From assembly GCF_900100485.1 (NCBI RefSeq), contig NZ_FNDH01000001.1:41681-73680 (forward strand): a stretch of DNA of 32,000 bases. The letters run 5' to 3'. Of this stretch, positions 1 to 32,000 are shown piece by piece (position 1 is the first letter of the stretch; the number at the start of each line of letters is the position of its first letter). The notes beneath the pieces are model-generated. The model did not search any database and was not told where the DNA came from. It saw nothing but the letters and a program-made list of their open reading frames with translations. A program made the translations under genes and the position numbers. The stretch comes from Nitrosomonas sp. Nm132 (lineage in GTDB: Bacteria > Pseudomonadota > Gammaproteobacteria > Burkholderiales > Nitrosomonadaceae).

Positions 1-993
1 TTTCCCGAGCAATTCGTCACTGTGGTGCCACCGCAAATGCGCGAGGGCCCCGAGTGGTTTCAGGGCACGGCAGATGCGGTATATCAGAACCTCAATCTGA
101 TTCGCCAGCACGCCCCGGATCTGGTAGCGGTGTTCGGCGCCGATCATATTTACCGCATGGACGTGCAGCAGATGGCCCGGTTTCACCTGGAGAATAATGC
201 CGACGTGACCGTGGCAGCGTTGCCAGTACTGCTTGCGCAGGCCAGCGCTTTTGGCGTGATCGAGAGCACTCGCGACGGGCAAATACGCCAGTTCCATGAA
301 AAGCCTCAACATCCGCTCTCCATGCCGGAAGATCCGGCCCGAGCCTATGCTTCGATGGGTAATTATCTGTTCAGTACCAACACCTTGCTCGCCGCCTTGG
401 AGGAAGGTAAACATCGCGGTGAAAAAGATTTCGGCCACCACCTGTTACCGCGTTTGTGTCAGCGTCACCGGGTATTTGCCTACAATTTCTCCGACAATCG
501 TGTGCCTGGCGTGCGTGATTATGAGGAGTCGCACTATTGGCGAGATGTCGGCACGATTGATGCCTATTTCCTCGCCCATCAGGATTTGCTGGGGATCGAG
601 CCGAAATTCAATCTGTTTAATCCCCAGTGGCGATTCGCCTCCAGCGAATACCTGGGTCCCTCGGCGAAATTCATCCGTGCTGAGATCGAGAACAGTATCA
701 TCGGTGACGGTAGTTTCATCAAGGGTGCCAGCGTCCACAACTCTGTTATTCGTCGAGAGGTGTTAATCGAAGAGGATGTTGAGATCGATGAATGCATCGT
801 GATGGATTACACCGTTATCCGTCGGGGCGCACGACTTAAGCGCGCCATCATAGACCGCTACAACCTGATCGGAGCCGGCAGTCGAATCGGTTACGATCGA
901 CAAGCTGACGCCGCGCGTTACACCGTCACAGACTCAGGCATCGTGGTCGTGCCAAAAGGGAAATACAGTGGCTATATCGGTCATTATTTGTAA
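1..993 (+). CDS. glgC: glucose-1-phosphate adenylyltransferase (ADP-glucose pyrophosphorylase), 5' end outside window
   Basis: Frame 1 is open from base 1, so the listed GTG at 22 is internal. The translation (WFQGTADAVYQNLNLI, FGADHIYRMD, ASAFGV, ASMGNYLF, YWRDVGTIDAY, then a hexapeptide-repeat-like C-terminus) follows the conserved GlgC core. Stop TAA at 991-993. Confidence 0.9.
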   Translation, partial: FPEQFVTVVPPQMREGPEWFQGTADAVYQNLNLIRQHAPDLVAVFGADHIYRMDVQQMARFHLENNADVTVAALPVLLAQASAFGVIESTRDGQIRQFHEKPQHPLSMPEDPARAYASMGNYLFSTNTLLAALEEGKHRGEKDFGHHLLPRLCQRHRVFAYNFSDNRVPGVRDYEESHYWRDVGTIDAYFLAHQDLLGIEPKFNLFNPQWRFASSEYLGPSAKFIRAEIENSIIGDGSFIKGASVHNSVIRREVLIEEDVEIDECIVMDYTVIRRGARLKRAIIDRYNLIGAGSRIGYDRQADAARYTVTDSGIVVVPKGKYSGYIGHYL

Positions 994-997
994 TGAA

Positions 998-2833
998 ATG
1001 GGTATGAAACGACAACATTGCATGCCCTTCGGCGCTGAGTTTACCCAAGAGGGCAAGGTACGTTTTCGTCTCTGGGCGCCAGCAGCCCATCAGGTCATGC
1101 TGCTGGTCGACAATGAAGCGCCGATGCCCATGCAGGCGGCAGGACAAGGGTGGTATCAGTGGGTAAGCGAGCAGGCGCGGGCGGGCAGCCGCTATCGCTA
1201 TCAAATCGACAGTGGATTGTGCGTACCCGACCCTGCTTCACGCTATAACCCTGACGACGTGCACGGAGCCAGCGAGGTGATCGACCCCGCTGCGTTCGAC
1301 TGGCAGGATGGTGCCTGGCGTGGCCGGCCCTGGGAAGAGGCGGTGATTTATGAAATTCACGTTGGCAGCTTCACCCCACAGGGCACTTTCGCGGCTATCG
1401 AGCAAAAACTGGACTATCTGGCTGGACTCGGCGTGACCGCCATCGAACTGATGCCCGTGGCCGATTTTCCTGGACAGCGCAACTGGGGCTACGACGGCGC
1501 CTTGCTGTTTGCGCCGGACAGCGTCTACGGTACGCCAGAAGATCTCAAACGCCTAATACAAAGCGCGCATCAGCGTGGATTGATGGTGTTACTCGATGTC
1601 GTCTACAATCACTTCGGGCCGGAGGGCAATTATCTTCATCTGTATGCCCCGCAATTTTTCACGGAACGGCACCACACTCTCTGGGGCGCAGCGATCAACT
1701 TCGATGGTGAAAATTCGCGGATCGTACGCGATTTCTACATTCATAACGCACTTTACTGGCTGGCAGAATATCACTTCGACGGCCTGCGGCTGGATGCGGT
1801 GCACGCCATCCTCGATGACAGCCGGCCTGATATTCTGGAAACGCTGGCGCAGGCGGTGCGCGCAACACTCGGTGCGGAGCGCCACATTCACCTCATCCTG
1901 GAAAATGACCACAATGCCGCCCATTACCTCATGCGTAGACAGAACGGACAAACCATCCATTACGATGCCCAATGGAATGACGATGCCCATCATGCCTACC
2001 ATGTGCTGTTGACCCATGAGCGTGATGGCTATTATGCCGATTACGCGAACCAAACTATCCACCATTTAGGACGCTGCCTGACCGAAGGATTTGCTTATCA
2101 GGGTGAGATTTCTGCTTACCGTCGGGGCGAATCTCGCGGTGAGCCGAGCGCTCAGCTGCCACCCACGGCCTTTGTCGCTTTTCTGCAAAATCATGATCAG
2201 ATCGGCAATCGTGCGTGGGGTGAACGCCTGACGGTATTAGCTGCACCGCAAGCGTTGCGTGCTGCCACCATTTTGTTGCTGCTGTCGCCCTCGGTGCCCT
2301 TGCTGTTTATGGGTGAGGAATGGGGTGCATGCGAGCCGTTTCCTTTTTTTTGTGGATTTAACGGCGAACTGGCTGAGGCCGTAACCGCGGGACGGCGCAA
2401 GGAATTTGCCTGCTTCGCGCGTTTTCGCGATTCGACTGCACGGGAAGCCATTCCCGATCCCTGTGCAGTCCGCACCTTTGAGCTGGCCAAGCTGGACTGG
2501 CAGGCACAGAACCATCCGCCACACCGTGCATGGCTCATGTTATATCAGGAACTGCTGGCTTTGCGGCAGCAGATGATCGTTCCTCATGTGCGCGACATAC
2601 GTGGCAGTGGTTTTGAAGTGCTGGCAGCGCATGCGCTACATGCCGGTTGGCAGCTTAGTGACGCTAGGCAGCTGGCAGTGTACGCCAATTTAGGAGAAAC
2701 AGCGGCCAACCTGCCTGCCACGCCGCAGGGTAAATTGTTCTATGGGAGCGAGGTCGATCTTGATTACCGGCTTTCATCGGGTGTCTTGCCTGCATTCACC
2801 GTAGCCTGGTATCTAAGGGAGGACCATGAGTAA
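998..2833 (+). CDS. treZ: malto-oligosyltrehalose trehalohydrolase (GH13)
   Basis: ORF 968..2833. The first ATGs after the glgC stop are at 998 and 1004, so the start is ambiguous within 968-1004. N-terminal FGAEF..VRFRLWAP E-set module. GH13 motifs DVVYNHFGPEGNY, GLRLDAVHAI, ILENDHN and FLQNHDQIGNR. The end overlaps the next start (ATGAGTAA). Confidence 0.85.
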   Translation: MGMKRQHCMPFGAEFTQEGKVRFRLWAPAAHQVMLLVDNEAPMPMQAAGQGWYQWVSEQARAGSRYRYQIDSGLCVPDPASRYNPDDVHGASEVIDPAAFDWQDGAWRGRPWEEAVIYEIHVGSFTPQGTFAAIEQKLDYLAGLGVTAIELMPVADFPGQRNWGYDGALLFAPDSVYGTPEDLKRLIQSAHQRGLMVLLDVVYNHFGPEGNYLHLYAPQFFTERHHTLWGAAINFDGENSRIVRDFYIHNALYWLAEYHFDGLRLDAVHAILDDSRPDILETLAQAVRATLGAERHIHLILENDHNAAHYLMRRQNGQTIHYDAQWNDDAHHAYHVLLTHERDGYYADYANQTIHHLGRCLTEGFAYQGEISAYRRGESRGEPSAQLPPTAFVAFLQNHDQIGNRAWGERLTVLAAPQALRAATILLLLSPSVPLLFMGEEWGACEPFPFFCGFNGELAEAVTAGRRKEFACFARFRDSTAREAIPDPCAVRTFELAKLDWQAQNHPPHRAWLMLYQELLALRQQMIVPHVRDIRGSGFEVLAAHALHAGWQLSDARQLAVYANLGETAANLPATPQGKLFYGSEVDLDYRLSSGVLPAFTVAWYLREDHE

Positions 2834-5800
2834 GCTTGAAAACGAATTTGAGTTACTGACCCATCTAAGCGAACTGGCGGGTATCTTGCCAGCCTACACC
2901 GATAACTGGCAGCAGCAGCACCTCACCTCCCCTACCACCCAGCGCATGCTGCTGGCTGCCATGGGGTTCGATGTGTCCACACCGGAAAAAATCGCTGCCG
3001 CCATTAAGGAGCGCGAGTTGCATCCCTGGCGGCGAGCGCTGGAAGCGGTGTCAGTGGTTCGAGAGCAGGCAGCTTGGGTACGGCTGGTCACACAGGACAC
3101 TTCCGCTGATGAAGAGTGGGAATGGCGTCTGGATCTGGAAGACGGTGGCAACCTGAGTGGCCAGTTTCAACCGCAAACCCTGCCGCAAATTGGAGCCAGG
3201 AAAATCAATGGTATAGTGCATACTGCCTGGCAGCTCGCGATGCCCGGACGCCTTGCGCCGGGCTATCATCGCCTGACACTATCGCGTGCCGGTAAGCCCT
3301 GTGCAGAGCAGACCTTCATCGTTGTCCCCGCTACCTGTTATCAGCCTGAAGCCATCACTCATTCCGGCCGCATCTGGGGGCCAGCCGTGCAACTGTACGC
3401 AGTGCGGTCCGAGCGTAATTGGGGAATGGGCGACTTTACCGATCTGCGGCTATTGCTGGAGCAATGGGCAGCACAGGGCGCGGATATCATCGGCGTCAAC
3501 CCGATGCACGCCTTGTTTCCGCATAATCCGGAACACGCGAGTCCGTACAGTCCTTCCAGCCGCTTATTTTTCAATATCCTTTATCTCGATGTGGAGGCCA
3601 TCGACGATTTTTACGAATGCGATGCGGCGCGCGCCATATTACGCACGCCCGAGTTTCAGATCCGGCTGGAAGGATTACGGGCGACCGAGATGGTCGATTA
3701 CGCGGGTGTCGCCGCGCTCAAGCTGCCCATGCTGGAAATGCTGTACCGCCATTTCTGTGAGCGGCACCTGGCAGCGGATAGCGAGCGTGCCGCTGTATTT
3801 CGCGCCTTTCAGACGCGTGAGGGTGAACGGCTGTACCGCCATACTCTATTCGAGGCACTACAAGAGTATTTCCATAATCAGGATCCCAATGCATGGGGTT
3901 GGCCGGTCTGGCCAAAGGCCTACCGCCATCCTGAAGCAGCAGAAGTACATGAATTTGAGGCCCAACATCGAGATCGCGTCGAATTTTTTGCTTACCTGCA
4001 ATGGCAGGCTGACTTACAGCTTGCTGCCGTGGGATGGCGCTCACTGGAATTGGGACTCGGTGCAGGTCTCTATCTCGATCTGTCGGTCTCGGTCGATGGC
4101 GGCGGTGCAGAAGCTTGGGCCAATCAGGCGCTTTATGCCATTGGTGTGGGAGTAGGCGCGCCACCAGAGCTCGGCAACCAGCTCGGCCAGGACTGGGGGT
4201 TGCCGCCATTCGTACCGGATCGCCTGCGTGAGGCAGCCTATGCGCCTTTCATTGCCACGCTGCGGCATAATATGCGACACGCAGGCGCATTGCGTCTCGA
4301 TCATGTCATGGGATTGATGCGTCAATACTGGGTGCCTGCTGGCGTATCACCTACTGAAGGCGCTTATGTGCGTTACCCTTTCGAGGATCTGCTCGGGATT
4401 CTGGCGCTGGAAAGCCAGCGTAACCAGTGCCTGGTTATCGGCGAAGATCTGGGAACCGTGCCGGAGGAAGTACAGGCTGCCTTACCGCCCTTAGGCATCC
4501 TCTCGTATCGTTTGCTGATAATGGAAAAAGAAGCAACGGGCAGCTTCACTGCGCCAGAGAACTATTCCGCCCAAGCGCTTGCGGCAGTGACCACGCATGA
4601 TTTACCGACGCTGCCAGGCTACTGGCAAGGACACGATATCATCCAGCGTACGGCGCTCCGACTATTCAGCTCCGATGAGGCTCGCCGGACTCAGGTGGTC
4701 ATGCGCTCCCAGGAACGCGCTTATCTCTTGCTGATGCTGGAGCAGACCGGATTGTTGCCGGAAGGGCTGACGGTTGATCCAGTGTCACTGCCAGTCGCCA
4801 CACCGGAATTGATCCAGGCGGTCTATAGCTATCTGGCCCGCAGCCCAGCTCGGGTCCTGATGGTGCAAATCGAGGATATACTGGATGTACTGGATCAAGT
4901 CAATATTCCCTCCACCACCACGCAGCATCCCAATTGGCGACGTAAGCTCCCTATCAATCTCGAAGCCTGTGCGGCTGACCGCCGGGTACTCGCGCTGGCT
5001 GCAGCCATGCGGCAAGAGCGTCCTCGCACCCGTACTGCGCCCGTGCTGAAACGGCGCTTACGCATTCCCCTTGCCACTTACCGCTTGCAGCTCAACCGTA
5101 ACTTCACCTTTGCGCAAGCAACGCAGCTGGTACCTTATCTGGCAGCACTGGGCATCAGCCATGCCTATTGCTCGAGTTACCTCAAGGCGCGTCCCGGCAG
5201 CAGCCATGGCTACGATATCGTCGACCACAACGCGCTCAATCCGGAGATTGGCACCCAGGAAGAATTCGAAGCTTTTTGTACCACATTGCATGCGCATGGT
5301 ATGGGGCAAATCCTGGATCTGGTACCCAACCACATGGGCGTGATGAGCGCAGACAATCAATGGTGGCTAGATGTGCTGGAAAGTGGTCCCGCCTCGGTTT
5401 ATGCGCCTTTTTTTGATATCGACTGGCAGCCTCTCAAAGAAGGGTTGCGTGGCAAGGTGCTGTTACCCATCCTGGGACGATCCTATGGCGACACCTTGGA
5501 AGATGGCGAATTAAAACTCAACTTTGACGAGGCGTGCGGGAGCTTCAGTGTATGGTATTACCAGCACCGCCTGCCCATCGCCCCACGCGAATATCCCCGC
5601 CTGTTGCGGCATCGCCTATCCCTGCTGGAAGCGCAACTGCGGCCGGATGACCCGGATTTGCAGGGACTCGCCAGTCTGATTACGGCGTTTGATCATCTGC
5701 CGCCACAGGAGGCGACCACGCCCGATAAGGTCCTGGAGCGGCACCGCGACCAGGAGTTGCTCAAACGGCGCCTCGCGGCATTGGCTGGTATTTCCCCGTC

Positions 5801-7946
5801 CATCAGACAGACCGTGCTGGATACGGTCAACGACTACAACGGTAGTCCTGGCGATCCCGGTTCTTTTGCTTTGCTGCATGAGCTGCTTGAAGCTCAGCCC
5901 TGGCGCGTGGCTAACTGGCGCGTGGCTTCCGATGAAATCAATTACCGCCGCTTTTTTGACATCAATGATCTCGCTGCCCTGCGCGTGGAAGACAATCATG
6001 TCTTTGAAGCTACCCATCAGCTGGTACTGAAATGGGTTGCCGAGGGTAAAGTGGATGGCTTGCGCATTGACCATCCGGATGGGTTATATGATCCCACGCA
6101 GTATTTTCAGCGGCTGCAGGAGCGCGTGGCGATGCGCTCCCCTTCAATGGAAGGAGAAAAAGCCATTTATATCGTGGCAGAAAAAATCCTCGCCAGCCAT
6201 GAACCATTACGCGAGGATTGGGCCATCCATGGCACTACCGGCTATGACTTTTGCAATCTGGTCAATAGTCTGTTCGTTGATCTCCACGCGAGAACAACGC
6301 TGGAGCGCACCTATCGCTCGTTTACTCACGCCCGGCCCGATTTTGAAGAACTCGTTTACCGCAGCAAGCACCAGATCATGAAATATAGCATGGCCAGCGA
6401 ACTGAACGTCATGGCGGGACAATTAAGCCGAATTTGCGAATTGCGGCCGCATACGCGTGACTTTACCACCAGTAACCTGCGTCATGCCCTTGCCGAAGTA
6501 ATCGCTCGGCTGCCTGTCTACCGTACTTACGTGCGCGACAGCCAGGTTTCTGTACTTGATCGCCGCTATGTAGAATGGGCTGTGGCTCAGTCCAAGAAAT
6601 TCACCCAGGTGCTGGATATCAGCATTTTCGATTTTCTTGGCTCTGTGCTCCTGCTGGACGCCGCGGCCGATAGAGACCCGCCCTATGCCGCCGCGATTAC
6701 TGCATTTGCCATGAAGTTCCAGCAGCTTTCCGGCCCGGTGATGGCCAAAGGCTACGAAGATACCGCGTTCTATCTGTACCATCGCCTGATTTCCCTGGAC
6801 GAGGTAGGCGGCGACCCTCGCCTCTTCGGCATTTCGGTAAAAGCCTTCCATGCCGAGAATGCCAAGCGGCTGGAACGCTGGCCTTATTCCATGCTCAATA
6901 CCTCCACGCATGACAGCAAACGCAGCGAAGACGTGCGTGCGCGCATCAATGTATTGTCTGAAATGCCCAGTCATTGGCATCAGCAGGCGTTGCGTTGGCG
7001 ACGGCTCAACCGAAGCAAGAAATTGCTGCTTGATCGCGAGGAAATCCCCAGCGCCAATGACGAATACCTGATTTACCAAACCTTGATTGGCATCTGGCCG
7101 TTCACGGAGCTGATTGCAGAAGAGCATGAAGCCTTGCTGGCACGCATTGAGGCGTATCTGCTCAAAGCAGTGCGCGAAGCCAAACAGCACACCAGTTGGA
7201 TCAATCCGCGCATGTCCTATGAAGAGGGTCTATCAAGCTTTATCAGGAAGATACTGAATCTATCTGACAAAAACACTTTCCTGGCCGACTTCCTTCCTTT
7301 CCAGCAGCGTGTGGCCTACTGGGGAATGTTCAGCTCGCTCTCACAGACCTTGCTCAAATTGACCGTGCCCGGCGTGCCGGACATCTACCAGGGCAACGAG
7401 CTATGGGATTTCAGCCTGGTGGACCCGGACAACCGCCGCCCGGTGAACTACGCTCAGCGCCAGCAGTTGCTGAAGGAACTGGAAGCATCTGTAGCCGTTC
7501 CTCAAGATGCGCTGGCCAAGCAAGTCCGGCAACTGCTCGATGACATGACGGATGGACGCGCCAAGCTGTATTTGACGTGGCGCTTGCTGCATAGCCGCAA
7601 GCGATGGCCCAATGTTTTCCAGGACGGCGCCTACCTGCCGCTCATGACGGCAGGATCACGGAAAGATCATCTGTGCGCCTTCGCCCGCCAGGCAGACGAG
7701 ATTACTCTGGTAATTGTCGCACCACGCTGGTTTTCACGGCTGATACCCGCAGCGTCAGGTCAACTGCCTTTGGGCAACACCGTGTGGGGCACCACAACGG
7801 TTGAAGTGCCTAATCTTGCTGCAGGAATGCGGGGGGTGAATGTACTGACAGGGGAAATCGTGGAAGTAACTCAAACAAATGACATCCCTACGCTGGCCGC
7901 TGCAACGCTATTCATTTCATTTCCGGTCGCTTTACTGCAATTCTGA
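2826..7946 (+). CDS. malQ-treY: fused 4-alpha-glucanotransferase (GH77, residues ~1-735) / malto-oligosyltrehalose synthase (GH13, residues ~748-1706)
   Basis: Single uninterrupted 1706-aa ORF. The N-half has MalQ-type motifs (WGMGDFTDL, GVNPMHALFP, SPYSPSSRLF, LRLDHVMGL, IGEDLGTVP, THDLPTL, HPNWRRKL). From ~nt 5061 it reads LATYRLQLNRNFTF...GISHAYCSSYLKARPGSSHGYDIVDH...LDLVPNHMGV...GLRIDHPDGL...TSTHDSKRSEDVRARI, typical of TreY. There is an 8-bp overlap with the treZ stop. Confidence 0.85.
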   Translation: MSKLENEFELLTHLSELAGILPAYTDNWQQQHLTSPTTQRMLLAAMGFDVSTPEKIAAAIKERELHPWRRALEAVSVVREQAAWVRLVTQDTSADEEWEWRLDLEDGGNLSGQFQPQTLPQIGARKINGIVHTAWQLAMPGRLAPGYHRLTLSRAGKPCAEQTFIVVPATCYQPEAITHSGRIWGPAVQLYAVRSERNWGMGDFTDLRLLLEQWAAQGADIIGVNPMHALFPHNPEHASPYSPSSRLFFNILYLDVEAIDDFYECDAARAILRTPEFQIRLEGLRATEMVDYAGVAALKLPMLEMLYRHFCERHLAADSERAAVFRAFQTREGERLYRHTLFEALQEYFHNQDPNAWGWPVWPKAYRHPEAAEVHEFEAQHRDRVEFFAYLQWQADLQLAAVGWRSLELGLGAGLYLDLSVSVDGGGAEAWANQALYAIGVGVGAPPELGNQLGQDWGLPPFVPDRLREAAYAPFIATLRHNMRHAGALRLDHVMGLMRQYWVPAGVSPTEGAYVRYPFEDLLGILALESQRNQCLVIGEDLGTVPEEVQAALPPLGILSYRLLIMEKEATGSFTAPENYSAQALAAVTTHDLPTLPGYWQGHDIIQRTALRLFSSDEARRTQVVMRSQERAYLLLMLEQTGLLPEGLTVDPVSLPVATPELIQAVYSYLARSPARVLMVQIEDILDVLDQVNIPSTTTQHPNWRRKLPINLEACAADRRVLALAAAMRQERPRTRTAPVLKRRLRIPLATYRLQLNRNFTFAQATQLVPYLAALGISHAYCSSYLKARPGSSHGYDIVDHNALNPEIGTQEEFEAFCTTLHAHGMGQILDLVPNHMGVMSADNQWWLDVLESGPASVYAPFFDIDWQPLKEGLRGKVLLPILGRSYGDTLEDGELKLNFDEACGSFSVWYYQHRLPIAPREYPRLLRHRLSLLEAQLRPDDPDLQGLASLITAFDHLPPQEATTPDKVLERHRDQELLKRRLAALAGISPSIRQTVLDTVNDYNGSPGDPGSFALLHELLEAQPWRVANWRVASDEINYRRFFDINDLAALRVEDNHVFEATHQLVLKWVAEGKVDGLRIDHPDGLYDPTQYFQRLQERVAMRSPSMEGEKAIYIVAEKILASHEPLREDWAIHGTTGYDFCNLVNSLFVDLHARTTLERTYRSFTHARPDFEELVYRSKHQIMKYSMASELNVMAGQLSRICELRPHTRDFTTSNLRHALAEVIARLPVYRTYVRDSQVSVLDRRYVEWAVAQSKKFTQVLDISIFDFLGSVLLLDAAADRDPPYAAAITAFAMKFQQLSGPVMAKGYEDTAFYLYHRLISLDEVGGDPRLFGISVKAFHAENAKRLERWPYSMLNTSTHDSKRSEDVRARINVLSEMPSHWHQQALRWRRLNRSKKLLLDREEIPSANDEYLIYQTLIGIWPFTELIAEEHEALLARIEAYLLKAVREAKQHTSWINPRMSYEEGLSSFIRKILNLSDKNTFLADFLPFQQRVAYWGMFSSLSQTLLKLTVPGVPDIYQGNELWDFSLVDPDNRRPVNYAQRQQLLKELEASVAVPQDALAKQVRQLLDDMTDGRAKLYLTWRLLHSRKRWPNVFQDGAYLPLMTAGSRKDHLCAFARQADEITLVIVAPRWFSRLIPAASGQLPLGNTVWGTTTVEVPNLAAGMRGVNVLTGEIVEVTQTNDIPTLAAATLFISFPVALLQF

Positions 7947-7993
7947 CCTTAAAGAAATTGAGTTCTGGATGGGTCATTATTCCGGGAAGAGGG

Positions 7994-8065
7994 GTCGCGA
8001 ATCAAGAAAAATAAGAACGGTCACTGAGGTTATTGTTCACCCGAATAAGAATTCATGATTCTGGT
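7994..8065 (+). repeat. ~70-bp intergenic direct repeat, copy A
   Basis: gtcgcgaatcaagaaaaataa...ggttattgttcacc.gaataagaattcatgat.ct.gt recurs at 9468-9536 in the same orientation. The match is roughly 85% by eye with a 3-bp indel. Contains a small AATAAC/GTTATT hairpin. Confidence 0.8.
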
Positions 8066-8138
8066 ATCTGACCCTTTCTGTGCTGCCATTCAAACCCGAT
8101 GTATCGCTCTTTGGGTTAATATCTTGTGACAACACTAT

Positions 8139-9275
8139 CTAGAATCTATATGTGTAACGCAAAAAAGAATCGAGATCCTGACGTTTTTGTAATGAGCTCG
8201 TATGCTGTCGGATATCCTCGCTATAGCGCATGCGGACTTCGATGGTTTGGTTTTTATCGATAACCCATTTATAGCGTACCTCGGCCACATAGGCATTATC
8301 ATTAAAGGATGGCGTCAGCAGCCAGCCATCCCCGATACGAGCGAGCGCAAATCCAAGACTATGCTGTGGAACGATATCGATAAAATTGAAAGTGACTTGG
8401 GCCGCGAGTCCATCGGCATTACCCGACGCGCCCGTTCTTATTGTGCTGCGTTTTGGCACATTCGGCGCGTACCCTAATTCCCCCCCAAGCATGAAATTTA
8501 GGCTGCCTCTTATTGGCCACTGCGCTGCCAAACGTCCGACCACGGCCCAGTAATCGGTGACGATACCAGAGCCTACCCCTTCGCTGTGCAGAGCACTCGG
8601 CAACCAGTTAATATCCACCGTACGCTGAACAATTGGGCCGGCTTTCTGGGTATTTTCAACGCTTGCAAAATAAGACACCCGGCTGCCATCTTCGCTGAAA
8701 TCAAGAGGCGCACTGCGCGGCTGTGTTGCACCTTGAGCATAATTGTACTGGGCAATCGCCGTCGTGTTCCAGCCATTCTCAGCCTTGTATTTGATTTGCA
8801 CGCCATCAGTCCAGGTGATATTGGTGAATGCGCTGTCTTCACGATCCAGTGATTTTTCGGCTACCCCTTTCAGTAGGGCTTTACTCTGGAAGCGGCCTAC
8901 GAGAATTTCCCAGACATCGGCGGGGCGGTATTCAACATAAATCTCGTCGAAAGTGGAATCACCCTGACGTAACCCATCCTGTGTAGGGATGTTGTCAAAA
9001 ATCTTGAAGTGCAAATTGCTGTCACGGGTGGAATAACGTCCTGCGAAACGTACCTGCATCCGCCATTGCTCATTAAATTTCGCACCAATCCCGACGCGAG
9101 GGCGAAATCGAAGTTCGTGGGTTGATTCTTCTTTACTATTGCGGTCATCGCGCTCGCGCGAGAAAAAACTAGCACGCACATCACCATTAAGTGAAAATTC
9201 CACAGCGGAAGCTGGAGTAATCGAATGCAGGCATACTCCACAGAGCATGAGAGTCGTCCATTTCCTAAATAACAC
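8139..9275 (-). CDS. outer-membrane beta-barrel (porin-like) protein
   Basis: 378-aa ORF with signal peptide MLFRKWTTLMLCGVCLHSITPASA|VEF. Alternating amphipathic strands throughout. C-terminal YTYRF (terminal Phe) is typical of OMP beta-barrels. No specific family assigned. Confidence 0.6.
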   Translation of the reverse strand: MLFRKWTTLMLCGVCLHSITPASAVEFSLNGDVRASFFSRERDDRNSKEESTHELRFRPRVGIGAKFNEQWRMQVRFAGRYSTRDSNLHFKIFDNIPTQDGLRQGDSTFDEIYVEYRPADVWEILVGRFQSKALLKGVAEKSLDREDSAFTNITWTDGVQIKYKAENGWNTTAIAQYNYAQGATQPRSAPLDFSEDGSRVSYFASVENTQKAGPIVQRTVDINWLPSALHSEGVGSGIVTDYWAVVGRLAAQWPIRGSLNFMLGGELGYAPNVPKRSTIRTGASGNADGLAAQVTFNFIDIVPQHSLGFALARIGDGWLLTPSFNDNAYVAEVRYKWVIDKNQTIEVRMRYSEDIRQHTSSLQKRQDLDSFLRYTYRF

Positions 9276-9467
9276 AGAATAACTTCTAAAACCATAATAA
9301 GTTATAAAAAATTCTGTTGGCCTCCCAATGCTGCTCTTGCCAACGATCTTTCAGCCCGAAGCTTACCGTTCACTAATCACAGAATCTTCTTGAGAATAGC
9401 AGATTAAGGCTTCCTCTGTAGTGTCCTGACTGCTTCAGAGGTGGTTAGCGCACGAAAGGGATCAAGT

Positions 9468-9536
9468 GTCGCGAATCAAGAAAAATAACGGCAACTGGGG
9501 TTATTGTTCACCAGAATAAGAATTCATGATCCTAGT
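9468..9536 (+). repeat. ~70-bp intergenic direct repeat, copy B
   Basis: Same-orientation copy of 7994-8065. It lies between the OMP start and the TIR gene stop. Confidence 0.8.
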
Positions 9537-9563
9537 CCAGGTTATGGTCTTAATCATAACAAT

Positions 9564-10640
9564 CTACTGCCTTTGCCCGCTATACGCCACTTCACCATTC
9601 GGGTTGTAGTCTAAACGTGGCGGGTTCTTTTCCAGCTCTAGCAACAGCAGCGTTGTACTGCCACCTACACTTTGGATCGTATTACCTACCCTCGTAAGAT
9701 CTATTTCAACAGTGCCCAATCTCTCATAATCTGAGGTGATCCTGACTTTTCGTTTGTTCACCTTGGCAATCGTCACGGTCACATCGGATCTCGAGCTGCC
9801 TTTCGAATCGGAGATGACATCGCCATAATAAATGCCCGCAACCAGATCAGCCAATTCAACCGGCTTTCTCGCCTCCCTGGAAATGGGCTGTTGAGTTAAG
9901 GGCTGCTCTCTAGCTGCCGGAAGTTTTGGCCCGAGTTCGGAGGAAGAGGAACTCGAACCAGGTATCGGCTTGGACGGTCCGTCGGCAGTAGGTGCAGGCG
10001 GTTCTCCTGTCTCAGCTATTAGCGTCGGCGACGATTGAGAGAGACTACGGTTTGTGGTTGGTGAATAGTCGAACAGAAGTGAAGAAAAAAGGACAACCAC
10101 AGCGAGTCCACCTGCTAGCCAGTAGAGCATAGATTTACGAGTGCGAAGATCCTGCTTACCACTTGATGTATTCGATTCACCAAGTGCCTTGCTAACAGCC
10201 TCCAGCAGTCTCTCCATGTCCGATTTGAAGCGGCTGTTGCTCACCTCAAGAGCGTTCCGCCGCGCAAGCGCGCGAAGAGGTTCCGGCAATGCCTCTTCGG
10301 CTGGCATGCTCGCTCCATCAAGTAGCACGGGGATCACGCGAATGTTTCGCGATAGTGCAGCAGCGATCTCAAGACGCACGAAGTCTTTCGGGTCGTTGAT
10401 GCGTAGACCTGCGCCCGCTTGCTGTTCCATCCAGCGCCTGCCGATCATCGCCAGAAGAATCTCACATTGGCCCACAGCGCGCTCGATGGCTTCATCAAAC
10501 GGGAAACCCGGCTCGATCGCATCCACATCCATAAAAATTCGCTCCCTGGAAAAATGCTGAACGAGCTGGTCGTAGATAGCGCGCGCGTAGCCTGCCGAGT
10601 CATCCCGGCGATAGCTAATAAAGATATGTCCGTTGCTCAT
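9564..10640 (-). CDS. TIR domain protein with one transmembrane helix and a C-terminal extracytoplasmic domain
   Basis: The N-terminus HIFISYRRDDSAGYARAIYDQL...IFMDVDAIEPGFPFDEAIERAV..CEILLAMIG..W......DFVRLEIAAAL..N.RVIPVLL fits the bacterial TIR_2 pattern. TM helix MLYWLAGGLAVVVLFSSLLF, then a Pro/Ser-rich linker and a ~100-aa beta-rich tail. ATG at 10640 is preferred over the listed GTG at 10658. Confidence 0.8.
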   Translation of the reverse strand: MSNGHIFISYRRDDSAGYARAIYDQLVQHFSRERIFMDVDAIEPGFPFDEAIERAVGQCEILLAMIGRRWMEQQAGAGLRINDPKDFVRLEIAAALSRNIRVIPVLLDGASMPAEEALPEPLRALARRNALEVSNSRFKSDMERLLEAVSKALGESNTSSGKQDLRTRKSMLYWLAGGLAVVVLFSSLLFDYSPTTNRSLSQSSPTLIAETGEPPAPTADGPSKPIPGSSSSSSELGPKLPAAREQPLTQQPISREARKPVELADLVAGIYYGDVISDSKGSSRSDVTVTIAKVNKRKVRITSDYERLGTVEIDLTRVGNTIQSVGGSTTLLLLELEKNPPRLDYNPNGEVAYSGQRQ

Positions 10641-10695
10641 CGATGTTCCATCCCACACCCTTATGCTTCCTGAATGCCATGATCTTGCTCGGTAT

Positions 10696-10755
10696 ACCTA
10701 ACGCTGGAGTTAAGCCGCCGCGCGTAGCGCGGTCGGCTTGAACGACTTGTTATGT
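10696..10755 (-). other. attC recombination site (cassette 2, 60 bp)
   Basis: Minus strand: ACATAAC AAGTC GTTCAAGCC GACCGCGCTACGCGCGGC GGCTTAAC TCCAGC GTTAGGT. R''=ACATAAC overlaps the ORF stop. L''/L' pair with one unpaired C. The central stem is GC-rich. R'=GTTAGGT fits GTTRRRY exactly. Confidence 0.85.
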
Positions 10756-11295
10756 GTTTGTTGCCCGTTGAATCAACCTGGATAGTCGTAATTTAATTTT
10801 GAACTTTTGTTTATCTAGAACCCACTTAAAAAAGCTTTTTTCGCTTTCTATTGGTCCATCAAGTGTATACAAATTACAACTTGAACCGTAGTTGAGTTTA
10901 AATTGGTACTTTCGGTATTTGGAAAAGTAGTACGTTGCCCCCACCGGACCTTTTGCTAAAAACTCTCTTGCCTCATGGGGTTTCAAAGCAAGATCATTGC
11001 CCATAATCTGCATGCTTACCTTTAACGGCAATCCATCTCTTGTTAGAGATACCACAGTAACAACCCCATCAAGAGAAGTTATCTTAGATCCTACATTGGT
11101 ACATTTAAACTTAAGTTCAGCACCAAAATTATTATCTGGATCATATGTTTGCTTAACCAGCACCGTATGTAGTCTTACTCTGGAAGTCCATTTTTCATAC
11201 CAGAAATAAATTCCACCCGTGCCTCCAATAAGATACAGAATCTTTAAAGGGTCATTAAAAAAATAGTCAATGACTTTGTAAATTAATTCTGTCAC
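10750..11295 (-). CDS. integron cassette ORF, hypothetical membrane-anchored protein (181 aa)
   Basis: GTG start preceded by GAGGAG. N-terminal hydrophobic helix LKILYLIGGTGGIYFWY, then a beta-rich domain. AT-rich. Bounded by attC sites on both sides. No family recognised. Confidence 0.6.
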   Translation of the reverse strand: MTELIYKVIDYFFNDPLKILYLIGGTGGIYFWYEKWTSRVRLHTVLVKQTYDPDNNFGAELKFKCTNVGSKITSLDGVVTVVSLTRDGLPLKVSMQIMGNDLALKPHEAREFLAKGPVGATYYFSKYRKYQFKLNYGSSCNLYTLDGPIESEKSFFKWVLDKQKFKIKLRLSRLIQRATNT

Positions 11296-11310
11296 TCAGA
11301 CTCCTCAAAC

Positions 11311-11373
11311 ACATAACGTTTTGGGTAACAGGCGCAACGACAGGAGCGTCCTAGTTGACCCAATTGTTATAAC
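11311..11373 (-). other. attC recombination site (cassette 1, 63 bp)
   Basis: Minus strand: GTTATAAC AA TTGGGTCAAC TAGGACGCTCCTGTCGTTGCGCCT GTTACCCAA AAC GTTATGT. ATAAC/GTTAT and TTGGGT(C)AAC/GTTACCCAA pair with an unpaired C, and the central stem has bulges. It starts directly after the ORF stop TAG. Confidence 0.75.
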
Positions 11374-12786
11374 CTACATTGGTAATTTCCAATCTGAAGC
11401 GTACTTTCTATACTCTGGCGCTTCTGTTTTTGGTGGCACATAGTGCTCATCATCTATTACAAAATTAGCAGCCATTAGGTCTCTCACTCCACCCAATCTC
11501 TCTGTTGAGGTGAGCTCTGATGCGATATCTTTGAAAAGTGTTGAGAAATTACCAGATTGATTATTGGCAATGAAATCAGGCAAAGGGATTTTGAAATCGA
11601 ATTCTGGAAATTGCGGAAGGCCTTTTAATGCTGCAACTGAATTATATACTTTCATTAAAAAGCTTCCCTGAATCCCTTGATCAGTTTTAAGGCCATATTT
11701 TGATCTTAATTCATGTTCTGCTTTCTTGAGCTGCTTCTCCCATTTTTGGATTGATTTATTAGCCTGTGTAATTCCACCCTCATCAAACCCAATTCGTATT
11801 TCCCTTAGAAGCCCTCTTACATCCTGCAAGCATTGCTCGTTTTTTATTTCAAGAGCCGAAGATATTATGTTTCGAGCATCACCGGACTGAACTGATAACC
11901 AAGCAGAAAATATTGGAATATCTAGTGAAACAGCTGTAGATCTTCCAGCGTCAATAATTTCACCTACCGAAGTTAATAGCTTATTCGATAAAGAACCTAC
12001 TAATTTTGCCGTAAAATCGTGACCAAATGCGCCCGTCTTTTTAAACCAATGAATTTGATAAGCATGTCTAATAGGATGAAGAAAAGTATCAGCTTTTAAA
12101 TAATTGGCTGCTAAGCTGTAATAAATCGACTTATAAGCAAGCCAATTTAGTGATGCGATAAACATATCCAGGGCACGAGTTGTACCACCATGACCTCGCC
12201 TAGCTGATTTTGCTTCTTCAGCCATTCTCTCTTTCGTGAGTTCTGTTCCATCTGAACCAATAAGTTTAATATCTGTTGACCAAACACCGAATGTATCGCC
12301 AGCATCCGAAAGTTCATTGTAGATAGCTGAACTCAGTTCGCTGTATTTTTCATACTCCAGTGTATTTGGTTGACCAAGCATTTTCAAGGTTAAATAATAA
12401 ACGCTCGAACGCAAATCCCAAGTACAAATCATATTTAGCTTAAGTAATCCAAGTAATTCCCGGAAATCTAGGTCCACAAATTCACCTGCGCGAATTTCGG
12501 GCCGGATTAATTTTGCTTCTGATTTTGCTTTTTCTGAAAAATTGTCTAACTGATAGTCTTCTGGTGATATGAACTTTATAAAATCGAATTCTTTTTTTCT
12601 TTCTTCCTTCTGCTCTTCTTTGTAATTATCAATGCAAACAAGCTCGTCATAAAAAAGGATCGCTTGAACGAAGTTTTCTAACGCTACAAGATCACCGTTT
12701 ATAGTATCGGGGTTTTTAACGACAATCTGACCCATGACCCTTTGCACAGCTGTAAGTGAGGCATTGTCAATCAGTGCATATGTCAT
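11374..12786 (-). CDS. integron cassette ORF, hypothetical protein (470 aa)
   Basis: Long AT-rich ORF with an AGGAAA RBS-like element 6-7 nt upstream of the ATG. It lies between the attI region and attC 1. No motif I can assign to a family. Confidence 0.65.
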   Translation of the reverse strand: MTYALIDNASLTAVQRVMGQIVVKNPDTINGDLVALENFVQAILFYDELVCIDNYKEEQKEERKKEFDFIKFISPEDYQLDNFSEKAKSEAKLIRPEIRAGEFVDLDFRELLGLLKLNMICTWDLRSSVYYLTLKMLGQPNTLEYEKYSELSSAIYNELSDAGDTFGVWSTDIKLIGSDGTELTKERMAEEAKSARRGHGGTTRALDMFIASLNWLAYKSIYYSLAANYLKADTFLHPIRHAYQIHWFKKTGAFGHDFTAKLVGSLSNKLLTSVGEIIDAGRSTAVSLDIPIFSAWLSVQSGDARNIISSALEIKNEQCLQDVRGLLREIRIGFDEGGITQANKSIQKWEKQLKKAEHELRSKYGLKTDQGIQGSFLMKVYNSVAALKGLPQFPEFDFKIPLPDFIANNQSGNFSTLFKDIASELTSTERLGGVRDLMAANFVIDDEHYVPPKTEAPEYRKYASDWKLPM

Positions 12787-12813
12787 CGGTGTTTCCTGTG
12801 GTTATAACTAGAA

Positions 12814-12876
12814 TTAGAACTCCGAAATGACGCAATACATCACGTCAAAAATGACATCTAACACGGCAAGCTGCAT
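12814..12876 (-). CDS. candidate 20-codon leader ORF in the attI region (MQLAVLDVIFDVMYCVISEF)
   Basis: Minus strand AGAAGGAGATAGC-ATG, a strong SD with 5-nt spacing. The ORF reads through the GTTAGAT core candidate and stops 27 nt before the cassette-1 ATG. Too short for the ORF track. Confidence 0.3.
   Translation of the reverse strand: MQLAVLDVIFDVMYCVISEF
12856..12862 (-). other. candidate attI/cassette crossover core (GTTAGAT)
   Basis: This is the only perfect GTTRRRY heptamer on the cassette strand between intI and cassette 1. A second, class-1-like context CTAACAAAG|TTTGTTA lies nearer intI (~12925-12941), so the assignment is uncertain. Confidence 0.3.
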
Positions 12877-12949
12877 GCTATCTCCTTCTGTTTTATAGAA
12901 TTACGCCGAATGAGCTTTCATCATAACAAACTTTGTTAGATCCACAAAT

Positions 12950-13273
12950 ATGACGAACAAGTCCCGGCTTTTGGACCAGATGCGGGATAAACTCAGGCTC
13001 AAGCATTACAGCTATCGCACGGAGCAATCTGATATTGCCTGGATAAAACGTTTCATTTTCTTTTACAACAAGCAGCACCCCGATACGATGGGAGAAAGGG
13101 AAGTTGAATCGTTTCTGATTTATCTCGCAGTTAAACGAAATATTGCTGCATCCACACAGAATCAGGCGCTGTGCGCGCTGCTATTTTATATAAGGAGGTA
13201 TCAGGCTGTGAATACACACAAAGTCTTGCATTGTCACCCAACAGACAAAGCCTATCCCCACTCTATTGCTTGA
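12950..13273 (+). pseudogene. intI: integron integrase remnant (N-terminal ~80 codons only)
   Basis: LLDQMRDKLRLKHYSYRTEQSDIAWIKRFIFFYNKQHPDTMGEREVESFLIYLAVKRNIAASTQNQALCALLF matches the IntI N-terminal SAM-like domain pattern. After ~nt 13200 the reading frame is unrelated, and no catalytic domain appears in any frame before amoC. Confidence 0.75.
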
Positions 13274-13321
13274 AGATTCTTCCGTCTTTGCCTGGACATT
13301 ATTTGGCTGCCCCTTTGTAAA

Positions 13322-13356
13322 CAAAAAACCCATCCCCTTATTAAAAGAGGATGGGT
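13322..13356 (-). terminator. rho-independent terminator of amoC
   Basis: Minus strand ACCCATCC-TCTTTTAATAAG-GGGATGGGT followed by TTTTTTGTTT, about 28 nt downstream of the amoC stop. Confidence 0.7.
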
Positions 13357-13383
13357 AGATGCAATACTCGTTACAACCTGGAT

Positions 13384-14205
13384 TTAAACAACATCATCCA
13401 GAATCGCTCGGCTTTGTTCGTTCCATTGCACATCCAGGAGGTTGGAAAAGCGTGCAATGACCTGGATGACAACGCCCCCAGAGAACAAAGCGGCCCATGC
13501 CAGTATCACGAAGCCCCAATGTAGCGGTGCGCTAAAGAGTTCCTCCATGAACCAGAAGGCATGGCCCCATTCATTCAAACCAACGTTCGGGAGGCTCATC
13601 AGCGGACCGGCAATAGACATCACCAAAGGAAACGAGGTTCCCTTGTTGTACAGTGGCAATCGCGTCCTTGCATATAGGAAAGTTGATACGCCTATGATGA
13701 TGTACATCGGGAACGAGCCGTAAAATAGCGGAATGTGGCTGGGCGTGAAACTGGTGTCGCGAATGATCACCTGATGCCAGGAAGCATCCTGTTCAGTGAA
13801 GAAACTCGAACCCCAATAGACAGCAAACATGTACACCCCTAACCACATCATGAAATAAAAATACCGCTTAATTTCCATTTTCACCGGCAGGTTCGCCAGT
13901 TGTTCCTGGGTATCGCGTGTTTTCCATACCCAACCCCAGACCGTCAGCGCCAAGATCGGCCAGAGTGTCATTTGGAAACGCCATAGGCCCATCCAGATTT
14001 GATCGAACTCCGGTTCCATGGAGTCCATCCCATGGGAGTAGGCGTAGGTCCGCTGAAACCAGACCCAGAAAATTGCTATTCCCAGTATGGGTAGAAGACC
14101 CAGCTTGTAAAACCTGGAATCATACCATTCCGACATGTCATAGGCAGGACTGCCTGCCTTCGCTGCTTTATCTACCGATCTGTTTCCAAGTGCAGGAATA
14201 CTCAT
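13384..14205 (-). CDS. amoC: ammonia monooxygenase subunit C, singleton copy (amoC3-like; no amoA/amoB downstream)
   Basis: The 273-aa translation is near-colinear with Nitrosomonas AmoC as I recall it ([82 protein letters not shown]). GAGGAG RBS. A terminator follows rather than amoAB. Confidence 0.95.
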
Positions 14206-14572
14206 TTAAATTAGCTCCTCTTTTGCAAATAATCCAAAATTCCAAAAGGAATTCAAAAACTAAGAACAAAAACAACAGCCCCGGCCCGACCAAAAATTTT
14301 CCAGAAATGAAAAATCTTTGGAAGTACCGGTTTCAAAGCATCCATGGCCTCTTTCCTCCTCTTCAAGTTATGATTCCACCATTAAAGGCACTTCAATGCC
14401 TTGTCGTGAGACCTTACCTTGGCTTCATGACCATCCAGCGCTACAGCCCAATGGCCACTACGCTAGCATCTACATGCTCTAGGGATCAAAACAGTATCGT
14501 TGTCAATAACGCTATTGCCCTATCTAAAAATATCAAATGATAATTTGTGAAATTTTTGTGAAGTAATATAAA

Positions 14573-14601
14573 TACAGACTTTTTTTTATCAATTAAGTTC
14601 C
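14573..14601 (-). promoter_or_regulatory. candidate ECF sigma-E-type promoter upstream of amoC
   Basis: Minus strand GGAACTT-N16-TCTGTA resembles the GGAACTT-N16-TCTGA/TCAAA sigma-E consensus. It lies ~370 nt upstream of the amoC ATG and overlaps the palindrome TTCCTTcAAGGAA. Confidence 0.35.
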
Positions 14602-15329
14602 TTCAAGGAATTTTTCCTAATATTGCGAAAGGAATTAACTTAATCAACTCGAAAAGGGAGGCACGAAATGACGGCATTAGGAGAGCGATTCCAAACTGCT
14701 CGTGAGCTTGGCCGCCCGGTCCCAGAACCCCGAGTCGCTTGATGTATGCCTAACCAGCTCATCAATCGGATGACGGATAATATGGGAAGAGAACACCGTT
14801 TTACTTGTAGACAGAGAAAGCTCACCGCGAGTATTCCGTCATGAATTGGAATCAGGGTTGGCGAATGAGATTCGACATGCAATGAATGACACAACGTGCT
14901 GGACAATGAACGTTCCACGGCACAGGTATCGGCGATTCATGGGAGACGAACAGTTAGCGGCAAGTCTGGACGATCGCGCAAAATTGTAGAACCAGAATCC
15001 AGCAATCTGTTTCTTACATCACCGATAACTGTGGCCTGTTCCTATTCTGCGCTGTTCTACCAATCGGATTACTTCTGAATTAGAAGGTGTTTTTCCAATT
15101 TATCGATATCGCCCGTGATTGTTTAATAATCTTAACACCTACACCTTGCACACCTTTAAATGTGCCGTGAAAGCCAAGGCTATTCTCAGCAGCAGGATAT
15201 ATTGAATTACATATCCATATTCTATAACAGCCATCGATTACATTCTTATTTGGATAAGAGAGTATGGTCTTTTTGATCAGTTGCGCGGCAAGCCTCGCCC
15301 TTCAGGACGGGGAAGCGCTGATTCTTTTC

Positions 15330-15359
15330 TTGACATACCAATACGACCGGTCATATTAT
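15330..15359 (+). promoter_or_regulatory. sigma-70 promoter with embedded palindromic operator (copy 1)
   Basis: TTGACA-18 nt-TATTAT. The spacer contains ATAcGACCGGTCaTAT, a 16-bp palindrome with one symmetric mismatch. The ATG at 15366 lies 6 nt after the -10 element, which suggests a leaderless mRNA. Confidence 0.5.
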
Positions 15360-15365
15360 AAAAAT

Positions 15366-15962
15366 ATGCCTAAAGTGACGAAAAAAGAACTCAAGCGAGA
15401 AACCCTGTTGAATCAGGGGGTGGCCATGCTCATGGAGCAAGGTTATCATGGTACGGGGCTACAGGAAATCCTTGATGCGGCAAATATTCCCAAGGGCTCT
15501 TTTTATAATTACTTTGGCAGTAAAGAAAATTTTGGCGCGGAAGTTATCCAGCACTACGTTGATCCCTTTATCGCACAATTAGCGGTGCATCTGCAACAAT
15601 CCGAAACCGACGCGCTGGCTGCGATACGGCATTATTTCGATGAACTCATCATGGAGCTTGAAAAAAATGAGTTTAAGGGCGGCTGTCTATTGGGCAATCT
15701 GATGGGGGAAATAGGCGATACCAGCGAAATTTGCCGGAAGTCCCTTCAATCCGCCGTTGGGCGTTATCGGGATTTATTGCGATCCGGGCTGACTAAAGCA
15801 CAGCAGCAGGGCACGGTAAGATCGGACAAATCGGCTGAAGAGATGGCGGATTTGCTGATAAATGCCTGGCAGGGGGCCTTACTGAGGATGAAAATAGAAA
15901 AATCATCTGCCCCAGTTAAGCAATGTTGCAAGGATTTGCTGGAAGATTTTTTCAAGCCGTGA
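15366..15962 (+). CDS. TetR/AcrR family transcriptional regulator
   Basis: HTH region RETLLNQGVAMLMEQGYHGTGLQEILDAANIPKGSFYNYFGSKENF is a canonical TetR N-terminus. The listed start at 15264 would run through the gene's own promoter, so ATG 15366 is preferred. Confidence 0.85.
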   Translation: MPKVTKKELKRETLLNQGVAMLMEQGYHGTGLQEILDAANIPKGSFYNYFGSKENFGAEVIQHYVDPFIAQLAVHLQQSETDALAAIRHYFDELIMELEKNEFKGGCLLGNLMGEIGDTSEICRKSLQSAVGRYRDLLRSGLTKAQQQGTVRSDKSAEEMADLLINAWQGALLRMKIEKSSAPVKQCCKDLLEDFFKP

Positions 15963-15983
15963 TTTTTTTTGCACCAAAAAAAA

Positions 15984-16000
15984 ACGACCGGTCATATTAT
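15984..16000 (+). promoter_or_regulatory. operator copy 2 plus -10 element upstream of the DUF4242 gene
   Basis: ACGACCGGTCATATTAT is identical to 15343-15359. It is preceded by a T8-GCACC-A9 hairpin immediately after the tetR stop. A TAGGAG RBS precedes the ATG at 16029. Confidence 0.45.
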
Positions 16001-16028
16001 TTAATCTTAATTCTATAGGAGATGAAAA

Positions 16029-16304
16029 ATGCCAAAATATATCATCGAACGCGACATTCCTGGCGCCGGTTCCCTGACGTCACAGGATCTTCAGGCTATT
16101 TCACAGAAATCCTGCAGCATCCTGAACCATATGGGCTCACAAATTCAGTGGCTGGAAAGTTACGTAACGGACGATAAGGTTTATTGCCTCTACATCGCGC
16201 CCGACGAGGCTACCATCAGAGCGCATGCTGAACAGGGTGAATTTCCCGCTAATCGCATTTCTCGAATCCATTCCGTGATTGATCCCACTACTGCGGAGAA
16301 TTAA
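16029..16304 (+). CDS. DUF4242 family small protein
   Basis: MPKYIIERDIPGAG.L....LQAISQKSC.....G.QIQW..SYVTDDK.YC.YIAP.E..IR.HA..G.FPANRIS.....IDPTTAE matches the DUF4242 pattern as I recall it. Confidence 0.7.
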   Translation: MPKYIIERDIPGAGSLTSQDLQAISQKSCSILNHMGSQIQWLESYVTDDKVYCLYIAPDEATIRAHAEQGEFPANRISRIHSVIDPTTAEN

Positions 16305-16369
16305 TTCTTGGGAGCGCAGAAATAAAATGTTCATGCTCATAAAAAATACCTACTAAGGAGGTAACGTTC

Positions 16370-18130
16370 ATGCAACTCCGTGTCATTCATTCAATGATCA
16401 TCAGCCTGACCCTGACCGTTGCAAGTGTTTCCAGCGCATTCGCAGAGACTGGCGAGGCGGCTTCGGCCAAAAAATACGAAGCGGCTGCAGGATCTGCAGG
16501 TGGCCACAAGCATGCTGCACCATCCGGTAGAGCGGATAACCCAGGCTCGGATGGTCAGCTTGCGCCAAGTTTGCAGAACCTGGGTTCTCATACATTTCCG
16601 GTCAGTACACGTAACCAATTAGCGCAACAGTACATCAACCAAGGCTTGAATCTCGCTTATGGATTCAACCATGCGGAAGCGCGCCGCGCATTCCGGGAAG
16701 CAGCACGGCTTGACCCCGCGCTGGCTATGGCTTATTGGGGCCAGGCGCTGGTGCTCGGCCCCAACATCAACGCACCCATGGATCCGCAGGATGAAGCGCA
16801 GGCTCTGGAACTCGTTCAAAAGGCTGTAGCAACCGCGGCTGAAGCGTCACCGCGGGAGCGGGCGCTTATCAGCGCGCTCGAGAAGCGCTATACAGGAAAG
16901 CCTGAGCAGCGCGCAGCAAACGACAAAGCCTATGCGGATGCAATGCGGGATGTGCACCAGCGTTTTCCGGACGATGATGATATTGCGACACTCTATATCG
17001 AATCGATGATGAACATCCATCCTTGGGATTATTGGATGCGTGATGGTTATTCGCGAGAAGGAACAACTCAAATCGTCGCACTCACTGAGAAAGTGATACA
17101 GCGCAATCCGCGGCATCCGGGCGCGCTGCATATGTATATTCACCTCGTCGAAGCAACAAATACACCGGAACGCGCAGAAAAGGCGGCTGATACGTTGCTG
17201 ACGCTGATGCCCGCAGCAGGGCACATGATACATATGCCCTCGCACATCTATCTGCGCGTGGGTCGATATGCCGACGCGATGAAGAGCAATCAGCTTGCCA
17301 TTGCTGCGGACGAGAATTACATCGCGCAGAGCCGCGCGCAGGGAATTTATCCGCTGGTCTATTATCCGCATAATCTCCATTTCCTGTCGTTCGCTGCGAC
17401 GATAGATGGCCAAAGCAGGATTGCAATCGAATCAGCACGAGAGGCGGCCAGCAGAATAGACGATGCCACACTAAAAGATTTGCCGCTAACCGCACTGTTC
17501 CGCATGCAGCCATACTGGGCGCTTGCGAGATTCGGGCACTGGCAAGCGATCTTTGATGAACCTGCGCCGCCGTCTACCAACGCATTTCTGAAAGGAAGCT
17601 GGCATTATGTACGCGGCCTCGCATTTGTCGCTACAGGACAATTGCAGCAAGCCGGGCAGGAGCTGGAGGCGTTGCGCGAGATCATGAAAGACTCATCGCT
17701 GGGCGGTCCGCTATTGTCGAAAAATACCCCACGCACCGTGCTAAGCGTCGCGCCTGAAGTGCTCGCAGGCGAAATCGCCGCCGCGCGTGGACAGTTCGAC
17801 CAGGCCATTGCACACCTTGAACGCGCGGTTCGCCTTGAGGATGCCCTAGTGTACACGGAACCATTGGAATTTCACTTTCCACCCCGGCTGGCACTGGGTG
17901 CTATTCTGCTGGAGTCAGGGCGCCCGGACGAAGCGGAAACAGTCTATTGGGAAGACCTGAAGAGGAATCGCAACAACGGCTGGGCGCTTTATGGCTTGAT
18001 GCAGGCGCTACGCGCACAAAAGAAGGATGATCAGGCGGCGCTTATCGAAGCGCGTTTCAAAAAGGCTTGGGCGCGCGCCGATGTGGAACTCAATGCATCC
18101 CGCTTCGGACGTCAAGCTGTAAAGAGGTAA
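16370..18130 (+). CDS. secreted TPR-like repeat protein
   Basis: AAGGAGG RBS. Signal peptide MQLRVIHSMIISLTLTVASVSSAFA|E. All-helical with repeated A/L/Y-rich TPR-like motifs. No further family assignment. Confidence 0.65.
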   Translation: MQLRVIHSMIISLTLTVASVSSAFAETGEAASAKKYEAAAGSAGGHKHAAPSGRADNPGSDGQLAPSLQNLGSHTFPVSTRNQLAQQYINQGLNLAYGFNHAEARRAFREAARLDPALAMAYWGQALVLGPNINAPMDPQDEAQALELVQKAVATAAEASPRERALISALEKRYTGKPEQRAANDKAYADAMRDVHQRFPDDDDIATLYIESMMNIHPWDYWMRDGYSREGTTQIVALTEKVIQRNPRHPGALHMYIHLVEATNTPERAEKAADTLLTLMPAAGHMIHMPSHIYLRVGRYADAMKSNQLAIAADENYIAQSRAQGIYPLVYYPHNLHFLSFAATIDGQSRIAIESAREAASRIDDATLKDLPLTALFRMQPYWALARFGHWQAIFDEPAPPSTNAFLKGSWHYVRGLAFVATGQLQQAGQELEALREIMKDSSLGGPLLSKNTPRTVLSVAPEVLAGEIAAARGQFDQAIAHLERAVRLEDALVYTEPLEFHFPPRLALGAILLESGRPDEAETVYWEDLKRNRNNGWALYGLMQALRAQKKDDQAALIEARFKKAWARADVELNASRFGRQAVKR

Positions 18131-18219
18131 AACCTGTCCACATTTTCAATTCTTCTACCAAGGAAGCCTCTGATAATCTCTCGCTTCGCGGTTCGTTCAG
18201 AGGCTCAGAGGCTTTCTAG

Positions 18220-18381
18220 CCCGAATATTTCATAAATTCGCGTGATGATCACGCAGGATTTTGATTAGTCGGGAAGTTTTGAGAAGGAAGGGTCTAGTGA
18301 TTCATACACCCGACTGAGCAAAATCTTTCTTATTAATCAAAAGACAAGTGAGGACACGTGCCAATTTATGAAATATTCGGG
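18220..18381 (+). mobile_element. 162-bp MITE, copy 1
   Basis: 19-bp perfect terminal inverted repeats CCCGAATATTTCATAAATT / AATTTATGAAATATTCGGG. Internal palindrome GCGTGATGATCACGC. No ORF. Flanked by CTAG on both sides. Confidence 0.85.
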
Positions 18382-18514
18382 CTAGTGTAGCGTCTCTCAA
18401 ATGACTGAGTCATCGTTAGCATAATCGTTTGGATTGGACTCGATCAATCTAGCCTCTAGTAAAACCACGCTGGTTTTCTCGGCTGATACGAAAAAATCAA
18501 ACGCGAGTATAGAA

Positions 18515-19234
18515 TCAGGGGCAGCCCTTGCATCCGTTCGTTTTCACCATGGTAAAAATAGCTTGATCGAGATTCGCCCCACTCAGATCGGCATCGGTTA
18601 GATCGACGCCGGTGAAATCTACCCCCTGTAAATTGGCGTTAACCAGAGAGGCTCCCCGCAAATTGGCTGCGCGCATATTAGCGCCTAGCAGGTTGGCATT
18701 GTTAAGCATAGCGCCGCCGAGTTTGGCGTTAGTGAGATCCGCGTTGGTCAACACGGATCCTGTCAAATTAGCACCGCTCAGATCCGCATTCTGTAGAATG
18801 GCACCTCGCAAATTTGCGCCAACAAGCTGCGCGTCATTGAAGCGCGCTCCCCGGGCATTCGTTTTTACCAGCGAGGCCTGGCTCAAATTGGCTCCACGCA
18901 GTTGAGCACTCGACAAATTCGCTTCATTCAGATTGGCCCCAGTCAGATTCGCCCCGGAAAGCACCGAACGGGTGAACTGGGAATTTGCCAGACTCGCACT
19001 TTGAAGATCGGCGCCATACAGATTCATGTCCACACAAAATGTGCCTCGCCGGATGCTGCACCCATCCACATTGCGCGCCCCTTGGGCAAATGTTTCAGCG
19101 CCGATGAGCAAAAGCAGCAAGAGAAAACTTTTAAAAACTATAATCGATGGCCGAGGGGTACGACGCCCGGCGTGCAGAATACGAGGCTTATCAGATGGAT
19201 GGGCAAGGACCCGGGCGCTACGCAACCCGGTCAT
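18515..19234 (-). CDS. secreted pentapeptide-repeat protein
   Basis: About 35 tandem A(D/N)LxG-type pentapeptides (GANLTGANLNEANLSSAQLRGANLSQASL...). Hydrophobic leader FKSFLLLLLLIGAETFAQG. The start is uncertain: ATG 19234 is chosen, and the listed 19456 start adds 74 implausible residues. Confidence 0.75.
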   Translation of the reverse strand: MTGLRSARVLAHPSDKPRILHAGRRTPRPSIIVFKSFLLLLLLIGAETFAQGARNVDGCSIRRGTFCVDMNLYGADLQSASLANSQFTRSVLSGANLTGANLNEANLSSAQLRGANLSQASLVKTNARGARFNDAQLVGANLRGAILQNADLSGANLTGSVLTNADLTNAKLGGAMLNNANLLGANMRAANLRGASLVNANLQGVDFTGVDLTDADLSGANLDQAIFTMVKTNGCKGCP

Positions 19235-19659
19235 GCGATGACACAGTAGATTTTTCACGATGATCGATAGTGAAACGATTTTTCTTTTGAACATAAGTAT
19301 CAGTGTGACTCCATTGGAAACGCATGGTTTAGGCAGGCTGTTCAAAAAAGATTTAATCTGTGGCTCACGCGCCAAGGCGCTCAAGGCTGCGCCTCCTGGC
19401 AACGCTTCTCGGAGTACTGCATAGACTGGCCGCTTCGAGTCTCGGCATAGGATCATGCAACGTGAGTCCGGCGGAGGTCTTGATATTGATTCTGATCAGC
19501 GCCGCACGGCCGTGCTTGAGAAGCTCCAACCCAGCTACATTCGCAGTAGGGAAATACAAACACCCTTTGCCTACTAGCAGGAATGTACCGAGGATCACCC
19601 ATATTGTCAAACATCCTAAGGAATGATCTAAAAAAGGAATTTTGCCTCACTCATATTAA

Positions 19660-19821
19660 CCCGAATATTTCATAAATTGGCACGTGCCCTCACTTGCCTT
19701 TTGATTAATAAGAAAGATTTTGCTCAGTCGGGCGTATGAATCACTACACCCCTCTTTCTCAAAACTTCCCTATTAATCAAAATCCTGCGTGATCATCACG
19801 CGAATTTATGAAATATTCGGG
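19660..19821 (-). mobile_element. 162-bp MITE, copy 2 (inverted relative to copies 1 and 3)
   Basis: Same TIRs and internal sequence in reverse orientation. Flanked by TTAA on both sides. Confidence 0.85.
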
Positions 19822-20115
19822 TTAAAAAGTACTCTGATGACTCTGGTACATTCAAGCGAATAACGACCAAGGGAAAGAGCCAGCTCAGAAAGGAAAGACG
19901 AAGACAGTGCGTCACCACACAATGAGTCAACGGGATCAAACGCTGAAGTATTTCCACGAATAGATAGTTAACTATCAATCCGTCAGGATTATTTTTAACC
20001 CAAGGGAACCTCCAGGATAACTTGCAAAGGCACTGCCAGGATAATTCGCAGCAAGAGCTTACATTTGACAGATTCCACCAAGCTTGACCCTTTTGATTCC
20101 AGGCTGATGCGGCTT

Positions 20116-21114
20116 TCATGGGGCAGATGCAGGGAGACACGTAACCGGCGTTTCAGCCCCCGGGAAAATGCCCAGCCGTGCGATGCCATCGTTACCGATG
20201 GCGCCGCGATACATGCCGCTGGTATTGAAGCGCATCGCATAATTGCCTGTTGCGTCCAATACAATCAAACCACCATCGCCACCGATGGCGGCGATTTCTG
20301 CCAGCACGTTATCGGCTGCCTCGGCAATCGGCGCGTGCTGCAGCCGCACCTGCGCCGCTGTGTTGAACGCAGCCAAAGTCCGAATAAACATTTCTCCGGT
20401 ACCGGTCGCGGATACCGCAATCGAGCGGTTGTCTGCGTAGGTGCCGGCGCCGATGAGCGGCGAATCACCCACGCGTCCGAAGCGTTTATTGGTAAGCCCG
20501 CCGGTCGAGGTGCCGGCGGCAAGATTGCCGTAACGATCCAATGCTACGGCGCCGACCGTTCCACGCTTTTCATCCCTATCCGGCAGCGATGTAGTCGGGC
20601 CAGCATCGTGATCGCGCAACACATGTTCTTTGGCGATTGCTTTTTGCAACTGGTCCCAGCGGTATTGCGTGTAGAAATAGGATGGATCCACAATCTCCAG
20701 ACCCTGCTCGGCAGCGAAGGCTTCGGCGCCCTCGCCGATCAGCATCACATGCGCGCTTTTCGTCATCACGGCGTGCGCAGCGCGAATCGGGTTACGGATC
20801 GTCGTAACCGCGGCAACAGCCCCTGCCATGAGCGTGGAACCCTCCATAATCGACGCTTCCAGTTCGTTGCGGCCAGCATGACTGAACACCGCGCCTCTGC
20901 CCGCATTGAACAAGGGTGAATCCTCCATCACCCCAATCGCTGCAATCACAGCATCAACGCTGCTGCCGCCAGCTTCCAGCACCGCATAGCCAGCAGCCAA
21001 CGATTGCGCAAGCGCCTGCGTATAAGCTTGCTCGCGTTCCACTGTCAGCCTGCTGCGCGTAATCGCACCGGCGCCACCGTGGATCACCAAGCGAATTGGC
21101 AAAGTATCCGCCAT
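20116..21114 (-). CDS. isoaspartyl peptidase / L-asparaginase (Ntn-hydrolase, plant-type asparaginase family)
   Basis: VIHGGAG near the N-terminus. Autoprocessing/nucleophile motif GTVGAVALD. TSTGG and RVGDSPLIGAGTYAD motifs. Confidence 0.85.
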   Translation of the reverse strand: MADTLPIRLVIHGGAGAITRSRLTVEREQAYTQALAQSLAAGYAVLEAGGSSVDAVIAAIGVMEDSPLFNAGRGAVFSHAGRNELEASIMEGSTLMAGAVAAVTTIRNPIRAAHAVMTKSAHVMLIGEGAEAFAAEQGLEIVDPSYFYTQYRWDQLQKAIAKEHVLRDHDAGPTTSLPDRDEKRGTVGAVALDRYGNLAAGTSTGGLTNKRFGRVGDSPLIGAGTYADNRSIAVSATGTGEMFIRTLAAFNTAAQVRLQHAPIAEAADNVLAEIAAIGGDGGLIVLDATGNYAMRFNTSGMYRGAIGNDGIARLGIFPGAETPVTCLPASAP

Positions 21115-21440
21115 TACCGAATTAGCACCCGCTTTTTCCCAAGGACAAACGCATCGATTGGGTCTTCAATACGCTTAAGCAATTTATAGTGGCGCCTCAT
21201 CTTAAGCTCGCGGCATTATTCATCTAATAATTTTTTTGTAATCAATTTAATAACGCTCCACCAGCCTTCTTTTTCTTAGTTTCCTCAGATTATGGATGCA
21301 TTAAACAAACGCCGCAAAGCGATTGTAAGCCTGCGGGATAGCCTGTAATCTTCTCATAATTTTGTATAATGATGCTGTAAAAAGATTTTCAGCAAGCTGA
21401 TTGAAATCATTGAAATATCATTTGCTACAGGAATTTACGA

Positions 21441-21620
21441 ATGAAGGAAAAACAGATACTGAGCATGGTGGCTTTCCTGATGATACTGCCCCTGCTATCC
21501 GGTTGCTGGACGTTGGTTGCGGCGGGTGCGGGCGCTTATGGAGGGTATAAGATGAAAGAGAATGGCTATACCTTACAAAATCCGGTTACGAAAGAAAAGG
21601 GTAGAAAATCAAGTCAGTAA
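21441..21620 (+). CDS. small lipoprotein (59 aa), not in the ORF track
   Basis: MKEKQILSMVAFLMILPLLSG|CWTLVAAGAGAYGGYKMKENGYTLQNPVTKEKGRKSSQ has a lipobox LLSGC. AGGAA lies ~8 nt upstream. Stop TAA at 21618-21620. Confidence 0.5.
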   Translation: MKEKQILSMVAFLMILPLLSGCWTLVAAGAGAYGGYKMKENGYTLQNPVTKEKGRKSSQ

Positions 21621-21671
21621 GATTTCCAATATTACTACTGGCGAGAAGAGATTAATTATATTGACGCTATC

Positions 21672-22781
21672 ATGAAACGGTGCAGCGTCATCCTCAGCAA
21701 CGGTATAAAGGATTTTCATCCCGCCTATTTTGCCATGGTAATGGCCACCGGTATCATGTCGATTGCTTTTGAAGCCATGACTTTCCCCGGCATAGCGAAG
21801 GCGCTTTTCACGCTGAATCTGATTTTTTATCTGATCTTGTGCACCATCCTGGCTGCGCGGACGGCTTTTTTCCGGCCAGATTTAATGGTGGACTTGAGAA
21901 CTCCGCGGCGTGCAGTACTTTTTCTGACGTTCGTGGTTGGCACCAATACCATCGGCATGCAGCTTGTCACCTTCCAGCAGGCAACGGGATGGGCCATTGG
22001 GTTAGGGCTGGTTGCCCTGATTGGCTGGTTCGGATGTCTCTATTTCATCGCGCTCGATTTTATCGCTATGCAAGGCAAACCCCTGCACGAAATCGTGAAC
22101 GGCGCGACCTTGCTGGTGGTCGTCAGCACCGTATCGATATCCCTGCTGGGAATTCATCTTCTGGATGCAATGGAAGTCCATACCAGCTATGCCTATTTTA
22201 TGGCAGGAAGTTTCTGGGTTGTAGGTTATATTCTGTATCTGCTGATCATAACAATATTGACCTATCGCCTGTTTTTCAGGCGATTTAAACCTGGAGATTG
22301 GGATGCGCCTTACTGGATCTGCATGGGGGCAGCGGCAATCATTGTTCTGGCGGGCTCCGAGCTCGTCATGCGCATGCCTACCCTGCCAGGATGGGAAGAC
22401 ATTCGGCAAACCGTTTTGTGGATGACCGGGGTTGCATGGAGTATGGGAACATTGTGGACTCCCTATCTACTGGTCATGGATATCCGGAAATTCACCCGCG
22501 TGGGGATCACAGCTTCAGCGCCCATGTGGATAAAAACTCTTCCGTGGTCAAGACTGGCGTTTGGCAGGCAATATCATGCCTACGATCCTCCTTCATGGAG
22601 CAGGGTTTTCCCCATGGGGATGTACGCGGCCTGCACACTTTCCCTGGCGAAAGCGACAAGCTTCGGATCGCTGGCGATAATTCCCCAATATTGGGGCTGG
22701 TTTGCGCTGCTGGTCTGGTCTCTGACATTGATTGGCATGCTACGCTTTGTAATTAATATGGTTATGATCTCCCCACATTAA
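21672..22781 (+). CDS. TDT family (TehA/SLAC1-like) anion/dicarboxylate transporter
   Basis: 369 aa with ~10 predicted TM helices. The N-terminal F.PAYFAMVMATGIMSIAF motif is typical of TehA/Mae1 family proteins. Confidence 0.65.
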   Translation: MKRCSVILSNGIKDFHPAYFAMVMATGIMSIAFEAMTFPGIAKALFTLNLIFYLILCTILAARTAFFRPDLMVDLRTPRRAVLFLTFVVGTNTIGMQLVTFQQATGWAIGLGLVALIGWFGCLYFIALDFIAMQGKPLHEIVNGATLLVVVSTVSISLLGIHLLDAMEVHTSYAYFMAGSFWVVGYILYLLIITILTYRLFFRRFKPGDWDAPYWICMGAAAIIVLAGSELVMRMPTLPGWEDIRQTVLWMTGVAWSMGTLWTPYLLVMDIRKFTRVGITASAPMWIKTLPWSRLAFGRQYHAYDPPSWSRVFPMGMYAACTLSLAKATSFGSLAIIPQYWGWFALLVWSLTLIGMLRFVINMVMISPH

Positions 22782-22792
22782 GATGAATTCAC

Positions 22793-23974
22793 ATGTCTAA
22801 TCTTTTCGAGTTGCAGATGAGTAGAACACTTTCATCGTCGTCGCGTTATGGTTGGGTGTGCAGTTTGCTCAGCGTCCTTTTTCTTCTGGGCGGCTGCCAG
22901 TCGTTTCTGACCAGCCAATCGGCATTGCCCACTCCAGCAACCAAGCCGTTACCCATTGCGGTGGCCAGCCATGAATTCAGCTTCGACCCCGTCCGCGAGG
23001 ATGTGGTCGGCACACTGCGAGTCATCACCGTTAACGAAGAGGACACGCTCTCCGATATCGCCCGGCGATTCAACCTAGGTTATGAAGAGATCGTGAACGC
23101 CAACCCCGATGTCGATCCCTGGCTACCGGGAACAGGCACCGAAATCGTGATTCCCACCCAGTTCGTGCTGCCTGACGCACCGCGCAAAGGCATCGTGATC
23201 AATCTCGCGGCGATGCGGTTATTTTATTTTCCGAAGGCAGCGCCTGGCGAGCCGCAGAAGGTCATTACCCATCCGCTTGGTATCGGACGCGTGGAATGGA
23301 AAACACCGGAAGGTACGACCAAAATCGCCTCCAAGAAGGAGAATCCCACCTGGATACCGACACCTTCCATCCGCAAAGAACACGCGAAGAATGGTGATCC
23401 GCTGCCCGCCGTCGTACCGCCCGGCCCGGACAACCCGATGGGCAGCCATGTGCTGAAATTGGCCTGGCCGAACTACGCCATTCACGGCACCGACAAGCCG
23501 CCGAGCATCGGTCTGCGCGGTAGCCACGGCTGTCTGCGCATGTATCCCGAAGACATCGCGCGCATCTACGGCAAGGTCCCGGTTGGCACGCCGGTGCGAG
23601 TGGTGAATCAGCCCCGCCTGCTCGGCTGGCGCGGCCGGGCGCTGTACCTGCAAGCCTACCCCATCCTGGAAGACGACAAGCGCAATCACGATAAGCTGCT
23701 CAAGAAATCGTTGCGCGCCGCGCGCTCAACGCCCAAGGAAAAGCGCAATGCGCAACACCAGGTCCGGATCAACCAAATCTTGTTCAACGAAGTGATTCGC
23801 AGCCCGCGCGCCATAGCCATACCAGTCACACAACCGCATATGACCCTGCAGACCTATCTAGACCGCACCGCGCGCGCGCAGAATACGCTGCCGCTCAACG
23901 CCACCTGGAACGGTGACATGAGCGGACAGCTGACAGCAACCGAAGTGCTGGAAATGGCGGATCAGGAACCGTAG
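22793..23974 (+). CDS. LysM-domain L,D-transpeptidase (YkuD family) lipoprotein
   Basis: Lipobox LLGGC. LysM segment TLSDIARRFNLGYEEIVNANP...GTEIVIP. YkuD catalytic motif YAIHGT......G...SHGCLRM. Confidence 0.85.
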   Translation: MSNLFELQMSRTLSSSSRYGWVCSLLSVLFLLGGCQSFLTSQSALPTPATKPLPIAVASHEFSFDPVREDVVGTLRVITVNEEDTLSDIARRFNLGYEEIVNANPDVDPWLPGTGTEIVIPTQFVLPDAPRKGIVINLAAMRLFYFPKAAPGEPQKVITHPLGIGRVEWKTPEGTTKIASKKENPTWIPTPSIRKEHAKNGDPLPAVVPPGPDNPMGSHVLKLAWPNYAIHGTDKPPSIGLRGSHGCLRMYPEDIARIYGKVPVGTPVRVVNQPRLLGWRGRALYLQAYPILEDDKRNHDKLLKKSLRAARSTPKEKRNAQHQVRINQILFNEVIRSPRAIAIPVTQPHMTLQTYLDRTARAQNTLPLNATWNGDMSGQLTATEVLEMADQEP

Positions 23975-24014
23975 CCGTTCTCGCCACGCAGGATGGGCAA
24001 ATCGTCGCCATTGG

Positions 24015-24176
24015 CCCGAATATTTCATAAATTCGCGTGATGATCACGCAGGATTTTGATTAATAGGGAAGTTTTGAAAAGGAGGGGTATAGTGATTCAT
24101 ACACCCGACTGAGCAAAATCTTTCTTATTAATCAAAAGGCAAGTGAAGACACGTGCCAATTTATGAAATATTCGGG
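24015..24176 (+). mobile_element. 162-bp MITE, copy 3
   Basis: Same TIRs and internal sequence as copy 1, in the same orientation. The flanks (TTGG / CTAG) do not match each other. Confidence 0.85.
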
Positions 24177-24309
24177 CTAGCACTGTTAAACTGATTGCGC
24201 CGATAACGATGAGGAGATTGACTGGCAATATTACTGGGGAAATTGATTGACATTCAAATAACTTGAGAAACGGCCAGGAATGGCTCGTCAAGCCCCTCCA
24301 ATGACAGGA

Positions 24310-24897
24310 CTAACCATGACGTTCGAGCACTTCCGACACGCGCGCTCGAAGGGCAGGAATCAGCTCTTCCTCGAACCACGGATTGCGCTTGAGCCACAGA
24401 TTATTGCGCGGGCTCGGATGAGGAAGGGGAACAATATCAGGCCAGTTCTTCCGCCATGCTCGAACGGTCTCGGTCAGCGATGCTCTTTCGTTTGGCAGGT
24501 GATAGGCTTGTGCGTACTGTCCCAGTACCAGCGTGAATTGGAGATTCTTTAAGTAGGACAGCAATGCCGCCCGCCACGCTAGCGCGCATTCGGGTCGCGG
24601 AGGCAAATCGCCGGATTGGCCTGTTCCGGGAAAGCAGAAACCCATCGGCAGGATGGCTACTTGCCTGGGGTCATAGAACGTTTCGCACGAGATCCCCAAC
24701 CATGCGCGCAGCCTGTCACCGCTTGGATCATTGAACGGAATGCCCGTTTCGTGCACCCTCTTGCCTGGTGCCTGCCCTGCAATCAAGATGCGAGCCGACT
24801 CATGCACCTGGAAGACCGGACGCGGACCAAGCGGCAAATGTTCAGCGCAAAGCGTGCAGGCACGCACATCATTGATCAGCGAGGTGAAGGAAGTCAT
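24310..24897 (-). CDS. uracil-DNA glycosylase superfamily protein
   Basis: C.LC cysteine pair near the N-terminus. Motif A-like GQAPG followed by G.PF.D.SG..L. Motif B-like PLPHPSPRN. Confidence 0.7.
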   Translation of the reverse strand: MTSFTSLINDVRACTLCAEHLPLGPRPVFQVHESARILIAGQAPGKRVHETGIPFNDPSGDRLRAWLGISCETFYDPRQVAILPMGFCFPGTGQSGDLPPRPECALAWRAALLSYLKNLQFTLVLGQYAQAYHLPNERASLTETVRAWRKNWPDIVPLPHPSPRNNLWLKRNPWFEEELIPALRARVSEVLERHG

Positions 24898-24956
24898 GTC
24901 ATGCGAGTCTGATGGCTAACACCATGTTAAGCGACCATCGGCCGATAGTATTTGAT

Positions 24957-25190
24957 TCACGCGAAGTTCTTCCTCCCAGGGGCGTTGCTTTTTAGCACCC
25001 AAGATAATTGGTGCCCCCCCTCTAATCCATGCTCATCAGCATTCTCATATAAGGCAGCGCCCTCAATCGTCAATTCCAAGCTGGCAAAATGGACTGGATT
25101 ATTCCTGCCAAATTCATACAGCACCCACTTACCCGCACCGTCCTTGCGGAAGATTTCTGTTTTTCGTCGGAAGGAAACTGCCGGTATTTC
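24957..25190 (-). pseudogene. 3' fragment of an Uma2 (DUF820)-like endonuclease gene, 5' part missing
   Basis: Stop-to-stop minus-strand frame EIPAVSFRRKTEIFRKDGAGKWVLYEFGRNNPVHFASLELTIEGAALYENA... resembles Uma2 C-termini (..VY.R...g.W....y......l.L.S....l.l.eiYe..). It has no start codon, and the frame closes 17 bp before hairpin repeat H1. Confidence 0.45.
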
Positions 25191-25207
25191 TCAAATTTAT
25201 TTCCTCC

Positions 25208-25265
25208 GTAAGAAGGGACAGGTCTATATTTAATATCATAAAATATAGACCTGTCCCCAACAATG
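25208..25265 (+). repeat. 58-bp hairpin repeat H1
   Basis: GTAAGAAG-GGGACAGGTCTATATTT-aatatcata-AAATATAGACCTGTCCC-CAACAATG. The stem is a 17-bp perfect match. Confidence 0.9.
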
Positions 25266-25813
25266 GGTGTTTATATAAAAGTAGTGTGACTGCTGACTGC
25301 CATAACTTTTAAAAAAGCTTTTTAGCACTTTTCTTACATCAAATTTAGAATTCTGCTTATTTTATATTTCTTCAGAAAATTGTAACCTTTATTAAATTAA
25401 GCTATTAGAAGCTACAAGTTAAAAGTTAACACCAAATTTACACCAATCCCTACAAATTCATTGCTTTAGAGTTTTAAAAATTAATTAAAACATTGTTTGT
25501 AAATTCATTCGCTATAAAAAATTTTTGAGTGAGATCTGACTTTAAGTATCGACATAGTTAGAGCTTTAAGTTTTATTTGGCTTCGTTATAAGTTTGATCT
25601 TTAATTTCAATATTCTGTTAGGCGTATCTGGTAATCACCGATTGCACACCTAACAAACAAAGCCATCATCCAATTGCTGCTTATATTATGGGTGTTGGAT
25701 CGAGGATGATGTGCAGTTGACGGTTAAGATTGTCGTGCTGTTCATCATGATATAGCTGGGGTATGTTGTTTTTGTACCTATTTATTTTGACTAAAATAGA
25801 AAAAGGTTTAACA

Positions 25814-26233
25814 ATGACTAAGATTATCATTTCAGCAGCCATTTTGGTTTTTTCTGCGTTCGCGTTGCAAACACCCGCTTATGCTGATAATCCAGCGGGA
25901 TCTTATCAGCAAACGTGCACTAATATCGTTCTGAAAGGAGAAACGCTGAGCGCGAGTTGTACCCGTTTCGATGGATCGAAGAAGAATAGCGAACTGCCAT
26001 TCGCAACTTCTTGCGTGGGAATCATCAGTAACGTCGATGGTAACCTAGTTTGCACTGGCCCCACCGGTTCCTTTGCCAGAACTTGCAAAGATTCGTCAGT
26101 AGCAAACAACAAACTGTCTGCAACTTGTCAAAAAATTGATGGCAGTTGGGTGTCTTCCAGCACCAGTTTTAGCGGTTTTCAACATCCTGTAACCAACTGC
26201 AATGGTCAATTGGTTGACAAGCCGGATTGTTAA
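25814..26233 (+). CDS. secreted CVNH (cyanovirin-N homology) lectin-like protein
   Basis: AAAAGG RBS. Signal peptide MTKIIISAAILVFSAFALQTPAYA|D. Two tandem half-domains (YQQTCTNIVLKGETLSASCTRFDGS...ISNVDGNLVC and FARTCKDSSVANNKLSATCQKIDGS...VTNCNGQLV) parallel cyanovirin-N (FSQTCYNSAIQGSVLTSTCERTNG...IENVDGSLKW / FIETCRNTQLAGSSELAAECKTR...IANIDGTLKY, recalled from memory). Confidence 0.7.
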   Translation: MTKIIISAAILVFSAFALQTPAYADNPAGSYQQTCTNIVLKGETLSASCTRFDGSKKNSELPFATSCVGIISNVDGNLVCTGPTGSFARTCKDSSVANNKLSATCQKIDGSWVSSSTSFSGFQHPVTNCNGQLVDKPDC

Positions 26234-26487
26234 TAAAGTATAGTTTGTATTTAGGGTAGTTCTATCCCTGAAAATTTGCGCTAAACTGGAGTCTCAGGAG
26301 CCACGAGAATCATGTGCGATTCCTGGGACATTTCCATATAAGCGCACTGAACCTTAATGTTGCTTACGCATTGTTCGGATCCCCCGTATTATTCATGATT
26401 CAACCTCTAGCTCGTAATCAAAGTAGTGGAATTCTATATAGAAATAGTGATAGCTACTACCTTCCTTACATGCCATAAGCATAATGA

Positions 26488-26545
26488 GTAAGGAGGGACA
26501 GGTCTATATTTAATATCATAAAATATAGACCTGTCCCCAACAATG
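26488..26545 (+). repeat. 58-bp hairpin repeat H2
   Basis: Identical to H1 except GTAAGGAG in place of GTAAGAAG. Same orientation. Confidence 0.9.
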
Positions 26546-26590
26546 CTGTTAGCTCCTGTGGATAAGGATATAAGTAATCAGCGTACTCAA

Positions 26591-26869
26591 TTACGATTTT
26601 GGGGCATACGCATTACACCAACCTTCAGGGCTTATGCTGCCTTCTACAACTTTGCATTCGCCGCTAACTTCAGGTGTCTTGCCTGGGATGAATTGCATGC
26701 AATTACTACATTTTTCCTTCCCGTTTGGGTTGTTACGATACTGCATTGCTTCCTTGGAAGCTTTTGCCGCTTTCACCTGGTCAGTGAATGCACTCACAAA
26801 GGGAACGGTAGCACCTAATGCCATGAGTTTTATTATCTTACGACGCGAGAATTTCTTTTGATGATTCAT
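26591..26869 (-). CDS. high-potential iron-sulfur protein (HiPIP) with Tat signal
   Basis: Twin-arginine leader FSRRKIIKLMALGA. Cys pattern C-x2-C-x14-C-x12-(W)C (KCSNCMQF...GECKVV...GWCNAY) is typical of HiPIP. Confidence 0.8.
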   Translation of the reverse strand: MNHQKKFSRRKIIKLMALGATVPFVSAFTDQVKAAKASKEAMQYRNNPNGKEKCSNCMQFIPGKTPEVSGECKVVEGSISPEGWCNAYAPKS

Positions 26870-27144
26870 AATCTCTCCTCGGATTCGGATAAGTTAAAAT
26901 ACAACAACGGCTAGGTATTTCTTCTGGCAAATAAATTTCTGAATTTGATTGATGTTTCATTCTCAAATCCAAAGAATTATTCTAATCCTTTTTTTTGTGA
27001 TGTAAGACTTCAATTATTAATCGGCAAATCAACTTTCTCAATGCTTCATCTCATTGTTGACGTACTGCATCAAACGTTCGATCAGTAGATGAGCATACCG
27101 TTTTATCGTTAAAGCCATTCCGCAAAAATTTTTACACCCGCATG

Positions 27145-27220
27145 CGCGTAAGAAGGGACACGCGTAAGAAGGGACAGGTCTATATTTTATTATATAAAAT
27201 ATAGACCTGTCCCCAACAAT
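27145..27220 (+). repeat. hairpin repeat H3 (variant with 16-bp tandem duplication)
   Basis: cgcGTAAGAAGGGACA is duplicated in tandem. The stem is extended to 20 bp (GGGACAGGTCTATATTTTAT / ATAAAATATAGACCTGTCCC) with a 3-nt loop. The 3' tail is CAACAATA. Confidence 0.9.
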
Positions 27221-27309
27221 ATTAATTTTCCACACTATGCTCAATTGCAAGACGCGCCCCCATTTTTTTCACGACCCCATTTTTTCACGTTATTTTCTAC
27301 ATCAGGAAA

Positions 27310-27864
27310 TTAGAAAATACCAAAACGTTTCTTTTTACCAACTCCGCTTCTAAGATACTCCAATAACTGACCTATTTTTATATGAAGAGCAACTTGAGCA
27401 CCTGGGTTGAGGTTGGAAAAAAGCGCCATAATAGAAGTGGCTGCCGTAAGTCCATCTAACACTTGGCCCAAGGAATTATCTCCGCTTTTATTGTTAGGCG
27501 ATATTAAAACGTATTCCGTGTGAAGGGTGCTTGGCGCAATCTCGACTACGATAAATGTGTCAAAAAAATTTATTAAGAATTCATACGGAAATTTTTTATG
27601 GACATCATACTGACTAACAAAATCATATTTTACAAGTATGTTACTGATATCGAATTTTGCTAAAAATCGATATTTCTCAAAGAAAAAACGAGCGGACTCC
27701 TTAGCGGGGCCTCCGTTAAGTATAATTTCTGGAATATGATCAGCTATTACATAATCACTAACCACATAATTATCTAAGAGCTTATCAATTGACGAATTAA
27801 AGAGCTTCTTAATGGGGATTTTTTTAGTAATTGCATCGTTTATCAATTCATGTGTAAGAAACAT
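27310..27864 (-). CDS. hypothetical protein (184 aa), AT-rich
   Basis: Clean ORF in an AT-rich unit between H3 and H4. No recognisable motif. Confidence 0.5.
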   Translation of the reverse strand: MFLTHELINDAITKKIPIKKLFNSSIDKLLDNYVVSDYVIADHIPEIILNGGPAKESARFFFEKYRFLAKFDISNILVKYDFVSQYDVHKKFPYEFLINFFDTFIVVEIAPSTLHTEYVLISPNNKSGDNSLGQVLDGLTAATSIMALFSNLNPGAQVALHIKIGQLLEYLRSGVGKKKRFGIF

Positions 27865-28021
27865 ATTATTCGCTTCCGTAATTAAGTTATTCTTCTTTTA
27901 CGGCGTGCGATCTTAGCCCTTTAGGGTTATCTAAAAATGCAGAAGGCTGAGAATCTTAGATATCTCTGTTTTACCCGCAACATGAACCTACCACCCTCTC
28001 TCTCCTTCATTATTCACGGTA

Positions 28022-28079
28022 GTAAGAAGGGACAGGTCTATATTTAATATCATAATATATAGACCTGTCCCCAACAATG
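28022..28079 (+). repeat. 58-bp hairpin repeat H4
   Basis: Same as H1 with one substitution in the right arm, giving a 15-bp perfect stem. It ends 5 bp before the stop codon of the SNF2 gene. Confidence 0.9.
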
Positions 28080-28084
28080 CACTT

Positions 28085-31000
28085 TCATCCCAAACTGAAC
28101 ACGTCTTTAAGCTCGGCATTGCTTAGATTCCCCATCCATTTTTCCCCGATACCGACGGTCAGGTCAGCCAGCTCGCGTTTGGATTGAATCATGTCATTGA
28201 TGCGTTCCTCGAAGGTGGCGCGGGTAATCAGGCGATGGACCTGGACATTATGCTGCTGGCCGATGCGATAGGCCCGATCGGTTGCTTGCGCTTCCACAGC
28301 GGGATTCCACCATAGATCGAAATGAATCACATTGGTGGCCGCTGTCAGATTAAGACCGGTGCCACCTGCCTTTAGCGACAACAAAAAAACGCGCTCGGTA
28401 CGATCATGCTGGAATCGTTCCACCATGATATCGCGTGTTTTTCGTGCGACACCGCCATGCAGGAACTGGGGTTCCCGCCCATACCGCGTTTTGATCCATG
28501 CCGCCAGTAAATCTCCTGCTTCGCGAAATTGCGTAAATACCAGTACTTTTTCATGGGCTGCGAAGATGGGATCGAGCAGATCGAGAAACAGTTCTGCTTT
28601 GCCGGACAGGCTCGCGTCGCTGTCTCCTTTCTTGAGATACTGCGCCGGATGATTGCAGATTTGCTTCAAGGCCATGATCATTTGCAGAATTAGCCCCTCA
28701 CGCTTGAAGGTGTCGGATTCGCCATTGATGACCTGCAACGCTTCACGCACGACGGATTCATACAAGGCCGCCTGTTTGTTAGTCAGCTCGCAATATTGAT
28801 TCTGTTCGATCTTGTCGGGCAAATCACTGATAATGCTTTTATCTGATTTAAGGCGTCGCAGCAAGAACGGACTGGTGACGCGTTTGAAACGCTGCGCCAC
28901 TTGCTGATCATGGTCGTTTTGTATGGGTACGGCAAACTCTTTGGTGAAATGAGTGAGATTGCCCAGAAAGCCGCGATTGGCAAAATCCATAATGCTCCAG
29001 TATTCAGCTAGCCGGTTTTCAACCGGTGTGCCCGTCAAGGCGACGAAGGAAGAGGCAGGAATGGATTTCACAGCCTTGGTTTGTGCAGCAACGGAGTTTT
29101 TGATGTTCTGCGCTTCATCGACAATGACGATGCGCCAGGAAAGCTTCTTGAGCTTGGCGAGATCGGTACGTACCCTGCCGTAGGTAGTGAGTAGCACATC
29201 CGCCCGCTCTTTTGCCAACATCCGCTCCGCACCATGAAAAAGGTGTACCGTCAGGGTCGGTGCAAATCGCGCAATTTCTTTGGTCCAGTTGGTAAGCAAA
29301 CTGGTCGGCACAATCACCAGCGCCTTTGCCTCATGCAGGCTTCCTTCTTCTTTGAGTTTCAGTAAAGTAACAATTACCTGGAGTGTTTTTCCCAGCCCCA
29401 TGTCATCGGCCATAACGCTGCCAAATCCGGCCCGAATATTGCGATACAGCCAGGCATAGCCGCGTTCCTGGTACGGCCGCAAGATTGCATTGAGCTCGCT
29501 GGGCAACGGCACATTGCTGATCTCAGTCAACTCACGAATGATATCCCGCGCTTTTGCGTCCAGACTGATAGGCGTGCCAAGATACTCCTCGCTCAGGGCG
29601 GTGCGTAACAGCTCAGCCGGGGTAATGCGAGGCGGTTTTTCTAGTTGCCGGCGCAACCGTTCAATGTCGGCAGGCTCGAGATAGACATATTCACCCTTGA
29701 AGCGCACGACGCCATGGGCAGTCTTGACCAATTCCTCAAACTCGGCCCTGGTGAGCTGGGTATTGCCAATCGCCACCGTCCAGTCAAAACCAAAAATATC
29801 ATTCGCATTGAGAAAACCTGTGCTGCCGGTGTTTTTGCTGGATAACTTCATCGATAGCCGAGGCCGCAGGAGGTGATCGAGCGCTTTGGGCAGCAATGCG
29901 CGTATACCAAGCAGCCGGATTATCGGCAGCGTATCGAATAGAAAGGCGGGGAAAGTTTCAGGACTCAGTGCGACCGGGGCAGTAGCACCCGCACTGATAT
30001 AGTGATTGAAGGCGGGAAAAAATTCGGCGAGTAATGATACCGTTTGCAGCACGCCGTAGCGATTTGTCTGCCATGCTTTATCCGTCAGCAAGCGAGCGAA
30101 TGGCACAGGCTCCTGCAAAGGATTATCGCGTGCGACCACCCCCAGCGACAGACTGAATTCCGCTCCGTTATCCTCCAGCTGCAATACCGGCACATAAGTT
30201 TGCTGACCAACATGAAAGCGCGACAACCACAATTGCACGCCGGAGCCTACTTCCCCTTCGCCCGGTCCATCAAACCGGGCATGGCCGCGACCAAAAAACA
30301 GGTCGAGTAGTTTGTTGCCATACGGTTTCTGGTTGCGAGCATCGCCCCAATAGCGGATCAACTCACCTAAAAACAAGCTGCATAATGCAAGCACTTGCGC
30401 TTCACCAGTGGGATTAACCGCCTTCTTGCCGCTGCGATAAGCCAGCAATCCTGGCGGCAGCAGCGATGCCAGTCGATTGACCAAGGTCCTGACGGCCTCA
30501 TCCAACATCGCTGGTAACCAGCGCAAGCCTGCTTCCGATTCGCCCACTGCGAACACTTGAGGCAAGACCGCGCCTTGTGCTAGCAGATGCAGGCTAACCA
30601 TGCGAGCATGGTACATGGCGGCTACCTCTGGTTGGAGATCAGGCAAATCAGCTTCGACAAGCTGCTGCAGTGTGAATACCCAATCTATCCAGCGCGCCTG
30701 CACTGTTAATCCGGCAAGGGCGGGTTGATAGGTGTGATCAAGCACAACACGCGGTTTATCTGCCGGGGTAATGGCTACTGACTTGATATCAGCCATCGCT
30801 GCAACTGTTTTAAGCGCAAGACGAGCTTGCTTGATGACGCGCTTCATCACTTTTTCGTAGATGATGCGAAAATCGCCTTGCCGAAAGAAAGCGGGATTCG
30901 CAGGCAATACGCTCATCAGGGAAGCCGCAAGATCAGGCAAGATGGAATAATCGAGTGTGCTGTAATCCTCCAGGCCAGCACTATCCTGCACCAGGGCTGC

Positions 31001-31591
31001 CTGCTGCTGCGACGGCTGATCCAGCAAGGCCGTTACCGTCGGCAAAGTCGCCTTGGCCTCGCGCTCGATCGAAATATGACGTGCTGCCAGCTCCTTAGTA
31101 AGATCGACTCCCTTCAATGAAAATACCAGAAAGGGATTGCCATCGATTTCCCGACTGATCAGATAAATCACCGCGGCCAGGTGTTTACATGGCACAGCCC
31201 AATCCGGACAAGAGCAGGACATGGAAAGATCGGTCCAGCGCGCCGGGAAAATATCGACCTTAAGTGCTTTGGCACGTTCCAGAACTGCGGGATCTAGCTC
31301 ACGATTGAGCATTTTCGAGATAATGACCGGATCGAGTGCCAGCGCATCAAGTAAAGCTTTAGCCTGTTGCTGAGGCATGGCCGGGACCTTGATTGCCACG
31401 TCATAAGGGCGAGGGCGCGAGCCTTTTACCTTGGCATGAATTTTTCCATGCTGAATTTCAATTTTCGTTACCGCTCCCTTGTTGGCATAACTGCGTCCAC
31501 GTGGCAGGCGGTTGTCATAATCAATTTGTGAGAGGGAATTAAGCCACTGCGCTCCCCACCAGGTTTGGCCATAGCCTCTATGTGCTGTCAT
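28085..31591 (-). CDS. SWIM zinc-finger / SNF2-family helicase
   Basis: N-terminal SWIM CSCPDWAVPCKH. SNF2 ATPase motifs DDMGLGKT (I), VIVDEAQNIKN (II) and LTGTPVEN (III). Helicase-C motifs LLSLKAGGTGLNLT and QATDRAYRIGQ. Confidence 0.9.
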   Translation of the reverse strand: MTAHRGYGQTWWGAQWLNSLSQIDYDNRLPRGRSYANKGAVTKIEIQHGKIHAKVKGSRPRPYDVAIKVPAMPQQQAKALLDALALDPVIISKMLNRELDPAVLERAKALKVDIFPARWTDLSMSCSCPDWAVPCKHLAAVIYLISREIDGNPFLVFSLKGVDLTKELAARHISIEREAKATLPTVTALLDQPSQQQAALVQDSAGLEDYSTLDYSILPDLAASLMSVLPANPAFFRQGDFRIIYEKVMKRVIKQARLALKTVAAMADIKSVAITPADKPRVVLDHTYQPALAGLTVQARWIDWVFTLQQLVEADLPDLQPEVAAMYHARMVSLHLLAQGAVLPQVFAVGESEAGLRWLPAMLDEAVRTLVNRLASLLPPGLLAYRSGKKAVNPTGEAQVLALCSLFLGELIRYWGDARNQKPYGNKLLDLFFGRGHARFDGPGEGEVGSGVQLWLSRFHVGQQTYVPVLQLEDNGAEFSLSLGVVARDNPLQEPVPFARLLTDKAWQTNRYGVLQTVSLLAEFFPAFNHYISAGATAPVALSPETFPAFLFDTLPIIRLLGIRALLPKALDHLLRPRLSMKLSSKNTGSTGFLNANDIFGFDWTVAIGNTQLTRAEFEELVKTAHGVVRFKGEYVYLEPADIERLRRQLEKPPRITPAELLRTALSEEYLGTPISLDAKARDIIRELTEISNVPLPSELNAILRPYQERGYAWLYRNIRAGFGSVMADDMGLGKTLQVIVTLLKLKEEGSLHEAKALVIVPTSLLTNWTKEIARFAPTLTVHLFHGAERMLAKERADVLLTTYGRVRTDLAKLKKLSWRIVIVDEAQNIKNSVAAQTKAVKSIPASSFVALTGTPVENRLAEYWSIMDFANRGFLGNLTHFTKEFAVPIQNDHDQQVAQRFKRVTSPFLLRRLKSDKSIISDLPDKIEQNQYCELTNKQAALYESVVREALQVINGESDTFKREGLILQMIMALKQICNHPAQYLKKGDSDASLSGKAELFLDLLDPIFAAHEKVLVFTQFREAGDLLAAWIKTRYGREPQFLHGGVARKTRDIMVERFQHDRTERVFLLSLKAGGTGLNLTAATNVIHFDLWWNPAVEAQATDRAYRIGQQHNVQVHRLITRATFEERINDMIQSKRELADLTVGIGEKWMGNLSNAELKDVFSLG

Positions 31592-31618
31592 TGCTTAATA
31601 ATCACCATTTCCGATGCC

Positions 31619-32000
31619 TTATCGCAAAGGCTGCACCGCTTCACAGCGCTCGCCTATCCATCGGCCTGTGGTATCGGCATGGGCGTAGATTGGCGTACCC
31701 TGCACTACGCTTTCAAACTCCGTTTGTCCCGAGAAGCTCTCAGGCGTCATAAAAACACCTTCCGCATGACCCTTTCCTTTGAATTGCGGGTTATCGCACA
31801 TCAATTCCATCTGATAACGATTGCCCGTTCGGGTGGCATTTGTGACCGTGCAGCCAGACTGATTTTCGTAGAGATAAGAAGGTACCTCCTGCTTGGCCAT
31901 TTCCGGCGTAATACAAACTTTGGAGGTCGCCGCGCCATTGCGGATTTGAGGCATCTCCAAGCCATACTGCCTGGCCAGGGCGGTAAGTTGCTGCATTTGC
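31619..32000 (-). CDS. DUF3617-like protein, 5' end outside window
   Basis: The frame is open to the window edge. Spaced-Cys pattern (C.T.E..........C......R.G......M.C.........G......F.G) as in DUF3617 lipoproteins, recalled from memory. Confidence 0.5.
   Translation of the reverse strand, partial: QMQQLTALARQYGLEMPQIRNGAATSKVCITPEMAKQEVPSYLYENQSGCTVTNATRTGNRYQMELMCDNPQFKGKGHAEGVFMTPESFSGQTEFESVVQGTPIYAHADTTGRWIGERCEAVQPLR

Follow-up and report, generated by a model that had tools for sequence, protein, structure and literature searches.

The gene under study lies in a window of 32,000 nt (the whole stretch of DNA that was analysed) from the genome of Nitrosomonas sp. Nm132, a genome of 3.2 Mb with 46.6% GC. 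It is located on the minus strand, starts with the ATG at position 10640 and ends with the TAG at 9564-9566 (Table 1). An upstream GTG at 10658 is the less likely start because the N-terminus conserved throughout the protein family begins with MSNGHIFISYRR, the family consensus. The open reading frame, the Pfam match, the hydropathy profile and the AF2 models all agreed with the originally predicted architecture, i.e. a TIR domain followed by one transmembrane (TM) helix, a Pro/Ser-rich linker and a C-terminal domain of about 100 residues. We refer to the gene and its product as the TIR gene and the TIR protein.

Table 1. Features of the TIR gene and its surroundings (positions are those of the window).
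Feature	Positions	Strand	Basis or remark
Variable island: porin, TIR gene, two cassettes, intI stump, orphan amoC	7943..15324	.	absent in G041
Conserved 1.25-kb unit: leader, gene, 114 nt of 3' flank	9450..10700	-	blastn, 96% identity to L001, G024
REP/MITE-like palindromic 80-nt repeat where an attC is expected	9462..9541	.	direct repeat D1; second copy at 7994-8065
Whole TIR gene, 358 aa + stop: TIR, TM helix, linker, predicted periplasmic barrel	9564..10640	-	ORF and translation
Predicted periplasmic eight-stranded beta-barrel, residues 255-358, unclassified family	9567..9878	-	homologue clusters, AF2 pLDDT 90.8
Pro/Ser-rich low-complexity linker, residues 194-254	9879..10061	-	variable length, poor conservation, pLDDT <50
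Single TM helix, residues 170-193, predicted N-in/C-out	10062..10133	-	hydropathy, AF2 helix 167-190
Predicted cytoplasmic TIR domain, residues 6-146, SARM1-like	10203..10625	-	Pfam TIR_2, E 7.6e-13
Glu91 codon, aligned with catalytic SARM1 E642	10368..10370	-	HMMER alignment
attC2, with its R' core GTTAGGT at the 5' edge of the TIR unit	10696..10755	-	attC scan and DNA fold
Integron integrase, truncated to the N-terminal 77 of 315 model positions	12950..13273	+	TIGR02249 partial match

In the nearest relative that has the flanking genes (G041), the treY-malQ gene and the orthologue of orf15264 are separated by 178 bp, compared to 7,382 bp in Nm132. The segment missing from G041 thus delimits a variable island that holds the porin, the TIR gene, the cassettes, the intI stump and amoC. 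This 7.4-kb island was horizontally acquired, and it contains a decayed chromosomal integron whose distal unit is the TIR gene. The intI stump abuts the orphan amoC, and a search of the whole assembly turned up no complete integron integrase. Ahead of the TIR gene lie two AT-rich cassettes, each with a good attC. Both sites, attC1 (11311-11372) and attC2, were recovered by a scan that combined a search for R''/R' pairs with folding, and they fold as attC hairpins with z-scores of -2.5 and -3.4, respectively. A check for core-genome conservation, proposed along with the original prediction, showed that the gene is not core: besides its absence from G041, orthologues (95% identity) were present in only 2 of the 24 other genomes of the genus that were searched.

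It had been proposed that the TIR gene is either the first gene of the backbone or a cassette that lost its attC. We set the backbone option aside because the nearest relative lacks the 7.4-kb segment in its entirety; the TIR gene is probably a former cassette with a lost attC. We favour this reading because the 5' edge of the unit coincides with a crossover point, the upstream neighbour in a sister strain is another cassette, and attC sites accompany close relatives of the gene. The unit starts at the G|TT crossover of attC2 and is oriented like the array. In blastn comparisons with L001 (a contig of the sister strain) and with G024, the homology spanned exactly the interval 9450-10700, with different DNA on either side. 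The cassette found upstream in L001 has a truncated attC, and the homology begins at the R' core; on the 3' side of the conserved unit, a bestrophin-like gene stands in place of the porin.

The close relatives of the TIR protein that reside on cassettes have TIR identities of 70-77%. One of them (P0018 in L115) has a perfect attC after it, in an array that comprises four or more attC sites and further carries RVT, CAP12-PCTIR_TIR and HicB-like genes. In another (P0017 in L116) a perfect 58-nt attC overlaps the stop codon, and decayed copies of this attC were seen in L118, L120 and L121. A perfect attC was also present at the locus of a more distant relative, L131. Two further loci (L209 and L210) have an upstream GTTAGG core and a similar leader, and L211 lies in a Tn3-type element; none of these three has an attC. 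An integron association of the family as a whole was considered and rejected, since the 79 genome and 65 metagenome loci were at background level apart from L131. Among the distant family members, ordinary chromosomal genes predominate.

As for the 3' side of the TIR gene, the earlier statement that no convincing attC follows it held: the scan produced no candidate there, and the 131-nt segment at 9470-9600, with the stop codon and the spacer, folded no better than shuffled sequences, with a z-score of -0.9. Two candidates, the 56-nt stretch CTACAAC...GTTATGA after the gene and the stretch GCTAAC...TTAATC at the point of divergence, were dropped by eye for poor R''/R' complementarity. The place where the attC would be expected is occupied by the REP-like repeat listed in Table 1. 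Since this repeat has at least eight copies on six contigs of the genome, it is a dispersed genomic element and not an attC. For the same reason, the direct repeat of 59-72 nt on both sides of the porin (9478-9536 and 7994-8065) was discarded as a candidate for a hidden attC.

The absence of an attC or a convincing remnant of it on the 3' side is also what one would expect if the TIR gene had never been a cassette and was a part of the DNA that flanked attI when the integron arrived. Once a first insertion at attI has taken place, the original right-hand flank of attI starts precisely at the crossover, as the TIR unit does. The GC content of the gene (53-58%, compared to 37-40% in the two cassettes) fits this scenario as well, and so do the contigs of the more distant proteins that have the same barrel: no attC was found in L096-L099, the four contigs retrieved for the five proteins of this kind. 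On the other hand, close relatives within the TIR-TM subfamily are bona fide attC cassettes, the unit has the size of a cassette (1.25 kb) and the orientation of the array, and the REP-like element sits exactly at the expected place of the attC. We therefore consider this scenario possible but the less probable of the two.

For a former cassette there is a parallel. The qacEdelta1 gene in the 3' conserved segment of class 1 integrons is a cassette fixed by attC loss. Similarly to the TIR gene, it is the last unit of its array, starts at the crossover of the preceding attC and has no attC of its own. The TIR gene differs in that the integrase is dead too, the REP-like repeat stands at the lost site, and the loss of the attC is itself deduced.

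A gene stranded behind a dead integron could be a silent relic that is no longer expressed or used. The truncated integrase, with no full copy in the assembly, would be in line with this, and no convincing promoter was found between attC2 and the start of the TIR gene. Still, the reading frame is intact in four assemblies (the 95%-identity orthologues are intact in three related assemblies), and the pN/pS ratios, computed against two of the related assemblies, were 0.13-0.15 for the TIR domain and 0.19-0.21 for the barrel, compared to 0.8-0.9 for the linker. Purifying selection acts on the TIR domain and the barrel but not on the linker. With ratios of 0.13-0.21 in both folded domains, we regard a silent relic as very improbable.

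The match of the TIR domain to Pfam TIR_2 (PF13676) scored 49.5 bits against a cut-off of 28 and covered model positions 1-122. A TIR family profile, built from 41 family members and run against all PDB sequences, reached only SARM1 and C. elegans TIR-1 (E 3e-10). The full-length AF2 model, made from 7 sequences, was poor (pLDDT 55), and we used only its TIR part (pLDDT 70-86), which matches the flavodoxin-like TIR fold. In a Foldseek search with this part, the top 23 matches were the TIR domains of SARM1 or TIR-1, with TM scores of 0.73-0.81 to the SARM1 TIR structures. Both by profile and by fold, SARM1 (PDB 6O0Q and others) is the closest solved relative of the TIR domain. In a pairwise alignment of 145 residues the two are 29% identical. 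Against SARM1, family members reach about 55 bits, compared to about 30 bits for a second bacterial TIR lineage described below.

The conserved glutamate noted in the original prediction is indeed retained. In the HMMER alignment Glu91 takes the position of the catalytic E642 of SARM1, and the residues F7, Y10, R11, R12, D38, G45 and E91 align with SARM1 F565, Y568, R569, R570, D594, G601 and E642. All seven are invariant in 116 relatives (41 + 75), and a missing glutamate, the outcome that would have counted against an NADase, was not seen. SARM1 and the TIR protein thus have in common the FISYRR motif and the positions of D594, G601 and E642. The TIR-TM family keeps every SARM1 residue that we checked except two. 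The position of W638 is occupied by Phe in the TIR protein, and that of H685 by Asn (Asn or His in close relatives; His, Asp or Asn in wider ones). From these comparisons, the TIR domain is predicted to be a SARM1-like NAD+-cleaving enzyme. The TIR domain of SARM1 itself was placed in a mainly bacterial clade (PMC13142454); an older survey did not find bacterial homologues of SARM1 (PMC7075850). The two proteins differ outside of the TIR domain: SARM1 is a soluble octamer of ARM-SAM-TIR architecture under the control of NMN/NAD+, whereas the TIR protein has neither ARM nor SAM and is, by prediction, membrane-tethered with a periplasmic domain.

The helix at residues 170-193, with a Kyte-Doolittle value of 2.11, is the sole hydrophobic helix of the TIR protein, and this position is hydrophobic in most homologues too. 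The basic motif RTRK directly precedes it, and by the positive-inside rule the N-terminal TIR domain should be cytoplasmic. For the C-terminal domain, a phmmer search with residues 255-358 against 1.84 billion representatives gave 154 clusters, of which the 149 with sequences were classified. About half of these (76 of 149) were small stand-alone proteins of ~100-260 residues with an N-terminal signal peptide, lipobox or anchor, which suggests that the barrel works outside the cytoplasm. The C-out topology gains independent support from relatives whose C-terminal modules PASTA, PG_binding_1 and SH3_3 are known cell-wall binders. Hydropathy and homology therefore support the topology that had been proposed, with the TIR domain predicted inside and the barrel predicted in the periplasm; nothing pointed to a TIR domain outside the membrane.

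In 22 of the 149 clusters, the same barrel was fused via a TM helix to a different TIR lineage (M.DVFISYASEDR...WWDR), which is 22-30% identical to the TIR of our gene. Fusion of the barrel to a membrane-tethered TIR has thus apparently taken place two or more times. The 127-aa genes located upstream in L097 and L099 were considered as secreted copies of the barrel and turned out not to be such copies.

An AF2 model of the barrel, built from an alignment of 89 sequences, had a pLDDT of 90.8 and a pTM of 0.81 and consisted of a short helix followed by eight strands. In the full-length model, the linker (residues 194-254) had pLDDT below 50. The structure prediction and Foldseek search suggested earlier for this domain thus yielded a confident eight-stranded barrel and no clear structural relative. 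A search of the barrel against Pfam gave nothing at E <= 1 beyond noise, and no relative was found in the PDB by sequence. The Foldseek matches were all weak and calycin-like (E >= 0.017, TM score ~0.5); they included designed barrels, Brucella U-Omp19, the lipoprotein YedD, and fatty-acid- and retinol-binding proteins. Judged by sequence, the barrel is a new, presumptively periplasmic domain family with neither a Pfam family nor a sequence relative in the PDB. No ligand site was recognisable in the model, although the fold as modelled suggests binding of a ligand or a protein.

The original prediction described a membrane-spanning TIR protein with an extracytoplasmic domain as unusual. We found the opposite: there were more than 4,358 homologues at E <= 0.001, and relatives were present at no fewer than 563 loci in species-representative genomes, from Proteobacteria, Acidobacteriota, Chloroflexota, Verrucomicrobiota, Nitrospira and other phyla. 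With such numbers the layout is not rare. A hydrophobic helix follows the TIR domain in about 65 of the 80 species-genome relatives that were kept. The TIR protein fits the layout of the family, i.e. an N-terminal TIR domain of the IFISYRR type, one TM helix near residue 170-230 and a variable extracytoplasmic C-terminus. We found no published description or name of this TIR-TM-ectodomain family, nor enzymatic, toxicity or phage work on its members.

The two halves of these proteins showed very different conservation. The TIR-TM region of the TIR protein is 60-77% identical to that of hundreds of proteins with the same layout, with a median identity of 69% among the best 120 homologues. The regions after the helix in these 120 proteins fell into 19-20 unrelated clusters, and the barrel was common to just six other proteins among them. 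The C-termini of relatives carried PASTA domains (12 of 75), HYDIN/VesB-like Ig domains (8) and FGE-sulfatase domains (7), as well as ASH, PG_binding_1, SH3_3 and Sel1 modules; among these, the PASTA, PG_binding_1, SH3_3, FGE-sulfatase and Ig-like domains are of the extracytoplasmic kind. In a tree made from the TIR domains only, the ectodomain types were mostly clade-specific; still, several swaps of ectodomains between nearly identical TIRs were observed (for example P0021 versus P0012/P0016, and P0019 versus P0023). By these comparisons, the family consists of a conserved TIR-TM chassis combined with interchangeable, putatively extracytoplasmic binding domains. The gene studied here represents a predicted TIR NADase in a receptor-like, membrane-spanning form, and it links the TIR-TM subfamily to integron cassettes.

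To search for partner genes, we clustered 623 neighbour ORFs from 79 loci. No neighbour cluster occurred in more than 6 of the 79 loci, i.e. no conserved partner gene was found. The recurrent neighbours were TPR-S proteins (6 loci), caspase-like peptidases (3) and VWA_CoxE proteins (3), all of which are parts of known conflict systems. Models of known defence systems (PADLOC, NCBIfam) gave partial TIR-domain matches alone, all under the cut-offs; these included the partial, sub-threshold matches of the ThsB models to the TIR protein. The 32,000-nt window contained no defence island of known systems.

The explanation that we find best, and to which we lean somewhat more than not, is that the TIR protein is a single-pass inner-membrane TIR NADase (as predicted) that senses the periplasm and probably serves in abortive-infection defence, encoded by a likely former cassette. 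The chain of events that we infer leads from tether restraint through ligand-driven clustering and NAD+ cleavage via Glu91 to abortive infection. The N-terminal 165 residues would form the SARM1-like NADase domain, kept in the cytoplasm; helix 170-193 would cross the membrane, and the flexible Pro/Ser linker would carry the 100-residue barrel into the periplasm. At rest, the membrane tether would hold the TIR domains apart. Binding of a ligand to the barrel, either a phage component or an envelope-derived molecule freed on damage, would cluster the TIR protein and build TIR-TIR interfaces. In the clustered TIR domains the Glu91 active site would cleave NAD+, and growth arrest or death of the infected cell would follow. 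An obligatory partner would not be needed, given that no neighbouring gene is conserved.

The restraint step is borrowed from Dictyostelium TirC, in which removal of the TM helix releases toxic filaments (PMC13142454). TirC is likewise a TM-tethered TIR NADase whose tether restrains toxic filaments; unlike the TIR protein, it is eukaryotic, its helix is N-terminal, it has no ectodomain, and its TIR is related to that of TIR-STING (PMC13142454). The defence role is borrowed from integron cassettes, which are rich in compact anti-phage genes and often encode such systems (bioRxiv 10.1101/2024.07.02.601686).

Several known defence proteins, namely ThsB, TIR-STING, SpbK and E. coli TIR-I to TIR-IX (PMC11350192, PMC12847820), have a TIR domain with a conserved catalytic glutamate, as does the TIR protein. 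Single-protein and Thoeris-type TIR defence also has in common with it a patchy distribution linked to mobile elements, and the activation by oligomerisation and the abortive-infection logic of these systems would be expected of the TIR protein likewise. Among the described bacterial TIR defence systems, we found none in which a TIR on the inside is linked through one TM helix to a binding domain outside the cytoplasm.

One alternative is a split, Thoeris-like system, in which clustering would produce a cADPR-type messenger that activates an effector encoded elsewhere. Published types of Thoeris pair TIRs with diverse effectors (bioRxiv 10.64898/2025.12.03.692087). Two of the loci with the same barrel (L096 and L098) have a PLD-family gene 26 nt upstream of the TIR gene and a gene with a GITGHQ motif (SLOG-like by eye) overlapping its stop codon. 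The TPR-S neighbours at 6 of 79 loci would also fit, and the Nm132 genome itself has one TPR-S protein and five other TIR loci. However, no such partner stands beside the TIR gene or most of its relatives. The neighbours of the TIR gene are an unrelated cassette and the porin, without an effector of the ThsA type, and neither the PLD-family nor the SLOG-like protein has a homologue in the Nm132 genome. Moreover, SARM1-like TIRs can kill through NAD+ depletion alone. With no fixed partner, and with no homologues of the PLD and SLOG-like genes in the genome, direct NAD+ depletion would be the likelier output here, and we judge a split system to be quite unlikely.

The main rival to an immune function is non-immune envelope signalling. 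In this alternative the TIR protein would be a housekeeping sensor reporting the status of the cell wall or the outer membrane, as PASTA kinases do, and its TIR domain would tune NAD+/ADP-ribose for growth or dormancy. Many ectodomains of the family are indeed of the cell-wall-binding kind (PASTA in 12 of 75 relatives, PG_binding_1, SH3_3), and the layout mirrors that of the kinase-TM-PASTA receptors. The Ser/Thr kinases PknB and PrkC likewise join a cytoplasmic enzyme through one TM helix to extracytoplasmic sensors; in the TIR protein the output is a TIR and not a kinase, and the sensor is the barrel and not PASTA. Most family members are chromosomal and outside mobile elements, and the lack of a conserved effector partner would suit a housekeeping role too. 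On the other hand, the distribution of the gene is patchy (orthologues in 2 of 24 other genomes of the genus searched), and it lies in an acquired island. Its close relatives reside on integron cassettes, in IS-rich regions and in a Tn3-type element, the ectodomains turn over rapidly, and caspase, TPR-S and VWA conflict genes recur as neighbours. On this evidence we hold an envelope sensor of this kind to be unlikely, though less so than a split system.

Our preferred reading, a membrane-spanning NADase serving in defence, bears on where bacteria detect infection. To our knowledge, almost all characterised bacterial TIR systems sense infection within the cytoplasm. A TIR enzyme wired across the membrane to a periplasmic binding domain would, if true, sense danger at the envelope, before or as the phage DNA enters. 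This raises the questions of which ligands the sensor domains bind, whether cassette-borne TIR-TM genes belong to the defence reservoir of integrons, and whether the swapping of ectodomains reflects an arms race. Even a role in ordinary envelope signalling would make the family a new class of receptor output in bacteria. Given the SARM1 residues that it keeps, the TIR-TM family could also offer a simple bacterial model for the activation of SARM1-type NADases by clustering.

A much broader extension of this reading is conceivable, and we offer it as a speculation that we doubt more than we believe. The family could be a vast class of bacterial single-pass immune receptors with a reversed Toll-like layout, in which swappable periplasmic sensors of phage or envelope breach drive a clustered SARM1-type NADase. 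One subfamily would be diversifying its sensors and spreading as cassettes, and the lineage may have been the source of the TIR domain of animal SARM1.

The resemblance to Toll-like receptors is an analogy of layout only. Both are single-pass proteins with a binding domain outside and a TIR domain inside (as predicted for the TIR protein). In Toll-like receptors, however, the ectodomain is N-terminal and made of LRRs, and the TIR domain is C-terminal and of the scaffold type, whereas the TIR protein begins with its TIR domain, which is of the SARM1 type and predicted to be enzymatic, and lacks LRRs.

On the 5' side of the TIR unit, the sister strain has an attC from which the L' arm and a portion of R' are missing (see the table); this junction, too, is probably frozen. 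The window gene and its close TIR-TM relatives on contigs L209 and L210 have a common 5' leader, preceded by a GTTAGG core even in cases where the attC hairpin is gone. Such a combination of core and leader looks like a fossil cassette boundary. In contigs L118 and L119 alike, two TIR_2 genes that differ from each other (encoding 273 aa and 345 aa) stand in tandem within a run of small unrelated genes, all on the same strand. This run looks like a cassette array; the only attC detected is a decayed one.

Coordinates of the features
Feature	Location	Details
attC 5' of TIR unit, sister strain	L001:290-350	GGCGCGTCC|CTTATAGGT
Common 5' leader	L209:4870-5003; L210:4870-5003; window 10640-10700	…GTGGA..ACCGATG
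Tandem TIR_2 pair	L118:3982-6001	
Alternative segments	window 7965-9449; L001:1596-3057; also G024:C2	
REP/MITE-like palindromic repeat, ~80 nt	window 7994-8065 and 9462-9541; further copies on Nm132 contigs C39, C69, C76, C84, C73:104.8 kb	ends ...GGTCGCGAATCAAGAA / TTCTTGATTCGCGACC
Barrel-gene trio	L096:1-2092; L098:2-2339	
Additional TIR_2 loci, Nm132	C102:3028; C84:23110; C93:6334; C78:5337; C28:80045	
TPR-S protein, Nm132	C115:110029	

Between the TIR unit and treY-malQ, the sister strains carry alternative segments, with a porin-like gene (378 aa) in the window versus a bestrophin-like gene in L001 and G024. The junctions of these segments lack an attC core. The window porin gene is bracketed by two copies of the REP/MITE-like palindromic repeat listed in the table, a family of at least eight copies.

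In the N. communis MAG G018, the contig with the island (G018:C117) was 97.8% identical to the window, compared to just 78-84% for the treY/orf15264 locus, which resides on another contig (G018:C69) and holds a different insert of 1.56 kb, with a short-chain dehydrogenase gene plus an ORF of 131 aa. This contrast indicates that either the island was transferred recently or a contig was mis-binned.

The barrel was also observed in other settings. In L096 and L098, a PLDc_2 gene is followed 26 nt downstream by a TIR-TM-barrel gene, whose stop is overlapped by a third gene with the motif GITGHQ...SLAIG.DQ, SLOG-like in appearance as judged by eye; this arrangement may represent a Thoeris-like signalling version. 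Among proteins P0129-P0263, 22 representative clusters have this barrel joined, by way of a TM helix, to a TIR domain of a second lineage (M.DVFISYASEDR...WSVWWDR), and one caspase-like protein with a signal peptide (P0173) has the barrel too. The Nm132 genome itself contains five more TIR_2 loci, two of them interrupted by stop codons and one lying within a 1,360-aa frame, along with a single TPR-S protein.

Follow-up and report, generated by a model that had tools for sequence, protein, structure and literature searches.

Remains of a chromosomal integron with a destroyed integrase gene in an ammonia oxidiser of the Nitrosomonas communis lineage, its array perhaps still served in trans

Introduction

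When the integrase gene of a chromosomal integron is destroyed, does its cassette array become static, or can it still be served by an integrase encoded elsewhere? The question is raised by a locus in the window analysed here (the whole 32,000-nucleotide stretch of a Nitrosomonas sp. Nm132 contig), where a truncated integrase gene (intI), an attI site and two attC-bounded cassettes lie beside an orphan amoC gene. In all probability this is the chromosomal integron of an N. communis-lineage ammonia oxidiser whose integrase has been destroyed, with an array that is perhaps still served in trans. The intI stump and the cassettes point away from each other on either side of attI, and an attC site stands behind each open reading frame (ORF). 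This layout is collinear with two Nitrosomonas MAG loci carrying intact intI (L005 and L006), and the canonical integron geometry proposed in the initial annotation is borne out in both order and orientation. The elements described there are all found at the positions it gives, well above chance expectation. The features are as follows.

9564–10695, minus strand: distal boundary and TIR-domain gene (ORF 9564–10658, probable start 10640)
10702–11316, minus strand: cassette 2, 615 bp (ORF181, 11295–10750, and attC2, 10755–10696)
11317–12807, minus strand: cassette 1, 1,491 bp (ORF470, 12786–11374, and attC1, 11372–11311)
12804–12811, minus strand: putative attI core
12814–12887, minus strand: leader ORF in attI with its Shine-Dalgarno sequence
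12920–12947, minus strand: candidate Pc-like cassette promoter
12950–13225, plus strand: intI pseudogene remnant, IntI residues ~1–92, from Pfam and NCBIfam matches, DNA alignment and tblastn
13216–13383, no strand: junction DNA reaching from the intI breakpoint to the orphan amoC stop codon
13384–14205, minus strand: orphan amoC (PF04896, E 1e-131)

The integrase remnant

The ORF opening at 12950 on the plus strand had been read as the N-terminus of an integron integrase, and profile searches agree with this reading. It matches PF13495 in Pfam (E 8e-28), and in NCBIfam it matches both TIGR02249 (E 3.8e-24, 85.6 bits where the cutoff is 265, model positions 1–77 of 315) and the integron integrase model PRK15417 (E 8e-22), the sole further match being XerA at E 1.5e-3. 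None of the NCBIfam XerC or XerD models reaches E 0.01 with the stump peptide, so that the proposed comparison of IntI with Xer profiles comes out in favour of IntI by ~20 orders of magnitude over any Xer model. The full-length integrases of L005 and L006 reach 501 and 495 bits with TIGR02249, the 5′ ends of their genes share 73–80% DNA identity with the stump, and close stump homologues are labelled ‘integron integrase’ by both NCBI and JGI. Judged by these alignments, the stump is orthologous to proteins above the curated TIGR02249 threshold.

A full integrase requires a catalytic tyrosine-recombinase domain and the additional domain specific to IntI, and here only residues ~1–92 are left. 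A tblastn search of the window with full-length Nitrosomonas IntI recovers amino acids 13–101 alone, at 12950–13225 (next match E 0.15), and PF00589 is absent from the stump in Pfam. The lack of a catalytic domain had been claimed for the stretch before amoC, and by tblastn no integrase catalytic domain or C-terminal part is found anywhere in the 32-kb window. The earlier statement that similarity ends near 13200 needs a small correction, the break consisting of a 1-nt frameshift near 13187 and an end of homology at ~13215. DNA alignment with the intact intI genes of L005 and L006 reveals a 1-nt deletion near 13187 and homology that runs beyond it to stop at ~13215–13225, the current reading frame (12950–13273, plus strand) extending past this end. 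An identical lesion is seen by DNA alignment in strain Nm58 (GCA_900107335.1) and in L003. The dN/dS ratio of the stump is 0.22–1.27 (7–27 substitutions over 79 codons), whereas most amoC pairs give 0.10–0.15 and the N-terminus of intact intI gives 0.064, and stump nucleotide identity is 93.6%, against 96–98.5% for the flanking genes. What ORF 12950–13273 preserves is the 5′ part of an integron integrase gene, three quarters of which have been lost. The frameshift and the loss beyond ~codon 92 together took out the entire catalytic domain, and the breakpoint is now joined to DNA downstream of the orphan amoC.

A gene cut short in this way might also belong to a functional integron split by rearrangement, with the missing 3′ end of intI, or a full duplicate, elsewhere in the genome. 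CALIN elements are known to arise by IS-mediated rearrangements (PMC4889954), and MITE-like repeats are found close by, but an integrase cannot come from a split gene, the stump is frameshifted with a raised dN/dS, and no C-terminal fragment is found within 19 kb downstream, 13 kb upstream or in the 20-kb Nm58 locus, all of which makes a split integron very unlikely.

The attC sites

Regex-plus-hairpin scans lost both sites when strict and returned dozens of false positives when relaxed, and a covariance model was used instead. This model (R1), trained in this analysis on 22 independent attC sites, all from other organisms, and only roughly calibrated, has a structure with covariation support in which 91.9% of positions are paired, a value reached by none of 500 shuffles, and it also works on arrays of Nitrosomonas, Vibrio and others on which it was not trained. 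It finds attC2 at 10696–10755 (minus strand; 59.1 bits, E 5e-13) and attC1 at 11311–11372 (minus strand; 36.5 bits, E 3e-7), with starts 617 bp apart. These are the only matches below E 0.4 on both strands of the 32 kb, the next best scoring 12.7 bits. Both sites of the initial annotation thus match strongly and in the predicted orientation; attC1, given there as 11311–11373, ends at 11372. At attC2 the score is strand-specific, 59 bits on the minus and 9.2 bits on the plus strand. Rfam, which holds no usable attC family, gave no match at its gathering threshold and chance-level matches only at E<10.

The bottom (plus) strands of both sites fold into bulged hairpins with the bulges on the 3′ arm and folding z-scores of -3.4 (attC2) and -3.15 (attC1). 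The extrahelical bases on the plus strand of attC2 are T 10733 and G 10740, and attC1 has G 11357 and two more bulges. Each site is an imperfect palindrome in the order R″-L″...L′-R′ and combines these bulges and its one-orientation score with an R′ core. The 3′ cores had both been described as GTTRRRY-type, and the consensus is matched exactly by attC2 (R″ ACATAAC, R′ GTTAGGT) but missed at one position by attC1 (R″ TTATAAC, R′ GTTATGT).

The cassettes

The two ORFs ending at these sites are AT-rich, as first noted, with a GC content of 37.9% (ORF470) and 36.1% (ORF181) in a window averaging 50.1%. A second copy of cassette 1 is present in L106, an array that is otherwise unrelated. The proteins of the two copies are 90% identical, their attC sites disagree at 3 of 62 positions, and the shared sequence is bounded exactly by GTT at both ends. 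L106 contains a Shedu-like gene as well. Homologues likewise form cassettes in L103, an array of Vibrio vulnificus, and in L090, and cassette 1 is in this sense a discrete mobile unit with G|TT boundaries in different arrays. ORF470 matches phrog_13435 (E 3e-188). Searches with it gave no Pfam, NCBIfam or PADLOC match, nothing in the phage genome collection and no significant match among PDB sequences (best E 0.027), its AlphaFold model (mean pLDDT 61) had no fold match in PDB or BFVD, and attC1 had no match in the plasmid collection.

Cassette 2 has known relatives for its attC alone. ORF181 begins with a GTG codon preceded by GAGGAG, ends with a stop codon inside R″ of attC2, and has no match in the plasmid collection; its family is small, with 97 cluster representatives and no name. 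The attC2 site is matched by 4,791 plasmid records, being 96.4% identical over 55–56 nt to the aadA2 attC of pCTX-M3 and likewise to another class 1 cassette attC. Compared with pABWA45 it shows one compensatory G-C/C-G swap that keeps a stem pair.

These observations also bear on whether an integron is present at all. The palindromes could be terminators or REP-like elements, both being at terminator-like positions, and the peptide could derive from a tyrosine recombinase of phage or Xer type, PF13495 being found in non-integron recombinases too. This reading is refuted by the strand-specific covariance scores, an attC2 nearly identical to that of aadA2, the recurrence of cassette 1 with its GTT boundaries in a second array, and a stump that is orthologous to intact integron integrases and scores better with IntI than with all Xer models; its probability is close to nil.

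The attI site, candidate promoter and leader ORF

In an alignment of five lineages, among them ones with intact Nitrosomonas integrons, the attI region is conserved up to ...TCTAATTCTAGTT and is unrelated thereafter, and BLAST homology between the window and Nm58 picks up again at 12806. The putative attI core, CTAGTTAT, lies at this boundary, with the crossover expected between G (12808) and TT (12807–12806), and the L106 copy of cassette 1 begins at the same GTT. As judged by this conservation, attI lies next to intI with the cassettes joined at its GTT. What has been kept is an attI with its GTT crossover point and two promoterless cassettes of foreign composition, both with canonical attC ends. 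The cassettes would have been inserted by IntI-catalysed attI × attC recombination, with attC as a folded bottom strand.

A candidate Pc-like promoter directed at the cassettes abuts the intI start codon. It consists of TTGTGG (12947–12942), a 16-nt spacer and TGT-TATGAT, an extended -10 element with the -10 hexamer at 12925–12920. The motif is almost invariant in an alignment of the window, Nm58, L003, Nm33, L005 and L006. It is absent from the list of a generic promoter scan, which had no excess over shuffles. This conservation suggests that TTGTGG-16-TGnTATGAT may be the cassette promoter. Inside attI, a 20-codon leader ORF (12876–12814, MQLAVLDVIFDVMYCVISEF and a stop codon) is preceded by an AAGGAG Shine-Dalgarno sequence (12887–12882) and contains an inverted repeat, TGACGTGATGTATTGCGTCA, at 12847–12828. 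Its start codon, frame and stop codon are retained in Nm58, Nm33, L005 and L006, and in L098 it has an in-frame 24-nt deletion. By analogy with ORF-11 of attI1, the region may act as a translational-coupling leader, or it may hold integrase-binding sites. No LexA box is found between intI and attI. The cassettes are probably transcribed from this candidate promoter beside attI, and both the promoter-like motif and the leader ORF upstream of attI are probably still in use.

The flanks of the array

Beyond the last attC lies a gene with a TIR domain (PF13676 TIR_2, E 8e-13) and weak ThsB-like matches. It was considered as a third cassette and rejected: since R1 finds no downstream attC and its GC content (53%) is near the window average of 50%, it probably lies outside the cassette array. 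Homology to Nm58 restarts within the last attC, at its R′ core, window positions 10638–10704 being 94% identical, and only TIR remnants are left in Nm58. The 82-bp direct repeats at 7984–8065 and 9458–9536 were likewise rejected as a native attC family, having no R1 match, no attC-like fold and no further copies. MITE-like repeats are present near the array in the window. On the intI side, the junction DNA contains the amoC terminator (13356–13328), and the same intI–amoC junction is found in Nm58, L003, L004 and L098.

Strain comparison and cassette turnover

The lesion is common to five independent assemblies, which carry three different cassettes at attI. The junction is found in Nm58, which is an isolate genome, in two MAGs and in another two assemblies. 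ORF470 occupies attI in the window, in L004 and in a JGI contig, an unrelated GC-rich ORF184 does so in Nm58, and a third unrelated ORF in L098. The breakpoints between strains fall at the attI GTT and, in Nm58, also at R′ of the last attC. From this distribution, and from the lower identity and raised dN/dS of the stump, the intI lesion appears to predate the split of the sequenced strains, and the combination of one shared lesion with three different attI cassettes implies that cassette recombination probably went on after the death of intI, via an integrase supplied in trans. The locus could not recombine its own cassettes; that it needs an integrase in trans, as suggested from the start, is sound, and the cassette differences among strains with the same lesion lend this indirect support. 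Cassette gain and loss would then most likely have continued, with the integrase encoded by another integron of the same genome or brought in on a mobile one. One N. halophila genome does contain an intact integron together with an array with truncated intI.

The cassette differences could alternatively stem from homologous replacement of the array between strains. The array would then have been static since the integrase died, and its variety would be older polymorphism reshuffled by homologous recombination (e.g., transformation), with crossovers in the ~400-bp attI–stump region and the distal flank. In keeping with such a static array, Xanthomonas strains with a common intI lesion usually have identical arrays, according to work by Gillings et al. 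that a recent preprint summarises (bioRxiv 10.1101/2025.06.18.660453). The attC of the Nm58 cassette, moreover, is internally deleted (16 bits, E 0.14 with R1), which looks more like decay than activity, and no trans-acting integrase appears by lineage name among the best 120 IntI homologues, none of which is named N. communis or Nm58, a comparison of names only that is not evidence of absence. However, three attI cassettes would require several independent homologous replacements, each retaining the identical lesion, from donors that would have carried intact intI beside attI, and breaks exactly at the attI GTT and the last-attC R′ are the expectation for site-specific, not homologous, recombination. 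A static array is thus a possible but rather doubtful explanation. That cassettes can still be inserted at and excised from the orphan attI and its array in the N. communis lineage, by an integrase encoded elsewhere, is a proposition for which we consider the chances evenly balanced. If true, it would provide evidence from nature that pseudo-integrons and CALIN elements remain active in evolution, unlike the frozen arrays of Xanthomonas.

Comparison with known systems

Decayed integrons are common: pseudogenes make up about one third of intI genes (PMC2426708), and complete integrons are fewer than CALIN elements (PMC4889954), so that the element itself is ordinary. CALIN elements were defined by two or more attC sites within 4 kb with no integron-integrase nearby, as detected by the intI_Cterm and PF00589 profiles (Cury et al. 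2016, PMC4889954). The label ‘CALIN-like with pseudo-intI’ given in the initial annotation suits the window, where R1, Pfam and tblastn find two attC sites ~0.6 kb apart, no PF00589 and no C-terminal integrase homology, and where the cassettes are likewise non-resistance cassettes of unknown function. A recognisable intI pseudogene was found via the C-terminal profile in 15 of 279 CALIN elements (PMC4889954). Unlike those, the window keeps the N-terminal ~92 codons alone, together with an intact attI, and the locus is what is left of a complete integron, not the product of insertion at a secondary site. The pseudogene screen of IntegronFinder needs >50% coverage of the intI_Cterm and PF00589 profiles (PMC4889954) and, as no C-terminal integrase sequence is left, would miss the stump. 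Tools keyed to the C-terminus would label such loci integrase-less despite a diagnostic N-terminal stump and intact attI.

Within the genus, the window shares its integron platform with Nitrosomonas europaea, whose integrase IntINeu is intact and reportedly active, Leon and Roy being said to have shown in 2003 that it excises and integrates cassettes; in the window the integrase is a stump.

A similar decay is known from Xanthomonas, where intI has been inactivated in chromosomal integrons (Gillings et al. 2005; bioRxiv 10.1101/2025.06.18.660453). These too occupy a fixed chromosomal locus, have lost intI by frameshift and large deletion, retain attI and cassettes of unknown function, and share the lesion among related strains. 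There, the same lesion usually means identical arrays, whereas the Nitrosomonas strains differ in their attI-proximal cassettes; the present host, moreover, is an ammonia-oxidising betaproteobacterium, and the breakpoint adjoins an orphan amoC. This type of decay is already known, and what is new is the shared lesion beside three different attI cassettes. The strain comparison offers a natural test of in-trans cassette exchange beside dead integrases, and bears on the mobile share of the cassette metagenome.

The aadA2 cassette attC (a 59-base element) of class 1 integrons has been classified as ‘Xanthomonadales-type’ (Ghaly et al. 2021, PMC8352920). It resembles attC2 in its 60-nt length, bulged T and G and GTTAGGT/GTTAGAT core, but attC2 is joined to an unrelated AT-rich ORF of 181 aa and resides in a chromosomal array, not a mobile integron. 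That the chromosome of an ammonia oxidiser widespread in soil and wastewater carries a cassette whose attC is almost the same as the one in the clinical aadA2 cassette links the environmental and class 1 cassette pools.

Genomic context and host lineage

Sequence identity places the source of the window in the Nitrosomonas communis lineage, on comparison with a metagenome-assembled genome labelled N. communis (L004, 97.8% identity across window 8764-14030) and the isolate Nitrosomonas sp. Nm58 (96.8-97.7% on both flanks). Gene order, in plus-strand coordinates, is as follows.

MalQ-like gene, 1706 aa, first in gene order
8139-9275, minus strand, porin-like ORF
9564-10658, minus strand, TIR-domain gene
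10750-11295, minus strand, ORF181 (cassette 2)
11374-12786, minus strand, ORF470 (cassette 1)
12950-13273, plus strand, 107-aa ORF containing the intI stump
13384-14205, minus strand, orphan amoC
beyond amoC, TetR-family gene, last in gene order

The orphan amoC has neither amoA nor amoB alongside, and 168 bp separate its end from the intI breakpoint (13216-14205); the truncating event fused intI to DNA downstream of amoC, and all lesion-bearing relatives have the same junction. Elsewhere in the window are three copies (18217-18384, plus; 19656-19825, minus; 24015-24183, plus) of a MITE-like element roughly 168 bp long, bounded by perfect terminal inverted repeats of 23 bp (GCCCGAATATTTCATAAATT...), with a mean column identity of 91% across these copies and a DNA fold of -44 kcal/mol (z = -10). 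Copies also occur in Nm58 and in contig L003 of another assembly, and the element might conceivably have been mobile recently.

The integrase stump and the age of its lesion

We identify the element as a chromosomal integron that has decayed, for which IntegronFinder would report a CALIN; the initial annotation, a degenerate, CALIN-like integron with a pseudo-intI, was correct in both observation and interpretation. Its assignment of the stump to the N-terminus of an integron integrase is borne out by the 107-aa ORF, whose matches are PF13495 (N-terminal SAM-like domain, E 8e-28) and two NCBIfam integron integrase models, TIGR02249 (positions 1-77 of the 315-position model, E 3.8e-24) and PRK15417 (E 8e-22). 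The sole further NCBIfam match is XerA (E 1.5e-3), and no XerC or XerD model was matched in that search. Intact orthologues in two Nitrosomonas metagenome-assembled genomes, L005 (334 aa) and L006 (325 aa), share 80% and 73% DNA identity, respectively, with window 12804-13200, and score 501 and 495 bits against TIGR02249 (cutoff 265).

DNA alignment with intact intI located a 1-nt deletion near 13187, because of which the reading frame departs from the IntI sequence after ...ALCALLF; recognisable homology runs on in the +1 frame until about 13215, with unrelated sequence beyond. An end of similarity near 13200, as first proposed, thus merges two events, loss of frame slightly before that point and loss of homology slightly after it. 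The predicted absence of a catalytic domain was upheld, as a tblastn search of the whole 32-kb window with the L005 IntI recovered residues 13-101 only (next match E 0.15).

The frameshift and the junction to amoC-downstream DNA are common to five assemblies (Nm58, L003, L004, L098 and a JGI contig), so that an assembly artefact is excluded and the lesion must be older than the divergence of these lineages. Independently inactivated intI copies were found in Nm33, Nm166 and N. halophila. Divergence has been faster in the stump than in the sequences around it: compared with Nm58, the stump is 93.6% identical in nucleotide sequence, amoC 98.4%, attI 97.2% and the MalQ-like gene 97.0%. The dN/dS ratios, all from small counts, span 0.22-1.27 among the stumps; most amoC pairs fall at 0.10-0.15, and the two intact intI genes, compared over these codons, at 0.064.

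Recombination sites

Since Rfam holds no usable attC family, a covariance model (R1) was built from 22 attC sites, drawn from cassette arrays beside the integron integrases of other phyla and of L005/L006, with no site from the window or its species. The specified structure comprised the R''/R' and L''/L' helices and two single-base bulges; 91.9% of cells are paired, 15 of 21 pairs carry changes on both sides, and the observed covariation was reached by none of 500 shuffles. R1 detects attC sites in arrays outside its training set, including those of N. halophila, Vibrio vulnificus and contig L106. Searched with filters off, the window yielded precisely the two sites expected, attC2 (10696-10755, minus; 59.1 bits, E 5e-13) and attC1 (11311-11372, minus; 36.5 bits, E 3e-7), the third-best match reaching 12.7 bits (E 0.41) and the plus strand at attC2 just 9.2 bits. 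The bottom (plus) strands of both sites fold as DNA into hairpins with bulges on the 3' arm, which in attC2 are T10733 and G10740, separated by six base pairs.

Across 55-56 nt, attC2 is 96.4% identical to a sequence found in 4,791 plasmid records, one instance being the attC between aadA2 and qacEdelta1 in pCTX-M3. Another instance is the attC of a different cassette, in a class 1 integron with a TniQ-family gene on its flank; compared with this attC, one stem pair of attC2 has changed from C-G to G-C. The aadA2 attC has been classed as Xanthomonadales-type (Ghaly et al., PMC8352920). ORF181 itself has no match among plasmids, and its cassette has only the recombination site in common with the clinical aadA2 cassette pool.

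On the integrase side, an alignment of the non-coding DNA next to intI from the window, Nm58, Nm33, L005 and L006 shows a conserved attI until ...TCTAATTCTAGTT (its G at window position 12808), directly beyond which the five sequences are unrelated. A Shine-Dalgarno sequence and a 20-codon ORF (MQLAVLDVIFDVMYCVISEF, then stop; 12814-12887, minus) are conserved within attI, terminating 5 nt short of the GTT crossover. Start, frame and stop are retained across Nitrosomonas integrons only 70-85% identical, and the L098 copy carries a 24-nt in-frame deletion. We take this ORF to resemble the ORF-11 leader of class 1 attI1; its conservation could instead reflect integrase-binding sites.

Cassettes and the distal end of the array

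Both cassette ORFs are compositionally foreign (36-38% GC versus 50% for the window), in line with their original description as AT-rich, and are packed tightly against their own attC sites, the ORF181 stop codon lying inside R'' and GAGGAG preceding its GTG start. Cassette 1 is independently delimited by contig L106 (GCA_964487805.1), which carries an ORF470 homologue 90% identical and an attC differing from attC1 at 3 of 62 positions, homology starting at GTT/ATAACCAC and ending at AACGTT/ (slashes mark the boundaries). On its two sides the cassette has other attC sites in L106, and attI and cassette 2 in the window. More distant homologues (59-67% identical) likewise occupy cassette contexts: in the V. 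vulnificus chromosomal array an attC lies directly upstream and the next follows an adjacent ABM gene, and metagenome contig L090 has weaker attC-like sites on both sides.

ORF470 is a member of a conserved family of proteins some 470 aa long (phrog_13435, E 3e-188), patchily distributed in Vibrio, Shewanella, E. coli, Salmonella, Dickeya, Aeromonas and others, with no Pfam or PADLOC match, no solved relative, and no fold match for its predicted model (mean pLDDT 61). The ORF181 family is small and unnamed (97 cluster representatives). In the L106 array (3715-7472) there are also an IS3-family insertion and a Shedu-like (SduA_C) gene, and a 124-aa Phage_integrase fragment adjoins it; this array may be another decayed integron with defence genes. 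Phage defence is weakly suggested by this context and by the TIR gene that neighbours the cassettes in the window.

Similarity to Nm58 returns beyond the attC2 GTTAGGT core (94% across window 10638-10704), where the sequence runs into the TIR gene, which was treated as flanking DNA because its GC content (53%) is close to the window average and R1 finds no attC after it. Its product (PF13676, E 8e-13, with weak ThsB-like matches) is encoded directly past the last attC with no ThsA-like partner nearby; in Nm58 the gene is largely deleted, reduced to remnants, and the porin-like gene is absent. An 82-bp direct repeat confined to this lineage (7984-8065 and 9458-9536, 85-87% identical) flanks the porin-like ORF, one copy following the TIR gene and one the porin-like gene; neither R1 nor folding found it attC-like.

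Probable cassette turnover after loss of the integrase

At attI, the window, L004 and the JGI contig carry ORF470 followed by ORF181, Nm58 has a GC-rich ORF184 unrelated to these, and L098 has a third ORF, again unrelated. In every lesion-bearing lineage compared, homology breaks at the attI GTT (12808-12806, minus), and in Nm58 also at the R' core of the last attC. The simplest reading of these comparisons is that site-specific recombination would have gone on after the death of intI, with an integrase provided in trans. A possible alternative is that the cassette differences arose by homologous replacement, with arrays passing from strain to strain. No intact IntI of N. communis or Nm58 is among the 120 best homologues. 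As for supply in trans, two arrays occur together in N. halophila GCA_900107165.1. L100 is an intact integron with a 320-aa IntI, toxin-antitoxin cassettes and five or more attC sites, and L102 has four attC sites next to a truncated intI (120-aa stump). Live and dead integrons therefore do co-reside within the genus; a second strain (L099) has an IntI identical to that of L100 and different first cassettes.

A decayed integron is in itself of a well-known kind, and the sole part beyond the ordinary is the comparative evidence, which points to cassette turnover at attI after integrase loss. In Xanthomonas, according to the summary of Gillings et al. in bioRxiv 10.1101/2025.06.18.660453, strains with a common intI lesion usually have identical arrays, whereas here one common lesion is accompanied by different cassettes at attI.

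Follow-up and report, generated by a model that had tools for sequence, protein, structure and literature searches.

Co-oriented 58-bp hairpins at the joints of a strain-variable gene island in Nitrosomonas sp. Nm132

Arrays of gene-sized modules that vary among strains and are split by a structured repeat are the hallmark of integrons. REPs are usually imperfect palindromes of 20-40 nt, often arranged as inverted pairs, with GTAG as their 5′ motif. REP elements and their RAYT enzymes, the ends of IS200/IS605 elements and relaxase-oriT pairs are the precedents for hairpins handled by HUH-type nucleases, and for IS608 the target is TTAC. The pdif sites are 28 bp long (11-6-11), follow the dif consensus, alternate in orientation and depend on Xer. 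In Neisseria, the Correia and dRS3 elements are small structured repeats that lie at joints and can act as terminators. At the locus described here, the repeat of such an array is not attC and the integrase is a stump.

The locus is an AT-rich island in the chromosome of Nitrosomonas sp. Nm132, bounded by an SNF2 helicase gene and a uracil-DNA glycosylase (UDG) gene. We analyzed it within a stretch of 32,000 nucleotides (the window), where a repeat search over all 32 kb found four direct, co-oriented copies of a hairpin of about 58 nt, 87-100% identical to one another and spaced 1280, 676 and 858 bp apart. An earlier sequence-only reading had described four such hairpins with asymmetric tails, and had placed them in an AT-rich island with the gene order SNF2, 184-aa ORF, HiPIP, CVNH (on the opposite strand) and truncated Uma2; spacings, composition and gene layout were all borne out. 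The features of the window that matter for the argument are as follows.

10690-10759 and 11305-11376, minus strand: two classical attC sites that bound a 181-aa cassette
12804-12949, plus strand: attI region of the truncated integron integrase gene
12950-13273, plus strand: truncated integron integrase gene (intI), N-terminal SAM-like domain only
24310-24897, minus strand: UDG family gene, the conserved right flank
25016-25206, minus strand: remnant (3′ third) of a Uma2-family endonuclease gene, intact in strain Nm58 (L016 15919-16410)
25207-25266, minus strand: hairpin H1, whose 3′ edge CTTAC/G abuts codon ~119 of the truncated Uma2 gene
25267-26486, plus strand: module 3, with a CVNH-domain gene (25763-26233) on the strand opposite to the other modules
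26487-26546, minus strand: hairpin H2, with the 3′ tail TCCTTAC
26547-27146, minus strand: module 2, with the HiPIP gene (26591-26869) and a 277-nt 5′ leader
27147-27162, minus strand: partial tandem duplicate of H3, 16 nt, a copy of its 3′ end
27163-27222, minus strand: hairpin H3, with a 20-bp stem, a 3-nt loop and a TATTG 5′ tail
27223-28020, minus strand: module 1, with a 184-aa ORF of no assigned function (27310-27864) and a 157-nt 5′ leader
28021-28080, minus strand: hairpin H4, CATTGTTG-GGGACAGGTCTATAT..ATATAGACCTGTCCC-TTCTTAC, starting 5 nt past the SNF2 stop codon
28085-31591, minus strand: SNF2/SWIM helicase gene, the conserved left flank

GC content is 0.34-0.43 in the island against about 0.48-0.62 in the nearby flanks, although GC is lower in flank windows around 19.5 kb and at 21-22 kb. 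Gene-sized segments lie between the copies, each with a long 5′ leader of its own. In module 1, the final 47 nt (27222-27268) represent the 3′ terminus of a toxin-antitoxin cassette, higBA. The 184-aa protein has no Pfam or PADLOC match and, by eye, no HUH-like motif, and was set aside as a candidate enzyme.

The 15-nt arm GGGACAGGTCTATAT has eight exact matches, corresponding to the two arms of each of the four hairpins; when up to three mismatches are allowed there are 11 matches against 0.47 expected, a count equalled in none of 100 shuffles. Folded as single-stranded DNA, each copy forms an unbroken stem of 15-20 bp (dG -14.7 to -25 kcal/mol, z -6 to -10), and a search of the 32 kb for long near-perfect hairpins (stem of 13 or more, no more than one mismatch) yields H1-H4 and no others. 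Around an asymmetric centre, TATGATATT, the two arms form a perfect inversion in a 17-9-17 geometry; the centre of H3 differs, and this copy is nonetheless involved in the polymorphism described below. One compensatory change, A-T to C-G, preserves pairing in the stem, with weak support from covariation (a single pair; 57 of 500 shuffles do equally well). The edges of the element are sharp as well, reading YATTGTTG...TTCTTAC on the minus strand. Its 3′ tail, T-CTT-C, is unchanged in nine of nine copies, while the 5′ tail is absent from two of the nine; on the plus strand, GTAAG(A/G)AG lies 5′ of the stem in four of four window copies. No target duplication flanks any copy, and the two tails are not inverted copies of each other, so there are no terminal inverted repeats. 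The strand that carries the hairpin and TTAC is the G-rich strand, that is, the lagging-strand template, and cumulative GC skew runs monotonically, without a turn, across the window. Rfam places no family in the window, a protein-database search with the three stop-free reading frames of the hairpin gave no candidates, and ORFs that span it are evidently not predicted by gene callers.

We then compared the Nm132 window with the sister strain Nm58 and with metagenome contigs. Segments of the island are present, absent or reordered among these close relatives, so that the search for gain, loss or shuffling of units suggested by the sequence-only reading gave a positive answer. In L006 and L011 the SNF2 end at 28022 is joined to 27220, and exactly the 184-aa unit and one hairpin are missing. 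The same module has other neighbours elsewhere: it is joined to higA in L004 and L005, and in L018 it lies beside two-component genes with a variant hairpin in front. In Nm58 the flanks are 97.6% identical to those of Nm132 and the cargo between them is different, consisting of attI, two attC cassettes, a truncated higA and, after the cassettes, one canonical hairpin; homology of the SNF2 flank ends at 28080, the edge of H4. Replacement of the SNF2 3′ end by an integrating element was considered and rejected, as distant Nitrosomonas species have the same C-terminus; the "relic" in Nm58 is a foreign fragment.

The breakpoints between module combinations all fall at the edge of a hairpin or within one. 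Modules begin exactly past CTTAC everywhere (three contexts for the 184-aa module and three for the HiPIP module), and deletions end at the element edges, as at H1/Uma2, at TATTG/higA cassette and, in Nm58, at truncated higA/hairpin. The left half of the hairpin goes with the DNA upstream, the right half and the TTCTTAC tail with the DNA downstream. As each half moves with the DNA next to it, the crossover lies within the hairpin or at its edge; the one case that is informative puts it past the loop on the right side, within the right arm or tail rather than the central spacer. A hairpin-free relative is available for five joints, and none of the five is a simple insertion: each comparable joint unites two unrelated DNA segments and never lies within otherwise contiguous DNA. 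A MITE was rejected on this count and for the lack of terminal inverted repeats and flanking duplications.

The modules themselves occur elsewhere without the repeat. The HiPIP segment (27144-26549) corresponds to L014 9728-10321, a different locus of Nm58, at 97.5% identity and free of the hairpin; the CVNH gene is found at 88% identity in L020-L023, and higBA in L027, again with no hairpin. The hairpin is thus an element of the joint rather than an intrinsic part of the genes, and the earlier proposal that each unit ends in a hairpin as a cassette ends in attC proves too simple. Relatives with the same genes and no hairpin had been named there as evidence against it, and for HiPIP, CVNH and higBA such relatives exist.

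Genuine integron parts lie close by. The truncated intI, attI and attC cassettes are about 12 kb from the hairpin island, the attI copy in the Nm58 SNF2-UDG island is 90% identical to that of the window, and in L007 an attC of 92.7% identity shares a contig with hairpin-bounded modules, the attC cassette adjoining them. These associations, together with GTTGGGG in the minus-strand 5′ tail, which is GTTRRRY-like, and the resemblance of the tail CCCAACAAT to the 5′ end of the local attCs, invite the view that the hairpin is an atypical attC- or attI-like site of the integron integrase. The anatomy is against it. An R box cannot form, as the only core-like string is GTTGGGG, to which TTCTTAC, the 3′ tail, offers no complement, and a RYYYAAC partner is absent; the stem has neither the unpaired central spacer nor the extrahelical bases of attC, whereas bulges and an internal loop appear in the folds of the five genuine local attCs. 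When a covariance model of these five was run over 118 kb, it recovered just the five and, at E values up to 10, none of the hairpins, although the model is narrow and also missed a short attC in L034. Furthermore, the junctions are not at G/TT, four further conserved bases lying upstream, and a functional linked integrase is absent from the locus: intI retains the N-terminal domain only and is an 84-123 aa stump in every member of its cluster of relatives. The hairpin is not an integron attC site, as the sequence-only reading had already held, and any reading as an integrase substrate is largely refuted and hardly tenable. CRISPR was excluded, in agreement with that reading, by spacings of 676-1280 bp that contain genes and by the finding of no cas domains.

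The repeat has a narrow distribution. An exact-arm scan of 185,579 species-representative genomes returned no related copy; its two hits, in a Spirochaetales MAG and in Cellulosilyticum, are unrelated hairpins of terminator-like form that share the stem. The same scan gave just two matches, both unrelated, in JGI metagenome contigs and none in viral contigs; the genome and metagenome sets do not contain the Nm132 and Nm58 assemblies. BLAST found no match in plasmids and only 20-nt chance matches in phages, and our literature search turned up no mention of the repeat or of a comparable Nitrosomonas palindromic repeat. Within about 80 kb of isolate DNA (the Nm132 window, L014, L016 and L034) there are no copies beyond the island, which makes random scatter of more than about 150 copies unlikely. 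Across the collections searched, the repeat is not a ubiquitous REP.

Based on these results, the reading we prefer, tentatively and at slightly less than even confidence, is that the repeat is a lineage-restricted, REP-like hairpin of 58 bp with terminator-like character at which modules recombine, and that it marks every joint of a patchwork island assembled in a hot spot between SNF2 and UDG, integron-cassette debris included. The repeat probably mediates the module exchange. Recombination at the co-oriented copies may remove, add and re-sort modules, and the long perfect palindrome may itself provoke partial tandem duplications, such as that beside H3, and adjacent deletions at its own edges. 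Exchange of the RecA type between 58-bp copies, together with ordinary hairpin instability, would yield the same products; a RecA-dependent event would have only about 24 nt of identity right of the loop to act on, which is marginal. The lack of a nuclease or recombinase gene linked to any copy on the contigs examined counts against the preferred reading, and so, for a REP-like element, do perfect stems of 17-20 bp and canonical copies that are all direct; when the REP-type 5′ motif was looked for, GTAAG(A/G)AG was present, on a stem far longer and more perfect than those of described REPs. An unrelated hairpin in L008 also shows a partial duplication of arm and tail, and duplication scars therefore do not indicate a specific enzyme.

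In a rival account, the copies are plain terminator-like hairpins with no role in recombination and are alike by common descent: a duplicated terminator came in with imported DNA, and strains differ through ordinary homologous exchange of the entire SNF2-UDG interval. The sense-strand RNA forms a strong stem (-27 to -33 kcal/mol) followed by UUCUUAC, and the stem starts just past stop codons (5 nt for SNF2, about 45 nt for HiPIP and about 88 nt for the 184-aa gene). The native HiPIP locus of Nm58 has an analogous, different long hairpin followed by TTCTTAT (UUCUUAU in RNA), and the same arm of 14-15 nt occurs in terminator-like sites downstream of genes in the Spirochaetales MAG, in Cellulosilyticum and in the two metagenome contigs. 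On the preferred reading too, the gene-sense RNA, a 17-bp stem with UUCUUAC, probably terminates or stabilises the SNF2, 184-aa and HiPIP transcripts. The claim that the repeat is not a classical terminator stands insofar as it is not of the textbook type and a consensus terminator scan does not call the copies; the added statement that neither strand has a U-tract was too strong, as the minus-strand tail TTCTTAC is T-rich. As a full explanation, plain termination is nevertheless quite unlikely: breakpoints fall at or within the hairpins and not randomly across the interval, the copies are 87-97% identical although the surrounding modules are unrelated, and the CVNH module lies on the other strand, where the tail reads CAACAATG.

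If the hairpins do take part in recombination, a double-stranded site of the lox or dif kind could be envisaged, with 17-bp inverted arms, an asymmetric 9-bp spacer and modules excised and re-integrated by a tyrosine or serine recombinase. The perfectly inverted arms around TATGATATT, the direct orientation of the copies and the segregation of each hairpin half with its own side, which fits a crossover within or near the hairpin, are consistent with such a site. It is nonetheless improbable to a high degree: no recombinase gene is nearby, the 17-9-17, odd-centre geometry matches no site family that we know of, there is neither dif-consensus resemblance nor a turn of GC skew in the window, H3 is polymorphic despite its different centre, and the conserved asymmetric tails are left unexplained. 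The dif/pdif class was rejected by name on geometry, unrelated sequence, monotonic skew and the uniformly direct copies.

On the preferred reading, the most plausible way for a copy to reach a new joint is through a trans-acting HUH-type nuclease specific for hairpins in single-stranded DNA; the element has the anatomy on which such enzymes act in REP/RAYT, IS200/IS605 ends and relaxase-oriT, namely a hairpin with short, asymmetric conserved tails and with neither terminal inverted repeats nor target duplication. A rival reading posits a dedicated, undescribed cassette system, in which a trans-encoded HUH enzyme would nick the folded hairpin at CTTAC/ or in the loop at TATG/ATA, and the DNA between sites would be released as a circle with one regenerated site and re-inserted at another, much as relaxases act between two oriT copies and rolling-circle Rep proteins between tandem origins. 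The module starts past CTTAC in every context, the loss of one module with one hairpin in L006, the invariant 3′ tail, the precise deletion edges, the lack of duplications and terminal repeats, and the single orientation of canonical copies with hairpin and TTAC on the lagging-strand template all fit. Junctions follow TTAC, and the loop and right arm resemble the nick region of the phiX174/pC194 type, TG/ATATTAA..TATAGACC. The alignment to the phiX174 origin (TGATATTAA..TATAGACC) gave P = 0.016-0.022 when composition-matched palindromes served as the background; as several motifs had been compared, this falls short of significance, and a nick site of this type was kept as a lead only. An IS200/IS605-type (PATE) element was rejected, there being one identical perfect hairpin per joint and no left-end hairpin inside the modules.

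Several findings weigh against the dedicated HUH system, and we regard it as unlikely. Repeat-repeat exchange explains all the products equally; known HUH hairpins are short and imperfect; module DNA is hairpin-free in relatives, which leaves the attachment of sites to new DNA unexplained; and no HUH gene was found in the window or on any other locus examined. The sequence-only reading had reported no recombinase in the window and had pointed to linked HUH, tyrosine or serine recombinases as worth a search. The truncated intI corrects the first statement for the window as a whole, but it holds for the surroundings of the hairpins, as none of these enzymes adjoins any copy on the contigs examined. 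Put more generally, that the hairpin is the site of an undescribed cassette-exchange system moving promoter-bearing modules, served by a trans-encoded hairpin-specific enzyme, HUH or other, is a doubtful proposition.

The consequences differ accordingly. Were the hairpin an active site, a lineage of nitrifiers of environmental importance would have solved modular gene capture independently. Were the cassette system real, it would offer a second, attC-independent route to cassette arrays, alongside and outliving a dead integron, and perhaps insight into the way genes acquire structured sites, a question that the adjacency to genuine attI and attC would make experimentally approachable. If the repeat is only REP- or terminator-like and supplies portable homology and fragility, the locus is a clean natural case of a 58-bp palindrome structuring a hot spot of variation, ordinary in kind.

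Set beside described systems, the repeat resembles REP/BIME elements with RAYT in being a short intergenic palindrome that has a conserved 5′ motif of a few bases (plus-strand GTAAG in this case), without target duplication or terminal inverted repeats, located at rearrangement joints and likely, from its predicted RNA fold, to act as a terminator or mRNA stabiliser. It differs in its perfect 17-20 bp stem and direct canonical copies, where a REP stem is short and imperfect and pairs are inverted, and in that copies occur inside one island only within about 80 kb of isolate DNA and in no representative genome, with no RAYT identified. Integron cassettes and CALINs likewise have co-oriented structured repeats that separate unrelated, AT-rich, gene-sized, strain-variable units, and the array described here is physically mixed with genuine attI and attC; the Nm132 repeat, however, has no R″/R′ inverse core, unpaired spacer or extrahelical bases, its genes have long 5′ leaders and are repeat-free elsewhere, and the integrase is truncated in the lineage. 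The pdif modules of Acinetobacter plasmids and tandem dif elements share discrete modules in varied contexts bounded by short palindromic recombination-type sites, whereas those of Nm132 measure 58 bp, have an unrelated sequence, all point the same way and lie on the chromosome. With oriT, rolling-circle origins and IS200/IS605 right ends the locus has in common a hairpin with the junction (CTTAC/) a few bases on, a strand-specific logic, and DNA that acts as a unit of excision when it lies between two sites of the same orientation; here no enzyme was found and the likeness to the phiX174 origin is statistically unconvincing, while IS200/IS605 elements have distinct imperfect hairpins at their two ends and carry tnpA or tnpB. 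Finally, the minimal mobile elements of Neisseria, with Correia and dRS3 repeats, offer the parallel of a hot spot of strain-variable cargo between conserved genes, but Correia elements are 100-150 bp long with terminal inverted repeats and a TA duplication, and exchange there proceeds by transformation and flank homology rather than at the repeats.

Four direct copies of a repeat of about 58-60 nt lie in the window, as the sequence-only reading had claimed, and our repeat, arm-match and folding analyses of the window confirmed them (spacings 1280, 676 and 858; copy identity 87-100%):

25207-25266, hairpin copy H1
26487-26546, hairpin copy H2
27163-27222, hairpin copy H3
28021-28080, hairpin copy H4

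The window has eight exact occurrences of the 15-nt arm GGGACAGGTCTATAT, forming four inverted pairs, and at up to three mismatches the arm has 11 matches against a chance expectation of 0.47, a count that no shuffle attained. Folded as single-stranded DNA, each copy forms an uninterrupted stem of 15-20 bp (dG -14.7 to -25 kcal/mol, z -6 to -10), and a hairpin scan of the window found these four to be the only long near-perfect hairpins in the 32 kb. Most local genes have the minus strand as their sense strand, and on it the element reads (C/T)ATTGTTG - GGGACAGGTCTATATTT - loop - AAATATAGACCTGTCCC - TTCTTAC. H3 has a stem of 20 bp and a loop of 3 nt, plus a 16-nt partial tandem copy of its own 3′ end (27147-27162). 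The hairpin occurs as the canonical 58-mer and as a GGGCCAGG variant; the 3′ tail is unchanged in all nine aligned copies, two of which lack the 5′ tail. A compensatory A-T to C-G change preserves the stem in one variant, with weak statistical support. GC content in the island is 0.34-0.43, against about 0.48-0.62 in the nearby flanks, some lower-GC windows excepted. Its genes follow the layout first proposed: a SNF2/SWIM helicase gene, an ORF of 184 aa belonging to no family, a HiPIP gene, a CVNH gene on the other strand, and then a UDG gene. The hairpin-free CVNH loci L020-L023 lack some 205 bp that here lie upstream of CVNH (25443-25647); this stretch could be inserted DNA or could just reflect divergence.

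We compared module combinations in contigs retrieved by look-up of the island proteins, including those of the sister strain Nm58 (assembly GCA_900107335.1) and contigs L004, L006, L007 and L018 (samples JGI 3300049571/75, SRR148777xx and SRR29564167). A discrete 58-bp structured element stands at every joint, and the modules between copies differ among close relatives. The predicted unit-wise polymorphism holds, the same modules recurring in other combinations in L004-L007, L011, L018 and Nm58. Two JGI metagenome contigs (L006 and L011, 96.5-98.6% identical) carry SNF2 - hairpin - HiPIP - hairpin - CVNH - hairpin - Uma2 remnant - UDG and lack exactly window 27221-28021, that is, the 184-aa module and one hairpin; their remaining joint hairpin has the H4 loop marker. 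L004 and L005 are 99.75% identical across the 184-aa module and then enter a complete higA antitoxin gene, with a hairpin only after higA. In L007 a classical attC (92.7% identical to window site 10698-10752) and then a short unrelated segment precede the higBA toxin-antitoxin cassette's 3′ end; next come a hairpin and the HiPIP module, followed by a further hairpin and the beginning of the CVNH module. In L018 the 184-aa module stands between a variant hairpin (GGGCCAGGTC...GACTTGGCCC, tail TTCTTGC) and 14 nt left over from the 3′ end of a hairpin, beyond which lie ordinary chromosomal genes. The flanks of the Nm58 locus are 97.6% identical up to the H4 edge and from the Uma2 gene onward, and the interval between them contains, in order:

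position 1, a degenerate hairpin variant in inverted orientation, bearing a 19-nt tandem duplication
position 2, a copy of the attI region, 90% identical
position 3, two cassettes with classical attC sites
position 4, the start of the higBA cassette, with higA truncated
position 5, a single canonical hairpin
position 6, another repeat, of a second family (L016 15565-15640)
position 7, a Uma2 gene that is intact

In Nitrosomonas species further removed, SNF2 is followed by different DNA and the hairpin is absent. The Nm58 island also holds a relic of about 47 nt of the 3′ end of an SNF2 gene (L016 15649-15695); because it resembles L025, from a Nitrosomonas lineage further removed, more closely than it does the SNF2 of Nm58 itself, its sequence suggests imported DNA.

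Downstream modules always start directly after CTTAC: the 184-aa module begins TACCGTG... in three contexts, and the HiPIP module begins GCGCATGCGGG..., also in three. The DNA upstream of a given hairpin is variable. Because left-half markers (the H4 loop variant and the TATTG tail) remain with this upstream DNA, exchange appears to take place within the hairpin or at its 3′ edge, and to the right of the loop in one informative case. Neighbouring genes are cut exactly where the element begins or ends: in Nm132, Uma2 is truncated at H1 and only 47 nt of the higBA cassette are left at H3, and in Nm58 higA breaks off at the hairpin. Five joints could be set beside a hairpin-free relative; every one unites unrelated segments, and none represents a simple insertion within continuous DNA. 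Recombination at co-oriented copies would delete, insert and re-sort modules. General recombination between repeats would be expected to give the same products, and with about 24 nt identical to the right of the loop, the homology available to it is marginal. The palindrome would itself contribute local instability. Partial tandem duplications of arm and tail occur in at least five copies (H3, L006, L004, L007 and the Nm58 variant), and since an unrelated hairpin in L008 bears the same kind of scar, we ascribe these to slippage provoked by the palindrome and not to any specific enzyme. The higBA cassette forms a decay series: intact (L027 93-860), higA only (L004 793-1278), truncated higA (Nm58, L016 15317-15476) and a 47-nt 3′ fragment (Nm132, 27222-27268). 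It stops at the hairpin 5′ edge in L004, Nm58 and Nm132.

The sequence-only reading had compared the way each unit ends in the hairpin with the way integron cassettes end in attC. An attC-like picture in which each gene owns its hairpin fails in relatives. The HiPIP module (27144-26549, nearly the whole H3-H2 stretch) matches, at 97.5% identity, a segment on a different contig of Nm58, which sits within a larger AT-rich region without any copy of the repeat; there a different long hairpin, then TTCTTAT, lies downstream of the gene. CVNH homologues (88%) adjoin housekeeping genes with hairpins absent, and an intact higBA pair stands upstream of Uma2 in another lineage, again without a hairpin. 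Unlike an attC in its cassette, the hairpin therefore does not belong intrinsically to each gene; it is a joint element. The AT-rich region holding HiPIP in Nm58 adjoins a tRNA-like 3′ fragment (TGGTAGGCCGTGCGCGACTCGAACGCGCGACC, L014 9596-9650), an arrangement typical of a genomic-island boundary. By structure, too, identity with attC was rejected: the hairpin has no complementary inverse core, unpaired spacer or extrahelical bases, a covariance model built from five local attCs gives no match to it, its junctions are not at G/TT, and the integrase is dead. A MITE was likewise rejected (no terminal inverted repeats, duplication, or filled versus empty sites), and geometry and context ruled out both dif/pdif and CRISPR.

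A decayed chromosomal integron, which the earlier reading did not connect with the hairpins, occupies window 9564-13273:

12950-13273, intI stump with only the N-terminal SAM-like domain
12804-12949, attI region, crossover at TTCTAG/TTAT
11305-11376 and 10690-10759, classical attC sites separating the minus-strand cassettes
within 9564-13273, integron cassettes of 470 aa and 181 aa, and a TIR/ThsB-like 364-aa gene

All intI relatives in the 90% cluster are 84-123 aa long. At this attI Nm58 carries another first cassette (L034 11405-11959), so cassettes have turned over even though intI is truncated in every relative seen. Directly abutting the intI stump, on the opposite strand, is an orphan gene for ammonia monooxygenase subunit C (amoC; 13384-14205). 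Two further kinds of element were observed, the first at joints of variable DNA:

7984-8065 and 9458-9536, with L016 15565-15640 and L018 1339-1422, second repeat family (GGTCGCGAATCAAGAAAAATAAG ... GTTATTG ... GAATAAGAATTC)
18219-18385, 19659-19825 (inverted) and 24014-24180, MITE-like element of 167 nt with 26-bp terminal inverted repeats

The second family has no Rfam match, and in Nm58 one of its copies directly follows the canonical hairpin. The MITE-like copy at 24014-24180 stands where Nm58 has a GH114 gene (L016 17638-18522).

A similarity search found no related match to the repeat in plasmids and phages, and the exact-arm pattern found none in the related lineage among 185,579 species (one genome each), JGI metagenome contigs and viral contigs. 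The four genome and metagenome matches are terminator-like hairpins in unrelated organisms, sharing the stem and not the tails or loop:

L001 7840-7880, L002 3866-3915, L008 4147-4195 and L009 2635-2690, hairpins with a 14-15-nt stem GGGACAGGTCTATA / TATAGACCTGTCCC

Their hosts are a Spirochaetales MAG, Cellulosilyticum ruminicola and two metagenome contigs, and they lie just downstream of genes. An outer GGG is also common to three of the four; such sharing is more than we would expect by chance. No copy occurs outside the island in the Nm132 and Nm58 DNA covered, some 80 kb, which argues against more than about 150 randomly scattered copies per genome. As sense-strand RNA the hairpin gives a strong stem, then UUCUUAC, just after stop codons. 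It is not called by a consensus terminator scan. An intrinsic terminator is plausible from the sequence, with RNA 3′ ends predicted at ...GUCCCUUCUU, and the RNA form would probably terminate transcripts.

At stake is whether this is an ordinary repeat or a new cassette system. A dedicated hairpin-site cassette system seems rather unlikely to us. The DNA examined yielded no enzyme for the hairpin. By analogy with REPs, we favor an HUH-type enzyme, acting in trans and specific for single-strand hairpins, as the means by which a copy would reach a new joint; the DNA examined showed no HUH gene, and a phiX174-origin-like string in the loop was not significant. We classify the element as a structured repeat, REP-like and terminator-like, which behaves as a joint between modules and is intermingled with integron debris. 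Set against the general rules of the REP/RAYT and IS200/IS605 families, it differs from their ends in stem length, stem perfection and arrangement, but it resembles them in its hairpin, its short asymmetric tails, its TTAC-type junction and its lack of a duplication.
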